In this document: piece after piece, positions 1 through 64,000 of the stretch
Layout: the number at the start of each line of letters is the position of its first letter
Position numbering within the stretch: the stretch's first letter is position 1
From: Candidatus Woesearchaeota archaeon
GTDB lineage: Archaea > Nanobdellota > Nanobdellia > Woesearchaeales > GW2011-AR4
Length of the DNA: 64,000 nucleotides
Assembly: GCA_018303655.1 (NCBI GenBank)
Contig: JAGVXT010000007.1
Location: forward strand, 18,228-82,227
Direction of reading: 5' to 3'
The notes under the pieces: generated by a model
Databases searched by the model: none
What the model was told of the DNA's origin: nothing
The model's input: the letters and a program-made list of their open reading frames with translations, nothing else
Translations under genes and position numbers: made by a program

Positions 1-41
1 GGAATGCGAGTGAGCTCGTTGCGAACTCGCTCACAACTCAC
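1..41 (+). repeat. GC-rich palindromic intergenic repeat, copy A (truncated by the window edge)
   Basis: GGAATGCGAGTGAGC...GCGAACTCGCTCACAACTCAC. Both arms are identical to the copy at 24848..24921, and related copies lie at 10805..10885 and 55378..55420 (inverted). Confidence 0.8.
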
Positions 42-86
42 AGAATTTTCTCGGGAAATGCATTAACTATACTTGAGCAGCGCTAT

Positions 87-1775
87 TTGAAGAAGAACAG
101 CAAAGGCAAGGTTACAGAAAAGCCAGAAGATATGTTCAGAAGAGTTGCCAAGAATATCGCGCTTGCTGATGCAAAATACAAAAATAAGAACATAAAGAAA
201 ACCGAAGAGGAATTCTATAATTTGATGATTTCGCTTGATTTCCTGCCGAATTCCCCGACATTGCTTAATGCGGGAAGAAAGCTGCAGCAGCTGGCAGCAT
301 GCTTTGTTCTGCCTATAGATGATGGCATCGATCCAATATTCAAGACCCTGCATTATGCTGCCTTGATCCACAAGACAGGCGCCGGGACCGGATTCAATTT
401 CTCAAGCTTAAGGCCAAAGGGCGACATCATAGAAAGCTCTGGCTTCACTTCAGGGCCTGTTTCTTTCATGAAGATATTTGACGCTGCAACAGAGCAAATC
501 AAGCTTGGAGGAACTTTAAGGGGAGCCAACATGGGCATTTTGAATGCTGACCATCCTGACATCGGGGATTTTATAACAGTCAAAAGCAAGGAAAATGTGC
601 TTACAAATTTCAATGTTTCAGTTGCGATAACGGATAAGTTTATTGATGCAGTCAAAAAAAATAAAAAATACAATCTGGTAAATCCAAGAACAAAAAAAAT
701 TGTCAGAAAAGAAAGCGCAAGAAGAATTTTTAAGCTGATTTGCGAGCAGGCATGGCTTAATGGCGACCCCGGAGTCATATTTATAAACAGGATTAACATG
801 TTTAATCCGACTCCAAAGCTTGGGAAAATTGAGTCAACGGATAGTTGTGGGGAACAGCCGCTTTTGCCATATGAGGCCTGCAATTTGGGAAGCATTAATT
901 TATCCAATTTTGTTTACAATAAAAAAATTGATTATGGCAGATTGGGAAAAACAATACATTCTGCAGTGCATTTTCTTGACAATGTAATTGACATGTGCGA
1001 CTATCCGTTAAAAGAAAATAGAAAAACTGTTGAGAAAAACAGGAAGATTGGGCTGGGGGTGATGGGCTTTGCCGATATGCTGATCAATCTTGGGATTAAT
1101 TATGACTCGGAAGAAGGGCTAAAGGCAGCAGAAGAAATAATGAAATTCATATCAAAAGAGGCAAGCATTGCATCAATGGAACTGGCCAATAAACGGGGCT
1201 CTTTTCCAGAATGGAAGAACAGCATCTATAATAAAAAATTAAAATTAAGGAATGCAACCCGCACAACAATAGCGCCAACAGGCACAATAAGCATAATTGC
1301 CGATGTTTCAAGCGGCATAGAGCCGCTGTTTGCATTAAGCTACTCAAGAAAAACTGCAGAAGGCAAAACATTGACATATTTTGATAAGAATTTGAAGAAG
1401 GCATTGATTGAAAACAGGATTTATAATGATGAAATTATTGAAAAAATAAACAAGGAAGGTTCAATAAAAAACATTAGTGAAATTCCGAAAAAAATAAGAA
1501 AGATATTTGTTGTTGGAAGCGACATAGAAGCGGAATGGCATGTCAGAATGCAGGCTGCCTTCCAGAAATATGTTGACAACGGGATTTCAAAAACAGTGAC
1601 CTTGCCGAAAGACGCAACTGTTGAGGATGTGGAGAAAATCTTCATGATGGCTCATGAGCTTGGATGCAAGGGAATTTCCGTATACCGCTATGGGAGCAGG
1701 GAAGGGCAGGTTATTTATTTAAGCTCAAAAAGGGACGAGCAGATTACTTTGAGCAATTTTATTAAAAACAGATAA
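87..1775 (+). CDS. nrdJ: Class II (adenosylcobalamin-dependent) ribonucleotide reductase; the true start lies upstream of 87 and is unresolved
   Basis: N-terminal EQRYLKKNSKGKVTEKPEDMFRRVAKNIA and the overall sequence are typical of NrdJ. The conserved FSGNALTIL preceding it is encoded at 48..74, in frame but with no ATG/GTG/TTG. Confidence 0.85.
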   Translation: MKKNSKGKVTEKPEDMFRRVAKNIALADAKYKNKNIKKTEEEFYNLMISLDFLPNSPTLLNAGRKLQQLAACFVLPIDDGIDPIFKTLHYAALIHKTGAGTGFNFSSLRPKGDIIESSGFTSGPVSFMKIFDAATEQIKLGGTLRGANMGILNADHPDIGDFITVKSKENVLTNFNVSVAITDKFIDAVKKNKKYNLVNPRTKKIVRKESARRIFKLICEQAWLNGDPGVIFINRINMFNPTPKLGKIESTDSCGEQPLLPYEACNLGSINLSNFVYNKKIDYGRLGKTIHSAVHFLDNVIDMCDYPLKENRKTVEKNRKIGLGVMGFADMLINLGINYDSEEGLKAAEEIMKFISKEASIASMELANKRGSFPEWKNSIYNKKLKLRNATRTTIAPTGTISIIADVSSGIEPLFALSYSRKTAEGKTLTYFDKNLKKALIENRIYNDEIIEKINKEGSIKNISEIPKKIRKIFVVGSDIEAEWHVRMQAAFQKYVDNGISKTVTLPKDATVEDVEKIFMMAHELGCKGISVYRYGSREGQVIYLSSKRDEQITLSNFIKNR

Positions 1776-1776
1776 A

Positions 1777-2292
1777 ATGATGATTAAAACAAAAAGATTT
1801 ATTCTGAGACCTTATGGAAAAAGTGATGAGAAATCTTTAGTTGAGAATATAAATGACTGGAAAGTAACTCAATTTATGTCAAATATTCCATATCCTTACA
1901 CATTAAAAGATGCAAGAAAGTGGATTAAAAAATGCATAAAGAACACGAAAAAGACTAATAAAACCAGAATTGACTTTGCTGTTGATATTAATGGTGAAAT
2001 CGTTGGTGGTATAGACTTGCATAATATAGAAAAACATAAAGCTGAGATTGGATACTGGCTTACAAGAAAGCTTTGGAATAAAGGGATTATGACGGAAGCA
2101 CTTAGAATAATGACAAATTATGGTTTCAATGAATTAAAATTAAAAAGAATTTCTGCAACAGTTGACCCAAAAAATAAATCATCTATATTTGTTTTAGAGA
2201 AAAACAAGTATAAACGTGAAGGATTGTTAAGAGATTATGCTTACAAAAGTGGAAAATATGTTGACCGTTTCATGTATGCTAAACTAAAATAA
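1777..2292 (+). CDS. GNAT family N-acetyltransferase (RimJ/RimL-like)
   Basis: FILRPY...D...L...N. PYPYT..DA..WI at the N-terminus, and a GNAT core IGYWL..K.WNKGIMTEA. Confidence 0.7.
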   Translation: MMIKTKRFILRPYGKSDEKSLVENINDWKVTQFMSNIPYPYTLKDARKWIKKCIKNTKKTNKTRIDFAVDINGEIVGGIDLHNIEKHKAEIGYWLTRKLWNKGIMTEALRIMTNYGFNELKLKRISATVDPKNKSSIFVLEKNKYKREGLLRDYAYKSGKYVDRFMYAKLK

Positions 2293-2343
2293 ACCAAAAC
2301 CTTTAAATATTAAATAACCTTTATTCTGGTTGTTATAACCTAA

Positions 2344-2943
2344 ATGGTGATTATTTTGGGATTAAATAAATTTTTAAGGACTAATAAAAATGCAAGAAAA
2401 ATATTTGGCAAGAAAGAAATAGAAATAATGCTCAAACAATTAGAAGGACTGCCATTAAAGCAATCAGAGAGAAACAGGCTAAGCAGGGACATAAGGTCAA
2501 AGCTGGAGTTCATTAGAGAAGTATCTGAATTTGAGGATGAGTTCAAGCTAAAAAAAGACCAGGATGCAAGGAAAATTATCTACAAAGCTGTTAATGTAAT
2601 CCTGCAGGATAAATTGAAGGATAAGATTGAAGCAATACTTCTTTTTGGCTCAAGGGTAAATGGAATTGTTACACCAAGGTCTGACATAGACATATGCGTT
2701 GTATTCGATAAGATAGAAAAGGAAGATGCTGACAGGTTCAGAGTGAGAATTCTGGGAAATTTTTCTGAAAAAGCAGACATCCAGGTATTTAATGCCCTTC
2801 CCCAGAAAATTAAGCGCTCAATTGCAGGCTCACATAAAGTATTATACAAAAAAGAAAATTTTGATAATAATTTGTTTAGCATAAAATACTTAAAAGATGA
2901 CGATTATTTTGCAAGAATCAGCAGAGTATTTGGGCAAACATGA
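2344..2943 (+). CDS. Minimal nucleotidyltransferase (MNT antitoxin-like) with an N-terminal extension of about 90 aa
   Basis: LFGSRVNGIVTPRSDIDICVVF matches the GS...DxD motif. Its stop overlaps the next gene (ATGA). Confidence 0.75.
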   Translation: MVIILGLNKFLRTNKNARKIFGKKEIEIMLKQLEGLPLKQSERNRLSRDIRSKLEFIREVSEFEDEFKLKKDQDARKIIYKAVNVILQDKLKDKIEAILLFGSRVNGIVTPRSDIDICVVFDKIEKEDADRFRVRILGNFSEKADIQVFNALPQKIKRSIAGSHKVLYKKENFDNNLFSIKYLKDDDYFARISRVFGQT

Positions 2944-3200
2944 CAAGAATAGAAGACAAAATAAACGAGATAAAACTGAAAATTCCAGAGGATGATATTG
3001 ATGCTTTCAACATTCTTTTGGAGAACAAAATTATTGATGAAAATCTGGCGTCTAAGCTGAAAAATGCAAAAGGCATGAGAAACATCATAAGCCACCAATA
3101 CGGCAAGATTGATGACAAAATTGTATTTGAAGCAATAACAGAAGATATTGACAAAGATGTTGAAAAATTCGTAGAACAAATAGAAAAGACAATAAAATAA
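2940..3200 (+). CDS. HEPN/DUF86 (HepT-like) toxin
   Basis: Rx4HxY motif (RNIISHQY). The gene is 86 aa and overlaps the MNT gene. Confidence 0.75.
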   Translation: MTRIEDKINEIKLKIPEDDIDAFNILLENKIIDENLASKLKNAKGMRNIISHQYGKIDDKIVFEAITEDIDKDVEKFVEQIEKTIK

Positions 3201-3210
3201 ATTATAAAAA

Positions 3211-3765
3211 ATGAACTTCTTCATTATCCACGGAGTTTACGCAGACCCTAATGCAAACTGGTTTCCTTGGCTTAAGAAAGAGCTTGAAAAAAGAGGATAT
3301 GAATGCTCTGTTCCAAAATTTCCCACGCCTTTGGACCAGACTCTTGAAAGCTGGTTTAGAGTCCTTGCAAATTATGTAGATAAGATAAATGAAGAGTCGG
3401 TTTTAATCGGGCATAGCTTGGGTGCCGCATTTATTTTGAATTATCTTGAAAAAGCCAATAAAAAAATAAAGGCAGCGATTCTTGTTGCGCCGTTCCATAA
3501 ATTGCTCGGCATCCAGTATGATGAGATAAACAAAACCTTTATTGACAAGGAATTTTACTGGGAGAAAATAAAGAATAGCTGCAGCAGGTTTTATATTTTT
3601 GCATCTGACAATGATGAGTATATTCCTTTTGAAGTTACTAAAGAAATCACAAAAAACCTGAATGCGGAACTCAACATTGTGGCTAATGGCGGGCACCTTA
3701 ATGCAAAGGCTGGCTATGACACGCTTCCGCTTCTATTAGAATGGATAATCATTGATTTGGAATAG
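3211..3765 (+). CDS. Alpha/beta serine hydrolase, YdeN/RBBP9-like
   Basis: IIHG...NWFPWLKKEL and a GHSLG nucleophile elbow, in a protein of about 180 aa. Confidence 0.6.
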   Translation: MNFFIIHGVYADPNANWFPWLKKELEKRGYECSVPKFPTPLDQTLESWFRVLANYVDKINEESVLIGHSLGAAFILNYLEKANKKIKAAILVAPFHKLLGIQYDEINKTFIDKEFYWEKIKNSCSRFYIFASDNDEYIPFEVTKEITKNLNAELNIVANGGHLNAKAGYDTLPLLLEWIIIDLE

Positions 3766-3808
3766 GAAATCAACAACGCTTAAAAATACATTAAAATTCT
3801 AGATTATT

Positions 3809-4978
3809 ATGGAAAGGCGAATTTTTACTGTATTGTTCATTGCAGTGTTTGCAACAATGCTAGGCGCAGGCATAATAGAGCCGTTCATGGCAATCTATGC
3901 AAAAGACCTTGGAGCAAACGGCCTGATGATTGGGCTTATTTTCGGCTCCTTCACATTGTCAAGAGCAGTATTCACTCCTTTAATCGGAAGGCTGTCAGAT
4001 TTCAAGGGAAGAAAAAACCTTTTGCTTGTTGGGCTAACCGGCTACACTATCCTGTCATTTTTCTATGCTGTTGCAACAAGCACAACATCATTGGTGATAG
4101 TGAGGATTTTTCATGGATTGGCTTCTGCAATGGTTTTGCCAATTTCAATGGCCTACATTGGCGACATTGCGCCAAAAAACCAAGAAGGCAAGTATCTTGG
4201 GACTTTCACAATAGCTTTTTTTATGGGCTTGGCTTTTGGCCCAATCATTGGAGGGGCATTGTATGACATCTGGCATATGAATACCGCTTTCTATGCAATG
4301 GGGGCAATAAGCTTTTTGTCGCTTCTTCTGCTCATATTCATGCTGCCGGAGATTAATGCCCACAAAAACATAAAGCCATCGTCATTTAAAACAATATTAA
4401 AAGACAAGACAATGCAGGCGATGCTTGTTTTCAGGGTTATGAATGCTTATGGCATTGCGGCATTGATGGGATTTTTGCCATTGATTGCGCAAAGGATAAA
4501 TGTCAGTGTTTTTCAGATTGGGTTTGTCGTGAGCGCGAATTTATTGGCTTCTTCCCTATTCCAGAGGTATTTCGGAATAGTGGCGGATAAAAGCGATAAA
4601 ATTGCAATGATGATTGCCGGAAGCATCATGATGCTTATTGGCCTTGCATTAATTCCTTTGTCAACGGGCTTTTACACGTTATTGCTGTTTAACATATTGA
4701 TGGGCCTGGGCTCGGCAATTTCAATACCGGCAGGAAGCGCGATAACAGCGCAGCTTGGCAAAAAGCTTGGAATGGGCTCTGTGATGGGCTTGTTCAATAC
4801 AGCATTTGGACTTGGGGGCGGATTTGGCCCAATAGTTGCCGGGCTTATAATGCTTGCAACAGGCTTGGCGTTTGTTTTTGTTTCGTCTGCATTAATTGTC
4901 TTGGCTGGAACAATTATTTTCTATTATCTGATGAAAAATAATTTAGATTACAAAGAATTAAGCAAAACAACAAATTAA
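3809..4978 (+). CDS. MFS transporter
   Basis: About 12 predicted TM segments and a GRLSDFKGRK loop motif. Confidence 0.75.
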   Translation: MERRIFTVLFIAVFATMLGAGIIEPFMAIYAKDLGANGLMIGLIFGSFTLSRAVFTPLIGRLSDFKGRKNLLLVGLTGYTILSFFYAVATSTTSLVIVRIFHGLASAMVLPISMAYIGDIAPKNQEGKYLGTFTIAFFMGLAFGPIIGGALYDIWHMNTAFYAMGAISFLSLLLLIFMLPEINAHKNIKPSSFKTILKDKTMQAMLVFRVMNAYGIAALMGFLPLIAQRINVSVFQIGFVVSANLLASSLFQRYFGIVADKSDKIAMMIAGSIMMLIGLALIPLSTGFYTLLLFNILMGLGSAISIPAGSAITAQLGKKLGMGSVMGLFNTAFGLGGGFGPIVAGLIMLATGLAFVFVSSALIVLAGTIIFYYLMKNNLDYKELSKTTN

Positions 4979-4979
4979 A

Positions 4980-5480
4980 ATGGACATTTTTGCGCATGGA
5001 TTATGGAGTTATGCTATCTTTCATAAGAAAAAATATGTTTGGCTTGCAACACTTTTTGGCTTGCTTCCGGATTTTTTGTCATTCGGGATTGTCTTTGCAA
5101 TGAATTTAGTTAATGGAAATTTCCATAGCGGGCCGCCTGCAATAAACTCGCTTCCAGAATGGCTTTTTGCAGCCTATAACATGACTCACAGCTTTGTTGT
5201 GTTCTTTATCGCTTTTGTGTTGATATATGCTTTCACAAAAAAATGGCTTTGGCCACTAACAGCCTGGGGAACCCATATACTCATAGACATACCAACACAT
5301 TCATTTAGATATTTCCCAACGCCGTTCTTATGGCCTTTGTCTGACTACAAGTTCAACGGCATAAGCTGGAGCACTCCTTGGTTTATGCTGGTCAATTATT
5401 CCGCATTGATGATTATTTTTCTTTTGATTGCGCATAACAGGGCTAAAAAGAAGAGGCACATAACAAAGTTTAAAAAATAA
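4980..5480 (+). CDS. Membrane-bound metal-dependent hydrolase-like protein (DUF457/YdjM-like)
   Basis: Multi-TM protein with N-terminal MDIFAHG, LPDFLSF and HILIDIPTHS His/Asp motifs. Confidence 0.45.
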   Translation: MDIFAHGLWSYAIFHKKKYVWLATLFGLLPDFLSFGIVFAMNLVNGNFHSGPPAINSLPEWLFAAYNMTHSFVVFFIAFVLIYAFTKKWLWPLTAWGTHILIDIPTHSFRYFPTPFLWPLSDYKFNGISWSTPWFMLVNYSALMIIFLLIAHNRAKKKRHITKFKK

Positions 5481-5634
5481 GAAAAAATCCATAAAATTAT
5501 GGATAAAACAGAAGAATTGAAAAAAGAAACTGGTTATCTTTAGAGAAAACTATGGAAATGTTTGAAAAATTGCATGAAATTGGCAGGTATTCGCAAAACC
5601 TTTATGAGTTTTTTAAGAGGGAGGTGAAATAATA

Positions 5635-5967
5635 ATGGAAACTGTATCGTCAAGATTGGATTTGGAAACAATTAATTTATTTGGCAAGGTTTTGAAGGAA
5701 AAGCGCTCTGAGGTAGTAAGGGAACTAGTCGAATCAGGCAAAAAACACAAAGCAGTTGAACTTTACAAAAATAAAAAAGTAAGCCTGGGGTTAGGAGCAA
5801 GATTAGCAGGGGCAGCTACAGCAGGCCAAAAGAAAGGATTAGGAGGCATTACTAGCAGAGCAATATCGGGATTAACAAAGCCTAGTGGCATTGCAGCAAT
5901 AATTGTTTCTATTTTGGTGTTAGGAGCTGGATATGGGGCGTATTATTACCTGTACAAGAGAAAGTAA
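5635..5967 (+). CDS. Hypothetical protein with a UPF0175-like N-terminal segment and a C-terminal TM helix
   Basis: AVELYKNKKVSLGLGARLAG resembles the UPF0175 antitoxin motif. The C-terminus carries the hydrophobic stretch IAAIIVSILVLGAGYGAYYYL. Confidence 0.3.
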   Translation: METVSSRLDLETINLFGKVLKEKRSEVVRELVESGKKHKAVELYKNKKVSLGLGARLAGAATAGQKKGLGGITSRAISGLTKPSGIAAIIVSILVLGAGYGAYYYLYKRK

Positions 5968-6132
5968 TTTAATTTTTTATATTGATAGTGCCCTATTGTC
6001 AAGGGCAAGAAGCACAAAAACATTAAATTTGTCAAATAATCAAAATTCAACATGCTCTGCAAATTTAGTGCTCGGCGTCGTTGTCTGCCACACACTCCGC
6101 CTCGCCCATACATTATATTATAACAAATCAAA

Positions 6133-6579
6133 ATGATAAGCGTTGGGGATAAAGCTCCTGATTTCACCTTGGCTGACCAGGACGGAAAGGAAAGGAAGCT
6201 AAGCGAGTTTAGGGACAAAAATGTTGTTCTTGCCTTTTACCCTTTTGATTTTTCTCCTGTCTGCACTGTTGAATTTGGATGCTTTGAGGATGATTTGCCA
6301 AAATTAAATGACTTGAATGCTCAGGTGCTTGGAATAAGCGTTGACAGCAAGTACTCCCACAAGGAATTTGCTCAAAAGCTTGGCTTGAATTTCCCATTAT
6401 TGAGCGATTTTGGAAAGGAAGTCTGCAGCCTTTACGGAACTTTGAGGAAAGAGGGTTTCAGCGAAAGGGCTTATTTCATAATTGATGCTGAAGGCATAGT
6501 AAGATTTAAGTATTTAATGCCAACTCCAGGAGAAAGGCTTGAAAACGAGCAGCTGATTGAAGGTTTAAACAAACTGTAG
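6133..6579 (+). CDS. bcp: Peroxiredoxin (Bcp/AhpC-TSA family)
   Basis: [13 protein letters not shown] peroxidatic Cys motif. Confidence 0.85.
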
Positions 6580-7068
6580 GTGATTTTAATGGGGCAAAAA
6601 GGAAGGGAAATCGCAAAGCTTGACCATAAATGGCTGATTAAGGAACTGAGCAAGGCTTATGCCTTTGAATGGGTTGTGCATTATTACGCTTCTTTGGCCT
6701 CCAATATTGTTTCAGGATTGAGAGCTCCTGTTTATGCGGAAATTTTCAAGAAAGCCGCAGAAGGCGAGTTTGGGCATGCAAGCAGGGTTGCAAAAAGAAT
6801 TGCAGAGCTTGGAGGAGAGCCTACTGAATCATTAAGCGAAATGGAAAAGCTTGCTGAATTTGGAAAAGTAGCTTTCCCAAAGGAAAGAAGCGACATCAAG
6901 GGCTTCGTTAAAGTCTTTTTAAAAATGGAGCAGCACGCAATTGCACTTTACAATGATTTGGCTAATAAAACACATGGCAAGGACCTGGTGACCCACGAGC
7001 TTGCAGAAGACTTATTATCAGAGGAAGTTGCCGAAGAGGAAGAGTACGAGAATTTGCTGAAGGAATAG
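6580..7068 (+). CDS. Ferritin-like/Dps-like diiron protein
   Basis: Four-helix ferritin-like pattern with EGEFGH and MEQH ligand motifs, directly after the peroxiredoxin gene. Confidence 0.6.
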   Translation: MILMGQKGREIAKLDHKWLIKELSKAYAFEWVVHYYASLASNIVSGLRAPVYAEIFKKAAEGEFGHASRVAKRIAELGGEPTESLSEMEKLAEFGKVAFPKERSDIKGFVKVFLKMEQHAIALYNDLANKTHGKDLVTHELAEDLLSEEVAEEEEYENLLKE

Positions 7069-7122
7069 GTTTTTTATTTTTTTTGAATAAGATTTATAAA
7101 CTAATTTAAGTTCTTTTTTTCT

Positions 7123-7695
7123 ATGAAAGGCGTTATATTTTTTGACATAGACACCCAATACGACTTCATGCACAGGGATGGTAAATTTTATGTCCAGGAT
7201 GCTGAAAAAATTATTCCAAATCTTGGCTCTATAACTCAATTTGCCTTAATTAACAATATACCTGTTTTTGCCTCAATCGACAATAACGGATTTAAAAAAG
7301 AAGATGGTGAATGGAATCAGCTGAAAATCCCTGAAACAAGGCTGAGAAATGCAGCTATTGTCCCCAACAAGAAATTGACAAATAAAAAGATAATGCAATT
7401 AAAAAAAGAAGATAAATTATTGATTGAAAAGCATGAGCATAATGCATTCTCAAATCCTAACTTGAAATCAATTGTAAATGGCACAAAAAAAGCCTATGTT
7501 TACGGCGTTGCAACCGACTATTGCGTCAAGGAAGTTGTACTTGAATTAAGGAGCATGAAAGTTGAGACTTATGTGATAAAGGACGCAATAAAGCCTGTTT
7601 CAAAGAAAACGGAAAATAAACACTTTGCTTTGTTCAGGAAAAAAGGGGCAAAGTTTTTAACCACTCGGCAATTATTGAGGAAAAAAGAGTTGTAG
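7123..7695 (+). CDS. Isochorismatase/nicotinamidase family cysteine hydrolase
   Basis: FFDIDTQYDF and VYGVATDYCV (catalytic Cys). Confidence 0.7.
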   Translation: MKGVIFFDIDTQYDFMHRDGKFYVQDAEKIIPNLGSITQFALINNIPVFASIDNNGFKKEDGEWNQLKIPETRLRNAAIVPNKKLTNKKIMQLKKEDKLLIEKHEHNAFSNPNLKSIVNGTKKAYVYGVATDYCVKEVVLELRSMKVETYVIKDAIKPVSKKTENKHFALFRKKGAKFLTTRQLLRKKEL

Positions 7696-7732
7696 TTGGG
7701 GTTTATTTATAGAGGAGTTATTATTAAAAACT

Positions 7733-8044
7733 GTGAGTCAAATGTCAAGAGCTAGAAGAATGCAACATGCACAATACCTTAGACATACCTATTACGCTGA
7801 TTTTCCAGATTCTGAAAGATATAAGGTTGATTTAGACTCTGGAAAGTTCGGAAATTTACCTCCTGATTTTTTTGAAAAACTATCCCAAAAAGGTTATGGA
7901 TTTCGAAACCAACTAGGGGAACCTTATCAAAATTTAGACACTGCAAGCCTACTTGAAGAAATAAAAAGTTCTGGGGCAGGAGATTTGCCCGGTTTAAATA
8001 TCCACAACAACAGTCGCTTTCCAATTATTTTTTTCCTTCTTTAA
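7733..8044 (+). CDS. Hypothetical protein; the tail overlaps the convergent archease 3' end
   Basis: ORF only, with no recognisable motif. Confidence 0.25.
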   Translation: MSQMSRARRMQHAQYLRHTYYADFPDSERYKVDLDSGKFGNLPPDFFEKLSQKGYGFRNQLGEPYQNLDTASLLEEIKSSGAGDLPGLNIHNNSRFPIIFFLL

Positions 8045-8440
8045 TTCAAACATGTGCATAGTAATTGCTTTAATATCATTCTCCAAACTCTGCACTTCCG
8101 GATTTATTTTGTCGCCTTCAAGAACGGCCTTGAGCTTGTTTTTCTTTCCTTCCTCAATGATTACATGCGCATGCTTGAAAACCATGTACTTTGAATCCTT
8201 CAAAAACAAAATTTCAGAAAGAAAATCGTACAGAAGATTGTCCAATTTGTTGTTTTCCAGTTCAAACTCGACTTTTTTGCTTGCATCCACGGTGTCCAAA
8301 TCAGCGCTTAATTCAAAAATTGCAAGTGCTGCATTCTCAAATAATTCATTCAAGTCTTTTCCGTAAGCCTCGAATGCAATGTCGGCTATTGCAATATCCT
8401 CTAGAAACTTGTATTTTGTCTTGTCGTTGTTTATATTCAT
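7994..8440 (-). CDS. Archease (RtcB activator)
   Basis: KFLEDIAIADIAFEAYGKDLNELFENAALA matches the archease N-terminal signature. The start was chosen at the internal Met, 2 nt after the ZIP stop. Confidence 0.8.
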   Translation of the reverse strand: MNINNDKTKYKFLEDIAIADIAFEAYGKDLNELFENAALAIFELSADLDTVDASKKVEFELENNKLDNLLYDFLSEILFLKDSKYMVFKHAHVIIEEGKKNKLKAVLEGDKINPEVQSLENDIKAITMHMFELKKEKNNWKATVVVDI

Positions 8441-8442
8441 TT

Positions 8443-9192
8443 TTAATGCTGGAATAATTTTCCTACGATCCATATTAATAATATACCCAGCGCAAGCAAA
8501 ACAAGCTGGACAAGTGATTTTTTTAAATCTTTTTCCTTTTGTATTTCAGGAATCAAATCAGTGCTTGCAATATAAACAAAGCCTCCCACTGCGAAAGAAG
8601 TAAGAAAAATTGTCGAATTATTTATTGCATTTGAGTAAAAGTAAGCAGCCAATGCCCCTACAACAGCAGTCAAGGCTGTCAAAAAATTATAAATCAATGC
8701 CTTTGCCTTTGAAAATCCGCCGTAAATCAGGATTGAAAAGTCAGCTATCTCCTGCGGGATCTCATGAGCTATTATTGCGATTGTTGCAATTATGCCAAGC
8801 GCTGTGCTGTTCATGAAGCTGATTGCAATCACCGCTCCGTCAAGGAAATTATGTATCGCGTCGCCAACAATGTTTAAGTAGGTGAATCCGTGCACTTCCT
8901 CGTGCTCATGCCCTGCATGGTGATGGTGCCAGTGCAGGAATTTTTCAAGCACGAAAAATGAGAGTATACCAATCAGAATGAAAACAGGCACGCTTTCCCT
9001 GAATCCTTCTTCAAGCGCCTCAGGAAGCAGGTCAAGAAACGCCGCTCCGAGCAAAGTGCCTGCAGCAAAGCTGACAAGATAAAATAAGATTCTATCCAGT
9101 GTTTTCTTACGAAAAAAAATAAGAATTCCAAGTAGTGAAATTAGACTGACTATCAAAACTGCGATGAGGATTTGTATTAATACTACAACCAT
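8443..9192 (-). CDS. ZIP family divalent metal transporter
   Basis: HEIPQEIADFSIL motif, a His-rich loop (HWHHHHAGHEHEEVH) and multiple TM segments. Confidence 0.8.
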   Translation of the reverse strand: MVVVLIQILIAVLIVSLISLLGILIFFRKKTLDRILFYLVSFAAGTLLGAAFLDLLPEALEEGFRESVPVFILIGILSFFVLEKFLHWHHHHAGHEHEEVHGFTYLNIVGDAIHNFLDGAVIAISFMNSTALGIIATIAIIAHEIPQEIADFSILIYGGFSKAKALIYNFLTALTAVVGALAAYFYSNAINNSTIFLTSFAVGGFVYIASTDLIPEIQKEKDLKKSLVQLVLLALGILLIWIVGKLFQH

Positions 9193-9193
9193 T

Positions 9194-10681
9194 TTATCCT
9201 TTTATATTTCCCACAGGCTTCAGCCCGACAACAGGCTTGCTTATCCCGGCTTGTGAAACAGCATCAATAACATCAGTTATATTTTTATATGCAAAACCGG
9301 CTTCTTCAGCCAATCCTGGCATTGAGGTTGCCTTCACATAAATTCCTCTTTTTTCCATGTCCTTTTGCAATTGCTCTCCCCTAACTTGCCTTTTTGCAGC
9401 AGCCCTTGACATTGTGCGTCCGCTTCCATGAGCAGTGCTTCCAAAAGTTTCGTCCATTGCTTTTTGAGTTCCAACAAGCAAAAATGAGCCTGTTTCCATT
9501 GAGCCTCCTATTATAACAGGCTGTCCTGTTTCCTTGAATATTTTTGCCAATTCAGGGTGATGGGGAGGAAACGCTCTTGTTGAGCCTTTTCTGTGAACAA
9601 CAAGCTTTTTCTTGTGCCCATCAATTGTATGCTCTTCGAGCTTTGCTATGTTGTGCGCAACATCATAGACCATGTGCATATCCAGTTTTTCAGCTTCTGT
9701 CTTGAAAACTTTTGAAAAGCCTTCCCTTATCCTGTGCAAAATAACCTGCCTGTTTGAAAATGCCATGTTGGCGGCGCATGCCATTGCCTTGTAATAATCC
9801 TGGCCTTCATTGCTCTGAAAAGGAGCGCAAGCTAATTCCCTGTCATAAACCTCAATATTATACTTTTTCATCATTCCTTCAAAAATTCTTAAGTAGTCAG
9901 TTCCAATCTGATGCCCAAATCCCCTTGAGCCACAGTGCACCATAACAACAACCTGTTCTGATGTGTGAATTCCAAATTTTTTTGCAAGCTCCTCATCAAA
10001 AATATTTTCAGCTTTCACAATTTGAATTTCCAAGTAATGGTTTCCAGAGCCTAAAGTTCCTAACTGTTTAATTCCCCTTTCAATTGCCTTTGAGCTTACT
10101 TTTTCAGGCTCTGCCCAGTCAATCCTGCCATGACCCTCTGTCCTTTCCAAATCCTCTTGCCACCCATAACCATTTTCAACGCACCATTTTGAGCCATCTG
10201 TCATTATCTCCTTGAATTGTGATTTGTTGGCATCAACAAAGCCTCTTGAGCCGACTCCTGAAGGAACTGTTTTGAACATTGTGTCAACAAGCTCTTTCAG
10301 TTTTGGCTGGACATCCTTGAATGTTAAATTAGTTGTAACTAATCTCATTCCGCAATTTATGTCGAAGCCGATTCCGCCTGGAGAGATTATTCCTGTTTCT
10401 GAATCAAATGCTGCAACTCCGCCAATGGGGAAACCGTCAAGGGCCGAATAAGAAGTTCTTACTCAGAATCCCCAGTGCCCATCTGGCATGCAGAAAGCAT
10501 ACTTTTGTATTCCAGGCAGGCATGCTACATTAGTTACCTGGTTGAATACACCTTCATCCATCTCTCTAAGAAGCTTTTCAGTGGCGTAAATTCTAGCTGG
10601 AACCAGCATTCCTTTCTTGTAGCTGGTTGGAATCTCCCACACATTTTTATCCACACGCTTCATAGGTGGTTGTTCTGCCAT
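9194..10681 (-). CDS. rtcB: RtcB RNA 3'-phosphate ligase, interrupted by a 30-nt BHB intron (exons 10468..10681 and 9194..10437; spliced product 485 aa)
   Basis: A single 496-codon frame with one in-frame TGA at 10463..10465. The flanks read MPDGHWG...GFPIGGVAAFD...GGIGFDINCGMRL, and the rest aligns end to end with my recollection of the archaeal RtcB sequence pattern. Confidence 0.85.
10438..10467 (-). other. Predicted bulge-helix-bulge intron in the rtcB mRNA
   Basis: Removal recreates GYGF. The central helix is GGGG/CCCU, the 3-nt bulges are AUU and UGA, and the inner hairpin is 9 bp with an AACUU loop. Confidence 0.7.
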
Positions 10682-10804
10682 ATTTCTTTACCTCCTTCTT
10701 GTTGTTTATTTAACTTTAATATTAATTTAATTTTCAATCCGTCGGTAAACCAAAGGTTTCCGATCATCATCGAAAATCTTTGATTTTCGAGATGCTCTGC
10801 AATA

Positions 10805-10885
10805 GTCGAATGCGAGAGCTCAACCTGCTCGCGAGAACGCGAGCTCGCGTTCAACTCTCTCGCTCGCTCAGCTCACTGTGCTCGC
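10805..10885 (+). repeat. GC-rich palindromic intergenic repeat, copy C (divergent)
   Basis: It starts GTCGAATGCGAG like copies A and B and has an internal palindrome GCGAGAACGCGAGCTCGCGTTC. Confidence 0.6.
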
Positions 10886-11403
10886 AAAAATTTTTCTGCC
10901 TGTAAATTTTTGCTCACCATACATTAAAAACGGGTTACTTCTCTCAAGCTTACTTTAAAAGGTCGTTTTAGTTTTTTTGAAGTTTTAAAAATTTAATGAA
11001 ATTTTAATTAAATTTCATCCTAATCTTGCGTAGAATTTGCATTCCACGCACGCTCTCTGCACGTGACCTGAACGAGTGAAACGAGTTCTCGCTGGCCATA
11101 TTGGTGCGAGCATGCGCTGGATTCGGGTAAGATCATGCTTTATTTAAAGGTTATGGTTATCATTTTAATAAAACTCTGCCTAACCTGTGGGTGATGTTTT
11201 TGCTTGTCTATTTTGGGTGATGGGGTGTTTCTACTTCAATTCTGCCTCCAAGATTAAATCTTTAGAGTGAAGCTGATTTAAAAGATTTTTGGCAGAGACA
11301 TTGCAAAATGTCCGCAGATAATGTGCTATTCAGAGATTGAGTTAAGGTAACGGTCTCTTTTAAACAGAAAGATTCATATATTAGAATAAAAAAGGAAACA
11401 CTG

Positions 11404-12060
11404 ATGGTGGAGATTAATAAACTCTTGCTGGGTATAAGCCAGCAAACAGCGCTTGATTATGTTATCAGCATCATAATAGCTATCCTTTTCATGCGCGGTA
11501 TTCATGATTTGTATCTTTTTGCATATAAACATCGTTTGGCAAAAGTAAAAAATCTGGAAATTTTTGTTGACTCTTGGTTTTCCTATAAGCCAAACTGGGT
11601 GTGGGTTTATGTTAGTCTTTATCCTGTCATAATCATATCTGCTTATACCACAAAAAGCATTAATCAGTTCACTTACTCGCTTTTCAGCTATTTCATACTC
11701 GCGTTGATTTTAATGATATTTTACATCCTGTTTCCTGTTAAGGTTCCTGAGAAATGGCATAAGGTTCTTCATCGCGGCAATAGCTTTCCGGAAAAAATGA
11801 TGATAAGTGTAAGGAAATTTGACGCGCCTGGAAATTGCTTCCCAAGCATGCATGTAAGCGCGGCAACGCTTACTGTACTTCATCTTATGGCTAACCTGCC
11901 GCAGCTTGGTATTATTCCATTGATATATCTTCTGCTTATCTCAATGAGCGTGCTTTACACAAAGCAGCATTACATTGCAGATATTATCCCTGGATATGTA
12001 GTTGGCTGGATATCATATAAAATATTCGAAAGCCTTTATGGCCTTTATGTAATCGTCTAA
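11404..12060 (+). CDS. PAP2 superfamily membrane phosphatase/transferase-like protein
   Basis: PSMHVS and YTKQHYIADI motifs in a multi-TM protein. Confidence 0.6.
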   Translation: MVEINKLLLGISQQTALDYVISIIIAILFMRGIHDLYLFAYKHRLAKVKNLEIFVDSWFSYKPNWVWVYVSLYPVIIISAYTTKSINQFTYSLFSYFILALILMIFYILFPVKVPEKWHKVLHRGNSFPEKMMISVRKFDAPGNCFPSMHVSAATLTVLHLMANLPQLGIIPLIYLLLISMSVLYTKQHYIADIIPGYVVGWISYKIFESLYGLYVIV

Positions 12061-12902
12061 GCGCCACTATTTTTGGCATGTTTGGAAATGGCCCGTTCCA
12101 CAATTTCTTTAGGCCATTTGTTTTTAATTAAATGCTCTCTTAGCGTAACTGTGGAAATGCCTTTCTTTACAGCTTTGTTAATATATTCTTCAAGTATGTT
12201 CAACGATTCACTCTTTCTGGTTCCTTTGGTGTTATAGGTCCTTGCTATAGTTCCATCCTTTAGAAGGAAAATCTTTGTTGCATATTTTAGGTATTTGGGA
12301 TTATGAGTGACCAGGAATATGGTAATCTTTAGCTCTTGATTAAGATACTTGAAGAGATTAATCACATTATCTGAATTCCTGCTGTCGAGATTTGCAGTTG
12401 GCTCATCTGCAAAAATCATCTTGGGATTGTTAATCAAGGCTCTTGCAATTGAGACTCTCTGCCTTTCGCCGCCGGAAAGCTCGGCTGGCAAATGATTTGC
12501 TCTTTTTTCAAGGCCGATATATCTTATTATTTCTTTTGCCCTTTTGATTATTTCTTTTTTGGAAGTGTCAGTCATCAGTGCAGGCAGCATCACATTTTCT
12601 AAAACTGTAAGTTCAGGAAGAATATTGTACTCCTGGAACACGAAACCCATTTTTCCAAGGCGAATTTTGCTCTTCAATGACTCATCTAGCTTTGATGTAT
12701 TTTTTCCGTCAATGATGACGTTCCCGAAAGTAGGCTTATCAAGAAGCCCCAGCAGATGTATCAGCGTGGATTTCCCAGAACCGCTGTCTCCAAAGATAAT
12801 TACAAATTCCCCTTCTTCGATTCTAAGGTTAATGTTCTTGGCTGCGCATACATCTACATTTCCTATTCGATAGAGTTTAGAAAGATTCTGCACAACAATC
12901 AT
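12057..12902 (-). CDS. ABC transporter ATP-binding protein (MacB/LolD-like) with an extra C-terminal helical module of about 45 aa
   Basis: Walker A GDSGSGKST, signature LSGGERQR and Walker B IFADEPT. Confidence 0.9.
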   Translation of the reverse strand: MIVVQNLSKLYRIGNVDVCAAKNINLRIEEGEFVIIFGDSGSGKSTLIHLLGLLDKPTFGNVIIDGKNTSKLDESLKSKIRLGKMGFVFQEYNILPELTVLENVMLPALMTDTSKKEIIKRAKEIIRYIGLEKRANHLPAELSGGERQRVSIARALINNPKMIFADEPTANLDSRNSDNVINLFKYLNQELKITIFLVTHNPKYLKYATKIFLLKDGTIARTYNTKGTRKSESLNILEEYINKAVKKGISTVTLREHLIKNKWPKEIVERAISKHAKNSGA

Positions 12903-14125
12903 TTTTCTCCCCTGAATATTGAATATATAATATTTTTCTTTGTTATGGAAGATGAAGGTATAAATGTCGATACAATGCAGGCCGCAATAATGCTGAGCCC
13001 TGCTACGATAAAGCTTGCTGTCGTAAAAGTTGGCCTTACAAGACCCATCGGAAGGTCAATCGGATGGAAATCAAAATAGTTGGAAACAATCATTGTGATG
13101 ATTATTCCAAAGATAATCCCGACCAAACAGTAAAATAGCGCCAGCAAAAGGTATGAGGTGATTATTGCTCTCCTGCTTACTCCTATAGCTCTTAGCACCC
13201 CGATGAATTTCATCCGGTTAAAGATGTTAATGTACATGCTTATGAAGATAGTAACTGATGCTATCAGGATGCCTGCAAAAAACATGAGCACCTGGATAAT
13301 ATTTAAGCTGTCTGATATTTGCTGCACAAAGCTGGCCTTCTCTCTCCATGTATAAACTCTCACGTCCATGCTAAGTTTTTGTATTTCCCTCTTGTGATAA
13401 TCAACCAAAGATCTGTCATTGACCTTAACAAGCATATAAGAAACCTGATTGTCAAGATTCAATAAAGAAGATACATCATTTAGGTTGGCAAGGACAAAAA
13501 AGTCACTTTCCCAAAATTTAGTTTCAAAAATTCCTTTGACAGTATACTCCTTCTTGTGAATCCTGTCAAATTCTATCTCAATTTTATCGCCGGCATGGAT
13601 GCCAATTCCAAATCCTCGGCTCAGTGTTTTTGAGCCTCCTTCCTCATTTGCAATCTCCACCCCTATCATGACTTCATCGTTCTCATAGCGCCCGATTGAC
13701 TGGCCTTCTGTAACGGTTGATTCAATGGATGAAACCTTGTATTCCTTTTCAGGGTTTATGGCAATAATCCTGGTGCCGGATATCTTGTCTTTCTTTTTGA
13801 TTGATACAGGCTGGTCGTAACGCGGAGATACTGCTACAATTCCAGGAATTGACATTAGTGAGTTTTCCACTTGGTCTGCATTATTGATGAGCCGTTTTCC
13901 TTCCCTTGGTTCTATAAGGATATCTCCGGTGGTGTAGCTGATTACCTGAGAGTTAAGAGTCTCTGTCAGGCCCTTGTTGACGGCGCTAAAGAAAACAATG
14001 TTGACAAAGCTAAATGACAGCACAAGAATCAGGAAAAATAACTGCTTATAGTTGCGTTCGAAATACCGGACAGACAGGAAAAACGATGTTCTGAACTCAT
14101 TCTTTATTTTCATGATCTGCCGCAT
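12899..14125 (-). CDS. ABC transporter permease (FtsX/MacB-type)
   Basis: N-terminal TM, a large extracytoplasmic domain and a C-terminal FtsX-like 3-TM bundle. It overlaps the ATPase gene. Confidence 0.8.
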   Translation of the reverse strand: MRQIMKIKNEFRTSFFLSVRYFERNYKQLFFLILVLSFSFVNIVFFSAVNKGLTETLNSQVISYTTGDILIEPREGKRLINNADQVENSLMSIPGIVAVSPRYDQPVSIKKKDKISGTRIIAINPEKEYKVSSIESTVTEGQSIGRYENDEVMIGVEIANEEGGSKTLSRGFGIGIHAGDKIEIEFDRIHKKEYTVKGIFETKFWESDFFVLANLNDVSSLLNLDNQVSYMLVKVNDRSLVDYHKREIQKLSMDVRVYTWREKASFVQQISDSLNIIQVLMFFAGILIASVTIFISMYINIFNRMKFIGVLRAIGVSRRAIITSYLLLALFYCLVGIIFGIIITMIVSNYFDFHPIDLPMGLVRPTFTTASFIVAGLSIIAACIVSTFIPSSSITKKNIIYSIFRGEK

Positions 14126-15263
14126 TTCTTTTTCTTCTCAGATAGATAAGTGCAAACAGCCCTGTCAGCAGTGCCGCCGACACCAAGTATGTTAAAGTTG
14201 ATGAAAGTGCCAATCCGCTCAATCTGTCAAATTCAATCGTCTCGTTAAAGGAATTATAGCCCAGATCGTCACTGTAAGTCACAACAAGGAGGATTGATTC
14301 GTGCGATTTTATACCGGATTCGAGTGTGAATATAAGCGGCAGATCCTCGTTAGGGCTGAGCTTTCCGACAAAATTTTTTTTAAATCCCCGGTAAGGCGTC
14401 TTTAGCTCGGCAATTACATCTTTTGCATCGCCTAGCCCTACATTTTCCAATCTTAAGTTTATATCAAATTCTTTTCCTTTGCCAGAAAGTTTCACATTCC
14501 TCACATTAAGCTTTGCCTTATTTATAACTTTTATCCCGATGCTTTGGCTTGCATTATATTGTTTTCTTTCATTGTCATGGTAAGTTATCTTAAGCGGAAG
14601 AAGGTAGCTGCCCGGCTCGGCATTATCGTCTGTGACAAAAGTCATGTTCATAAGTTTGGATTCCTTTGAGTCAAGCTTGTCAGCATACAAAAGATTATCC
14701 CCCAATAAAATAAAGCTGGTTGATTCCTGCACAATTTTGATACTATTCGCTATGCCTGTGCCAAAATTAGTGAACTTAAGGGTTAAATTAAATTTCTCTC
14801 CTGGCTCAATCTCTTTTTTCGAGGACGTTGTATCAAATACAATATCCGGGAATCCCTTGACTTCAATCATAAGCTCTTTTCTTGTAACTATATTACCCTC
14901 CTTTAATTCGAATATCAGCGGATATGTATAAGACCTTGCATCCGGAGATATATAGATGTAAAAAGTGCCTTTTTTGGAATCGCCTGCTTTTAAGTTAAAA
15001 GGCTCCCTTATATTCTCGCTTTTCCTGATTAGCGAAAACGGGGATGATTCAACAAAGTCCACTTCCAAATTGTCTTTGTCAATTAATGCATTTGTGGCAT
15101 TAGCCTTGTTGATGATGTTGACCTCCACAATCAGGTTTTTCCCAGGTTCCGGGTTACTAGTCCGGGAAGAAATATCAATTTCGATTGCGTAAATATCCGG
15201 CAGCAGCGCGCAAAAAGCCATAAATAAAGTAAATATTCCCGCCAAAAACCTGCAAAACTTCAT
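14097..15263 (-). CDS. Secreted CARDB/COG1361-like repeat protein with a C-terminal TM anchor
   Basis: Signal peptide MKFCRFLAGIFTLFMAFCALL, repeated NxGxGxAxxV-type motifs (FTNFGTGIANSI, LENVGLGDAKDV) and a C-terminal TM plus RRKR. Confidence 0.6.
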   Translation of the reverse strand: MKFCRFLAGIFTLFMAFCALLPDIYAIEIDISSRTSNPEPGKNLIVEVNIINKANATNALIDKDNLEVDFVESSPFSLIRKSENIREPFNLKAGDSKKGTFYIYISPDARSYTYPLIFELKEGNIVTRKELMIEVKGFPDIVFDTTSSKKEIEPGEKFNLTLKFTNFGTGIANSIKIVQESTSFILLGDNLLYADKLDSKESKLMNMTFVTDDNAEPGSYLLPLKITYHDNERKQYNASQSIGIKVINKAKLNVRNVKLSGKGKEFDINLRLENVGLGDAKDVIAELKTPYRGFKKNFVGKLSPNEDLPLIFTLESGIKSHESILLVVTYSDDLGYNSFNETIEFDRLSGLALSSTLTYLVSAALLTGLFALIYLRRKRNAADHENKE

Positions 15264-15551
15264 TTTAACCTCTTTTTGCATAAAAATCACCATATTGGAA
15301 TATAAATGTTGCGAAAAATTGCTTTCCAGGTTGCTACTTGCGGCCTTGCCGAAACCCTCAGCGTTGTAAAAATTGTATGTTGTGTAAAATATACTTTTTC
15401 TGCCCTCTAGCTTAAAAATGCGCCATTCAGACGACACTCAAAATTATTAGAGAGCATCCAATCAATTATCTTTAAAACTTATCGTCAGAGGGTTTTTGTA
15501 GAGCCCTACTTGCAATAAATTTAAATATTCATCAAATAAATCCGCTTTAAA

Positions 15552-15965
15552 ATGCAAGTAAAAGACCTAAAGCCAAAGCAGGGCAATGTTGACATAACAA
15601 TTGATATAGTCGATGTTGGCGAAGCAAGGGAATTCCAGAAATTTGGAAAGCCTGGAAGAGTTGCAAATGCGATCGCAAAAGACGAAACAGGAGACATAAA
15701 GCTTACATTGTGGAACGATGACATTGAAAGAGTCAAAGCAGGCGACAAAGTGCATTTGACAAATGGATATGTCAATGAATGGCAGGGGGAAATGCAATTA
15801 ACAACAGGCAGAATGGGAAAGCTGGAGATTGTTGGAAAATCTGATGCTGATTCAAGCAAAGAACCTGATTCTAAAATAAGAACAAACATCCCAATGGAAG
15901 AAAGTGGTGAAGAGCTTAATGTTGAGGAAGAGGACATTGAAGATTCTGATGATGAAGAGATTTAA
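15552..15965 (+). CDS. Single OB-fold ssDNA-binding protein (SSB/RPA-like) with an acidic tail
   Basis: The OB-fold pattern GDIKLTLWND...GDKV.L.NGYV..W.GE.QL, and a C-terminal EEEDIEDSDDEE tail. Confidence 0.65.
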   Translation: MQVKDLKPKQGNVDITIDIVDVGEAREFQKFGKPGRVANAIAKDETGDIKLTLWNDDIERVKAGDKVHLTNGYVNEWQGEMQLTTGRMGKLEIVGKSDADSSKEPDSKIRTNIPMEESGEELNVEEEDIEDSDDEEI

Positions 15966-15976
15966 ATCGAAAGTCT

Positions 15977-15984
15977 TTTAAATT
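15977..15984 (+). promoter_or_regulatory. TATA box for tRNA-Phe
   Basis: TTTTAAAT lies 27-34 nt upstream of tRNA position 1. Confidence 0.45.
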
Positions 15985-16010
15985 TACTATTAGTTTCCTG
16001 AATTCTTTTT

Positions 16011-16149
16011 GGGGCGGTAGCTCAGCCTGGGTAAATTCAGGCTTGCCTGTGTTCAGGATAGAGCACACGGCTGAAGGCGGTATTTTGAGCTGCAAAGCAA
16101 TGAAATGTCTGATACCGTGGTGTCATGGATTCAAATTCCATCCGCCCCA
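16011..16149 (+). tRNA. tRNA-Phe(GAA) with two introns: D-loop 20/21 (16032..16059) and anticodon loop 37/38 (16077..16113)
   Basis: Acceptor GGGGCGG/CCGCCCC, T arm ATGGA-TTCAAAT-TCCAT and anticodon loop CU-GAA-G...A. Removing the D-loop insert gives the standard GCUC-AGCCUGGGA-GAGC, and CCUG/CAGG forms a perfect 4-bp BHB helix. The gene is followed by a T-run. Confidence 0.85.
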
Positions 16150-16174
16150 CTTTTTTGTTTTTGGCAAGAAACAA

Positions 16175-16218
16175 GCGGTTTACTTCTATTAATCTATAAA
16201 TCCAGAAGTCGCTCTCGT
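16175..16218 (+). repeat. Bipartite intergenic repeat (GCGGTTTACTT-N23/24-AAGTCGCTCT), copy 1
   Basis: It matches 21048..21092 in the same orientation. A degenerate third copy lies near 10925. Confidence 0.6.
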
Positions 16219-16284
16219 ATTGTTTAAATTAATTTTGATTGTATTGTCATTAATTTAATTAAGTTTCAAAATTAAGAATCATTT

Positions 16285-18471
16285 CTAACCGCTAAGCGTA
16301 GCAGTCAAAATTCTTCCGGCAACGATGTTGAACATCAGCATCACAGCACCTGATATGAAAACATAAAGAATCGTGCTCCTTATCAAATTGTTTCCCAATT
16401 GGTATCTTTCACTCAGCTTATCGCTGCCGTTTTCAACGCCATTTGCAATAACTGTCAATATAAAAGTGATTTGCACAACATAAATCCCAACTACAAGCTG
16501 GAAATAATATGTTGGAATGCCGTCTCCAAACAATCCAAGGACTCCGACCGGGGCTGCTGCGTCTGTCCCGCCGACAGAAGATGTCACCTGCTGCAATTGC
16601 CCGCTTAATTTGCCCAAAATAGCAGTTATCATTGAGGTGATTCCTATAACAACTCCTGCAATTGCCGGAGTTAAAAATTTGATCTGCGAGCGCATCGAAG
16701 CGATAATGTCAGCCATCAGGTCCTTCAGCCTTTCATTGACCTTGTGGATTTCCTTGATATAGCGGGAAACATTTGTCAGTGCCTGCGCAGCAATCAAAGG
16801 CCCTTTTTTTATTGCCTGTGTCAATACCTTCATAGAGCTTTCAATGAGGTTGCTTGGAAATGAGACAAGAGCGCCTTGCACAGGATCAAATATCGCTTTT
16901 TCAATGCTCATTCCAAGCCTTCTTAAATTGAAATTAACTAATTTGAAGAAACTTCCTGACACGGTGCCTTCCATAGCATCAGCCACTTTGCCAACCGCGA
17001 TTTCAACAGGCAGATTATCTCCAAGCCTGTTTCCAAGCTGGAACAACGCATTTGCAAACTCAAGCTCAAGCTGCTTTGCCTTTTCCCTTATCTTGATTAT
17101 ATTTTTGGATTTTAGCCTGTAATACAACCCAATTGCAACTCCAAAGCTTAAAGGAATGAACAAACTTGCAACAGCAGCCCCTAATCCATAAGGGCCAATC
17201 TCCTGGTTTGTTGTGGCGCTTGTCCTGTACTCCAGAAAGCAGTATCTCCGGCCACAAGGAGTTGTCAAGTCTTCATTTCCAAATCCAAAATCTGCAACGC
17301 CGATTGCATGGAATATCAAAGGGCTCAATCCAATCAGGAACAAAACAACTCCGATAAAAACGCTGAAAATCACAGGCGTGATTTGAAATTCCTGCTTTCC
17401 AATTTTTATTAAAACATTCCTGTATTTCTTAAGCTCCGGATTTTCCTCCGATATGTCAGTATCGCCATAGCCTGTCGGCCTTCTTGAAAGGATGTTCTTT
17501 CCAAGGTAATATACAACAACTGTGAGTATGACATTGTAAATGACCGCAAGATGATACCACCTTACATTCTCCATAAAGCTCACAACCAATGGCAAAATTA
17601 CAAGCCCAAGGATTGGAAGGATGATGCCGAGCATGTGCAGCATTGTAATCGGGTTTTGCAGGTTGTGTGCATAATGCAGCATTTTTTCATAGGTTTCATC
17701 AAGTATGACATCAAGAGATTTGTCAAGCGCATTCAATCTTCTTGTTTCATCCCCCTCGTACAAAGAACTCTCAATCAAATGAAATGCCTCAATAAACTCA
17801 ATGTTCCATTTCTTCCATGTGTCAAGGTACATGTCAAGCGATTCCTTGACAGTTGAGAATTTTTCAGTTTCAACATCCCAAAGTATTTTTTTCAAGTCAA
17901 GCGATAATGGAGGAGCAAGATGCTGCGATGCAAACTCGATAGCCTTTTCCAAATTGGAAGTGTGCCTCATATAGGTTACAACATAAAAAATGCACAGCAC
18001 CATCTGGTTGCTTGCCTTTAATCTCCAGTTGTTGGCAATGAACTCAGGAGCCTTTCCAAGAGGGATGATGATTGAAGCAGTTCCAATAAGAAACAGCAAA
18101 ACAAAAAATGTTGACTGGAAAACCAAAAATGCAAGCAAAGAGCCGAGCACGGCTGCCACAATCGGCATAAAAAAAGAGAATGAAACAGCGCCTGCTGGTG
18201 TGATTTCAAGATGCGTTATGTCAATTGCTTCCTGCAGGATTGCCGCTTTTTTTGCGTCTGGCTTTATTTTCAATAATTTTTCGCTGAAATTGCACAATTT
18301 CTCGTACAAAGTCATGTGCCTTGGCAAAAACTCAGCCTTGAACTCCTGGTACTCTATTGTTGTTGGCTTTGAAGGCTGCTCTTCTAACTTGGCGCCCAGC
18401 TCTTTCTCTAGATGCCTCTTGTAAATTTCAGTCAAGGACTGCAGTTTTTGCTTGTCTATCTCCTTAGGCAT
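16285..18471 (-). CDS. FlaJ/TadC/PilC-like polytopic membrane platform protein of an archaeal type IV pilus/archaellum-type system
   Basis: 728 aa with many TM segments and two GspF-like cytoplasmic domains, immediately downstream of the FlaI-like ATPase. Confidence 0.65.
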   Translation of the reverse strand: MPKEIDKQKLQSLTEIYKRHLEKELGAKLEEQPSKPTTIEYQEFKAEFLPRHMTLYEKLCNFSEKLLKIKPDAKKAAILQEAIDITHLEITPAGAVSFSFFMPIVAAVLGSLLAFLVFQSTFFVLLFLIGTASIIIPLGKAPEFIANNWRLKASNQMVLCIFYVVTYMRHTSNLEKAIEFASQHLAPPLSLDLKKILWDVETEKFSTVKESLDMYLDTWKKWNIEFIEAFHLIESSLYEGDETRRLNALDKSLDVILDETYEKMLHYAHNLQNPITMLHMLGIILPILGLVILPLVVSFMENVRWYHLAVIYNVILTVVVYYLGKNILSRRPTGYGDTDISEENPELKKYRNVLIKIGKQEFQITPVIFSVFIGVVLFLIGLSPLIFHAIGVADFGFGNEDLTTPCGRRYCFLEYRTSATTNQEIGPYGLGAAVASLFIPLSFGVAIGLYYRLKSKNIIKIREKAKQLELEFANALFQLGNRLGDNLPVEIAVGKVADAMEGTVSGSFFKLVNFNLRRLGMSIEKAIFDPVQGALVSFPSNLIESSMKVLTQAIKKGPLIAAQALTNVSRYIKEIHKVNERLKDLMADIIASMRSQIKFLTPAIAGVVIGITSMITAILGKLSGQLQQVTSSVGGTDAAAPVGVLGLFGDGIPTYYFQLVVGIYVVQITFILTVIANGVENGSDKLSERYQLGNNLIRSTILYVFISGAVMLMFNIVAGRILTATLSG

Positions 18472-18607
18472 GCTTTACAAAAAAATCCTCTCACATCTTT
18501 TTTTGATTTAATTTTAGTAATTGACTTGATTTTTCAATACGTGCTTCGCACAAACTTTTGAAATGTTTTTGTCTTTTATTGAAATTGTTTTATTGTAAAT
18601 CTTTATT

Positions 18608-20911
18608 TCACATCTTGCTGTGAAAATCCATTTTCTTTACATGGCGCTTCATCCATTCATTCCAGTCAAACAGTATCCTTTTTGAATCCAAATTGCCTAT
18701 CTCGTCCTTTATCCTTTCGGATATCTTGTGGAACTGGTCATTGCTTTGAATCACAAAATCCGCTTCCAATAATCCCAAGTTGCTTGTCTTGTTTGCAAAA
18801 TCAACCAGGCTTTCTTTTATTTTTGCCCTTAGCATTATATTGTCCCAAACGGCATCCCAGTCGCCAGCCCATTCCTTTACATTGCCAGCAATTGCCTTCA
18901 GAATTTCAGAATCTCCATTAATCAAGTCTTCGCTTGTTTCAATCTCGTCTTTTTTTGAGTTGTACTTCATCAGGTCAACAAAGCCTTTTTCAACCAAAGG
19001 ATCCTGCTCCCAGTGCTTTCTTACCTCCGTTATCTGGGTTATTCTTCTCCACCTGTGCAATCCATCTGCGCTTCTTACAGGATTTGCGACAATAACAACA
19101 TCTGTTGCCTTGAAGCTTGTTCTTGGAACTCCCAAGTCATTTACAACCCTGTCAAAAACTCCATAAGGAGAATCTCCGTGAATTGTGCCTGCAACTACAT
19201 TTGCCAATGCTCCAATCCTCATTGCCTCATACAAGGCAAGTGCTTCCTTGCTTCTTATTTCTCCAATAATCAAGGCAGAATCTCCCATCCTTAATGTTGT
19301 CCTTATGCCTTCATCTGCAGGCACCTCGCTTGAGCCTTTTGACAGCGCAGCAGCCACTTTCATTGACTGGATGTTGTATCCCAATTTCCTTAACGAGCCT
19401 GTAGGCAGCTCCAAAGTGTCCTCTATTGTAATGACACGATACTTTCTCATTAATTCAACCAGCACAGCCCCCAGCAGGCTTGTTTTTCCAGCGCTTCTTG
19501 TGCCTGCTATTAATAATGATCTTGCGCCATCAATCAAAAAGCTCATTATGCCTGCTGCCAATGGATTCATCATCTTGTTTTGTATAAACAAAGGAAGTGT
19601 CCATGGCTTGTCTCGATGCCTTCTGAAAGCAAATGCCAATCCAGTTGGATTTAATGGTGCAGATACAACTGCAACCCTTGCATTTGCGCCTGGTATGTTG
19701 AGTTCTGTATCAAGAATCGGGTTTGCTTCATCCAATGGTCTGCCTGAGATAAGCCTAAGCTTGGATGCCCATGAATCAGCTTCAGGTGTTGTTGGAATAA
19801 TGTTTGTCTTGCAATCTGCATAATCCTGATGCACTATGAACATAGGCATCTCCCCCAACGGCGAGTTTATTGTGATGTCCTGCACCTTTTCATCTTGCAA
19901 AAGCAATTCTATCAACCCAAACCCGACAGTATACCTCACTAAAATTTTTGTCATCTCATCTATTTCCGCTGAAGATAATTTTAAATTGCGGTAATTGACA
20001 AGCTCTTCAATCATGTCAGAGCCTATATTGTAAAAAACCTGCCTCATTCTTTCGGGGTCTATAAACTCTGACCTAGTAGGCTTGTGCTCCGCCATTATCT
20101 TTCTTGCCGTGTCAATGATTTCGTATTTCTCCTCGCTCAGCTTGAACTCCGGCGGCATTAAGTGGTAAAGGTACTGCACATTGTCAGGCAATTCAAAGAT
20201 TGCCACTTCTGTATTCTTGTCAATATTGTAGCTGTCGATTTCCTCTCCGTCAGCGGGAAAGGTTGCCATAAGCTTTGTGAAAATAAAATCTGGCCTTATA
20301 TCTGGGGTGAGTATTCTTCTGTAGACAGAGCGCTCATTGAGCTTGTATCCTTCCATATATTGCTTTGCAGCATCTATCAATTTTGTCTTTTCCATCAGGG
20401 ACATAAGATACTGCAAAACTGAAATGTATTTCTGCGCGCATTGAATGTAAGTTTGGTCAATAGTTCTGTCCATCCTTATTCTCTCGTCCCTTACCGTCCT
20501 TTTCAGATCCACATATGCTCCTATAGGGTCCCTTTTCAGCAAGTCTGCTATGATGTTTTGTATGCTTGCATACCACTGCGCAGCCCACTTTGTGCATTTT
20601 GGGTCTGCCAATAAATTTCCATATCCAAACAAATCTCTTCTTTTTGTTAATTGAGAGTGGAGCTTTGCTATTTCCTGAATCATTAGAGTTTGATTGTAAT
20701 CATACTCATAGTTTCTTTTTTGAGTGTAAACTATTTTTGTCACAGTTCCGGCTTCCATGAGAATATCAATGGTCCTGGACATGCACACAGGGTCGTCCTC
20801 AAGGGAAGGTATATGGGGGTATTCCTCCAAGTCAATCATGAGAATTATCTCTTCGCCTTCCCTTATGATGCCATAAGTGAAGGGCTTCTTTGTCTCTCCG
20901 AACAGTGCCAT
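18608..20911 (-). CDS. FlaI/GspE/VirB11-family secretion ATPase
   Basis: Walker A AGTRSAGKTSLLGA, Walker B VITIEDTLEL, and His-box-like GTIHGDSP. Confidence 0.85.
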   Translation of the reverse strand: MALFGETKKPFTYGIIREGEEIILMIDLEEYPHIPSLEDDPVCMSRTIDILMEAGTVTKIVYTQKRNYEYDYNQTLMIQEIAKLHSQLTKRRDLFGYGNLLADPKCTKWAAQWYASIQNIIADLLKRDPIGAYVDLKRTVRDERIRMDRTIDQTYIQCAQKYISVLQYLMSLMEKTKLIDAAKQYMEGYKLNERSVYRRILTPDIRPDFIFTKLMATFPADGEEIDSYNIDKNTEVAIFELPDNVQYLYHLMPPEFKLSEEKYEIIDTARKIMAEHKPTRSEFIDPERMRQVFYNIGSDMIEELVNYRNLKLSSAEIDEMTKILVRYTVGFGLIELLLQDEKVQDITINSPLGEMPMFIVHQDYADCKTNIIPTTPEADSWASKLRLISGRPLDEANPILDTELNIPGANARVAVVSAPLNPTGLAFAFRRHRDKPWTLPLFIQNKMMNPLAAGIMSFLIDGARSLLIAGTRSAGKTSLLGAVLVELMRKYRVITIEDTLELPTGSLRKLGYNIQSMKVAAALSKGSSEVPADEGIRTTLRMGDSALIIGEIRSKEALALYEAMRIGALANVVAGTIHGDSPYGVFDRVVNDLGVPRTSFKATDVVIVANPVRSADGLHRWRRITQITEVRKHWEQDPLVEKGFVDLMKYNSKKDEIETSEDLINGDSEILKAIAGNVKEWAGDWDAVWDNIMLRAKIKESLVDFANKTSNLGLLEADFVIQSNDQFHKISERIKDEIGNLDSKRILFDWNEWMKRHVKKMDFHSKM

Positions 20912-21047
20912 TATCTCTTCGCCTCTTTTTTGAATTAATTTTGTTTATGATATTAACTTTTCAATCCGCTTCGCAAAATCTAGTACTCGGCATTGCTTTT
21001 CTGCCATATCGCAATGCCTCGCCTATCTATTTTATTAAACATCAAAA

Positions 21048-21092
21048 GCGGTTTACTTTCTTGATGCTATGAATCACAAAGTCGCTCTAGTG
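21048..21092 (+). repeat. Bipartite intergenic repeat, copy 2
   Basis: GCGGTTTACTT...AAGTCGCTCTAGTG, upstream of the FlaI-like gene. Confidence 0.6.
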
Positions 21093-21441
21093 TTTTTTTG
21101 AATTTATTTTTCGTTAATGTTTTATTGAATTTTAATATAATATTGTTTATTTTTTGCTTGACTTCAGCATTTCTATCGCAACCTCTATCAAGTGCGACTT
21201 GTTCCTGTACTTTTTAGTGCCTACAACCTCTTTTTCAATCCAATTTATCAAAGCTTCATCGATTGTGGCGCTTATCGGCTTTTTCATCAGCAAAATATTA
21301 TATTATAATATCTATTTTATATTATTATCTATAGTTTATATTATTTTATAACATATGAGTATTTAAATATTGCGGTTTGATATAAAAATAATCGCAGCAA
21401 ATAACAAAGTTTAAATAAGTAGCAATATAAAAATCAGTAAA

Positions 21442-21891
21442 ATGCCAGCACAGGAAACTAGTTTGCCTCCACCGCCTAAAAAGCACGAGGGAATTCTAAA
21501 ATTCGGGCATGCTCAGCAGCAGGAAGCTCCTGACTTCAGCGGCATAACAACTGATGTGAACACATTAAGCAGGCGCTTAAGGCTGCTGGAAGAAGGATTC
21601 ACAAACCTCAGGAGATTCTTCCAGGTTACAGAAGAAAACATAATAGCAAAGAACAAGCACTTCTCAGCTGAGATAAAGACATTGACCAGCGATGTCAATG
21701 AAGTTAGGAAGGAAATCCAGGAAATGAAGGACAAATTGATTCTTGTGATAATAGAGCTCCAGTCAGTTGCAAGAAAGCAAGAAGTCAAGGTGCTTGAAAG
21801 GTACATAAACCTGTGGAATCCAATCAAGTTCGTGACTCAAAATGAAGTGGAGCAGATTATCAATGAAGTTCTTGATAAAAAGCAGCAATAG
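21442..21891 (+). CDS. Hypothetical coiled-coil protein
   Basis: ORF with heptad-like charged sequence and no recognised family. Confidence 0.4.
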   Translation: MPAQETSLPPPPKKHEGILKFGHAQQQEAPDFSGITTDVNTLSRRLRLLEEGFTNLRRFFQVTEENIIAKNKHFSAEIKTLTSDVNEVRKEIQEMKDKLILVIIELQSVARKQEVKVLERYINLWNPIKFVTQNEVEQIINEVLDKKQQ

Positions 21892-21943
21892 AAAGGTTTA
21901 AATATGTTCATTGAAAGTAGAGTTCTAAAAGAGAGGTGCATTA

Positions 21944-22636
21944 ATGGCTTTCTTTAAGTTAAAGAAGAAGAGAGATGAGTCTTTAGACATGCCAATACCA
22001 TCTCCGGAGATGCAGGCTCCGCAGCCTCAGGCATCGCCTGTTGAGCAGGTTCTCATGATGAAGCAGCAAGGCTATACAAACAACCAGATTGTTCAAACGC
22101 TTCAAAGCCAGGGCTACAACACTTCCCAGATTTTTGACGCAATAAACCAGGCTGGGTTAAGCGGCGGATTTGAAGCAGGCCCTGAGCCGGAAAATCTGGA
22201 AATGGGGATGCAGGAATATGGAAGTTATGAGCAGCCTCAGCAGCAGCAGTCATTTCAAACATTCCAGGCTCCTAGGGAAATCCAGCCGCCTACCTCAATA
22301 GACGAGGAAAGAATACAGGAAGTGGCTGAAGCAATCATTGATGAAAAATGGGAAGAGCTTGCAAAGGACATCAGGAAAGTGATTGAGTGGAAGGAAAAAA
22401 GCGAGGACAGGCTGGCAAAGCTTGAGCAGCAGGTTATTGACATGAGGCTAAGCATTGATTCACTTACAAAAAGCATAATGAGCAAGATTTCTTCTTATGA
22501 TCAGAATATTGTTGATGTAGGCACAGAAGTCAAGGCAATGGAAAAAGTTTTCCAGAAAGTTCTTCCAACACTTACAGAAAGCGTCAACAAGCTTGACAGG
22601 ATGACTAAAGGCTACAAAGAGCCAGGAAAGAAATAA
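21944..22636 (+). CDS. Hypothetical Q-rich coiled-coil protein with an N-terminal GY(T)xxxI...L...GY...I module
   Basis: An ORF containing the module QQGYTNNQIVQTLQSQGYNTSQIFDAINQ, followed by a long coiled coil. Confidence 0.4.
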   Translation: MAFFKLKKKRDESLDMPIPSPEMQAPQPQASPVEQVLMMKQQGYTNNQIVQTLQSQGYNTSQIFDAINQAGLSGGFEAGPEPENLEMGMQEYGSYEQPQQQQSFQTFQAPREIQPPTSIDEERIQEVAEAIIDEKWEELAKDIRKVIEWKEKSEDRLAKLEQQVIDMRLSIDSLTKSIMSKISSYDQNIVDVGTEVKAMEKVFQKVLPTLTESVNKLDRMTKGYKEPGKK

Positions 22637-22637
22637 G

Positions 22638-22910
22638 TTATTTTGGTTGGGGTATAATTTCTTGTAAATAAGTTCTAAGCACTCCTGTATGTGCACATCC
22701 TGTGTCTGGTTGTATAACTGCAATCTGCTTAGGTTTGTCATCCTCACCTTTAGCCAGCCTAACTCTTAATACATAATTCACCCTCCCACTTTCATTCTGG
22801 ATTTTATAGATGGCAGGGTCAAATCCATCAACAGTATGCGCTTCTCCAGTTGCTTTTAAAACTGATTGTGCGAAATGTTGCGCTAAATCACCGATATTGC
22901 TCAAAGGCAC
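22638..22910 (-). CDS. Hypothetical protein (GTG start)
   Basis: ORF only. Confidence 0.3.
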   Translation of the reverse strand: MPLSNIGDLAQHFAQSVLKATGEAHTVDGFDPAIYKIQNESGRVNYVLRVRLAKGEDDKPKQIAVIQPDTGCAHTGVLRTYLQEIIPQPK

Positions 22911-23059
22911 TTTATCTGAATTAGTTGGAATTTGAAGTAATTCACCTATGTCTCGTCTCCTATAACACGCGCTTTCCCAACTACAAAAATTTTAGGCAAT
23001 AATCCAACATATTCTGAATCTTGTGTCACTATTCACCCCACTAAAAATTTCCACAATAA

Positions 23060-23557
23060 CTAGCTTCTTCCAGCCAGCAAAGCAATAGTGAAGACAGCTA
23101 TTGCCAGTATCAATACCATGCCGATAAAAGTAGGATGGAAAATAAGGTTTATCGTCTTTGAAAGGTCTTTTTGCGTTTCTGAAGGAACATTCACATTTTC
23201 CCTTATTTTTATGCCGGCTGTAATAACCAATATCAGTATGATGATCATTATGAAAACGCCTCTCATGGCAGGAAATGCCTCGATGTCCCCACCAAGCATT
23301 TTTGTTGCAACTGATACTAAAACTACAAAAACAAGGGTGACTGCAATAAACGGGGCAGTGCTTGCAACAATGTCTGTTGCAATAGGCGATATCAAAACAA
23401 ATATTGCAATCAATAAGCTTACAAGGGCATGAATAAACTTGTTATCCCCCAAGATTTTTGCCCACAGCAGCACGGCATATCCACCTACCCACACAAAAAG
23501 AAAAACAAAAATGCTTGAGAAATGCTCCAAGCCTGTTACATCAAGAAATGTTGCCAT
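23060..23557 (-). CDS. Integral membrane protein, paralog 3 of a tandem trio
   Basis: Multi-TM protein that shares architecture with the two upstream paralogs. Confidence 0.5.
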   Translation of the reverse strand: MATFLDVTGLEHFSSIFVFLFVWVGGYAVLLWAKILGDNKFIHALVSLLIAIFVLISPIATDIVASTAPFIAVTLVFVVLVSVATKMLGGDIEAFPAMRGVFIMIIILILVITAGIKIRENVNVPSETQKDLSKTINLIFHPTFIGMVLILAIAVFTIALLAGRS

Positions 23558-23563
23558 CTTTTA

Positions 23564-24166
23564 TTACTTCTTTCCGAAAAGCTTGCTGAAGTCCATGCCC
23601 AACCTATTAAGGATTGTTCGATCCTCCCTTTCCTTTGAGTCGCTTGTGATCCACGCAATGATTATGCCAAACACAAGAAGCATGATGAAAATAGCAATTC
23701 CCTCTGTGCCAAAAAAGTTCTCCAATGTTGTGCCGAAGCCGCTGTCCCACCATCCTGCTGCCCCTCCAAAAATCAATACAATAATTATCAATGAAACAAG
23801 CGTAATCCAGCCCGGCATAGTCACTCCTAAAAACACGTAATCCTGGCCAAACACGCCAATCATAAGCAGCAGGAATATAATTGCAACAAGCACGATTGAA
23901 ATTTGAGGCAGCGCCTCGTTCATAATCTCAACAGGGTCTGCATTTGGTGGAAACCCCCCAGTCACATGAGGTATGACAACAAGCAAGCCGACAATAACTG
24001 CTACAACAACATTAAGGTTCTTCTTGGTTTCTCCAAGTATCTTGGTTTTCTGCAATACAGCATAAACAATCACAAATATCAGCAGGAATGGAAGCAGTAC
24101 ATCTGTCAGTCCCCATCTTTCCAAAGTCCTGACAAAACCCTCAAGCTGTAAGGCCTCAGCAGCCAT
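23564..24166 (-). CDS. Integral membrane protein, paralog 2 of a tandem trio
   Basis: The N-terminal motif GLTDVLLPFLLIFVIVYAVLQKTKILGETKKNLN is shared with paralog 1. Confidence 0.55.
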   Translation of the reverse strand: MAAEALQLEGFVRTLERWGLTDVLLPFLLIFVIVYAVLQKTKILGETKKNLNVVVAVIVGLLVVIPHVTGGFPPNADPVEIMNEALPQISIVLVAIIFLLLMIGVFGQDYVFLGVTMPGWITLVSLIIIVLIFGGAAGWWDSGFGTTLENFFGTEGIAIFIMLLVFGIIIAWITSDSKEREDRTILNRLGMDFSKLFGKK

Positions 24167-24219
24167 TTTTGCACCTCTTTAAATCAAATCTTAATTATTT
24201 TGATGTTAGTATATAAAGT

Positions 24220-24780
24220 TTATGAATGTTTTGCCTCTTTTGAAGGCTCCCTGACCGCATAAACCACGAACAATACGATTAATGCAAGCAAAATAATTGA
24301 GCCGGCAAGCTCGTCGCTGCCTGAGCCTGTGAAATCGCCTAATCTTTCAAGCCATGTCCTTCCATCAGGGCTTTTAATTGCATTGAGAAAAATTCCCATG
24401 ATAGCTATGAACACTATTATCATAAATACAACCTTCCATCCGCCTTCAAGAAACACAGGCTCGCCTTCCTTGTAGAAAGAACCGACCAAAAGCAGGAATA
24501 AGACTGATAAGAATAATACAACAACGGCATTTGCCGAGACTGTTGTTATTATTTCAACTAATTCCGAGGAAGCGACAACCAAAAATGCCATGACAAAAGA
24601 AGCAATTGCATTAAGGTTCTTTTTTGTGTACCTTTTGCCTTCTATGTCTTCTGTGCCAAGCACCTTTGTCTTCTCAAGTATTGCAAAAACAATGGTGAAA
24701 ACAAGCAAAAACGGCAGAACAACGTCAAATAGGCCTATGCTGTCAAAAAATTCTATCACTTCCCTGAAAGGAGTAGCCAT
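24220..24780 (-). CDS. Integral membrane protein, paralog 1 of a tandem trio
   Basis: GLFDVVLPFLLVFTIVFAILEKTKVLG...KKNLN. Confidence 0.55.
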   Translation of the reverse strand: MATPFREVIEFFDSIGLFDVVLPFLLVFTIVFAILEKTKVLGTEDIEGKRYTKKNLNAIASFVMAFLVVASSELVEIITTVSANAVVVLFLSVLFLLLVGSFYKEGEPVFLEGGWKVVFMIIVFIAIMGIFLNAIKSPDGRTWLERLGDFTGSGSDELAGSIILLALIVLFVVYAVREPSKEAKHS

Positions 24781-24847
24781 AGGGTTTTAACTCTAAATTA
24801 TGTATTTAAATGTTTCTTTTTTAGAAGCAAAAAAGAAGCAACGAACA

Positions 24848-24921
24848 GTCGAATGCGAGTGAGCAGTGACATAGCGAGCGAAGCGAACTTCGCAAGTCAC
24901 GCGAACTCGCTCACAACTCAC
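24848..24921 (+). repeat. GC-rich palindromic intergenic repeat, copy B (full length)
   Basis: GTCGAATGCGAGTGAGC, a 36-nt spacer, then GCGAACTCGCTCACAACTCAC, lying in a divergent promoter region. Confidence 0.8.
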
Positions 24922-24963
24922 TGAAATTGTTTTGGTTTTAGGTTTCTCAAAACCTTTATAAAT

Positions 24964-25554
24964 ATGCCATCAACATTATCCTATATGCTTAACAAAAGCG
25001 AATTCAATAAGATAAGGGAAGACATGCATAAAGTGGATTTGGTAAGAGAGGAGATAATCCAGACTTCAAGAGAGATTATAACCATTTCAAAGCAGATAAT
25101 TTATGCTGCCCAGAGGGATGACCTGAATGAAGCGGAATCTGCAATAAAATCAATAAAAAGCAAGATTAAAAAACTAAGAAAAGTCAACATCTCAACAGAC
25201 ACAAACATAAACTCTGTTGCATTTCAGGAGTATGTTGAGGCAATTTCCTTTTATGAATTTGTCAAGAACGGCAAAATTCCTACAAGAGCAAGCCTTGGAG
25301 TTTCTGCAGATGATTACCTAAGCGGGCTTTGCGATTTGACAGGCGAGCTTGTAAGGAAAGCAATCTATGACGTTATCCACAAAAAATTTGACGAGGCTTC
25401 CAAAATAAAGGAGCTGGTGCATGACATTTACGGTGAATTCCTGAAGCTGCACCTAAGAAACGGCGAGTTAAGAAAAAAGTCAGATTCCATAAAGTGGAAC
25501 CTCAAGAAACTGGAAGAGGTCATGTACGACATTTCTATGAAAGGAAGGCATTGA
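24964..25554 (+). CDS. Translin family protein
   Basis: DYLSGLCDLTGELVRKA matches the translin/TRAX signature, in an all-helical protein of about 190 aa. Confidence 0.65.
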   Translation: MPSTLSYMLNKSEFNKIREDMHKVDLVREEIIQTSREIITISKQIIYAAQRDDLNEAESAIKSIKSKIKKLRKVNISTDTNINSVAFQEYVEAISFYEFVKNGKIPTRASLGVSADDYLSGLCDLTGELVRKAIYDVIHKKFDEASKIKELVHDIYGEFLKLHLRNGELRKKSDSIKWNLKKLEEVMYDISMKGRH

Positions 25555-25638
25555 ATTTTAAGTTTTTGATTGTCAGGTTAAATAAATAAAAATAAGTTAT
25601 CCAATAAATTTAAATAACTTCTTTTAATCCGTATTTCT

Positions 25639-27876
25639 ATGAAAAGAACCCATACTTGCGGAGAACTAACTGGTAAAGACATTAACAAAAAAGTCACTTT
25701 ATGCGGCTGGTGCTCCACCAGAAGAGACCACGGAGGAGTCATTTTTATTGACTTGAGGGACAGGTACGGAATTACGCAGATTGTTTTTGACCCTTCTTTT
25801 AATCCTGAATCACATAAAATAGCTGAAAAGCTCGGAAGGGAAGATGTCATACAGGTAAAAGGCATTGTAAATCAAAGGAAAAAAGGGATGGAAAACCCAA
25901 AGATGCACACAGGTTCCATAGAGGTTTTTGCCGAGAATATTGAGATTTTAAGCGAGGCTGCAACACCTCCAATAGAAGTTGACGAGAGGGTTCTTGCGCA
26001 TGAAGACACCAGATTAAAGTACAGGTACCTTGACTTAAGAAAGCAGAATATGCAGCACAACATTTTAACAAGGCACAAGGTTACCAAGTCTGTTCGCGAC
26101 TATTTTGACAGCTTAAGCTTTTTGGAAATTGAAACCCCTATCCTGACAAAAAGCACGCCTGAAGGAGCTAGAGATTATCTTGTGCCGTCAAGGATAAGCC
26201 CCGGCAAGTTTTACGCGCTGCCGCAAAGCCCGCAGATTTTCAAGCAGCTGCTCATGGTTTCAGGATTTGACCGGTATTTCCAGATTGCAAAATGCTTCAG
26301 GGACGAAGACTTAAGGGCAGATCGTCAGCCTGAGTTCACCCAAATTGATGTTGAGATGAGCTTTGTCGATGAAGATGATGTGATGCATGCAATTGAAGGC
26401 ATGCTCAAGCACGTATTCAGGATTGTTTTGAATAAAGACCTGAAGATTCCGTTTCCAAGGCTGGCTTATTATGAAGCAGTAGGCAAGTACGGGCTTGACA
26501 GGCCCGATACAAGGTTTGAAATGCATTTGGCTGACGTTACTGAAATTGTCAGGCATTCAAACTTTGAGGTATTTACTAAACCAGTAAAGCAAAATGGAAT
26601 TGTAAAGTGCATAAATGCAAAAGGCTGCGCTGGCTTCAGCAGGACTATCATAGAAGAACTTACAGCATTTGTTGCAATCTACGGCTCAAAGGGATTGGCT
26701 TGGATGAAAGTAACCGATAAAGGGCTTGAAAGCTCAATTGTGAAGTTCTTTGACGAAAAAATACAAAAGGAATTGATGAAGGCAGCAGACGCAAAGAAAG
26801 ATGACTTGTTGCTTTTTGTAACAGATACAAACCACGAGATTGTGAACACAGCTCTTGGCAATTTAAGGATTGAATTGGCAAGAAGGCTGAAGCTTCTGGA
26901 CCAAAATCATTTTAATTTTGTGTGGATTGTTGACTTTCCCTTCTTTAAAAAGGATGATTATGACAACTGGACATTTACCCACAATCCTTTCTCTGCGCCA
27001 AAGCCAAGTCACATGGAATGGCTGATGAAAAAGCAGAACATCACAAACATACTGACAACTCAATACGACGTGGTTTTGAATGGTGTGGAAATTGGAGGAG
27101 GCAGCATAAGAAACCACAAGCCAGAAGCGCTTCAAAGGGTATTTGAAATAATGGGATATAACGAGGAAGAGATTGAGCAGAAATTTGGGCATGTGATTGA
27201 GGCATTTTCATATGGTGCTCCTCCCCACGGCGGAATAGCCTTGGGCTTTGACAGGTTAGTTGCGATGATAACAGGCAACGAGTCAATAAGGGAAGTAATT
27301 GCATTCCCAAAGAACAAGGCAGCAGAATCATTAATGGAAGCTGCTCCAAGCGAGGTAAGCGAAAAGCAGTTGCAGGAACTGCACATCAAGCTTGATTTTG
27401 TCAGGGACACTGTAAACGTTGTTCTTGGCAAAATAAAAGATGTTTTGAACAGGGAGAAGATTGAATACGAAGTTTTGGAGCACAAGCCTGTTTTCACAAG
27501 CAAAGAGGCTGCTGAAGTAAGGGGAACGGAATTAAAGCAGGGCACTAAAGCATTAATATGCAAGACAGAAGAAGGGTTTATACAGGCAGTTGTTTCAGGG
27601 GCAAATGAGCTTGATATTGATAAACTGCAGAAATTGACCTTATACAAAAAAATTGAATTAGCGAATGCAAAGGAAGTCAGGCAGGCTACCGGCTGCAATA
27701 TAGGAAGCGTGCCTCCGTTTGGAAATCTGTTTGGCTTGAAAGTTTATTTTGACAAATCTGTTGTTGATAATGATGTTGTTGCATTCAATGCAGGCCAGCA
27801 TACAAAAAGCATCAAGATGAAGGCAAAGGATTTGGTCAAAGTTGTGAATCCGATTGTTGGGGAGTTTGGAAAGTAA
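25639..27876 (+). CDS. aspS: Aspartyl-tRNA synthetase (bacterial type) fused to a C-terminal YbaK/ProX-like aminoacyl-tRNA editing domain
   Basis: MKRTHTCGELT...GWCSTRRDHGGVIFIDLRDRYG and class II motifs (FRDEDLRADRQPEFTQ, GGGSIR, GFDRLV). The last roughly 160 aa (KALICK...GCNIGSVPPFG) match tRNA_edit/YbaK. Confidence 0.85.
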   Translation: MKRTHTCGELTGKDINKKVTLCGWCSTRRDHGGVIFIDLRDRYGITQIVFDPSFNPESHKIAEKLGREDVIQVKGIVNQRKKGMENPKMHTGSIEVFAENIEILSEAATPPIEVDERVLAHEDTRLKYRYLDLRKQNMQHNILTRHKVTKSVRDYFDSLSFLEIETPILTKSTPEGARDYLVPSRISPGKFYALPQSPQIFKQLLMVSGFDRYFQIAKCFRDEDLRADRQPEFTQIDVEMSFVDEDDVMHAIEGMLKHVFRIVLNKDLKIPFPRLAYYEAVGKYGLDRPDTRFEMHLADVTEIVRHSNFEVFTKPVKQNGIVKCINAKGCAGFSRTIIEELTAFVAIYGSKGLAWMKVTDKGLESSIVKFFDEKIQKELMKAADAKKDDLLLFVTDTNHEIVNTALGNLRIELARRLKLLDQNHFNFVWIVDFPFFKKDDYDNWTFTHNPFSAPKPSHMEWLMKKQNITNILTTQYDVVLNGVEIGGGSIRNHKPEALQRVFEIMGYNEEEIEQKFGHVIEAFSYGAPPHGGIALGFDRLVAMITGNESIREVIAFPKNKAAESLMEAAPSEVSEKQLQELHIKLDFVRDTVNVVLGKIKDVLNREKIEYEVLEHKPVFTSKEAAEVRGTELKQGTKALICKTEEGFIQAVVSGANELDIDKLQKLTLYKKIELANAKEVRQATGCNIGSVPPFGNLFGLKVYFDKSVVDNDVVAFNAGQHTKSIKMKAKDLVKVVNPIVGEFGK

Positions 27877-27898
27877 TGATTTTATTGTAGATATTAAA

Positions 27899-28684
27899 TC
27901 AAGAAGTAGCTTGTCTAATTCTATCAGCAAGAGTTTTAATACTATCTAACGCCTCGCGCCTTCTACGTTCCACACTGGCAGCGAGTATAGGGTCTGTTGC
28001 AATTTTGTGCAAGCTAACTTCTAGTTCAGAAAAACTAAATCCTTGTTTTTCTCCTAACACTTCTGGCTCTTTGCCAAATTTTGTCAAGTTATCTGGAGGG
28101 GTAGCCCCATAAAATTTTTTTACATTTGCATCATAAATTTCTGATGCTTCTGCAGCAACGTTAGCAAAATCGTTAGAAACTCTGTAAACTCTTTCATAGG
28201 CATCATATACTTTTTCTAAATCTGTATTGTTATGTTTTTTTAATGCCCATAACAAATCAAGCTGACTGCCACTGACATCTTTTAATTTCTTAAGTCTGAG
28301 TAATTGTTCCGCAAATGCGATTTTTCCGTAAGTCTTAGCTACACTTCTAAAGAATCTTTGGACAATCTCGACTGGCAAATATTTTTCATCATGAAATTCT
28401 GCAAATTTAGATGCTATAGTAAAGGAAATTTGCTGTTGCTCATCAAGAAGGTCTGCTATGTCGGCTAATTGTACAATATCTGCCGACTTAATCAAGCCGG
28501 CTTTAATCAGATTAACAGAAGGTTCTTGATCTTTGAATTTCCTGACAGCTTTACTATAGAACGGGTCAAAAATTAAAGTTTGCTTTTGATGGTCAGCAGC
28601 TCTTATATGGTATGATCCGTCATTATTACTTGTGATATACACACCAATCGCAACTGGTAATTCTGTCGATGATTCTTTGCTCAT
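27899..28684 (-). CDS. Hypothetical protein (261 aa), last gene of the DUF5131-TcmP island
   Basis: ORF with no recognisable motif, mostly helical. Confidence 0.4.
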   Translation of the reverse strand: MSKESSTELPVAIGVYITSNNDGSYHIRAADHQKQTLIFDPFYSKAVRKFKDQEPSVNLIKAGLIKSADIVQLADIADLLDEQQQISFTIASKFAEFHDEKYLPVEIVQRFFRSVAKTYGKIAFAEQLLRLKKLKDVSGSQLDLLWALKKHNNTDLEKVYDAYERVYRVSNDFANVAAEASEIYDANVKKFYGATPPDNLTKFGKEPEVLGEKQGFSFSELEVSLHKIATDPILAASVERRRREALDSIKTLADRIRQATS

Positions 28685-28740
28685 ATATCTGGTATTTGTT
28701 GAATATTTAAAAAAGTTACCATTTTAGAGAAGTATACAAA

Positions 28741-29001
28741 TTAGTTTCTTTTTTCAGGGATTATATAATCCATTTTTAATGCTTTGAAAATATCCCTTTC
28801 AGTAGTTGCTATAATAGAACCAGTTTTATTGTCTATCACTCCATTCGCTGTTAATTTTAACCCCATAGATTGTGCCCTAGTGGTTAATTTAACGTTATGT
28901 TCTTTGCTTCCGGTTCTTATCAAGAGTAAAGGCTCGTAATTTTCCTTGTTTCCTATGTAAACATCAACTTGTACATTGTCTTTTGTTATTAATCTCAACA
29001 A
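28741..29001 (-). pseudogene. PolX-family (DNA polymerase beta-like) thumb-domain fragment, probably a decayed remnant
   Basis: LLIRTGSKEHNVKLTTRAQSMGLKL...ERDIFKALKMDYIIPEKR resembles the PolX C-terminus (TGS..HN...A...G..L...E..IF..LG..YI.PE.R). No catalytic palm is present. A palm-like stretch (IRGRRYKIVEI) sits upstream in another frame. Confidence 0.45.
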
Positions 29002-29075
29002 TTTTGTACCTTCTTCCTCTTATAATATATTGTGCTATCTTTCTTAGAATTTGTTCACCTCTTTTTTTGGCTTCA

Positions 29076-30008
29076 TCAAGTTTCATAATAAATATTTAAA
29101 TCTCTTTGTCCTCTTTTTAGTTTATCTAATGCAATTTTTACTGCTTCCTTAGAATTTGATTCTATTTCTTTCTTTGCTGTATGTAAACCCCTCATCCATT
29201 GATTATTCCCTTTCGTTTTTTTTGTTATAAACATTAAATCATAATACTTATCAATTCTAACAGTTTGAATCAGTGCATTAGGCCTCACACTCATTATATT
29301 TTCGGAATATATATCGGCAACATCTCTTTCTGCACTCTTCCAAGAATCCTTACCAAAAAAATTGTCCAATACGGTACTTTTGTTAGAAGGCAAGGCGAAA
29401 GCTGCATTTCTTGCGCGATTTATACTATTCGTCATAAACGTAAATAAAATATCGCATTTACAGTTTAAAACCTTCTCCATAGATTCCCATGTAAAATCCA
29501 AAGCATATGGATCTATAAAGAAAAAACTGTGTGAATTCTTAACCTTTGTAATTTTTGATAAAACATCATCAACAGATTTATTACAATCTTCTTGAGAAAT
29601 TTCACAATTTTTTACACCTAATGCGTTGATACGCTTTAATAAAGTAGTGTTATATCTAACGTTGTTCTCACAAAAAAATAATTTAGTAAATTTATCTTTA
29701 TGATTTAAAATAGCTATAAAAGGAGAACCAATCATGGTATCTTTATTTGACCTTAATCTATTTAAGCCAGTCCCTGCAAACATATCTATATAAAACATAT
29801 TTTCAAAGAATTTCTTGCTTTGGATATATTTATGAATTATGCTGGAATAAATATTCAAAGTATAATTAAAGAAAATTAATTTTAATGGAGTAGCTTCCTC
29901 GAAATCGTTGCATATATTTGGATCGATGTTCTCTATTTTCTGAATTTCACTCTTAAATTTAGAAGAAGTGTCGAGTAAATCTTTAATTTGTTTATCTAAC
30001 CATGTCAT
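29076..30008 (-). CDS. tcmP: Three-Cys-motif partner protein TcmP-like (methyltransferase-fold-like)
   Basis: The motifs IDMFAGTGLN and FFFIDPY, and a position immediately downstream of a Gp37/Gp68 (DUF5131) gene. Confidence 0.55.
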   Translation of the reverse strand: MTWLDKQIKDLLDTSSKFKSEIQKIENIDPNICNDFEEATPLKLIFFNYTLNIYSSIIHKYIQSKKFFENMFYIDMFAGTGLNRLRSNKDTMIGSPFIAILNHKDKFTKLFFCENNVRYNTTLLKRINALGVKNCEISQEDCNKSVDDVLSKITKVKNSHSFFFIDPYALDFTWESMEKVLNCKCDILFTFMTNSINRARNAAFALPSNKSTVLDNFFGKDSWKSAERDVADIYSENIMSVRPNALIQTVRIDKYYDLMFITKKTKGNNQWMRGLHTAKKEIESNSKEAVKIALDKLKRGQRDLNIYYET

Positions 30009-30009
30009 T

Positions 30010-30768
30010 TTAAATTTTTACCTTAAGTAAAGGTTCTTCTGGATACTCATCATAGATTCTTCCATCTAAAGTTCTTCCGCCTGATTTAGAAGTCAATCCC
30101 CCCCATTGCTTGAAGAAGAATGCAGTTCCATATTTCCTGCATTGTTTTCTTATTTCATGAATCCATTCTTTCTTAATTGGTCTATGATGAGGACCGGATT
30201 CTCCACCAGCTATAGCCCAATGTATGCCTTTTAGGTTTACTTTGACCACTGGTCCTATTAAAGGCTCAAAACTGATGAATTTTATTGCAGCTTTAACTTT
30301 TTTTAATTCGTTTAACCTATATAAAACTTTATCATTTTCTATGGAAGTTCCAAGCCATACATTTGGCAGTATTTTTTTATAATATTCATTCGTAAACTGC
30401 CTCATTAAATGTGGTCTTTTGGTCAAAATCTGGAAAGTATGCCAATTTGCTCTTTCCATAGTGTCAAAAACCTTCTTAGTAAAAGAAAATGGCACTTGGT
30501 CATGGAATAAATCCGACATACTATTAACAAAAATTGTTTTAGGTTCTTTCCATCGCAATGGTAATTCTATATCCTTTTCATGTAGAGTTAGTTTAAAACC
30601 ATTTCTGTATTTGCCATTTGGATTCATCATCTGCAATCTTTTTGCAAGGCGTTCAGCGTAACAAAAAGCGCATCCAGCGCTTACTTTAGTGCATCCCGTT
30701 ACAGGATTCCAACTAGAATCAGTCCACTCTATACCCCTTTTTTCCCCCATTTTTTTATAATGTTCCAT
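30010..30768 (-). CDS. Phage Gp37/Gp68 family (DUF5131) three-Cys-motif protein
   Basis: IEWTDSSWNPVTGCTKVSAGCAFCYAE is the family signature. Confidence 0.8.
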   Translation of the reverse strand: MEHYKKMGEKRGIEWTDSSWNPVTGCTKVSAGCAFCYAERLAKRLQMMNPNGKYRNGFKLTLHEKDIELPLRWKEPKTIFVNSMSDLFHDQVPFSFTKKVFDTMERANWHTFQILTKRPHLMRQFTNEYYKKILPNVWLGTSIENDKVLYRLNELKKVKAAIKFISFEPLIGPVVKVNLKGIHWAIAGGESGPHHRPIKKEWIHEIRKQCRKYGTAFFFKQWGGLTSKSGGRTLDGRIYDEYPEEPLLKVKI

Positions 30769-30901
30769 CTTTAGTCTTTAAATATATATTGATTTACTTT
30801 AAATATTTCACACAAGAATGTCCAGTGTCCAGTGCTATTCCAATATATAGATTGGAGTATAATCATAAAGATTTATAAATCAATTAAAAGTAAGGCAAGG
30901 T

Positions 30902-31468
30902 ATGCCAAAACCCACAATCAACTTCGTAACCAGCAATCCTGGCAAAGTAAAGGAATTTAAGCAAATTCTGGGGTCGGAAATCAAGGTCAATCACATAAAA
31001 ATTTCTTATCCTGAAATAAGAAGTGACAATCCTGAAGAAATTGCAAGATCGTCTGCAGAAATGCTCGCAAATAAATTGAAAAAAAATGTTGTTGTTGAGG
31101 ATTCTGGATTGTTTATCAAGGCATTGAATGATTTTCCAGGCACTTGCTCTTCTTATATACATAAAAGAATAGGGTTGCAAGGAATAATCAAGCTGATGGA
31201 AAGCATAAAAAACAGGGAATGCACTTACAAAAGCGCTGTTGCCTATTGCGAGCATGGAAAAAAGCCAATAAGCTTTCTGGGTGAAGAAAAAGGAAAGGTT
31301 GCAGAAAAAGTTAGAGGTAATTTTGGCTTTGGCCACGACCCAATATTCATGCCAGAAGGAATTAATAAAACCTATGGCGAGATAAAAAATTGTGAAGAAG
31401 TCAAGCAGTTTAGGAGAAGAGCTGTATTAAAAGTGAGAGAGTACTTATTGAAAAGGAAAAAATTATAA
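30902..31468 (+). CDS. rdgB: Non-canonical purine NTP pyrophosphatase (HAM1/RdgB, ITPase)
   Basis: INFVTSNPGKVKEF and FGHDPIF. Confidence 0.85.
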   Translation: MPKPTINFVTSNPGKVKEFKQILGSEIKVNHIKISYPEIRSDNPEEIARSSAEMLANKLKKNVVVEDSGLFIKALNDFPGTCSSYIHKRIGLQGIIKLMESIKNRECTYKSAVAYCEHGKKPISFLGEEKGKVAEKVRGNFGFGHDPIFMPEGINKTYGEIKNCEEVKQFRRRAVLKVREYLLKRKKL

Positions 31469-31483
31469 AGAATAATTTGTTTT

Positions 31484-31945
31484 GTGATTACTATGAATGT
31501 TTCAACTGGAAGCAAAAGTTTGGCAGATTTGGTAAAAGCTATCCCTATTCCGGCATTATTTCGAAGAGAAGAAAGAGAGCTTGTAAATGCAAAAATAAGG
31601 CCTTTTAGTGTAAAAGATGGCTCTCTCAACTTAGGCCTCTATGATTTGCCGCCCAATGCCAGAAATTCCCATATATACTATGAGGTTCATTTACCAATTG
31701 ATGGCCCGTTGGTTATGGAGCTGCGCGAGAAATTTGCAGAATTCAGGGAAGGTACATTCAAAGGGGAGTTTATACTATCCGAGGCGTGGTTGCTTGATGT
31801 TTTTGGGAAAGATTTAGCAGAATTGGAAGGCGAGATTGCAGTTGGAAATTCCACATATACAACAAAATTTAATGCAGACAGCTGTTCTATTCCATTCGGG
31901 TTTTTTCCTTACCTGTATCTAGTAGAAATTCAGAGGAAAATTTAA
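31484..31945 (+). CDS. Hypothetical protein
   Basis: ORF only. Confidence 0.35.
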   Translation: MITMNVSTGSKSLADLVKAIPIPALFRREERELVNAKIRPFSVKDGSLNLGLYDLPPNARNSHIYYEVHLPIDGPLVMELREKFAEFREGTFKGEFILSEAWLLDVFGKDLAELEGEIAVGNSTYTTKFNADSCSIPFGFFPYLYLVEIQRKI

Positions 31946-31946
31946 A

Positions 31947-32522
31947 ATGCTCCAGAAAATAAAAGACTTGATGAAAACAAAAGAGGAAATAGATTCAATA
32001 AATAAAAATGTAGAAGAAAACAGCAGGATTGTTTCTGATTTAAAGCTGGAACTGGAAGCATTAAGAAAAGAGCTAAGCGAAAACAAAAAATTGCAGGATG
32101 AGTTCCTGAAAAACTTCAGGGAAAATCTAACTGTTATAAAAAATCTAAGGGAAGATTTTGGAAAGGAATTGGTTGAGTTCAAGCTATTGAAAGGGCAATT
32201 GCAAAGAAAAATTCTAGAGAAATTTGAAGAAGAATTGCAGAAAGACCTGGAAGTCAACAGGGAAGCCTTAAAGAAAGACACGCAAGATTACACTGAATTA
32301 AGAAAAAAAGTTGCTGAAATTCTTTCAAGATTAAATCTGACAACAGAGGAAATAACTAAATTTGTTGAGATAGGCAGAAATATCAAAAAAGAGGACTTTG
32401 AGCTGACAAAGTTTGCAAGGCACCTGCTTGAAATGGACAGGGAAAAGTTGGAATTGATGCGAAAGATTGACACTCTTGAAAGGCTTGTTTCCAAAATAAG
32501 GAGAAGGGAACTAGTCAGGTAA
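31947..32522 (+). CDS. Hypothetical coiled-coil protein
   Basis: ORF rich in E, K and L heptads. Confidence 0.35.
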   Translation: MLQKIKDLMKTKEEIDSINKNVEENSRIVSDLKLELEALRKELSENKKLQDEFLKNFRENLTVIKNLREDFGKELVEFKLLKGQLQRKILEKFEEELQKDLEVNREALKKDTQDYTELRKKVAEILSRLNLTTEEITKFVEIGRNIKKEDFELTKFARHLLEMDREKLELMRKIDTLERLVSKIRRRELVR

Positions 32523-32734
32523 AGAATTAAAGTCTATAAGGAGGTGTTCGCCCCAGGCAAGAGGATTGCCACAGCCTGGGGCTGAGATGAGATGTTTCAA
32601 TAGCCTTCAAAGCATCACCTCGTTATTGGTTAGATTTGAAAAAAGAATATATCCCATGTTTATATACAATGTGAACATTACTTCTGAAAGTATCTTTCAT
32701 AAGCTTTATAAAGCATGAATTCAGAGCTGTCTGC

Positions 32735-33433
32735 ATGGTGAAGGTTGTTTTCAGCCCGAAATGGTTCTGGGGGAAAGACATTTTCATCGATGCTATCGCC
32801 TTGCTGGTACTGTTGTCCATAGCAATCTTTGCCACAAGATACTACAGAATAAAGAAGAGCAGGAATTACCTGTATCTTGCGCTTTCATTCTATCTGATTG
32901 CACTGTCATTTTTTTCAAAGATACTGATTAATTTCACAATATATTACCAGGTGCTTCATACTCAGATTGTAGGCTCAATTGAATACACCCAAGTCATACT
33001 GAAATCATCTGAGATACTTGCTGCCAGCGGCCTGTTCCTCTACAGGCTGTTTACCCTGCTTGGGTTTTTCGTGCTGTACTCTATATATGAAAAGCAATCC
33101 AAAGCAAATGTAATCTTGATGATATATTTCATTGTAATATCCATTTTCTTCAGCAAAGAGGAGTATTATGTCTTTTACCTGACAAGTTTTATCCTATTGG
33201 GAGTAATTTCCAACAGATACTACCAGAATTACAGGAAAAACAAAAAAAAGACTTCGGGAATGCTTGCAGCCAGCTTTTCAGTAATAGCCTTAAGCCAGCT
33301 TTTTTTCATGTTTGTGAATTTTACAAAACATTTTTATGTTGCAGGGGAGGTGATACAGCTTATAGGGTATATCATATTATTGGTGGCTTTCGTCACGGTG
33401 CTCAAACATGGAAGGGAAAAGAACAAGGGTTGA
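32735..33433 (+). CDS. Integral membrane protein
   Basis: About 7 hydrophobic segments. Confidence 0.45.
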   Translation: MVKVVFSPKWFWGKDIFIDAIALLVLLSIAIFATRYYRIKKSRNYLYLALSFYLIALSFFSKILINFTIYYQVLHTQIVGSIEYTQVILKSSEILAASGLFLYRLFTLLGFFVLYSIYEKQSKANVILMIYFIVISIFFSKEEYYVFYLTSFILLGVISNRYYQNYRKNKKKTSGMLAASFSVIALSQLFFMFVNFTKHFYVAGEVIQLIGYIILLVAFVTVLKHGREKNKG

Positions 33434-33680
33434 CATCATAGGGGATATGCTCTCTTCCATAGTAAGCAAAGGCGGGCAGATAAAGCCCACCCATCTGATG
33501 TACAAGTCAAATATGTCGCATGGGCAGATGAAGACTTATATCGATGACTTGGTGCAGAAAGACCTTGTAAAGAAGGTGAAAAAGGGCAACTTTGATTATG
33601 TCATTATAACTGACAAGGGGCATGGGTTATTGCAGAAATTGAGGGAGATGAAGGAATTTGAAAATGCATTCGGGCTCTAG
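33408..33680 (+). CDS. Winged helix-turn-helix protein (HTH_45-like)
   Basis: IIGDML....G..KPTHLMYKSNMSH.Q...YI..L....L, typical of small archaeal wHTH proteins. Confidence 0.55.
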   Translation: MEGKRTRVDIIGDMLSSIVSKGGQIKPTHLMYKSNMSHGQMKTYIDDLVQKDLVKKVKKGNFDYVIITDKGHGLLQKLREMKEFENAFGL

Positions 33681-33716
33681 GCAAAATATATAAACAATAA
33701 ATAAAATTATTGTTCT

Positions 33717-34001
33717 ATGGAAGTTGACAGGAAGCTTTTGGAGCACGTTGCCGAGCTTGCAAGAATAAAGCTGAATGATGATGAAATAAAAAAATTTTTG
33801 CCCCAGCTGAAGGAAGCCTTGGAATTCTTTTCTAAATTAAAGGAGATTGATACAGACAATGTTAAGCCAAGCTTCCAGCCTGTTGAGCTGAAGAATGCAA
33901 TGCGCGAAGACAATGAAGAAAAGTGCCTTTCCCAGGATGATTCCTTGTCATTGACAGAGCACAAGAAAGACGGCTATTTCAGGGGACCAAAGGCGATTTG
34001 A
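33717..34001 (+). CDS. gatC: Asp/Glu-tRNA amidotransferase subunit C
   Basis: VAELARIKLNDDEIKKF...L...F..L.E.DT..V.P. Confidence 0.8.
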   Translation: MEVDRKLLEHVAELARIKLNDDEIKKFLPQLKEALEFFSKLKEIDTDNVKPSFQPVELKNAMREDNEEKCLSQDDSLSLTEHKKDGYFRGPKAI

Positions 34002-35437
34002 TGGAAAGTGTCCATGATTTCATAAAAAAAGTGAAGGATGGGGAAATTGACATTGTTGAGCATACATATAGATTAATAGAAGAATGTAAGGAAATAAACA
34101 AAGAACATAATTACCTAAACACAATTTCCGAAGAGCAGGCATTGGATTCTGCAAGGGAAATAAAAATCCAGCTAAAGCAAAACAAAGATATAAAAAACAA
34201 GAAACTGCTTGGGGTTGCAGTTTCTGCAAAGGATGCTATCTGCGTCAGGGATGTTGAGACAACTGCTGGCTCCAAAATTCTTCAAAACTACAAGCCGCTG
34301 TTTGATGCATTTGTAATCCAAAGAGTAAAGGAGGAAGGCGGCATAATAATAGGCAAAACTTCCCAGGATGAGTTTGGGTTTGGAGGCTTCAGCGTCAATG
34401 TTGGCAAGGGCTTCAAAATTCCAAAAAACCCTTTTGATAGTGAAAGAAGCTGCGGCGGCTCAAGTGGCGGGGCAGCTGGATTGACCCAAAAATTAAGCAA
34501 TCATATTGCATTAGGCGAATCTACCGGAGGCTCAATTGTGGAGCCAGCTTCCTTTTGCGGAGTTTATGGATTATGTCCAACATATGGAAGAGTATCAAGA
34601 TATGGATTGATTGACTTTTCAAACTCAATGGACAAGATAGGCTCAATAGGAAAAACAATTGAGGACGCTGCATTGCTGATGAATGTCATTTCCGGCTACG
34701 ATAAAAAAGACAGCACTTCATTGAATGTTAAGACTGATGATTATGAAAAATATCTTAAAAAGCCAATCAGGGGAATGAAAATTGGCATTATAAAGGAGGC
34801 ATTTGGTCAGGGAGTTGAAAGGGAAGTTGAAAAAAATGTCTGCAATGGAATTGAAGAGCTTGAGGAGGAAGGCGCAAAAGCAGAGGAAATTTCGCTGGAA
34901 CTGCCGATAAAATACGGCATTGCCACTTATTACATGATTGCAACAAGCGAGGCAAGCACAAATCTTGCAAAATTCTGCGGAATGCGTTATGGCGCAGTTG
35001 AAAAGCTTGAAGGCTCTTTTAATGAGTATTTCACAAAAGTCAGGAGCAATAATTTTGGCGATGAGGCAAAGCGAAGAATCATTCTAGGCACATTTGCAAG
35101 AATGGCGGGCTACAGGGACGCTTTTTATCTTAAAGCAATGAAAGTGAGGACTTTGATGATTAATGAATACAAGAAAGCATTCAAAAAGTTTGATGCATTG
35201 ATTTCGCCGACAGCTTCAATTCTGCCTCCAAGATTTGAGGATATTGAAAAATTAACCCCGCTGCAGCATTACATGATAGACATCATGACAGTAAGTCCAA
35301 ATGTTGCCGGGCTGCCGCACCTGAACGTTCCAGTCGGCTTTGAAAAAAACCTTCCGATCGGAATGCTTTTGATTGCAGACCACCTGCAGGAAGGAAAACT
35401 GATACAATTGGGAAGCGCAGTGGAGCATGGGAAATGA
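33998..35437 (+). CDS. gatA: Asp/Glu-tRNA amidotransferase subunit A
   Basis: Amidase signature GGSSGGAA and KDAICV. Confidence 0.9.
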   Translation: MMESVHDFIKKVKDGEIDIVEHTYRLIEECKEINKEHNYLNTISEEQALDSAREIKIQLKQNKDIKNKKLLGVAVSAKDAICVRDVETTAGSKILQNYKPLFDAFVIQRVKEEGGIIIGKTSQDEFGFGGFSVNVGKGFKIPKNPFDSERSCGGSSGGAAGLTQKLSNHIALGESTGGSIVEPASFCGVYGLCPTYGRVSRYGLIDFSNSMDKIGSIGKTIEDAALLMNVISGYDKKDSTSLNVKTDDYEKYLKKPIRGMKIGIIKEAFGQGVEREVEKNVCNGIEELEEEGAKAEEISLELPIKYGIATYYMIATSEASTNLAKFCGMRYGAVEKLEGSFNEYFTKVRSNNFGDEAKRRIILGTFARMAGYRDAFYLKAMKVRTLMINEYKKAFKKFDALISPTASILPPRFEDIEKLTPLQHYMIDIMTVSPNVAGLPHLNVPVGFEKNLPIGMLLIADHLQEGKLIQLGSAVEHGK

Positions 35438-35784
35438 ACAGGAGAGATTTCATCGGAGGATTAATTGCAATTACTTTACTCAGAACAACTACTGCCCATG
35501 CCCATGATATCAGCTGGAAGATACAGGAAGATTTGATGCAAATGATAAATAGCGGAAAATACATGAGGTATAAGGACACGGATTTAGTTGATGTGCTTAT
35601 TGAATATCAGCCAAGGTATTCTGCTGAGGACTGGGTAGTTATTTCAGACATTGGAGGTAAAAGAGAGCCTCGCAGCCAAAATACCATAAGGGCTGGGTTG
35701 CCAAGGGACAAAATCAAGGAGTATGCAAAAAGACCTAACGTTAAGCTGATAGTCCCGAATTATTATGGAGAAGGGTTCAAATGA
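35434..35784 (+). CDS. Small hypothetical protein with a twin-arginine-like signal peptide, embedded between gatA and gatB
   Basis: MNRRDFIGGLIAITLLRTTTAHA, with ATGA overlaps to both neighbouring genes. Confidence 0.5.
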   Translation: MNRRDFIGGLIAITLLRTTTAHAHDISWKIQEDLMQMINSGKYMRYKDTDLVDVLIEYQPRYSAEDWVVISDIGGKREPRSQNTIRAGLPRDKIKEYAKRPNVKLIVPNYYGEGFK

Positions 35785-37196
35785 AACACTTCACAAACGA
35801 TATAGTAATCGGACTTGAAATCCATGCAGAGCTGGACACAAAAACAAAATTATTTTGCTCCTGCCCAACTCATGGAAGCGAAGAGCCGAATGCAAGAACT
35901 TGCGAAACATGCCTGGGAATGCCGGGCTCAAAGCCTGTCCTGAACAAAAAAGCAGTTGAGTTTGCGTTAAGATTATGCTTGGCTTTAAACTGCGAAATTT
36001 CTCCTGAACTGATATTCTCAAGAAAATCTTATTTCTATCCGGACATGTCTAAGAATTACCAGATTTCTCAATACGAAATACCCCTTGGCAAGCAAGGAAT
36101 CTTAAAACTAAGAGACGGCAAAGAAATCGGCATTACAAGGGTACACATGGAAGAAGATCCTGCATCATTAATTCATCCTGCAGGCCTGAAAGAATCGCAA
36201 TATGTCTTGGTGGATTACAACAGGAGCGGCAATCCACTGGTAGAAATAGTAACAGAGCCTGATTTGGCATCTCCTGATGAGGCAAGGGATTTCATGAAGC
36301 AATTAATAACAGTTCTGAATTACCTTGAAATTTTTGACATTAATGATGGAATAATAAAAGCTGATGCTAATGTTTCAATCAAGGAAAGCGATTATGCAAG
36401 GGTTGAGATAAAAAATATAACAGGATTCAAGGAAATTGAAAGGGCCTTGATGTATGAAGTAAGCAGGCAGCAGGATGAAACAAGCCACCATAAAAAAATC
36501 GAGCAGGAAACAAGGGCATGGGACTCAGAAAAAGGGATTACATTTACTTTGAGAAAAAAGGAAACAGAGGAGGATTACGGATATATAATTGACACAGACT
36601 TGACTGTTGTTGAAATAACAGGCAAATTGGTTAAGGAAATAAAAAAAGAAATGCCTGAACTTGCTCAAGACAAAGTAAGGAAATTTGTTGAAAAGCACAA
36701 GATAAAGAAAGAAGACGCTGAGATTATTGCTGCTGAAAAAGGATTGGCAGAAATGTTCGAGAAAGTTGCAGAGGAAATTAACCCAATTCTTGCTGCAAAA
36801 TGGCTGAGAAGAGAGCTTGTCAGAGTCTTGAATTACAACAAAAAAGAATTGCATGAAGTAGAAATTGATGAAAAGCACATTATTGATTTATTAAAATTAG
36901 TCGAAAATAAAAAAATAACAGACAATGTTGCTTCTAAAATTTTGGAAAAACTTATTGAAAAACTATTTGACGTTAAAGAATACATTAAAAAAGAAAAACT
37001 AGAAGCTGTTTCTGACATTTCTGAGCTGGAAAAATACTGCAAGGAAGCAATTGAAGAAAACCCAAAAGCTATAGAAGACTACAAAAAAGGGGAGGCAAAA
37101 GCGCTGAACTTTATTGTCGGCTCTGTAATGAAAAAAACAAGGGGAAAAGCAACTCCTAAAGAGGTTAATGAGATAATTTTGAGATTGGTTGGATAA
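35781..37196 (+). CDS. gatB: Asp/Glu-tRNA amidotransferase subunit B
   Basis: IGLEIHAEL.TKTKLFC.C, RVHMEEDPA, and a GatB_Yqey-type C-terminus. Confidence 0.9.
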   Translation: MKHFTNDIVIGLEIHAELDTKTKLFCSCPTHGSEEPNARTCETCLGMPGSKPVLNKKAVEFALRLCLALNCEISPELIFSRKSYFYPDMSKNYQISQYEIPLGKQGILKLRDGKEIGITRVHMEEDPASLIHPAGLKESQYVLVDYNRSGNPLVEIVTEPDLASPDEARDFMKQLITVLNYLEIFDINDGIIKADANVSIKESDYARVEIKNITGFKEIERALMYEVSRQQDETSHHKKIEQETRAWDSEKGITFTLRKKETEEDYGYIIDTDLTVVEITGKLVKEIKKEMPELAQDKVRKFVEKHKIKKEDAEIIAAEKGLAEMFEKVAEEINPILAAKWLRRELVRVLNYNKKELHEVEIDEKHIIDLLKLVENKKITDNVASKILEKLIEKLFDVKEYIKKEKLEAVSDISELEKYCKEAIEENPKAIEDYKKGEAKALNFIVGSVMKKTRGKATPKEVNEIILRLVG

Positions 37197-37201
37197 GTTT
37201 T

Positions 37202-37774
37202 TTAACCTGTTAATTTTCTTCCTAAGTATGATAAACCAAGCCAGATTTTTTTAGCAGGATTGTGGACATTAAGTAGGTTTAATTGACTACCTTGGAAATC
37301 CCAGTAAAAAGGACTATTCTGCAAATCCAGCATGCCTACACCTCCACGCTCGTATAATCCTTTTGATAATACTTCTTTAATATCAAAACCCTGACCTTGA
37401 TCTTCAATAGAAACTATATATCCCGTTGGTCCATCAAAAATTTTTACAGCAATTTTTAGTTCTTTTGCAAATTGATTTCCATGACAAATTGCATTGTATA
37501 TTAATTCATGTAGCAATCTGTCTAATTGCACATGGCTTATAGTGAATGTTCTTAAAACCATATCAATATTGTCATACAGTCGTGATGGATTTTGTGGGAT
37601 AGAATTAATTATTCTCAGGAGAAATGTTTTATATCTTTGCTCCTCATCACTATCAACTTTAAGGCCACGTTGCTGTGCAACAACACCAAAAGGACCAAAG
37701 CCATCAACAAATTCATAAACTTTTGGCGTACCTATATGTTTAAGCATTTCATCAAGACTTGCTTTTATTCTCAT
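37202..37774 (-). CDS. HATPase_c-like ATP-binding protein (RsbW/anti-sigma-kinase-like fold)
   Basis: N-box-like HELIYNAICHG and G1-box-like SIEDQGQGF. Confidence 0.45.
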   Translation of the reverse strand: MRIKASLDEMLKHIGTPKVYEFVDGFGPFGVVAQQRGLKVDSDEEQRYKTFLLRIINSIPQNPSRLYDNIDMVLRTFTISHVQLDRLLHELIYNAICHGNQFAKELKIAVKIFDGPTGYIVSIEDQGQGFDIKEVLSKGLYERGGVGMLDLQNSPFYWDFQGSQLNLLNVHNPAKKIWLGLSYLGRKLTG

Positions 37775-37793
37775 TTTAAATTGGTTTTAATAC

Positions 37794-39011
37794 TTACAAC
37801 TCCATCTCCAAAATCCTTCCAACCTCCTCCCTTACTCTTCTATCGAAATCAGGCACTGTCTCGCCTTCCTGCTTTTCAGCTGATAATGTTTTCATTAGGC
37901 TTTTTATTAATTCCTCTTCTTTCTCCAATGTCAAATTTTCCAGCTTAATCTGGCCAAGATGCTCCTTAATCAAAAATGACTCAATATCTTCCACATTTCC
38001 TGCATCTGTTTTTATCTCCTCGAAATCTTTTGATGTAACTGCATGCGAGCTTTTCATCACAAAATACGCTGATTTGTCATAAAGAAAATTAAAGATTTCC
38101 CTGAAGTCAATGTCGCTTGGTTTCCCTGACTCCAGAATTCCATGAAGCCTTATCAATACAACTGTGTTATTTAACTCCTTATTCTTAAAATGGGTTAAAA
38201 TATCATTTTTTATCTCGTCTGGGGTCATATGGTCGCATTTAACATCCAGTTTTGCAATATTGTAAATCTGTATCGGCTCCCATCTAACATTTTCATTTTC
38301 AACAATGTAAAATCCGCCCCTCTCCAGCTTCTCCAGTTCAGCAAAAGAATTTGGAAACAGCGGTCCTGGATATGCAATCCTTCCATAGCCTTCAATCTGC
38401 TTGTCATCAACAATGTGGACATGCCCCCCTGCGTAATAGTCAAAGCCTTTTGGCAGCAATGACAACGGCTGCGAGATTATATTCTCCATTTCCTTTGGCT
38501 TAAGCTCGTCAATTCCGGAATGAAACAAAAAGATTTTGTAGCCATCTTCTTTTTCCAGATTGTCTATGATTAACTTCTCGTAATACGCTTTTTCCAAAGC
38601 CCCTCTTTTTCCGAGAATCCCTGTTATTTTGGCGCCTGTTTTTTTGTCAGTTGTAAAATTCAGCTTCAGTTTTCCATTTTCAACAGTTCCCTTGAAAACA
38701 TTGACAAACAATCCGGCTTCTTCCAGCACGTCTAGAATGGTCTTGCCGCTTGGGCTGTAGTCGTGAGAGCCAGGCACAATGTAAACAGGAATGCTCAAGT
38801 CTTTCAGCTGCTTGAATTTCATTACAACTGCCTTTAAATTGTCAAGCCTTGGAAATGACGTGTTGAACAAGTCTCCTGCTATAAGAATAAAGTCCACTTC
38901 TTCCTTTATGCACTTGTCAACTGCCTTGCTGAAAGCCAGTGTGCTTGTATCCCTAAGCTTTGGATCTCTCCATGAACCGATATGGCAGTCTGCCAGATGC
39001 GCGAATTTCAT
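37794..39011 (-). CDS. mre11: Mre11 DNA double-strand-break repair nuclease
   Basis: MKFAHLADCHIG, GDLF, PGSHDY and GGHVH phosphoesterase motifs. The start was taken at the internal Met abutting the herA stop. Confidence 0.85.
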   Translation of the reverse strand: MKFAHLADCHIGSWRDPKLRDTSTLAFSKAVDKCIKEEVDFILIAGDLFNTSFPRLDNLKAVVMKFKQLKDLSIPVYIVPGSHDYSPSGKTILDVLEEAGLFVNVFKGTVENGKLKLNFTTDKKTGAKITGILGKRGALEKAYYEKLIIDNLEKEDGYKIFLFHSGIDELKPKEMENIISQPLSLLPKGFDYYAGGHVHIVDDKQIEGYGRIAYPGPLFPNSFAELEKLERGGFYIVENENVRWEPIQIYNIAKLDVKCDHMTPDEIKNDILTHFKNKELNNTVVLIRLHGILESGKPSDIDFREIFNFLYDKSAYFVMKSSHAVTSKDFEEIKTDAGNVEDIESFLIKEHLGQIKLENLTLEKEEELIKSLMKTLSAEKQEGETVPDFDRRVREEVGRILEMEL

Positions 39012-39012
39012 T

Positions 39013-40560
39013 TTACCCCAGCTCGCTAAACTCCATCGCAATTTCCCCCTTTCCTTTCAAAGTTTTCTTAACAGCATCCTCAAAATATGGAATGCTTATC
39101 GGAGTCACAAATTTTGCAAAATTGCTTGTTATCAGCGCTTCTCCAATGTCAAGAGAAGCTATTGTCCTGTCATCGTCGCTTAAGTCTTGTGAAGCGCTTT
39201 CAATAATTGCTTGGCGTTCAGGCTTCATCTCAATGCCAAGAATTATCTTGGTATTCATGTTTGCAAGTATCTCTCTGGGAATCAAAGAAGGCAACTGAGT
39301 TATTGCGGTCAGTCCAACCTTGAATTTGCGTCCTTCCCTTGCAATTGTTAAGAATATGTTTGGGCCTGCTTCCAAAACCTCCTTTCCAAGCACCCTTGGG
39401 GCCTCTTCCAAGACAATTGAAACAACAGGCTTGTCATTTAAATTTCCGTTCATCTTGTAAAATTTATACCTGTTAAAAACTTCGTTTGCAATCAGGCTTC
39501 CGATAAGCAATTCAACCGCCCCTGAAAAGTTTGAGGTGTCAATTACAGCAATTCTTCCTTCCTCAAGGTGTTTGCATATGTCGCTTATTGTTGCAAAGCC
39601 CGAGTTCAGTTGAAAAACGCCATTGCAGAATAATTGGCTATTGGAAAATTCCAAATCAAGCAGATACAGCAGCCTTCTTTTTACAACAGCCATTGTGTCG
39701 TCTTTAAACACTTTTCCGATGCCCAAATCTTTTTCCAGAATTACGGCTTCTATCCATTTGTCGCCAAATTCCTTATGGTAGATGTTCAGGCACTGCCTTT
39801 GCGCATCGCTGAAATCAATCACGCCTTCAAAATGAAACGGCTTTATGATGTCAAGGTTGATTCTCAGAGTATTTGTGCCTATTGGCGCATTCCTGGACGT
39901 GTAATAAACAATGTTCTCCTTGTTTGGATGGTCTTTCAACCCAATTTTGTTCCTTCCATAATACTCATCATGCGGGTCAAGCACCAAAATCCCGTAATTT
40001 CTTCCGATGGCATTCCACAACAAGTTTGACACCAAAACGCTTTTTCCTCTTCCTGTTGTGCCCGCTATCAGAATGTGGTGCGAAAAAACCTTTTCGCCGT
40101 CAAGATATATGGGAACATCAAGCACTTTTGAGCCGCTTCTTAAGTTGCCGACAAACAGCGGATTTCTCGGTTTTGTCAAAAAGCTTAGGTCATTCTCATT
40201 AATTTCTTTCACTTCAGAAAAAACACTTGGCAGGGCTTTGCTTACGAAGGCATTTTTATCCTTTATAGTTACAAGGCTTTTCATCATTGCAAGCATGTAA
40301 CTCCTCAAATTTGCGTCAAAAAGCTCGAATTCGGTGTTTTCCTCAAGCTTCATTCCAGAAATCATCTCAAGATTCTGCTGCGAAATCTGGCTTCCATAGA
40401 TTAAGTCATAAACTTGCATCAATATTTTCCCGTCACTTGAATCAGCGATTAATAATTCTCCAATTTCAATAGACTGCCCGGATTTTTGCCTTGCAATTAT
40501 CCTCCCAAATTCCCCAGAAATGATTTGGCCTTTTAACATATACTCACCCACAATATCCAT
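39013..40560 (-). CDS. herA: HerA bipolar DNA helicase
   Basis: [14 protein letters not shown] Walker A, a HAS-barrel-like N-terminus and a position upstream of mre11. Confidence 0.85.
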
Positions 40561-40651
40561 TATTATTTGTTGTGGCTTCGAAATAATGCCGGAAATTTTT
40601 ATTACATATCAACATTTGCAAAATGTCGGAAATTTATAATTTCCGAGCACC

Positions 40652-40678
40652 ATCGAAAATTGCTTTGCAATTTATCGA
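40652..40678 (+). repeat. 27-nt near-palindromic intergenic repeat ATCGAAAATTGCTTTGCAATTTATCGA, copy 1
   Basis: Identical to 55545..55571. A degenerate relative lies at about 10768..10790. Confidence 0.8.
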
Positions 40679-40833
40679 GGATTTCCGAGCATGCTCAAAA
40701 ATTCCTTAATGTATTCGTAACATGGAATTTTTGACATTCAAGAACAACATACATAAAATTTCTACTTACTTGTTCTTGAACATACCACCCAGAAGTAAAG
40801 AATAAAATGAGGTATATAAAAGTTATGCAAATT

Positions 40834-41997
40834 TCAGCTTAGTTTTGGAGGCAATAATAATTTTTTTCCATACAGGTAAGCCAGAATAGCGGATACCAGA
40901 GTTGAGGTTACAAGAATCACTACTACAGTAGTTAGGGTTACCTTATCGGATATGTGGCCTATGCTCAGTATAGTTGCTATTGTATTAGGAACAAGCACAA
41001 CTGTGCCTAATACTGTAAGCCAAACAACAATCAGAGCAAGCCGGTTATTCAGCATCTGTAATTGGTTGTTGTAAATGCTCTGTAAAACTTCCAGTCCAGA
41101 AGCAAGTACTGTGGACATCTGCTCGCTTATTGAGATTTGTCTTGTCAAGTCTGTGCTTAACATCCCTACTTTTTGCAAGATGATGGGGTCGTCTGTTATC
41201 AATTCAGCGTCTCCGTATCTTAAGTAATGGACAACATCCAAAGAAGCCCACAATGCCTCAAGGTAAGAAATCAATGCATGCTTCATTTTGTATATGTCAT
41301 TGCCTAGTTCTTGCCGTGGAAACGTTGGCTGTATCAGATACTTGCTTATTTCTTCCCCCTGCTCCTGTATTGCCCTTATCCCGTCAAAGTTCCTTTCATT
41401 GTTCTCGTCAAGAATCCTTATCAAAACAAGCGATATTTTATCCACATCATCCAGGTTTTTTGGCACTTTTTTGAAGGATGTGACTGCATACCTCGCAAAC
41501 TTTACAAGCCTTGTGACATGCTCGCCGTGGATTGTGACAATCAGATTATTTTTCATCAAAATTATAAGCTTGTTTATCTCAACATCAAGCTTTGTGACCC
41601 TGACAGCCGGAAGCATCAGCCCGATCTCTGTTGTGTGGTCGTCATAGCCTGAAAATCTTTGCGATACAAGCTCATGAATAATTGATGGGGTGAATCCAAG
41701 CATGGAAGCAACCTTGCTTCCGTTTTCCTTCAAATCATCAACCTGAACATTAACCCATGCAAAATCAGACTCTTTGATTGTCTGCAGGAATTCCTCTGCT
41801 TTTCCTTCAATTTTTACCGTGCTGCCGTTTTTAAGCATTGCAACGCAGAAAGTAGGGCTGGCATTGTTAGTTGATTGGTTCAGGGAAGTTTCAATTTTTG
41901 ATTCTGTTTCATGATTATGCTTCATTTTGCCTCTATCCTTACTATCTGCTCTATTTCCTCTTTTGACACTGCGCATCCGTTTAGTTTTACTCCCCAT
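40834..41997 (-). CDS. CorA-like divalent cation transporter family protein (GMN motif not evident)
   Basis: A large cytoplasmic domain plus two C-terminal TM helices ending YGKKLL. The canonical GMN motif was not found. Confidence 0.45.
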   Translation of the reverse strand: MGSKTKRMRSVKRGNRADSKDRGKMKHNHETESKIETSLNQSTNNASPTFCVAMLKNGSTVKIEGKAEEFLQTIKESDFAWVNVQVDDLKENGSKVASMLGFTPSIIHELVSQRFSGYDDHTTEIGLMLPAVRVTKLDVEINKLIILMKNNLIVTIHGEHVTRLVKFARYAVTSFKKVPKNLDDVDKISLVLIRILDENNERNFDGIRAIQEQGEEISKYLIQPTFPRQELGNDIYKMKHALISYLEALWASLDVVHYLRYGDAELITDDPIILQKVGMLSTDLTRQISISEQMSTVLASGLEVLQSIYNNQLQMLNNRLALIVVWLTVLGTVVLVPNTIATILSIGHISDKVTLTTVVVILVTSTLVSAILAYLYGKKLLLPPKLS

Positions 41998-42611
41998 AGC
42001 ACGCTTTCCAGCAGGTTTTTTCTTGCATCAGGCAGTTTTGTTATGTAATTATCCAATAATCCAGTCTCATAAGCCATGGTCACAAGCTCTATAGAGCGTA
42101 TCGCCTTTACGTCCTTGACCACTGCATTAAACTCTTTTAAATTACTTTCGCTTATGCTTATTGGGGTGTGCAATGTCTTTTTCAGGATTTCAACAATCAT
42201 TTTTGGATTTTCTATCAGAAATCTTGTAGTTTTTTCGTCTATGGCAACAGCATCGGCATTTAAGCTGATCGCAGCCGCTATAACAGATATTTCAGCATAA
42301 TGCACAATATTGATGTAATTGTAGTATGCCTTGAAAATTTCATTGGCTGTGTTAAGCAAATTTGGGGTTTTTTCCCTTATAAAATCATTGTCAATAATGT
42401 CAAGCACTCCATTTTCTATCAGCCTTTCAACTTGAATTGCCTCAAACTTGAATTTTTTTGTTTCGAGTGGCCTGTCAACAATTTCTTTTCTAACTGCTTC
42501 TGTAATGTAGAATTTTCCGCCAAATTTCTTTTTCAAAGGCTCGAGTATCCACAAAAGGTTGTTCATTGCCAAGCTTATCACAGGCCCTGCGTCAAATATT
42601 AACGATTTCAT
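41922..42611 (-). CDS. PIN-like domain protein (predicted)
   Basis: N-terminal IFDAGPVISL plus later acidic residues (YAEIS, AIDEKT), with an upstream partner gene that overlaps it. Confidence 0.35.
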   Translation of the reverse strand: MKSLIFDAGPVISLAMNNLLWILEPLKKKFGGKFYITEAVRKEIVDRPLETKKFKFEAIQVERLIENGVLDIIDNDFIREKTPNLLNTANEIFKAYYNYINIVHYAEISVIAAAISLNADAVAIDEKTTRFLIENPKMIVEILKKTLHTPISISESNLKEFNAVVKDVKAIRSIELVTMAYETGLLDNYITKLPDARKNLLESVLWGVKLNGCAVSKEEIEQIVRIEAK

Positions 42612-43162
42612 TGGAACAGGCTCCTCGCAAACTTCAGTCTTTTTGCAACATTCACGGGCTCGCTGAACTGGTCAATCAATGTTGTCTTGCCTATATAATG
42701 CATCAGATCCCATTGGGAAATGCCAAGCACTTCTGCAGCTCTTGCAACGGAAATCCCGTGCTCGCACAGCTTGCAACCTTTCTTTATCTGGGCCTGGTTT
42801 ATAACTTCGTGAATGTACATCTTTATTTTTTCATCCATTACTTTTATGAAGCTGAAAATGCTTTTTATCGACTTTCTGAACATGTCATCATCGTTGTTCT
42901 TTAAATTTGAAATGCTGGAATTTAGCATGCTCAAAATTTTATTGTAGTCAAGATCTCTTTGTTTTCTTTCAATTATCTTTGACAAGGCATAGATTAAGAT
43001 GGCAACAGAAATGCTGTCTTCATCCTGAAAAACGCTGGCATTATGAATGACGTGGTTGCTTAATTCCTTAATTTGAATTATATCAGCATCTTCCCTCACT
43101 TTTAGAATTTCAACCAATTCACTCAAGACAGCAAGTATGTCTTTTTTAATTATGTCGTGCAT
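42608..43162 (-). CDS. Hypothetical protein with a C-terminal HTH (UPF0175-like), partner of the PIN-like gene
   Basis: GISVARAAEVLGISQWDLMHYIGK. Confidence 0.35.
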   Translation of the reverse strand: MHDIIKKDILAVLSELVEILKVREDADIIQIKELSNHVIHNASVFQDEDSISVAILIYALSKIIERKQRDLDYNKILSMLNSSISNLKNNDDDMFRKSIKSIFSFIKVMDEKIKMYIHEVINQAQIKKGCKLCEHGISVARAAEVLGISQWDLMHYIGKTTLIDQFSEPVNVAKRLKFARSLFQ

Positions 43163-43297
43163 TGAGGAATTTTGGAATTAGATGTTATATAAAAGTTTTG
43201 GTTTTGAAAAATACTACTGGCTAGTTTAACATTTGTGCAATAAATTTGCAATTAAAACAAAATATATAAATGGTAGTAATCAAAATTAGGATAGTAA

Positions 43298-43978
43298 ATG
43301 CCTGCAGATTCTCTTGAAAATATAGCGGTGGATGTTCCTAAGAGAACTAGAGTAACCAGGGCTCCGTATCGCAACGGAAGTAATTCTCACTATGCTGACC
43401 CCGCAAATACTACGTTTCAAAAAGAGGCATTGCAGCATATGGATAATTTGTACAATTTTGCCATATTTTTAACGAGAAAACCTTCTGAAGCTGATGATTT
43501 AGTGCAGGAAACTTATTTTAGAGCTTTCAGATTTCAGGATAAATTTCAGCTCGGGACACACATGAGAGCTTGGTTGTTTCAGATAATGAGAAATAATTTC
43601 TTGACACAATACCATAGAAGAGAGCGGGAAACTGCTAATGCTGAAACTGGTGTTCCCGACCACGATGTTCCGATGTTCTATGATGCACCAGCTTATGATA
43701 GCAGCACAATGGAAGTTCATACAGATTTGGAGCGCGCAATGCGCCGAATTCCTGAAGATTTTGGCAAAGCGCTTTTGTTGAGTGAAGTTGAAGGAATGCC
43801 TCTAGAAGAAATTGCTAGTGTTATGGCATGCCCTGTTGGAACTGTCAAGTCAAGAGTTTTCAGGGCAAAGGAGCGCTTGCGTGGATTATTAAGGGATTAT
43901 GATGGGGAATACGATGGACATTACAGAACTCCAGCCAAAAGAGCGTATAATGGAACATCTATAAATTTTTTTGCTTAA
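43298..43978 (+). CDS. ECF-type RNA polymerase sigma-70 factor (bacterial type)
   Basis: Region 2 DDLVQETYFRAFRFQDKF...RAWLFQIMRNNFLTQYHRRER and region 4 LSEVEGMPLEEIASVMACPVGTVKSRVFRAKERL. Confidence 0.8.
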   Translation: MPADSLENIAVDVPKRTRVTRAPYRNGSNSHYADPANTTFQKEALQHMDNLYNFAIFLTRKPSEADDLVQETYFRAFRFQDKFQLGTHMRAWLFQIMRNNFLTQYHRRERETANAETGVPDHDVPMFYDAPAYDSSTMEVHTDLERAMRRIPEDFGKALLLSEVEGMPLEEIASVMACPVGTVKSRVFRAKERLRGLLRDYDGEYDGHYRTPAKRAYNGTSINFFA

Positions 43979-43989
43979 AACTTAAATTA

Positions 43990-44887
43990 TTATAATCCTA
44001 AAAGTTTTTCCACATTCCTCTTAGCTTCTTCCTTTCCCTGCACCAATAATTTTCCATTCTTATAAAGAATAACCGTGCAAGGCCCTTTCATGACCGCTAG
44101 CTCATGCTCTGATTTTGGCTTTTTAAAATGAAAGCCGAAATCTTCAAGTTTTTTCAAATCCTCCAAAGTATGGCTTTTGTGCTTCTGTTCTTCTTTTAGG
44201 AATTGTGTGAAGTCAGATAAACTTTTCTGGAATTTCTTGTTAACCAAATTCTGATATGGAAACCAGCTTTTCCTGAAAATTTCAGGATAATTTTCATAAT
44301 TGTTCTTTAGGAATTCAACTGTTTTTGGGTCTGTCATGTACCCGGAGCCGAAATCTATGCCCAGCTCTTTTTTTAGCAGCTCTATTTCCGTATCCCTTGT
44401 AACTTTGGCCAGAATAGAAGCAGCGCTGACGACTGGGTGATTTAAGTCTGCTTTGTGCTCCAGAACTAATTTAATGTCTTTATTTTTTAATTTCTTCAAG
44501 AGATATACCCTATATTTTTCAATATTATTTCCAGGAGCGTCGATAATCGCTTTATTTGGATTCAAATTATCCAGTATTTCTGCCGATTTATCTGCTTCAA
44601 GCCAGTTTAGGTTTAAACCATCATGTCCTCTCACTGCCTTATCAATCTCCTGTGGGTTAATTATAATAAGCTTATATTTATGTGAGATTTTAAGGATTTT
44701 AGTGTACAGGCCTTCCCTTTCTTCTCTAGTTAAAAGCTTTGAATCCTTTACTTTTATCTTCCTTAACTGGGTTTCTTGTTTCTCTTCTATCTGAAAACCA
44801 CACATTACCAAGGGACCAATGATGGGACCTTAAGGCGAGCCTTTAAAGCTCTCTGCCTGCCTCATCAATCCCGCAGACTGTAGTCAT
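43990..44887 (-). CDS. rnhB: RNase HII, interrupted by a 22-nt BHB intron (exons 44853..44887 and 43990..44830; spliced product 291 aa)
   Basis: Exon 1 encodes MTTVCGIDEAGR and exon 2 continues GPIIGPLVMCGF...DSKLLT...HKAD..HPVVSAASILAKV. The unspliced frame hits TAA after GRE-L. Confidence 0.8.
44831..44852 (-). other. Predicted bulge-helix-bulge intron in the rnhB mRNA
   Basis: Central helix AGGC/GCCU (4 Watson-Crick bp), bulges AGA and UAA, and an inner hairpin GAGC(U)/(G)GCUC. One of three sequence-equivalent frame-restoring deletions. Confidence 0.7.
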
Positions 44888-45909
44888 AAAACAATCACCT
44901 TTTTATGCGAATTAAGTCTTTTCCATTTTTTATCACTATTTCTTTTAACCAAATCTAATTTTTCCAATTCTTTAAGTCTTCTGAAAGATGATTTAAAATC
45001 TACATTAAAATACTTTGCTATTTCCATAGTGGATTTGTTAGAATCAACCAAATAATTGAGGTAGCTCAGCTTCAATTTCGAGATTATTATAATATGTTGG
45101 TCCCTTCTTATCCAGTAACTTTTACTGCCAGACCTAAAATTATTGATAATACCTTTCTCTTTTAAATCAATTAATACGTCTTGAAGTCTAGCTTCTGTTC
45201 TATTAAACTTAATTGCGAGTTCAGACGTCATATATGGATAAATCAACATTTTTAGAAGACTATTTTTTATGTGATGACTTTTATAGTGCCTCTCTTTGAA
45301 TTCACTGTAAATTCTCCAAAATTTTTCTTTTTTAATTGTGTGTAAATCAGCTACTTTTATATTGGCTAATTTTTCCCAATTATCCCAATGGGTTATAAAA
45401 TAGCTTCTATTTCCTGAGTTATAATTGAAATCTATTTTAAGATAATTAAGGATTTTTTCTAAGAAAATGCTAGGTAATTGAGAAATCATTACCGATCTAC
45501 TATTATGGGAACATGATTTTATACTACCTTCTCCTGCAAAAAATCCTCTTAAAATGTCTGGATAGAAAGTTGGATTATTTTTATACAATTCTGCGATATT
45601 CTTCCATTTTTTATTCAATTCTACAGAAGCTAATCTCCAAATGTAATAAGGCTTTGTTGCCCTCTCATCTATATAACTGTTTATTTTAGTAACTTCTAAC
45701 GGAACTGCTACATTTTCGCCAGTAGGAGTATAAACATAGATTCTTATATTGAATTTATGATTTGAGAACAATTTCTTGATATTTTTATGAAAAAATTCAA
45801 TTAGCTCAAACTGATTATTAGTAAAAGTAATTTCATTATTGCACTTATCATCCCCTTCAGCTAGCCATAAGCCAACGCATTCAGCAATTTCTTTGTTCAT
45901 TTTAACCAA
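44884..45909 (-). CDS. Free-standing LAGLIDADG-type homing-endonuclease-like protein with C-terminal wHTH domains
   Basis: Two LAGLIDADG-like motifs (VGLWLAEGD and LRGFFAGEGSI). The stop overlaps the rnhB ATG (ATGA). Confidence 0.65.
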   Translation of the reverse strand: MVKMNKEIAECVGLWLAEGDDKCNNEITFTNNQFELIEFFHKNIKKLFSNHKFNIRIYVYTPTGENVAVPLEVTKINSYIDERATKPYYIWRLASVELNKKWKNIAELYKNNPTFYPDILRGFFAGEGSIKSCSHNSRSVMISQLPSIFLEKILNYLKIDFNYNSGNRSYFITHWDNWEKLANIKVADLHTIKKEKFWRIYSEFKERHYKSHHIKNSLLKMLIYPYMTSELAIKFNRTEARLQDVLIDLKEKGIINNFRSGSKSYWIRRDQHIIIISKLKLSYLNYLVDSNKSTMEIAKYFNVDFKSSFRRLKELEKLDLVKRNSDKKWKRLNSHKKVIVL

Positions 45910-46115
45910 CCTCCAAATTTTTTATTTTATCAAAACTTTGGAGCACAAGAAAAAGAGAATGTTAAGCGAAACTGCGTAATTGATTTTCGTGTCGAAGACC
46001 AAAAAGCATTATTTGGCAGTTTTGCGTGTTCTCTTTTTCCAAAATGCAAGAATTCTTCCTTTATAAATATGACCTGAAGATGTCCAGTGGTATTCTTACT
46101 TTAGAATACGCCATA

Positions 46116-46436
46116 TTATAGTATTTTTGGACCAAAGATGAATAAAATTAACCAAAATGCGATAAGACAAACTGTAATTATTTGTATAATCAACCAAGAT
46201 TTCTTGAGGGTTTTGTTTGTAACATTAATTCTTGGTGCAATATACTTATTGTATAACCACATAAAAAAGTAGGTAATTGAAAGAAACGCAAAACCAGAAC
46301 CAAGCCCTTCCGCAATGCCACCATATAAATCACCTTCCGATAAAGCAGGTGTTAAACGAGAAAGAAAACCTAAAAGTACAATATAGCCTAATATGACCTT
46401 TTGAAACCATGATAATTTCCTGGTTTGTTCTTTCAT
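46116..46436 (-). CDS. Small membrane protein
   Basis: Three hydrophobic segments. Confidence 0.35.
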   Translation of the reverse strand: MKEQTRKLSWFQKVILGYIVLLGFLSRLTPALSEGDLYGGIAEGLGSGFAFLSITYFFMWLYNKYIAPRINVTNKTLKKSWLIIQIITVCLIAFWLILFIFGPKIL

Positions 46437-46708
46437 TTAAATCTAATAAATTAGTTTAGAAAGTGTATATAAATACTTTTTGCATTGTTTATAAAAATTG
46501 TGAGATAAAGTGCTAAAATGCATCCATTATCCCACTGTAATATTTAAGGTTCCACACCGGAACATCCAAATTTAAGTCTTGAAAAACTTAAAGTCTGGAT
46601 AAAAATCCTGCTCCTCCAAAAACCACAATCACTAAAAAAGTCCATAATAGGACTAATAATTGTAGTTTAAGGAAGATGTCTCCCTTAATCTCTTCCATAA
46701 TCATAAAA

Positions 46709-46812
46709 TAGCGGGGGCTGGATTTGAACCAACGACCTATGGGTTATGAGCCCATCGGGCACTCCTGATTAGGCGTTTAGGACAAAATCCTAAAACTCTG
46801 CCCTACCCCGCT
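46709..46812 (-). tRNA. Initiator-type tRNA-Met(CAU) with a 29-nt D-loop intron (46769..46797, about position 15/16)
   Basis: A1:U72 acceptor AGCGGGG/CCCCGCU, anticodon arm AUGGG-CUCAUAA-CCCAU with three G:C pairs, and T arm GUUGG-UUCAAAU-CCAGC. The intron BHB has the D-stem strand GGGC paired to GCCU. Confidence 0.85.
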
Positions 46813-46837
46813 GTAACATTTGAGAAATAAACTTCGT

Positions 46838-46845
46838 TTATAAAC
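46838..46845 (-). promoter_or_regulatory. TATA box for initiator tRNA
   Basis: TTTATAAA lies 26-33 nt upstream of tRNA position 1. Confidence 0.45.
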
Positions 46846-46858
46846 GTTACTGAAACAG

Positions 46859-47590
46859 TTATATTTCAAGCTTTTCCAGTATTTCCTGCCTGCTTATTTC
46901 CTTTATATCGCCGGCTTTCAGGTTTCCCAAAGCCAATCCGCCAATTGAAACCCTTTTCAGATAAGCAACTTTGTTGCCAACTGTTTCAAACATTTTCCTA
47001 ATCTGCCTTTTCTTGCCTTCTGTTATGGAAATGTAAACCTCATTTTCCTTTACTTTTTTTATCCTGCATTTTGTTGTCTTGTATTTGGCATCATCTATTT
47101 CAATTATGACTCCTTTCTCGAGCAGTTTTAAGCTGTCGTTGGCTGCTGGATTTTCAAGGACTGCATTGTATCTTTTTATTATTTCATTTTTTGGATGCAT
47201 TATGAAGTCAGAAAGCTTTCCGTCATTCGTTATTATCATCAGCCCTTCAGTGTCCTTGTCGAGCCTTCCGACTGCAGACAATGACTGGATTTCCTCTTGT
47301 GAAAGATGCAATTTAATTAATAAGTCGTAGATTGTTTTCTCGCTTTCCGCCTTTTGGGACAAATAGCCAGCTGGCTTGTTCATGAGAAAGTAAAGCTTCC
47401 TGGCTTTTTTTATTTTTTTATTCTCTGTTTTCACCAATGACTTTTTCGGGTTAAAAAAATAATTTGGGTTATTGATTATTTCGTTATTGACATAGATTTT
47501 GCCGCTTATTATTGATTCAATGCAATCCTGCATCCTCCTGAATTTGCCTGATTTCATCAGGAACTGCTTCAATGATGTTTTTTTGGACAT
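46859..47590 (-). CDS. Pseudouridine synthase, RsuA/RluB-type (S4 domain plus catalytic domain)
   Basis: AVGRLDKDTEGLMIITNDG catalytic Asp motif and an N-terminal S4-like region. Confidence 0.8.
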   Translation of the reverse strand: MSKKTSLKQFLMKSGKFRRMQDCIESIISGKIYVNNEIINNPNYFFNPKKSLVKTENKKIKKARKLYFLMNKPAGYLSQKAESEKTIYDLLIKLHLSQEEIQSLSAVGRLDKDTEGLMIITNDGKLSDFIMHPKNEIIKRYNAVLENPAANDSLKLLEKGVIIEIDDAKYKTTKCRIKKVKENEVYISITEGKKRQIRKMFETVGNKVAYLKRVSIGGLALGNLKAGDIKEISRQEILEKLEI

Positions 47591-47598
47591 GGCTGGAA

Positions 47599-47976
47599 CT
47601 ATCTCTTCTCAATTATTTGGACGTTTCCGCTTAATTCAACAAAAGTCACATTGTCGCCTTCATTCAATTCATTTAATACTTCAGAAGATGCAGTTGCATC
47701 AAGAGTCTCATAAGTTACCATGTCCATTACCTGCGCCTTATTGCTTGTTTTGGATATGATTTGCCCCAGCTTTCTTATTATATCGACGATTTCAACCTTG
47801 TCTGTGTGTTGGAAAGTGACCGTTTTTTCCCCTTTTTCATTCAGTCCCTGAATGTAGAATTTCAGCTTGCTGTGGGAGTGAGTGCCGACAACAATCACTT
47901 CCCTTCTTAAAACCCTGACAGGCTCATTGTTGTAGATGAAGTAATTTCCACGTTCGAGTTCTTGGGCGGTGGACAT
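47599..47976 (-). CDS. eif5a: Translation initiation factor 5A
   Basis: MSTAQELERGNYFIYNNEPVRVL...VGTHSHSKLK (hypusine-loop region), 125 aa from the internal Met. Confidence 0.8.
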   Translation of the reverse strand: MSTAQELERGNYFIYNNEPVRVLRREVIVVGTHSHSKLKFYIQGLNEKGEKTVTFQHTDKVEIVDIIRKLGQIISKTSNKAQVMDMVTYETLDATASSEVLNELNEGDNVTFVELSGNVQIIEKR

Positions 47977-48013
47977 TTTTATTAAATTAAATATAGAAAA
48001 TATGATCGATATA

Positions 48014-48226
48014 TCAATCTTTCTTAGCAACTATATCTAAATTATCGTATCTCACAGTGAAACTTCCAATACTGGCACTCTCCTGATAACTTCCTGAAAT
48101 TTGGTGTATACCTGCCCTTAAAGTTAAAACATATGTTCTAAATTCAAGAGTTTTACTATATGATTGTTCTTTATCGTCAAGAGCGCAACTGAACTCTTCC
48201 TTTAAAGCATTAAATATGCCCGGCAT
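48014..48226 (-). CDS. Hypothetical small protein
   Basis: ORF only. Confidence 0.2.
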   Translation of the reverse strand: MPGIFNALKEEFSCALDDKEQSYSKTLEFRTYVLTLRAGIHQISGSYQESASIGSFTVRYDNLDIVAKKD

Positions 48227-48426
48227 TTTTTAGTGGCAGACAAAAAATGCCGAGCACAAATTATTGTCGCCGCAAAGTCGACGAATTTATTTATTTAAAA
48301 CTACTAATTTTGACTGTTAAGGTTATTATTGTTGTTAGAATATTCATAATCAAGAATTCACTTTGTTATCTACTGATATAAAAGATAAATATATATATAC
48401 ATGTATAATTGATAGACGTTAAAAAC

Positions 48427-51400
48427 ATGTTCAAAAGAGGTTACAGTACAGGTATAGTAATATTTTTATTTTTACTTCTTGTTCTCGCTGGTCTTTATTT
48501 TAAGAAGCCATCTATAACTGGTTTTCAAGTAAAAGCAGATGCAGTTAATACGGCATTATCAGTAATTAATGAAGGCTCTGCCATAACTATTATTGCACCT
48601 GCGGTATTTGAAATTAAATTTGACTCCAGCAGAGGAGGCAGCATAACAAACTGGTATGATTTAAAAAATGATCCTTCAAAAACATTGCAGCTCTCTGGCA
48701 TCTTGCTGCAATGGGAATTTTTCTGGAACGGCGGCAACATATACTCGATCCATGCTGCAGATCCTTTGACCTTAGCGGAAAATACTCCGGCAAGAGTAAA
48801 ATTGACGACTAATGTGGCAATAAACGGTCTTCCATATCTGATAAGCTATACTATCTATCCGAGCGGGTTAATCGTAGAAGACTACAAGCTTGTTAACAAT
48901 CTTGCTACTCCTTTTAATTTTACACAGGTTACATTCAAGCTTGCAGTTGGAGTAACAAACAATTACTTAAAGTACTATGACGGAGCTGAGCAAACCTATA
49001 TTAAGAGAGTGTATAATATAGATTCATGGATGCAAGTTAAAGGAAATGTATCAACTGCAAGTAAATTTTCCACGGTGCGCCACTTCATACGCTCCGGAAC
49101 ATGGCAATATGACACACTTTATTCTTATCAAGCAATACTTGGCTTTAGGAGCGGCCAGTTTTTAATATCGCCTGGGCAAACAGAAAACATAATTTGGTAC
49201 ACGACAATAGCTCCTGATGCCACTGTCTTGTCATCTAGCGCAGAAGTTGAAAAGTATACAATAGATTATAGGTCTCCTGCGAATTTAGTGATGGCTGTTG
49301 GCTCTCTGCTTAAAAATGAAGACGGGGATTTAAACAATGACGGGTTTGTTGAATCAGAAGCAGCCTATGCAATGTCAGCAACCAACAGTCAGGTTTCTTT
49401 CACAATCGATGGTTCAACAATAACAAGGCACTCTCCAATTTTTAAAATAAAAAACTTTAATGCTGACGGAGTTTCAGTTAAAAAAGATGGGGCGTTTTTA
49501 AACCTTGGTTCTGATTTTGTAGCAGCAAAACTTGACGCAACAACATTAGTTGTGCAATATATGGGGGATGTGGCATCAAATTCATTTTTTGAATTTTCTA
49601 CCGGAGTTGCGCTTGATGTGACTGCGCCTTCAATATCAGGCATATCTGCATCGAACATACAGCATAATTCTGTGACAATAAACTGGCTGACTGACGAGCC
49701 ATCAGACTCTCAGGTCGATTATGGGACGGATACATCCTATGGTTTTTCAATGAACGCAGATTCGAAATTAACTTTGTCCCATTCAGCTGCAATCACTGAC
49801 TTGAATCCAGCAACCCCATATAACTTTCGCGTTAAATCAAGAGACTCTTCTGGAAATCTTGCAATTTCGTCCAATAATTTTTTTACTACATTAGCCACAC
49901 CCGATACAAGTCCGCCAATTATATCCTCAATTATAGTTTCCCAGAATACTGAATCGAGCGCAAAAATTATGTGGACAACAGACGAACTTTCTGATTCGCA
50001 AATCGAATATGGGGCATCGACTGCTTATGGATCCTCGTTATCAGACAACTCCATGACAACAACCCATACACTGTCTTTAACAAAGCTGAGCCCAAGCACT
50101 GCATATCACTTCAGGATAAAATCAAAAGACTTGAGCGGAAATACTGCAAATTCATTGGACCAGACTCTAGCTACAACAGCAATAGACACTATAGGGCCAA
50201 ATCCTATTATCGACCTTAACGTGGCTTCCGTCGGCGCAACTTCTGCAACTCTTAAATTTACTGCCACGGGCGACGATGCTGATAAAGGACAAGCAACTGA
50301 TTATGACATAAGATACTCGACAAATCCGATAACAAGCGAAAATTTTGCCTTGGCAGAAAAAGCATCATCGCAAAGCCCGTTGCCGGCGGGCAGCACGGAA
50401 AGCGTTATGGTGACTGGATTGATGCCAAGCGCCAAATATTATTTTGCAATCAAAGCAATCGACGATGCAAGTTTTGTTTCCCAAATATCAAATATTGCAG
50501 AAGCTACAACTGTCCAATCAACACTTGGCAGGTTTGGAGGCGACACAAGGCTCAAGAGCTCTGTGAATAATGTTAATGTCAATTTCATCGGCAAAGTATC
50601 ATCGATAGCTACTTATTCAATGACAGATTCGACTGCAAGGTTTCCAACTGACGGAAGATTGAGTGGAAAGCTCATTAATCCCGATATCGATAGAGGCGAT
50701 AGTGGAGATCCAAACTATGGTGAAAAATGGTATAGGATTGCATCAAACACCGAGACAACAATTTATACCAACCCCGATGATGGAAGCATGCTAAAGGCAG
50801 GAACTCCACCAAAGACAGGAAGCAGGTATATGGTGACTGGTGTTTTTACAACAGAAAAAATAGGAAATAGGTGGTGGTTTATTGACCCGGAAGGAAATGC
50901 GTTTTTCCCAAGGGCAATTAGCTTGTCAACAAGCGGTGACACATACGGCACTGTTCAAAAATACGATGCAATTTATCTGCAAAAATCAAGCGGTGAATTC
51001 TCCAAGAATTTGAACAAGGAAGCAGAAACTACATTCCAGTCAGACGTTGTCGACGACCGCAAAGTCACTGTTCAGAATATTAACGATGCATTGTATATTG
51101 GCTCACTAAAGCCTTTTGACATCACTTACTTCTATGTAAGCCAACTCGGCGCAGGCGGCAAAATGCAATGGTATTACTCTGCTTCCGACGGCAGCTGGAA
51201 ACTGATAAATAGGCTGGGATATCCTTCAGCAGCTGCAAAGAGAAATACAGACAATTCTTATTATTTTGATGTCGGAAATTATCTAGGCCCTAATCCTGAC
51301 GGAAGTGGAACTTTAACTTGGGGCGATCCAAAAGGAAATAAACTAAGCTGGTGGACAATAAATTGGACATACGCAGGAGGTGATGATACTGTTTATCCAA

Positions 51401-54400
51401 AAGACTTTGCACCTATTGCCTTGCCTAATGACAATATGCCTAGGTATTATATTAGAGGGATTGTAACTGCGGCATATTCAACTCCTCCCGTGGTGGCTCA
51501 AATCTATGATACTCCTTCCCCATCAGATACTGCCGTATTAAAGTATGCCCGCCAAAAAAGCAATCCTGATATTCTTTGGCTAAATACGACCATGCAGAGA
51601 TTTAGGACGTGGGGATGGAATGCAGCCGGCCAATACTCATACGGATTCTATACAAGAGATGGGTATTTTCCCTTTGATAGACTCCCTGTTGAGGCAATCA
51701 ACCAATTGTCAGGCTCAGCTGTAAGAACAGATTATCCATGGAAAGTAAAGAATGTGTATGAAGGGGCAAAATGCCCGCCAGGAAGCAGCAACCTTGTATA
51801 TCAAGGAACTCATGCAGACGTTTTTGAGCCAAATTATAAGCATGCAATTGAAAACCAAGCAAATAAAACCTTGTCAAGCAACCCTTGGAATTTCATGTAT
51901 GCAGTCGAGGAAGCAGATTGGGTTTTTGGATTTGCGACAACTACTCATGACCATATGGGATATATAATATTGTCGCAAAATCCATACCGGGCAAAAGGAA
52001 GCGGCATGTACGGCGGCACGGTTATCGACTATCCAGACCAAAAATTATATTCCAAGTATGCAATGAGGGATTTTTTAAGGTTTAGGCACAAGCCAGCATC
52101 AGAAACATTGATTCCATTGACAATAAATTCAGCAATACCTCTTTATACTTATTCTTCAATCCCGAGCGGTAGTGAGCTCATTGCTTTGCAGAATCTTAAC
52201 ATGGCATGGGGCGCCAATTATACGACGTGGGATACCTCATCCGGCAATTTAAATGATGGTACAAATGCATACGGAAAAGGCAGCGGATTTATGGATGAAA
52301 ATGGAAAAAGCGTATTCTCGGGGTATTGTGGTAATATAAGTTATGAAAAATTCAGCAAGCCTAGATACAGCTCAGTAAAAAAAGACTTAGATGATTTTAT
52401 TGCGTTTTTTGCTGAGAGATATGGATTAATAATATATAGTGCGGTCCGTCCTCGAACAGTCAATTTAATTGCTCTGCCGTTTTACAACCCTCCAGACTTT
52501 GTTGCAGGAGCCGTGCAGCCATACGCAGATGTTCTTTGGACATCGATTCAATCTCTTGATCAGTTAAATACGCGCTTTGTGCCCATTTACAACAATTTCC
52601 GCAAGCCAATACACATTACAGATTACAGGACATCTAATCATGATTCTCCTCTTGATTTTGGAGGATTAATAACTGCGCTAAGCTATGATGCGGCAAAAGA
52701 CACAACAACAATAAGCTACACGGGTGGTAGGCCATATAAGTTTAGAATGTCCTGGTTAGTGGAATTTCCAGAGGCAAAGGATATTTTGCCAAGTTCTACA
52801 TGCGGTTACAGAACTCCGACAGCAAGACCTAAGAAAATCAGCTGGGATTCCATCGAAATAAGTTATAATTATGCCAAATGCTTAAAGGTTGGCCAGCGCA
52901 TAAGAATTTCTGATGGGCTTGATAGGCAGGAAGACAGGGCACAATTAATAAAAAATTTGATTGATGGTGCAACAAACACGAAAGGAGATGATGGAACTTA
53001 CTTTGTTGCTGGATGGGAGCATTGGTCATTGATGGATAATCCACTTTTGCACGGAAACGAGAACTTTAATTTTGGATTTGTGACTGCGCTTGACAATGCA
53101 TATGATGGGGTAGAAGCAAGAAAAACTGTTGGAAAAGACGCAAATGGAAGATGGATAGGAGGAGAAGACGACGATTATGGTGTTTTTATAGGGCCATCTA
53201 GCCCTCTCACAATTTTCCTTAACAATTTATATGACAAACTTATAACAGGGACGAGCAAAATTGATGATAACACACCTCCGTCAATATCAAGTGTTTCTAT
53301 AAATTCAATCACAATAAATTCTGCAGTAATTTCATGGAAAACTTCAGAATTATCTAATTCAGAAATCGAGTATGGGACGGGCATTTTATACGGGCAAAAA
53401 ATATTCTTGACAAATCAGGTTACAACTCACACAGCAACGCTCGATAAACTTCTTTCTAATACTGTTTATCACTTCAGAGTCAAATCAAGAGATGCATCCG
53501 GCAATGCTGCAACCTCAAATGATTTTACTTTTGTTACACTTGCTACAATACCAATTTCTCCTGTCGACTCAGACAATGACGGAATTCCTGATATATTAGA
53601 CAAATGCCCAGGCACAACATCGAGTATTGTAAATATTTATGGCTGCCCTTTGTCATTATATACAAAATTTTCAAATAATCTGACTACGAATTTATCTCAA
53701 GTTGATTTAAAAAGTATAAGTTCTTTCAGCATTGGAATTGATGGTATAGGGCAAATTGTATTTAATAATGCGATTGATTTAATCGGAGATTACAATAATC
53801 CAACCCAGATTAATCTGGATTCTGCATTCAATATTTCTGTCAATAAAATTGGATTTGATGACAGTTTATATCCTCAATTTAATACTACATCAACTATCAT
53901 TTTATTAAATTTAAACATTTCAAATCCTGTTGTCATAAAAGATAATTCAATATGCACAGAATGTTCGATTTTGAGTTTTGCCGACAATGATATACTGTTT
54001 ATAGTCCCTCATTTTACAGAATATTCTGTTGATGAAGGTTATTACTGCGGAGATTCATATTGCTCATCTTTAGAAAGCTGCTCAGCTTGCTCAACTGATT
54101 GCGGGAGTTGCCCAGCAGAAAGTTCATCTGGCTCATCTGGGGGTTCGGGTGGTGGCTCAGGAGGTAGTTCAGGTGGAGGTGGAAGCATATCAACGGAAAC
54201 TCTATACTGGCAATGCAGCGATTGGAGTAGTTGCAGCGATTTAGGAATCCAAACAAGAACTTGTTCCTTAGTTGCTAGCTTAAGTGTATCTCTTACAAAG
54301 CCAAGTGAGACGCAGACATGCAAAAAAGAGATTATGATTGACAATCAAAATGAAATTCCAGAAATTCAAGAACCCAGACAAATCGAGATTACACCAGAGC

Positions 54401-54693
54401 CGAAGGAAGAAATATGGGTCAAGTCGAAAAAATTAAGTATGTCATTCATTGTAGCAGGAATTATGTTTGTTGTCATTGTGCTTGTAGGAGGAGGAGTGCT
54501 TGAAATCAAGTCGCACAGAAAAAAAGAGTTTAATGAACTGGAAAAGATGATTGGCAAGGAATCTGCTTATACTTTGTTCATGTACGTTAAATTAATGCGC
54601 TCCAAAGGACTGAGCAACAAAGTCATTAAAGAATCTTTGATTAAGAATGGGTGGGAAAAAGGTATTATAGAAAAGGTTTTGAAGGGATTGTGA
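48427..54693 (+). CDS. Giant (about 2088 aa) cell-surface protein: N-terminal TM/signal anchor, four Fn3-like repeats, a large central domain, a TSP3-like Ca-binding motif, a Gly/Ser linker, a Cys-rich WxxW module, a C-terminal TM and a cytoplasmic tail
   Basis: Repeated ...I.W.TDE.SDSQ(V/I)(D/E)YG...Y....S.....H......L.P.T.Y.FR(V/I)KS(R/K)D.SGN units (three copies; a fourth Fn3-like unit is divergent). Also DSDNDGIPDILDKCPG, SSGSSGGSGGGSGGSSGGGGS and YWQCSDWSSCS. The TM is FIVAGIMFVVIVLVGGGVL. Confidence 0.7.
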   Translation: MFKRGYSTGIVIFLFLLLVLAGLYFKKPSITGFQVKADAVNTALSVINEGSAITIIAPAVFEIKFDSSRGGSITNWYDLKNDPSKTLQLSGILLQWEFFWNGGNIYSIHAADPLTLAENTPARVKLTTNVAINGLPYLISYTIYPSGLIVEDYKLVNNLATPFNFTQVTFKLAVGVTNNYLKYYDGAEQTYIKRVYNIDSWMQVKGNVSTASKFSTVRHFIRSGTWQYDTLYSYQAILGFRSGQFLISPGQTENIIWYTTIAPDATVLSSSAEVEKYTIDYRSPANLVMAVGSLLKNEDGDLNNDGFVESEAAYAMSATNSQVSFTIDGSTITRHSPIFKIKNFNADGVSVKKDGAFLNLGSDFVAAKLDATTLVVQYMGDVASNSFFEFSTGVALDVTAPSISGISASNIQHNSVTINWLTDEPSDSQVDYGTDTSYGFSMNADSKLTLSHSAAITDLNPATPYNFRVKSRDSSGNLAISSNNFFTTLATPDTSPPIISSIIVSQNTESSAKIMWTTDELSDSQIEYGASTAYGSSLSDNSMTTTHTLSLTKLSPSTAYHFRIKSKDLSGNTANSLDQTLATTAIDTIGPNPIIDLNVASVGATSATLKFTATGDDADKGQATDYDIRYSTNPITSENFALAEKASSQSPLPAGSTESVMVTGLMPSAKYYFAIKAIDDASFVSQISNIAEATTVQSTLGRFGGDTRLKSSVNNVNVNFIGKVSSIATYSMTDSTARFPTDGRLSGKLINPDIDRGDSGDPNYGEKWYRIASNTETTIYTNPDDGSMLKAGTPPKTGSRYMVTGVFTTEKIGNRWWFIDPEGNAFFPRAISLSTSGDTYGTVQKYDAIYLQKSSGEFSKNLNKEAETTFQSDVVDDRKVTVQNINDALYIGSLKPFDITYFYVSQLGAGGKMQWYYSASDGSWKLINRLGYPSAAAKRNTDNSYYFDVGNYLGPNPDGSGTLTWGDPKGNKLSWWTINWTYAGGDDTVYPKDFAPIALPNDNMPRYYIRGIVTAAYSTPPVVAQIYDTPSPSDTAVLKYARQKSNPDILWLNTTMQRFRTWGWNAAGQYSYGFYTRDGYFPFDRLPVEAINQLSGSAVRTDYPWKVKNVYEGAKCPPGSSNLVYQGTHADVFEPNYKHAIENQANKTLSSNPWNFMYAVEEADWVFGFATTTHDHMGYIILSQNPYRAKGSGMYGGTVIDYPDQKLYSKYAMRDFLRFRHKPASETLIPLTINSAIPLYTYSSIPSGSELIALQNLNMAWGANYTTWDTSSGNLNDGTNAYGKGSGFMDENGKSVFSGYCGNISYEKFSKPRYSSVKKDLDDFIAFFAERYGLIIYSAVRPRTVNLIALPFYNPPDFVAGAVQPYADVLWTSIQSLDQLNTRFVPIYNNFRKPIHITDYRTSNHDSPLDFGGLITALSYDAAKDTTTISYTGGRPYKFRMSWLVEFPEAKDILPSSTCGYRTPTARPKKISWDSIEISYNYAKCLKVGQRIRISDGLDRQEDRAQLIKNLIDGATNTKGDDGTYFVAGWEHWSLMDNPLLHGNENFNFGFVTALDNAYDGVEARKTVGKDANGRWIGGEDDDYGVFIGPSSPLTIFLNNLYDKLITGTSKIDDNTPPSISSVSINSITINSAVISWKTSELSNSEIEYGTGILYGQKIFLTNQVTTHTATLDKLLSNTVYHFRVKSRDASGNAATSNDFTFVTLATIPISPVDSDNDGIPDILDKCPGTTSSIVNIYGCPLSLYTKFSNNLTTNLSQVDLKSISSFSIGIDGIGQIVFNNAIDLIGDYNNPTQINLDSAFNISVNKIGFDDSLYPQFNTTSTIILLNLNISNPVVIKDNSICTECSILSFADNDILFIVPHFTEYSVDEGYYCGDSYCSSLESCSACSTDCGSCPAESSSGSSGGSGGGSGGSSGGGGSISTETLYWQCSDWSSCSDLGIQTRTCSLVASLSVSLTKPSETQTCKKEIMIDNQNEIPEIQEPRQIEITPEPKEEIWVKSKKLSMSFIVAGIMFVVIVLVGGGVLEIKSHRKKEFNELEKMIGKESAYTLFMYVKLMRSKGLSNKVIKESLIKNGWEKGIIEKVLKGL

Positions 54694-54861
54694 AATTGAT
54701 GGAGTTTATAAACTTAATTCAGGAGAATCTGATATTGAAGAAATACGCCTAGTAATACCTAGAAATGTGGCATCTGGTTCATATATCTTAACTTATGAAA
54801 TCATTGATAACAATTTAAATAATCTTTATGCGGAAGCAGATATATTTATTACTGTAAACGA

Positions 54862-55053
54862 TTAAATAATACTCTGCCTTAATGTTCTGACATATTTAAT
54901 GACCCTTGGCTTGCCTATGCCGTTTGCATAGCAGAAGTTATAGAATTTCTCTATAAGCTTCTTATTCAGCTCTGTAATCTTTGAAGAACGCATTGTGCGC
55001 ACAGTTGCCTCAAACATTCTTTCATAGTTGTACATGTCTATGCCTTTTTTCAT
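54862..55053 (-). pseudogene. Possible N-terminal fragment of a tyrosine recombinase/integrase (SAM-like domain only)
   Basis: LNKKLIEKFYNFCYANGIGKPRVIKYVRTL resembles integrase N-terminal core-binding helices. It is only 63 aa and lies 84 nt from a tRNA gene. Confidence 0.3.
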
Positions 55054-55136
55054 TCTATACCTCCATGGCAGAGGTTGCTAATATCCCTTATGTCACTTTT
55101 GTGTACATAAAGTGGGGCTTTTAGAATAAGGATAAA

Positions 55137-55277
55137 CGCCGCGGGGGAGACTTTCAGCATTTGCTTTTGAACTCCCGTATCCTTGCGGACAGTGGATTTT
55201 TGTAAACCACTATGAAAGGTTTATAGCCCATAGCCATGCCAAAAATCACCGCAATGGCCGGGCTATGCGACCGCGGC
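55137..55277 (-). tRNA. Intron-containing tRNA with a long variable arm. The 15-nt T-loop intron at 59/60 (55151..55165) is well supported. A roughly 40-nt insert in the anticodon arm is unresolved, so the identity is uncertain
   Basis: Acceptor GCCGCGG/CCGCGGC, D arm GCAU-AGCCCGGCCA-UUGC and T stem GGGAG/CUCCC. The T-loop insert forms a perfect hBHBh' (UUCA/UGAA helix, bulges AAA and AGU) and leaves UUCAAAU. Confidence 0.65.
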
Positions 55278-55301
55278 ATATTGGAAAGGTTACTTAATTC
55301 A

Positions 55302-55309
55302 TTTATAAA
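55302..55309 (-). promoter_or_regulatory. TATA box for the tRNA at 55137..55277
   Basis: TTTATAAA lies 25-32 nt upstream of tRNA position 1. Confidence 0.45.
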
Positions 55310-55377
55310 AGTTGTTGATTTGTTTAAGGTTGACTATTTTTAAGATTTTAAATCCACCTTGACAAAATCTAGTGCTC

Positions 55378-55420
55378 GAGTGAGTTGTGAGCGAGTGATT
55401 CGCTCACTCGCATGTCGGAC
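55378..55420 (-). repeat. GC-rich palindromic intergenic repeat, copy D (inverted orientation, short spacer)
   Basis: The reverse complement reads GTCCGACATGCGAGTGAGCGAATCACTCGCTCACAACTCAC. Confidence 0.7.
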
Positions 55421-55544
55421 GCTGTTTTGCCACACGCTCAGCCTCGCCGATTTATTCATTGAATAAATTCGAGACAAAAATTCAATGGCAACAGAATTTT
55501 TGCCGAGTGTATCTTACCTCGCAAATCTTCGATTTGTGATGGTG

Positions 55545-55571
55545 ATCGAAAATTGCTTTGCAATTTATCGA
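55545..55571 (+). repeat. 27-nt near-palindromic intergenic repeat, copy 2
   Basis: Identical to 40652..40678. Confidence 0.8.
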
Positions 55572-55659
55572 CATGTTGCGAAGCAACGGATTGAATTTTT
55601 ATATTTGTTATTTCAATCAAACAACAAAACTTATAAATCAACATGTTAATTTATTCAAA

Positions 55660-57717
55660 ATGAAAAAGCTGGTGATAGGTTTGCTGTTAGTTATGATGCT
55701 GCCTCCTGCTGTTGCCGACTGGTTCTACAACAGCGAGAATATAATTGCAAACATTGACATCAGTGGAGATGCAGAGATTGTTCCGTTGACTCCAAGCGGC
55801 TACATTGAAACTGCAGCTATAAACATTACTTTTTTTCCAAAGCAGTATGATAATCAGGAATTGCTGAAGCTTTACACAAATCCAAAGGCAGAAATCAGCA
55901 AAGATTCATTAAAATTTGAATGGAAAAGGCCAGAGGGTAAGATTGATTTCAATGTTAATGCAGATGTTAAAATAACAAATAGGTTTCCGGAGATAAGGCA
56001 GAAAATAAATTTCCCGATTGAAGAGCTGCCAAAGGATACCCTATTATATACCAAGCCGAGTGAAACAATCGACTCGGGCAATGAAGATATCATAAGAATT
56101 GCATCCGAGCTTGCCAGGGGAGAGGATGACCTGTATGCTGCTGTGTTTAAGATTGCTGAATGGACAAAGCACAACATAGAATACAACTTAAGCACCTTGA
56201 CAGCTGAAGTAAGCCAGAAAGCATCATGGGTTCTACAGAACAAGCAGGGTGTTTGCGACGAATTAACTTCATTGTTCATAGCCTTGCTAAGGGCAGTTGG
56301 CATTCCTGCAAGGTTTGTATCAGGAATTTCATACACAAATTCTCCTTTGTTTCCGGAAAACTGGGGCGCGCATGGCTGGGCAGAGGTTTATTTTCCAGGA
56401 TATGGATGGATTCCATTTGATGTCACCTATGGCCAATTCGGATGGGTTGATCCTGCCCATATAAAATTCAAGGAGTCTGTTGATTCTGACGAGCCCTCAA
56501 CATATTACAATTGGCTGGGCAGGAATGCTGATTTGAAAACAAGAAAATTAGACATAAAAACAGAGCTAATAAGCAATACCGGCTATGCTAAAACTCCGCT
56601 TAATATGGAAATCTCCAATTTGAAAAAAGGAATCAGCTTTGGCTCTTACAATCTCCTCACTGCAACAATAGAAAATCCAAATGACTTTTATTATGCAACC
56701 GAGCTTCATCTGAGCAAGCCAAAAGAAGTGAAAATAATAGGAAATGAGCAGAAAAGCATTTTGCTGCTGCCAAAAGAAAAAAAGAAAGTATTTTGGATAC
56801 TAAAATTAGACAACAATCTGGACAGCAGGTATTCCTACACATTTCCATTGCTCGTGAGCACATCAAACAACATCTCATCAGAGACAAGCTTCATTGCAAA
56901 TATAAGGGAAAGAGATGTATCTTTCGATGAAGTCGAGCAAATAGCAAAATTGTTTGAAGAGGAAAAGGAAAAGAAATATTCCGGAAATGTTATTTTGGAC
57001 TGTAAAATAGGAAAAGGGGAATTTTACGAGTATGAAGATGTTGAAGTTCATTGCTATGCAAAAAACACAGGCAATGTATTCCTTGAAAATGCTGATGTCT
57101 GCTTTGAAGGCAAGTGCCAAAAAATAAGTTTGGGCATTTCGCAGGCAAAAAATGCTACATTCGAAGTAAACAATTCCATGATTGGACAAAGGCAAAGCGC
57201 AGTCACATTAAGAAATAAGCTTGTTTCAAAGGCATCTTACCTTGACTTCAAGGTTAATGATGCGCCAAAAATTGAAATCCAAAGAATTGGATTCCCATTA
57301 AATGTCTCCTACAATCAAAATTTTACAATTTTCTTTACACTGGCAAAAATTTCAGGCTCAAACCCAAAAAATATCAAAGTTATTTTTGCCCAAAACGGAA
57401 ACAAAAAGGAATGGGGCATCAATGAATTAACTGAAAACAGAATGTTTGTATTGAATTTCCTAGGAAGCCAGATGAAATATGGCAAAAATGACTACAAAAT
57501 ATATGCAAATTACCAGGACGGCTTGAACAAACAGTACAACACAAACAAAGAATTTTCAATAAGCTTAGTTAATGCTAGTTTATGGCAAAGGTTGTTATTA
57601 TTTTTCAACAATCTTGAAGGTATAAGCCTGCAGTCAGTTACCATCATGCTTTTGATTGTTGCTGCTGTGTTTATCGGGCTTTTTGCATGGATCTGGAGAA
57701 AGGGCAAAGGATATTAA
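55660..57717 (+). CDS. Transglutaminase-like (TGc) domain surface protein with a signal peptide and a C-terminal TM
   Basis: QGVCDELTSLFIALLRAVGIPARFVSG...HGWAEVYFPGYGWIPFDVT (Cys-His-Asp core), with the signal peptide MKKLVIGLLLVMMLPPAVA. Confidence 0.75.
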   Translation: MKKLVIGLLLVMMLPPAVADWFYNSENIIANIDISGDAEIVPLTPSGYIETAAINITFFPKQYDNQELLKLYTNPKAEISKDSLKFEWKRPEGKIDFNVNADVKITNRFPEIRQKINFPIEELPKDTLLYTKPSETIDSGNEDIIRIASELARGEDDLYAAVFKIAEWTKHNIEYNLSTLTAEVSQKASWVLQNKQGVCDELTSLFIALLRAVGIPARFVSGISYTNSPLFPENWGAHGWAEVYFPGYGWIPFDVTYGQFGWVDPAHIKFKESVDSDEPSTYYNWLGRNADLKTRKLDIKTELISNTGYAKTPLNMEISNLKKGISFGSYNLLTATIENPNDFYYATELHLSKPKEVKIIGNEQKSILLLPKEKKKVFWILKLDNNLDSRYSYTFPLLVSTSNNISSETSFIANIRERDVSFDEVEQIAKLFEEEKEKKYSGNVILDCKIGKGEFYEYEDVEVHCYAKNTGNVFLENADVCFEGKCQKISLGISQAKNATFEVNNSMIGQRQSAVTLRNKLVSKASYLDFKVNDAPKIEIQRIGFPLNVSYNQNFTIFFTLAKISGSNPKNIKVIFAQNGNKKEWGINELTENRMFVLNFLGSQMKYGKNDYKIYANYQDGLNKQYNTNKEFSISLVNASLWQRLLLFFNNLEGISLQSVTIMLLIVAAVFIGLFAWIWRKGKGY

Positions 57718-57905
57718 ATATTTTCCATATTATAAATAAATTTAATCATTTTCAAATAGTTTTCTATACGAGGAAATTTTTCAAATTTCCTGTTTCGAAA
57801 ATAAATTCTTTCTATATTGAAATTAATAAAAAATTGATTTATTGTATTTATTTTCGTTATAGTAAATTAATAAAATACAAAGTTTTATAAAGAAAACATC
57901 ATTCT

Positions 57906-59786
57906 TTGGCTGTTATCGAACAAATTAATATACAAGTAATAGAAAAGATTGTTCCTGATACTTCTGTCATAATTGAAGGGTTATTGTCAGAAAAGGTAAG
58001 GAACAGCCACATCAAATCAAATGAAATAATCATTCATGAAGCGGTTATTGCAGAGCTTGAGCACCAAGCCAATCTTGGCAAGGCAATAGGCTTTCTCGGC
58101 TTGGATGAGATAAAGAGAATAAAGAAGCTTTCAACTGAAAAAGGGTTTGAGCTTTCCTTCAAGGGTTCAAGGCCAAAGGCAGCTGAAATAAGGCATGCTT
58201 CTTTAGGTGAAATTGATTCCTTAATCAGGCAACTGGCTTTTGATGAAGATGCTACTTTGATAACATCAGACAAGGTGCAAAGCGAGGTTGCATTGGCAAA
58301 AGGGATGAAATCAATTTACTACAGAAGGCCTGAAAAAGGCTTGAGAAAATTAAAGCTTGATAGATTCTTTGATGAAACAACAATGAGCGTTCATCTAAGG
58401 GAAAATGTGCCTCCTTATGCAAAGAAAGGGGTGCCTGGCAACTGGGAGTTTAAAGAGCTAAGAAAGGCATTGCTAAGGCAAGAGGAAATACAGGGCATGT
58501 CCCGTGAGATTATAGAGGACGCAAAACTTAGAAAAGACGGCTTTATAGAAATTGAAAGAGCATGCTCAACCATAGTGCAGCTTGGAACCTTTAGAATTGT
58601 CATTACAAGGCCGCCTTTTAGCGATGGATGGGAGATAACAGCTGTAAGGCCTGTCAAGAGATTAAGCCTAAGCGATTACAAGATGAGCGACAAATTAACA
58701 GAAAGAATAGCCAAACAGGCGGAAGGGGTTCTTGTTGCAGGCGCTCCAGGCATGGGAAAAACAACATTTGCGCAGGCTTTAGCAGAATACTATGCCGATC
58801 AAAACAAGATAGTAAAGACAGTTGAAGCTCCTAGAGACCTAATTTTGCCGGAAAGGATAACACAATACGCAATTTCCTATGGCGATGCTCAGGAAATTCA
58901 TGATATTTTATTGCTTTCAAGGCCTGACTACACTATTTTTGACGAGATGAGAAACACAGATGACTTCAAGCTTTTTGCAGACTTAAGATTGGCGGGAGTT
59001 GGCATGGTTGGTGTTGTGCATGCAACATCACCAGTTGATGCAATCCAGAGATTTATTGGCAGGGTTGAAATGGGTGTTATTCCCCAAGTGATTGACACAG
59101 TTATTTTTATCAAGAACGGATTTGTAAACAAGGTTCTCGCTTTGAAAATGACCGTCAAGGTTCCATCAGGAATGACAGAGGCTGATCTTGCGCGTCCTGT
59201 TGTTGTTATCAACGATTTTGAAACAAACAAGCTAGAGTATGAAATCTACAGCTACGGCGAGCAGACAGTTGTGATTCCAGTGCAGGAAGGCAAAGGAAGA
59301 ACCGGAGCGCATAAGCTAGCCGAAGCCACAATATTATCCGAATTCCAAAAATACTCAAGAAATGTTGAAGTTGAGATGCTTTCCGACAACAAGTGCGCTG
59401 TTTATGTCCCCGAAGAGGATATAGCAAGGATTATCGGCAAGCAAGGGTCCACTATAACAAAAATTGAGGAAAAGCTCGGAATTGGGATTGATATCAAAAG
59501 CCTGAATGAAAAATATGATGTTAAAGGCAATGCCTATAATGTTAAAGGCGCTGCCAAAGAGCAAAAGGAAATTCCTTTTCAGCTTGATTTCAAGAAAAAC
59601 CAGCTTTTAATTGAGCTTGGAATGGACATGCAAAACCATGATGTTGACATTTATGTTGGAGATGAATTCATTTTAAGCGCTAAAGCCGGCAAAACCGGAT
59701 TAATCAAGATAAAGAAAAGCAACAACATCGGAAGAAGATTGATGGACGCCTTGAACAAGAAGGAGAAGTTAAGGCTGGTGGTTTAG
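57906..59786 (+). CDS. PIN-domain/PilT-like ATPase with a C-terminal KH domain (archaeal COG1855-type)
   Basis: N-terminal PIN-like IVPDTSVIIEG, Walker A GAPGMGKTT, and KH-like ARIIGKQGSTITKIEEKLG. Confidence 0.65.
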   Translation: MAVIEQINIQVIEKIVPDTSVIIEGLLSEKVRNSHIKSNEIIIHEAVIAELEHQANLGKAIGFLGLDEIKRIKKLSTEKGFELSFKGSRPKAAEIRHASLGEIDSLIRQLAFDEDATLITSDKVQSEVALAKGMKSIYYRRPEKGLRKLKLDRFFDETTMSVHLRENVPPYAKKGVPGNWEFKELRKALLRQEEIQGMSREIIEDAKLRKDGFIEIERACSTIVQLGTFRIVITRPPFSDGWEITAVRPVKRLSLSDYKMSDKLTERIAKQAEGVLVAGAPGMGKTTFAQALAEYYADQNKIVKTVEAPRDLILPERITQYAISYGDAQEIHDILLLSRPDYTIFDEMRNTDDFKLFADLRLAGVGMVGVVHATSPVDAIQRFIGRVEMGVIPQVIDTVIFIKNGFVNKVLALKMTVKVPSGMTEADLARPVVVINDFETNKLEYEIYSYGEQTVVIPVQEGKGRTGAHKLAEATILSEFQKYSRNVEVEMLSDNKCAVYVPEEDIARIIGKQGSTITKIEEKLGIGIDIKSLNEKYDVKGNAYNVKGAAKEQKEIPFQLDFKKNQLLIELGMDMQNHDVDIYVGDEFILSAKAGKTGLIKIKKSNNIGRRLMDALNKKEKLRLVV

Positions 59787-60836
59787 ATTTAGAGTATATG
59801 CTGCTTTTTCTGGTGATATGGGATTTACTGGAATCCTGCCAAATCTTTCTAATCCGCCATCTCTCTTTAATACAGGTGCTACTTCCAAGTGCCAATGATA
59901 ATGACTTTTTACCCCACTATTCAATGGCGCGGTATGCAGCCCAAAATTATATGAAACATTTGGAAATGTTCTCTCAAGTTTTCTAAAAATGTTTTGCACA
60001 ACCCTAGCAAGATGTGTCGCCTCCACATCACTAATCATATCATAATCAGCCTGATGCATCTTTGGGATTACCATCATTTCAAAAGGTGTACGAGATGCGT
60101 AAGGGGCAAAAGCAACAAAAAAAGGATTTTCATCTATAACTCTATGCCTATCTGATTCAACACCCTGCTTGTCTTTAACCTGCAATTCATGTAAAAGGAC
60201 ATTACAGTAACCACATTGTCCTTGTATTCGTGCGCGATTCTCCCCAATAAAGTATCTTGATGCACCTGCAATCTCATCGGTAATTTCAGGCATTGGAATA
60301 GGGGATACAATAAACTGCGTGTGTGGGTGTTCAAGCGAACCTGCTGCAAGCTCTCCTCTATTCTTGAAAATAAGAACATACTTTATCTGTTCCCCTTTTC
60401 TTTCACCAGCCAAAAGCTCTTTATAAAACCACAAAGATTCCCGTATTTGGCCTTCATCCCTTTGGTGAAGTTCTTCGTTATGGCGCGGCGTATCTACTAT
60501 GACATCATGTCTGCCGTTGATTGATCTTGAATTATAGAATATATTTTCATCATGCTCTGCATCGGCCACTTTTTGCTCAAGACCGTTTCCACCTGAGAAT
60601 ATAGGAAATTTGTTTGGAACTCCCCTTACCCACCAAAAACCGCCCTGACGATATGCCCATATTTCAGGGGGTGTTGCATTTTCGTTTCCCGGACAGAAAA
60701 AACACTCTATATCCTTGTCTGGAAGAACTTTAGGATTTTCCGGCAGGAAGTCCCCATTCGGTCTTTTGCTTCTTCCTTCTGCAATTGCCACATAGAGACC
60801 TGTTATTGGGTCCTGTCGTAATTCCCTTACATTCAT
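59769..60836 (-). CDS. Galactose-1-phosphate uridylyltransferase-like (GalT/HIT superfamily) nucleotidyltransferase
   Basis: CFFCPGNE zinc/active-site region and SLEHPHTQF (HxHxQ). The start was taken at the internal Met. Confidence 0.7.
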   Translation of the reverse strand: MNVRELRQDPITGLYVAIAEGRSKRPNGDFLPENPKVLPDKDIECFFCPGNENATPPEIWAYRQGGFWWVRGVPNKFPIFSGGNGLEQKVADAEHDENIFYNSRSINGRHDVIVDTPRHNEELHQRDEGQIRESLWFYKELLAGERKGEQIKYVLIFKNRGELAAGSLEHPHTQFIVSPIPMPEITDEIAGASRYFIGENRARIQGQCGYCNVLLHELQVKDKQGVESDRHRVIDENPFFVAFAPYASRTPFEMMVIPKMHQADYDMISDVEATHLARVVQNIFRKLERTFPNVSYNFGLHTAPLNSGVKSHYHWHLEVAPVLKRDGGLERFGRIPVNPISPEKAAYTLNLNHQP

Positions 60837-60940
60837 TACAAGTACACATCCTTTTTTGTTTATTACATTTTTGAAAATACTTATATTTATATCTTTGTTT
60901 TTCCGCAACCTTTTTATACATTTCAGCGAATTCTTTTATT

Positions 60941-62218
60941 ATGCTTGACATTAAATTCATCCGGGAAAACCCGCAGATTGTAAGGAAGGACCTGGAAAAG
61001 AGAAACGAGAAGGAAAAGCTGGAATGGCTTGATGATTTGCTGAAAAGCGATGTTGAATACAGAAAGCTATTGCAGGAAAACCAAAAGCTAAGGCAGAGAA
61101 GAAACGAGATAACTGACGAGATAAACAAGCTGAAGAAGCAAGGCGAAGACATTAAAGGAAAAGTGCAGGAAGCAAAGAAACTGCCTGCCAAGATAAAGCA
61201 AAGCGATGAAAAAATTGAAGAGTTAAAAAACAAAATAGAGTATTATTTGATGAGGCTGCCAAACATTTTGCATGAGTCTGTCCCTGTTGGAAAAGACGCA
61301 AATGACAATGCTGTTGTCAAGCAATGGGGGGAAAAGCCAAAATTCAATTTTGAGCTGAAACCTCATGGAGAATTGCTTCAGGAGCTTGGCTTGGCTAATT
61401 TTGAAAAAGCTGCCGAGGTATCAGGCCATGGCTTCTATTACTTGATGGGCGACATTGCAAGGCTTGAATTATCTTTGGTAAATTTTGCAGTTGATTTTCT
61501 GGGAAAAAAAGATTATCTTTTGATTCAGCCGCCTTTGATGATGAGAAGAAAGCCCTATGAAGGAGTTACTGACTTAAAGGATTTTGAGACAATGATGTAC
61601 AAGGTTGAAGACGAGGATTTGCTATTAATAGCAACATCAGAGCATCCGATTGCTGCAATGCTGATGAACGAAACTTTTGACGAAAAGCAGCTGCCTATGA
61701 AATTTATTGGATTGAGCCCGTGCTTCAGGAAAGAGCTGGGAAGCCACAGCATTGACACAAGGGGACTTTTCAGGGTGCATCATTTCAACAAGATAGAGCA
61801 GTTTATCTTCTGCAAGCCAGAGGACTCCTGGAAATTCCACGAGGAGCTTTTGAAAAATGGAGAAGATATATTCCAGCAGTTAAAATTGCCCTATAGGGTT
61901 GTCAATATATGCACAGGCGACATCGGGACAGTTGCTGCAAAAAAATACGACATAGAAGCATGGTTCCCTCGCGAAAATCTGTACAGGGAAGTGATAAGCT
62001 GCTCAAACTGCACTTCCTACCAGGCAACTAGGTTAAATATAAAGTACAGAAAAGGAGAGGAAAAAGAGTTCATGCACACGTTGAACAGCACTGCAATCGC
62101 AACCTCAAGGGCAATAAGGGCAATTGTCGAAAACTACCAGCAGAAAGACGGCACAATTAAAATACCCCAAGTTTTGCAGAAGTACATGGGAAAGAAAGTG
62201 ATTGGGGAGATTAAATGA
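60941..62218 (+). CDS. serS: Seryl-tRNA synthetase
   Basis: MLDIKFIRENP, an N-terminal coiled coil and class II motifs (FRKE, TSEHP, NSTAIATSR). Confidence 0.9.
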   Translation: MLDIKFIRENPQIVRKDLEKRNEKEKLEWLDDLLKSDVEYRKLLQENQKLRQRRNEITDEINKLKKQGEDIKGKVQEAKKLPAKIKQSDEKIEELKNKIEYYLMRLPNILHESVPVGKDANDNAVVKQWGEKPKFNFELKPHGELLQELGLANFEKAAEVSGHGFYYLMGDIARLELSLVNFAVDFLGKKDYLLIQPPLMMRRKPYEGVTDLKDFETMMYKVEDEDLLLIATSEHPIAAMLMNETFDEKQLPMKFIGLSPCFRKELGSHSIDTRGLFRVHHFNKIEQFIFCKPEDSWKFHEELLKNGEDIFQQLKLPYRVVNICTGDIGTVAAKKYDIEAWFPRENLYREVISCSNCTSYQATRLNIKYRKGEEKEFMHTLNSTAIATSRAIRAIVENYQQKDGTIKIPQVLQKYMGKKVIGEIK

Positions 62219-62532
62219 AGTTTATTAAATCATTTTTTTGTAAACATGAGTACTTAATACATGCTGTTATTCCAACAATAGATAATGAGATAATAGTAGG
62301 CTTAGTATGTAGGAAGTGTTTGTTTGATGATAAGATAGTTCATAATTTTTATTCAAGAGGATACAATATGGGTATTGAGAAAATGCTTATAGCAAATGGT
62401 TGGGTTACATTGAATAAAGATGGTAGCATCGCCAAAATTAATAAAGATAAAAATATCAATGTCCATATATTTAAAGATATGCTCAAAAAGGACGAAATAA
62501 AAATAAAGAAACTTACAGAGAAAGATGACTAA
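62215..62532 (+). CDS. Hypothetical protein
   Basis: An ORF that overlaps the serS stop. Confidence 0.3.
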   Translation: MKFIKSFFCKHEYLIHAVIPTIDNEIIVGLVCRKCLFDDKIVHNFYSRGYNMGIEKMLIANGWVTLNKDGSIAKINKDKNINVHIFKDMLKKDEIKIKKLTEKDD

Positions 62533-62741
62533 GTCCTTTTTATGTTAAAATAGAGATTGTGAAAATATTAAAAATGACTGAAAATGAAAAAGTGATTTTA
62601 GTTGGAATTTGTTTTTTAATTGCTATTGTATTAATCCAAATAATTAATTGGTTTTCAAAATTTTTTTAAAGTTTAGGTGACGCAAACTTATATCTCCTCT
62701 AATAGCAACATTTATATACCTTTTTTGTATTAATAAGTAAT

Positions 62742-62951
62742 ATGCCCAAAAAATATACGGTAATCATAGAGAAAGGCGAAGACGGCTATTTAATATCAGA
62801 TGTGGTTGAGCTGCCAGGCTGCCATACTCAGGCTAAGACATTTGACGAGTTGCTAAAAAGAACAAAAGAAGCCATTTCAGTATACCTTAAATCTACCAAA
62901 GACAAGGATATTTATTCTGAGTTTATAGGTGTGCAGCAAATAGAGGTATAA
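62742..62951 (+). CDS. hicB: HicB-family antitoxin
   Basis: YTVIIEKGEDGYLISDVVELPGCHTQAKTFDEL. Confidence 0.75.
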   Translation: MPKKYTVIIEKGEDGYLISDVVELPGCHTQAKTFDELLKRTKEAISVYLKSTKDKDIYSEFIGVQQIEV

Positions 62952-63179
62952 ATGCCGAAATTGCCTTTATTAACGGCAAAAGAATTAGCTAAAGTTCTTG
63001 GAAAACTCGGATTTGAATTCAAAAGGCAGGAAGGAAGTCATATGTTTTTCGAGCACAAAGACGGGCGAACAACCATTATACCCAATCATCCTAAAGAAGA
63101 TATAGATAGGGGACTTCTTAACAAGATAGTGAAGCATGACTTAAAAATAACAAGAGAAGAATTTTTAACAAACCTATAA
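62952..63179 (+). CDS. hicA: HicA-family mRNA interferase toxin
   Basis: KELAKVLGKLGFEFKRQEGSHMFFEHKDGRTTIIPNH. Confidence 0.75.
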   Translation: MPKLPLLTAKELAKVLGKLGFEFKRQEGSHMFFEHKDGRTTIIPNHPKEDIDRGLLNKIVKHDLKITREEFLTNL

Positions 63180-63181
63180 AA

Positions 63182-63466
63182 ATGGCAAAAATTCATGGAC
63201 TAGTGTACATTTTAGTTGGATTGTTTGTCTCGATATTTTCATGGAGATTAAATTATGAAAAGCTGATTTTTTTCTTTTATGCTGGATGGATATTTGTTTT
63301 TATCGGCGTTGTAAAGTTAATTTTTAATTTGATAAAAACAAAGATGAACAAAAAGGAAAAAATTCATCATAAAAGCGTGCAGCAGCACGTTAAGTTTTGC
63401 CATAATTGCGGTATTGCATTAAGGCAGCAGGCAAAATTCTGCGCAAGATGCGGCGCAAGGGTTTAG
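63182..63466 (+). CDS. Membrane protein with a C-terminal zinc ribbon
   Basis: Two TM segments followed by CHNCG...CARCG. Confidence 0.45.
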   Translation: MAKIHGLVYILVGLFVSIFSWRLNYEKLIFFFYAGWIFVFIGVVKLIFNLIKTKMNKKEKIHHKSVQQHVKFCHNCGIALRQQAKFCARCGARV

Positions 63467-63503
63467 CAAAATATATAAATCATTAAAATTTTATAGACAT
63501 AAA

Positions 63504-64000
63504 ATGTGCTCTCTGTTCAAGGACATTCTGGGAAGCTCTGAAAGCCTGTTCAAGGAGAAAAGCGACGTTCCGCTAGATTTTTCCTTCATACCCAAGCTTG
63601 TTCCTTACAGGGAAAGGGAGCAAAGGGCAATTGCATCCTGCATAAAGCCGCTGTTCAATGAAAAAACCGGCAGGCACTGCTTCATTTACGGCCAGCCCGG
63701 AATCGGAAAAACAGTTGCATGCAGGCATCTTTTGAGGGAAATCCAGGAAGAGACCGATGACATAGTGCCTCTTTACATAAACTGCTGGAAGCACAACACA
63801 ACCTACAAGATAGTGATTGAAATCTGCGATTTGATGGACTTCAAGTTTGTTCAGAACAAGAAGACAGAAGAATTGTTCAGGTGGATAAAGCAGAACTTGA
63901 ATAAAAAATCCGTTGTTTTTGTGCTTGATGAATCAGATAAGCTTGAAGATTTGGATTTTCTTTACATGATACTGGAAGAGATAGAAAGAAAGGCAATAGT
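63504..64000 (+). CDS. cdc6: Orc1/Cdc6 replication initiator (5' partial, runs off the window)
   Basis: PKLVPYREREQRAIASCIKPLF.....HCFIYGQPGIGKT (Walker A) and VFVLDESD (Walker B). Confidence 0.85.
   Translation, partial: MCSLFKDILGSSESLFKEKSDVPLDFSFIPKLVPYREREQRAIASCIKPLFNEKTGRHCFIYGQPGIGKTVACRHLLREIQEETDDIVPLYINCWKHNTTYKIVIEICDLMDFKFVQNKKTEELFRWIKQNLNKKSVVFVLDESDKLEDLDFLYMILEEIERKAI

Follow-up and report, generated by a model that had tools for sequence, protein, structure and literature searches.

A candidate bulge-helix-bulge intron in the RNase HII gene of a Woesearchaeota archaeon, with a second one in the ligase gene rtcB

Where does the RNase HII gene (rnhB) of this Candidatus Woesearchaeota archaeon begin, and what are the 22 nucleotides that break its reading frame? 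In the ORF list of the 64,000-nt stretch of DNA that was analysed (hereafter the window), rnhB starts from the TTG at 44811 and encodes a protein of 273 residues opening with MVMCGF. An ATG further upstream on the minus strand opens a frame that soon runs into a TAA, and the unspliced mRNA encodes a 14-residue peptide only. Codons for the catalytic Asp-Glu, part of the GIDEAGRG motif, lie upstream of the break, and the truncated product from an internal start lacks this pair. Here we present evidence that the 22 nt are very probably a bulge-helix-bulge (BHB) intron of the rnhB pre-mRNA, a reading in which cleavage, ligation and the responsible enzyme are inferred. The features of rnhB, and those of a second gene with a similar insert, are listed in the table.

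Features of the rnhB and rtcB regions in the window (cut sites within bulges and codons are written with a slash in the text)
Feature	Position	Strand	Details
rnhB start codon ATG	44887..44885	minus	opens MTTVCGIDEAGR; reads MTTVCGIDEAGREL until the stop
In-frame stop TAA	44845..44843	minus	inside the 22-nt insert
Shine-Dalgarno-like AGGTGAT	44894..44900	minus	6 nt 5' of the ATG at 44887
rnhB exon 1	44853..44887	minus	MTTVCGIDEAG plus AG, the first two bases of an Arg codon
Predicted rnhB intron, relaxed HBh'-type BHB	44831..44852	minus	22 nt; AGAGCTTTAAAGGCTCGCCTTA / AGAGCUUUAAAGGCUCGCCUUA on the coding strand
rnhB exon 2	43990..44830	minus	completes the Arg codon with its third base; continues GPIIGPLV... 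through the stop
Predicted rnhB exon-exon junction			GATGAGGCAGGCAG joined to AGGTCCCATCATTGG
Central helix, 5' strand	44855..44858	minus	exon bases -6..-3, AGGC; pairs with 44833..44836
Central helix, 3' strand	44833..44836	minus	intron GCCU
Intron-internal hairpin	44837..44851	minus	inner helix of 5-6 bp
Intron share of the bulges	44852; 44831..44832	minus	first intron base (5' bulge); first two bases of the 3' bulge
LAGLIDADG-like ORF	44884..45909	minus	341 aa; a pair of winged-helix domains at the C-terminus; TGA stop and rnhB ATG overlap (ATGA)
rtcB, whole gene	9194..10681	minus	3'-phosphate RNA ligase; spliced protein of 485 aa
rtcB exon 1	10468..10681	minus	ends ...MPDGHWG plus U of a Tyr codon
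Predicted rtcB BHB intron	10438..10467	minus	30 nt; UCUGAGUAAGAACUUCUUAUUCGGCCCUUG
rtcB exon 2	9194..10437	minus	completes the Tyr codon with AC; continues GFPIGGV... through the stop
Predicted rtcB exon-exon junction			CACTGGGGAT joined to ACGGTTTCCCCATT
Archease gene (RtcB cofactor)	7994..8473	minus	Pfam Archease, E = 9.7e-40

The rnhB insert and its predicted fold

Deletion of the 22 nt yields an in-frame RNase HII of 291 residues. Comparison of this product with Pfam revealed a match to RNase_HII that begins at profile position 1 (E = 9.4e-43), and its N-terminus VCGIDEAGRGPIIGPLV aligns with VAGVDEAGRGPVIGPLV of the RNase HII of P. horikoshii (1uax). Exactly three deletions of 22 nt (offsets 0, +1 and +2) give the identical product, among which only offset 0 has BHB geometry. 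The aaaaaggtgattgttttATG context of the start is kept in the loci L001, L002, L004 and L006, and owing to this conserved Shine-Dalgarno context we favour the ATG at 44887 as the real start over the internal TTG or ATG. In public databases the truncated product appears as a 271-residue "ribonuclease HII" (P0001), seen on 21 contigs of up to 153 kb, and no identical protein of the spliced form was found among the database proteins.

At offset 0, all four pairs of the central helix AGGC/GCCU are formed between exon and intron bases, and the helix sits between two 3-nt bulges on opposite strands, AG/A and UA/A. An unconstrained minimum-free-energy fold of the region recovered both the central and the inner helices. 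In the register with 3-nt bulges, a single outer pair is available, C44859-G44829. Across the loci described below, the corresponding C(-7):G(+2) is paired in 98 of 108, and the next position, -8:+3, is G.G with a single exception. An outer helix of 2-3 bp is possible only with a 4-nt 3' bulge; neither the canonical nor the slipped outer helix is kept beyond 1-2 pairs across loci, the slipped-register test being interpretable only for the two pairs adjoining the bulge. As the outer helix consists of essentially one C-G pair, we assign the motif to the relaxed HBh' form rather than to the canonical hBHBh' form. Strict alpha4 or alpha'2 endonucleases leave the relaxed BHB motif uncut. DPANN archaea, including a Woesearchaeota genome, possess broad-specificity EndA variants (L3-loop alpha4) together with many disrupted tRNA genes (PMC5829648). 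A search for EndA (tRNA_int_endo) among the ~50 ORFs of the window gave no match, nor did scans for tRNAs and for Rfam families across the window.

The sequence-only reading from which this work started had described the MVMCGF start, the upstream ATG that runs into TAA, the canonical 291-residue enzyme obtained by removing 22 nt, the three equivalent deletions of which one obeys the BHB rules, and the single outer pair; each of these proved correct on the minus strand.

The motif by itself carries limited weight. A random 22-nt insert between the rnhB exons would fit this well in any of seven registers with P = 6.5e-4. Each strand of the window has ~840 relaxed BHB motifs, compared to 762-832 in shuffles, and because the relaxed motif is as frequent in shuffled sequence, the motif alone is weak evidence. 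A motif-only BHB scan of the whole window was rejected as evidence, and the other ORF-joining candidates that it gave beyond rnhB and rtcB look random. Folding stability is not exceptional against shuffles either (z = -0.76 for rnhB and -1.72 for rtcB), and folding energy was left out of the argument since it is not significant.

Conservation and covariation across rnhB loci, and the rtcB insert

A single-protein search of genome contigs returned one locus; hence the wider set was collected by contig look-ups and by a DNA-pattern scan of metagenomes in which the exon flanks alone were constrained, pooled with the window and the genome and contig look-ups. This set comprises 112 distinct rnhB loci, more than 100 of them from other uncultured archaea, in which 19-45 nt interrupt the Arg codon at one place, behind its second base, a conservation of position that is partly ascertainment because the scan pattern fixed the insert position and the preceding AG, whereas the pairing is not. 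According to the source records, the intron-bearing hosts belong to Woesearchaeota/Nanoarchaeota and Bathyarchaeia (a Bathyarchaeia genome). Groundwater is the source environment of, for instance, JACPMX01, ORJL01 and ERZ1292623.

Insert sequence and length vary freely among these loci, which carry 107 distinct introns, and the base pairing is nevertheless kept. Full pairing of the central helix is seen in 110 of the 112 loci, compared to 27.3 ± 4.3 (maximum 44) in 10,000 permutations of the introns among the loci. The intron half of the helix follows the synonymous choice of Ala-Gly codons, at third-codon positions, in exon bases -6..-3; in a structure-pair count, 99.5% of the central helix cells are paired, with 5-6 pair types at the two variable positions. 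For the inner helix, pairing over the five tested pairs amounts to 93.3%, with double changes at all five, and the covariation score of 0.697 drops to 0.195 upon shuffling and to 0.16 or less when the partners are slid. For instance, among close relatives, locus L004 has the compensatory inner helix GAAUU/AAUUC in place of GAGCU/GGCUC, and L003 and L006 share a different intron of 29 nt with the central helix CGGA/UCCG. The unspliced reading meets a stop in every one of the 112 loci, including all 46 introns with a length that is a multiple of three; the intron shifts the frame in the other 66.

Many close relatives have no intron, and intronless close relatives read without interruption through GRGP. 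The interpretation of the insert as a BHB intron, made in the sequence-only reading, is strongly supported by this comparison across loci rather than by the motif alone. Among the RNase HII proteins there is also a clade with the variant DEARRGP.

The second insert that the sequence-only reading had reported, in rtcB, also holds up. It has a central helix GGGG/CCCU, bulges AU/U and UG/A and an inner helix of 10 bp, and the spliced protein shares 90% identity with full-length homologues of RtcB. Comparison of nine cut registers showed that the register set by the BHB rules alone recreates the Tyr at the junction, a residue present in 110 of 110 homologues. Some relatives carry 31-nt introns in rtcB, and one intronless relative reads GGT TAT GGT at this place. 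The gene row rtcB-ZIP-archease of the window recurs in the same order in the loci L126-L131, and we take archease to be part of the presumed ligation machinery. A tblastn search for rtcB in 125 rnhB loci found none. As had been predicted for ORF callers, the truncation is systematic in public databases, where P0193 is an "RtcB family protein, partial" in addition to the shortened RNase HII. The broader statement that the organism routinely places micro-introns in mRNAs is borne out only in part: the ~50 annotated ORFs of the window yielded two clear cases and no other evident split gene.

The geometry, the conservation and covariation in more than 100 loci and the motif restoration are shown here, and both rtcB and archease are encoded in the window. 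We propose that, in the transcript, exon bases -6..-3 pair with the intron GCCU into the 4-bp central helix, flanked by the two 3-nt bulges and the intron-internal hairpin. The tRNA-splicing endonuclease EndA would then cut past the second base of each bulge, at G44853/A44852 and A44831/A44830, and RtcB, with the help of archease, would ligate the exons and restore the Arg codon AG/A, giving a message for the full 291-residue RNase HII with its Asp-Glu catalytic pair. The 30-nt intron of rtcB would be removed by the same mechanism, in which case the message of the ligase would itself need the ligase for its maturation.

Alternative explanations and known systems

Several other readings of the 22 nt deserve consideration. 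A sequencing or assembly artefact, in which the 22 nt are absent from the real genome, can draw on nothing specific beyond the general fragility of metagenome assemblies, and is hardly credible given that P0001 recurs on many contigs and that identical or near-identical inserts are present in independent NCBI, ENA, JGI and Logan assemblies, which settles the concern about an artefact raised by the sequence-only reading. It is also very improbable that rnhB has been inactivated, either by a disabling insertion as a pseudogene or by yielding merely a truncated, inactive protein from an internal start. Gene callers and public annotation do give proteins of 271-273 residues starting with MCGF or MVMCGF; these would lack the catalytic Asp-Glu, however, while the Shine-Dalgarno sequence, start codon and DEAG codons of exon 1 are kept in the 112 loci over 35-91% protein identity, the exon 2 ORFs are intact across them, and the structure of the insert covaries, unlike that of a dead insert. 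Programmed translational recoding would let the ribosome bypass or frameshift over the 22 nt, as in T4 gene 60, with the hairpin as stimulator and no RNA cutting. The stop just past the take-off region and the hairpin in the gap fit such a scheme, and the cbf5 cases were initially mistaken for frameshifting (PMC2738675). Yet the gap splits a codon in both genes, AG/A in rnhB and U/AC in rtcB, and bypassing is rejected because a hopping peptidyl-tRNA cannot build a codon from separated bases. Moreover, matched take-off and landing codons are absent, the gap lengths of 19-45 nt cover all three residue classes modulo 3, and the distance between the covarying helix and each junction is exactly 2 nt, the spacing of BHB substrates. 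Overall, we consider recoding very unlikely.

A possibility that we regard as unlikely, but far less so than the preceding ones, accepts that the BHB-like structure is processed and holds that splicing is partial and regulated, so that the insert would switch the expression of RNase HII and RtcB in the manner of HAC1/XBP1 instead of being a constitutive intron. The stop met in the upstream frame of every intron, including the 46 in-frame ones, would keep the unspliced mRNA silent, and the intron sits only 35 nt into the rnhB ORF. The ligase gene rtcB bears the same kind of intron, which would provide a built-in feedback, and removal of the BHB intron in the 5' UTR of HVO_1309 alters expression in Haloferax (PMC7714728). 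On the other hand, the many close relatives without the intron argue against an essential regulatory role and fit a neutral or selfish element.

For the BHB intron that we favour, we found no report of such an intron in rnhB or rtcB in the literature that was searched, and the nearest precedent is the cbf5 pre-mRNA intron of Crenarchaeota (Watanabe 2002; Yokobori 2009, PMC2738675). Similar to that of rnhB, the cbf5 intron is short (16-44 bp), lies in a protein-coding gene, carries a BHB motif of the relaxed type, falls in the stretch of codons around a catalytic residue and must be removed from the coding sequence for an active enzyme (22 nt in rnhB, 19-45 nt in its relatives). Both are patchily distributed, which implies gain and loss, and both have been ignored or mis-annotated by gene prediction. 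They differ in their hosts, which are Desulfurococcales/Sulfolobales for cbf5, whereas rnhB and rtcB carry their introns in DPANN Woesearchaeota/Nanoarchaeota and in Bathyarchaeia. In addition, the documented diversity of the rnhB intron is much larger, and a LAGLIDADG-like ORF abuts its 5' exon in about a third of the loci. Splicing of cbf5 is experimentally confirmed, whereas that of rnhB and rtcB is deduced from sequence.

Compared to archaeal tRNA introns of the hBHBh' or relaxed HBh' type (Marck and Grosjean 2003; PMC5829648), the rnhB intron shares the 4-bp central helix, the two 3-nt bulges, the predicted cut past the second bulge base, the intron-internal helix and a length of tens of nucleotides. 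It also shares the topology of the canonical 37/38 tRNA intron, in which exon bases pair with the 3' part of the intron. By contrast, its substrate is an mRNA that has no tRNA body, and the DEAGRGP codons fix the exon sequence, which leaves the outer helix with about one pair. In Haloferax volcanii, the archaeal splicing endonuclease likewise acts on an mRNA, from which a 46-nt BHB intron in the HVO_1309 5' UTR is removed (PMC7714728), but this intron lies in the untranslated leader and leaves the frame uninterrupted; it has been verified experimentally, including by circular-RNA sequencing. In the eukaryotic HAC1 and XBP1 mRNAs, too, a short intron is cut by a protein endonuclease at stem-loops, the exons are rejoined and the frame is changed. 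The XBP1 intron has 26 nt, and both messages are cut by Ire1 rather than by the tRNA endonuclease, at twin stem-loops rather than at a BHB, as part of a regulated stress response. RtcB participates in the splicing of XBP1 mRNA (PMC8718801) and, going by Tanaka et al. (2011) as listed in PMC5829648, catalyses that of HAC1 mRNA in vivo.

A linked LAGLIDADG-like gene and the meaning of the introns

The ORF that overlaps the rnhB start encodes a LAGLIDADG-like protein. Of 94 intron-bearing loci, 30 have a homologue of this ORF immediately upstream of rnhB and 64 do not; the ORF is absent in three intronless lineages of the same synteny, an intronless sample too small for statistics. In 18 divergent aligned members, both glutamates of the LAGLIDADG motifs are invariant, and all 18 match PF14528. 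A search of PDB sequences with the single protein gave no match, and with a profile of the family it gave winged-helix regulators only, which cover the C-terminal part; the LAGLIDADG assignment hence rests on PF14528 and the two motifs. The ORF may encode a putative free-standing homing endonuclease tied to the intron site.

By analogy with phages, we tentatively suggest, as a less probable extension of the intron reading, that the rnhB micro-intron and the LAGLIDADG-winged-helix gene, which is either abutting or fused in frame to exon 1, could be partners in collaborative homing. The endonuclease would target rnhB alleles that have no intron, cleaving the conserved DNA that encodes GIDEAGRGP, whereas the BHB intron would split the target site and shield its own chromosome, and both would spread jointly via repair. 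In cyanophage psbA/F-CphI (PMC6083498) and T4 mobE (PMC2790892), the endonuclease gene likewise adjoins, instead of lying within, the intron-bearing conserved gene, the intron occupies a highly conserved coding stretch, and the intronless alleles of relatives have no endonuclease gene. The phage introns, however, are self-splicing group I introns, compared to a BHB micro-intron in archaeal chromosomes that would be spliced by proteins, next to a LAGLIDADG protein whose cleavage activity is putative. If the suggestion is true, it would give the micro-introns of archaeal mRNAs their first proposed mechanism of mobility, and homing would account for introns sitting in active-site codons. A second reading, compatible with homing, is that the rtcB intron would make production of the ligase dependent on the ligase, as a self-reinforcing switch.

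For more than 20 years, cbf5 has been cited as the sole coding sequence of archaea in which a BHB intron is confirmed (PMC7714728, 2020), and the pre-mRNA references of a 2025 paper (PMC12397907) are the cbf5 papers only. The present loci add two further genes, rnhB and rtcB, in DPANN and Bathyarchaeia, and known archaeal mRNA splicing would thereby extend well beyond cbf5, the only gene confirmed so far. Such introns are missed by motif-only genome scans and are found by the restoration of conserved motifs combined with comparative covariation. Public archaeal genomes systematically list RNase HII and RtcB as truncated or partial proteins, a mis-annotation that distorts completeness and metabolic inference for these lineages. 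The more than 100 natural variants of one intron offer a ready panel of substrates for the specificity of the endonuclease, and an intron in the message of the ligase, together with a linked LAGLIDADG gene, raises testable questions on the regulation and mobility of protein-spliced introns.

The rnhB insert and its bulge-helix-bulge geometry

The mechanical ORF list starts rnhB only at TTG 44811 (MVMCGF), which the sequence-only reading had faulted for lacking the universal N-terminus, pointing to an upstream ATG whose frame soon runs into TAA; both features are present. Deletion of the 22-nt insert joins the two frames into a 291-aa protein, and, as had been claimed, the product is a canonical RNase HII: its Pfam RNase_HII match begins at profile position 1 (E = 9.4e-43), and its N-terminus VCGIDEAGRGPIIGPLV aligns residue for residue with VAGVDEAGRGPVIGPLV of the solved archaeal RNase HII 1uax. 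Because the catalytic Asp-Glu is encoded by exon 1, the annotated truncated enzyme would be inactive.

Features of the rnhB and rtcB genes in the window
Feature	Position	Strand	Remark
rtcB exon 1	10681..10468	-	ends ...MPDGHWG plus U
rtcB intron, 30 nt	10467..10438	-	central helix GGGG/CCCU, bulges AU|U and UG|A, 10-bp inner helix
rtcB exon 2	10437..9194	-	begins AC-GGU-UUC
Shine-Dalgarno-like AGGTGAT	44900..44894	-	5' of rnhB ATG
rnhB start codon ATG	44887..44885	-	opens MTTVCGIDEAGREL
rnhB intron, mRNA AGAGCUUUAAAGGCUCGCCUUA	44852..44831	-	deletion joins both frames
Stop TAA ending the unspliced rnhB frame	44845..44843	-	
LAGLIDADG-like ORF, 341 aa	44884..45909	-	stop overlaps rnhB ATG

Three 22-nt deletions (offsets 0, +1 and +2) yield an identical product, and only offset 0 has the geometry of a bulge-helix-bulge (BHB), the motif cut by the tRNA-splicing endonuclease EndA. 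There, exon A44858-C44855 (AGGC) forms the central helix with intron G44836-U44833 (GCCU), flanked by the bulges A-G|A and U-A|A, and G44851..U44847 forms the inner helix with G44841..C44837, in agreement with the original description. Both helices were recovered by an unconstrained RNA fold of the region.

The outer helix is short. In the register with 3-nt bulges, C(-7):G(+2) is the sole outer pair (98/108 sequences), the single pair that had been noted for rnhB; the position beyond it is G.G in all sequences but one, and a slipped outer helix of 2-3 bp is possible only with a 4-nt 3' bulge. Given an exon sequence dictated by the DEAGRGP codons and this one-pair outer helix, the motif is therefore of the relaxed HBh' type, which needs a broad-specificity endonuclease. 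In DPANN genomes, EndA variants with an extra loop and numerous disrupted tRNA genes have been reported (PMC5829648); within the window, no EndA was found by Pfam scans of about 50 ORFs.

The single rnhB locus moderately exceeds chance: a random 22-nt insert between the same exons reaches 4/4 central and at least five inner pairs, in any of seven registers, with P = 6.5e-4. Across the whole window, the relaxed BHB motif occurs 850 and 837 times on the two strands, compared to 762-832 in shuffles, and the folding energy for rnhB is unremarkable (z = -0.76 against shuffles). With so common a motif and so ordinary an energy, the comparative evidence is decisive.

Same-site inserts and covariation

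Names in the source records of the closest proteins place the window in a Woesearchaeota (DPANN) archaeon. The nearest RNase HII homologues are either proteins of 289-299 aa with an uninterrupted DE(A/S)GRGP or DEARRGP, or truncated calls, 270-276 aa in length and beginning with MCGF, the kind of error anticipated for ORF callers. Comparison with rnhB of related genomes, proposed as a check, revealed an insert at the same position in all DNA obtained for the MCGF-start class, with compensatory changes. The relative L001 differs from the window by a single C-to-U that turns a G-C pair into G.U, and L004 and L005 have an inner helix GAAUU/AAUUC against GAGCU/GGCUC in the window, which amounts to two double compensatory changes. 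An unrelated 29-nt intron is present in L003 and L006, with the central helix CGGA/UCCG because their exon reads AGC GGA instead of GCA GGC. In five further records (P0090, P0241, P0242, P0245 and P0246), gene callers start inside the intron and translate its 3' part, leaving spurious N-termini such as MIAKLFSPK-GPVIGP and MRFPK-GPIIGP in public records on top of the plain truncations.

Metagenome contigs were scanned with a pattern that fixes the exon flanks only and allows a 16-46-nt gap, giving at least 119 stretches, all rnhB N-termini except the chance match L044. Together with the window and look-ups, they comprise at least 112 distinct loci, with at least 107 different introns that measure 19-45 nt. 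For the intron-bearing loci among the matches listed, protein identity to the window ranges over 35-91% and G+C content over 20-57%. The pattern ascertained the insert position itself and left the intron interior unconstrained, so the covariation test is not circular. Among the matches listed, the helix between exon and intron positions -6..-3 (exon positions counted back from the splice junction) is fully paired in 110/112 loci, compared to 27.3 ± 4.3 (maximum 44; 10,000 trials) when introns are permuted among the 112. Its two outer positions fall on the third codon positions of Ala and Gly, at which A-U, U-A, C-G, G-C and wobble pairs track the intron. In the fixed-column alignment of intron-bearing loci, 99.5% of cells are paired in the central helix, with both-sided changes at two positions, 93.3% in the five-pair inner helix, with both-sided changes at all five, and 57.1% in the outer helix, with one consistent pair only. 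The covariation score of 0.697 compares with 0.195 after shuffling (0/500 reach 0.697) and at most 0.16 with slid partners.

These data bear on the other readings of the insert. A tolerated peptide insertion is incompatible with the stop codon met in 112/112 unspliced frames (111 inside the intron; among the matches listed). The intron length is not a multiple of three, and thus shifts the frame, in 66 of the 112 listed; all 46 multiple-of-three introns among them carry a stop in the upstream frame, which hints at selection against translating unspliced RNA. Ribosomal bypassing or frameshifting could not build AG|A and U|AC, the codons that the junctions split, and a matching pair of take-off and landing codons is missing. 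Both a pseudogene and an assembly artefact are ruled out by conservation, covariation and independent assemblies. Regulated rather than constitutive splicing is less probable. Altogether, sequence comparison supports the assignment of the 22-nt insert as an archaeal BHB pre-mRNA intron.

A second probable intron, in rtcB

A second case of the same design had been claimed for rtcB, and its 30-nt intron bears this out: of nine deletion registers, the BHB register alone yields Tyr, and the others yield Asp or Phe. From the BHB cut rule, a UAC Tyr codon is therefore built across the junction, and Tyr occupies this residue in 110/110 RtcB homologues showing the motif. RtcB homologues are mostly intronless, such as L132, which reads GGT TAT GGT at the corresponding site; the introns of L126-L129 and L131 are 31 nt long and show compensatory changes at the inner-helix base. 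The gene heads a row at 7994..10681 (-), in which a ZIP metal transporter gene and archease come after it. Since rtcB itself needs a BHB intron removed, RtcB synthesis would depend on pre-existing ligase.

Two such genes in 64 kb are notable, and the suggestion that micro-introns are routine in this organism is an extrapolation from them. Essentially complete Pfam profile coverage of about 50 window ORFs disclosed no further split gene, and a BHB scan of the 64-kb window gave no other convincing ORF-joining case.

Distribution, linked genes and precedents

Intron-type sequences make up 18 of the 120 nearest RNase HII homologues and are interspersed with intronless ones, and the neighbour-joining tree demands at least seven intron-state changes. 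In a large intronless clade of close relatives (P0036-P0120), DEARRGP or DESRRGP replaces DEAGRGP. Arg is encoded as CGN in the two intronless AGRG/SGRG alleles that were inspected (L133 CGC, L134 CGT); intron-bearing alleles encode it as AG|R, which the search pattern partly imposed. The Bathyarchaeia contig L139 (GCA_052743835.1 JBRAIG010000001.1, about 1437..1500) has a same-site 23-nt intron with the central helix UGGG/CCCA, and the divergent locus L081 shares 71-74% identity with RNase HII proteins named Candidatus Bathyarchaeia. The rnhB intron therefore also occurs outside DPANN, and loci with an intron at this site belong to at least two archaeal superphyla. The observation of a same-site intron also covers L042.

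The 341-aa ORF abutting rnhB combines a pair of LAGLIDADG-like motifs (GLWLAEG and GFFAGEG) with two winged-helix domains. Among the matches listed, a homologue lies directly upstream of rnhB in 30/94 intron-bearing loci with sufficient upstream sequence; abutting cases besides the window include L001, L004, L009, L013, L016, L032 and L043. In at least eight loci it is fused in frame to rnhB exon 1 (559 aa in L013, 561 aa in L096), and the 30 nt that precede the exon-1 motif are free of start codons. The two motif glutamates do not vary across 18 members of 34-57% identity, and PF14528 matches all 18. The ORF is absent from three intronless lineages of the same gene order, a sample too small for an association test, and no ORF of this kind neighbours the rtcB intron. 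The arrangement recalls the collaborative homing in which phage introns are paired with free-standing endonucleases (PMC6083498), and the ORF may encode a stand-alone homing endonuclease that is the partner of the rnhB intron.

An ECF-type sigma-70 factor ORF (43298..43978, +; Pfam Sigma70_r2 2.6e-12, Sigma70_r4_2 6.7e-14) lies convergent with rnhB in this archaeal genome; in the syntenic L002, L133 and L135, only 40-190 nt separate rnhB from the gene that follows, and the ORF has the look of a bacterial gene inserted in this lineage. The interval of about 950 nt (45910..46858) that separates the LAGLIDADG-like ORF from a pseudouridine synthase gene (46859..47590) contains no ORF of at least 120 aa and no Rfam match; a gap of 550-1070 nt likewise lies upstream of rnhB in intronless relatives.

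As a precedent, splicing is confirmed for the crenarchaeal cbf5 intron, which is 16-44 bp long, has a relaxed motif and splits the codon of a catalytic residue (PMC2738675). A BHB intron also occurs in a Haloferax 5' UTR, cbf5 being at that time the sole additional one reported (PMC7714728), and a 2025 structural paper has only cbf5 papers among its pre-mRNA intron references (PMC12397907). A full-text literature search on RNase HII, DPANN and Woesearchaeota, with subscription journals mostly outside it, found no report of an rnhB intron. As judged from these sequences, the comparative support for the putative rnhB intron is unusually strong, and the host genes and lineages are new for BHB pre-mRNA introns.
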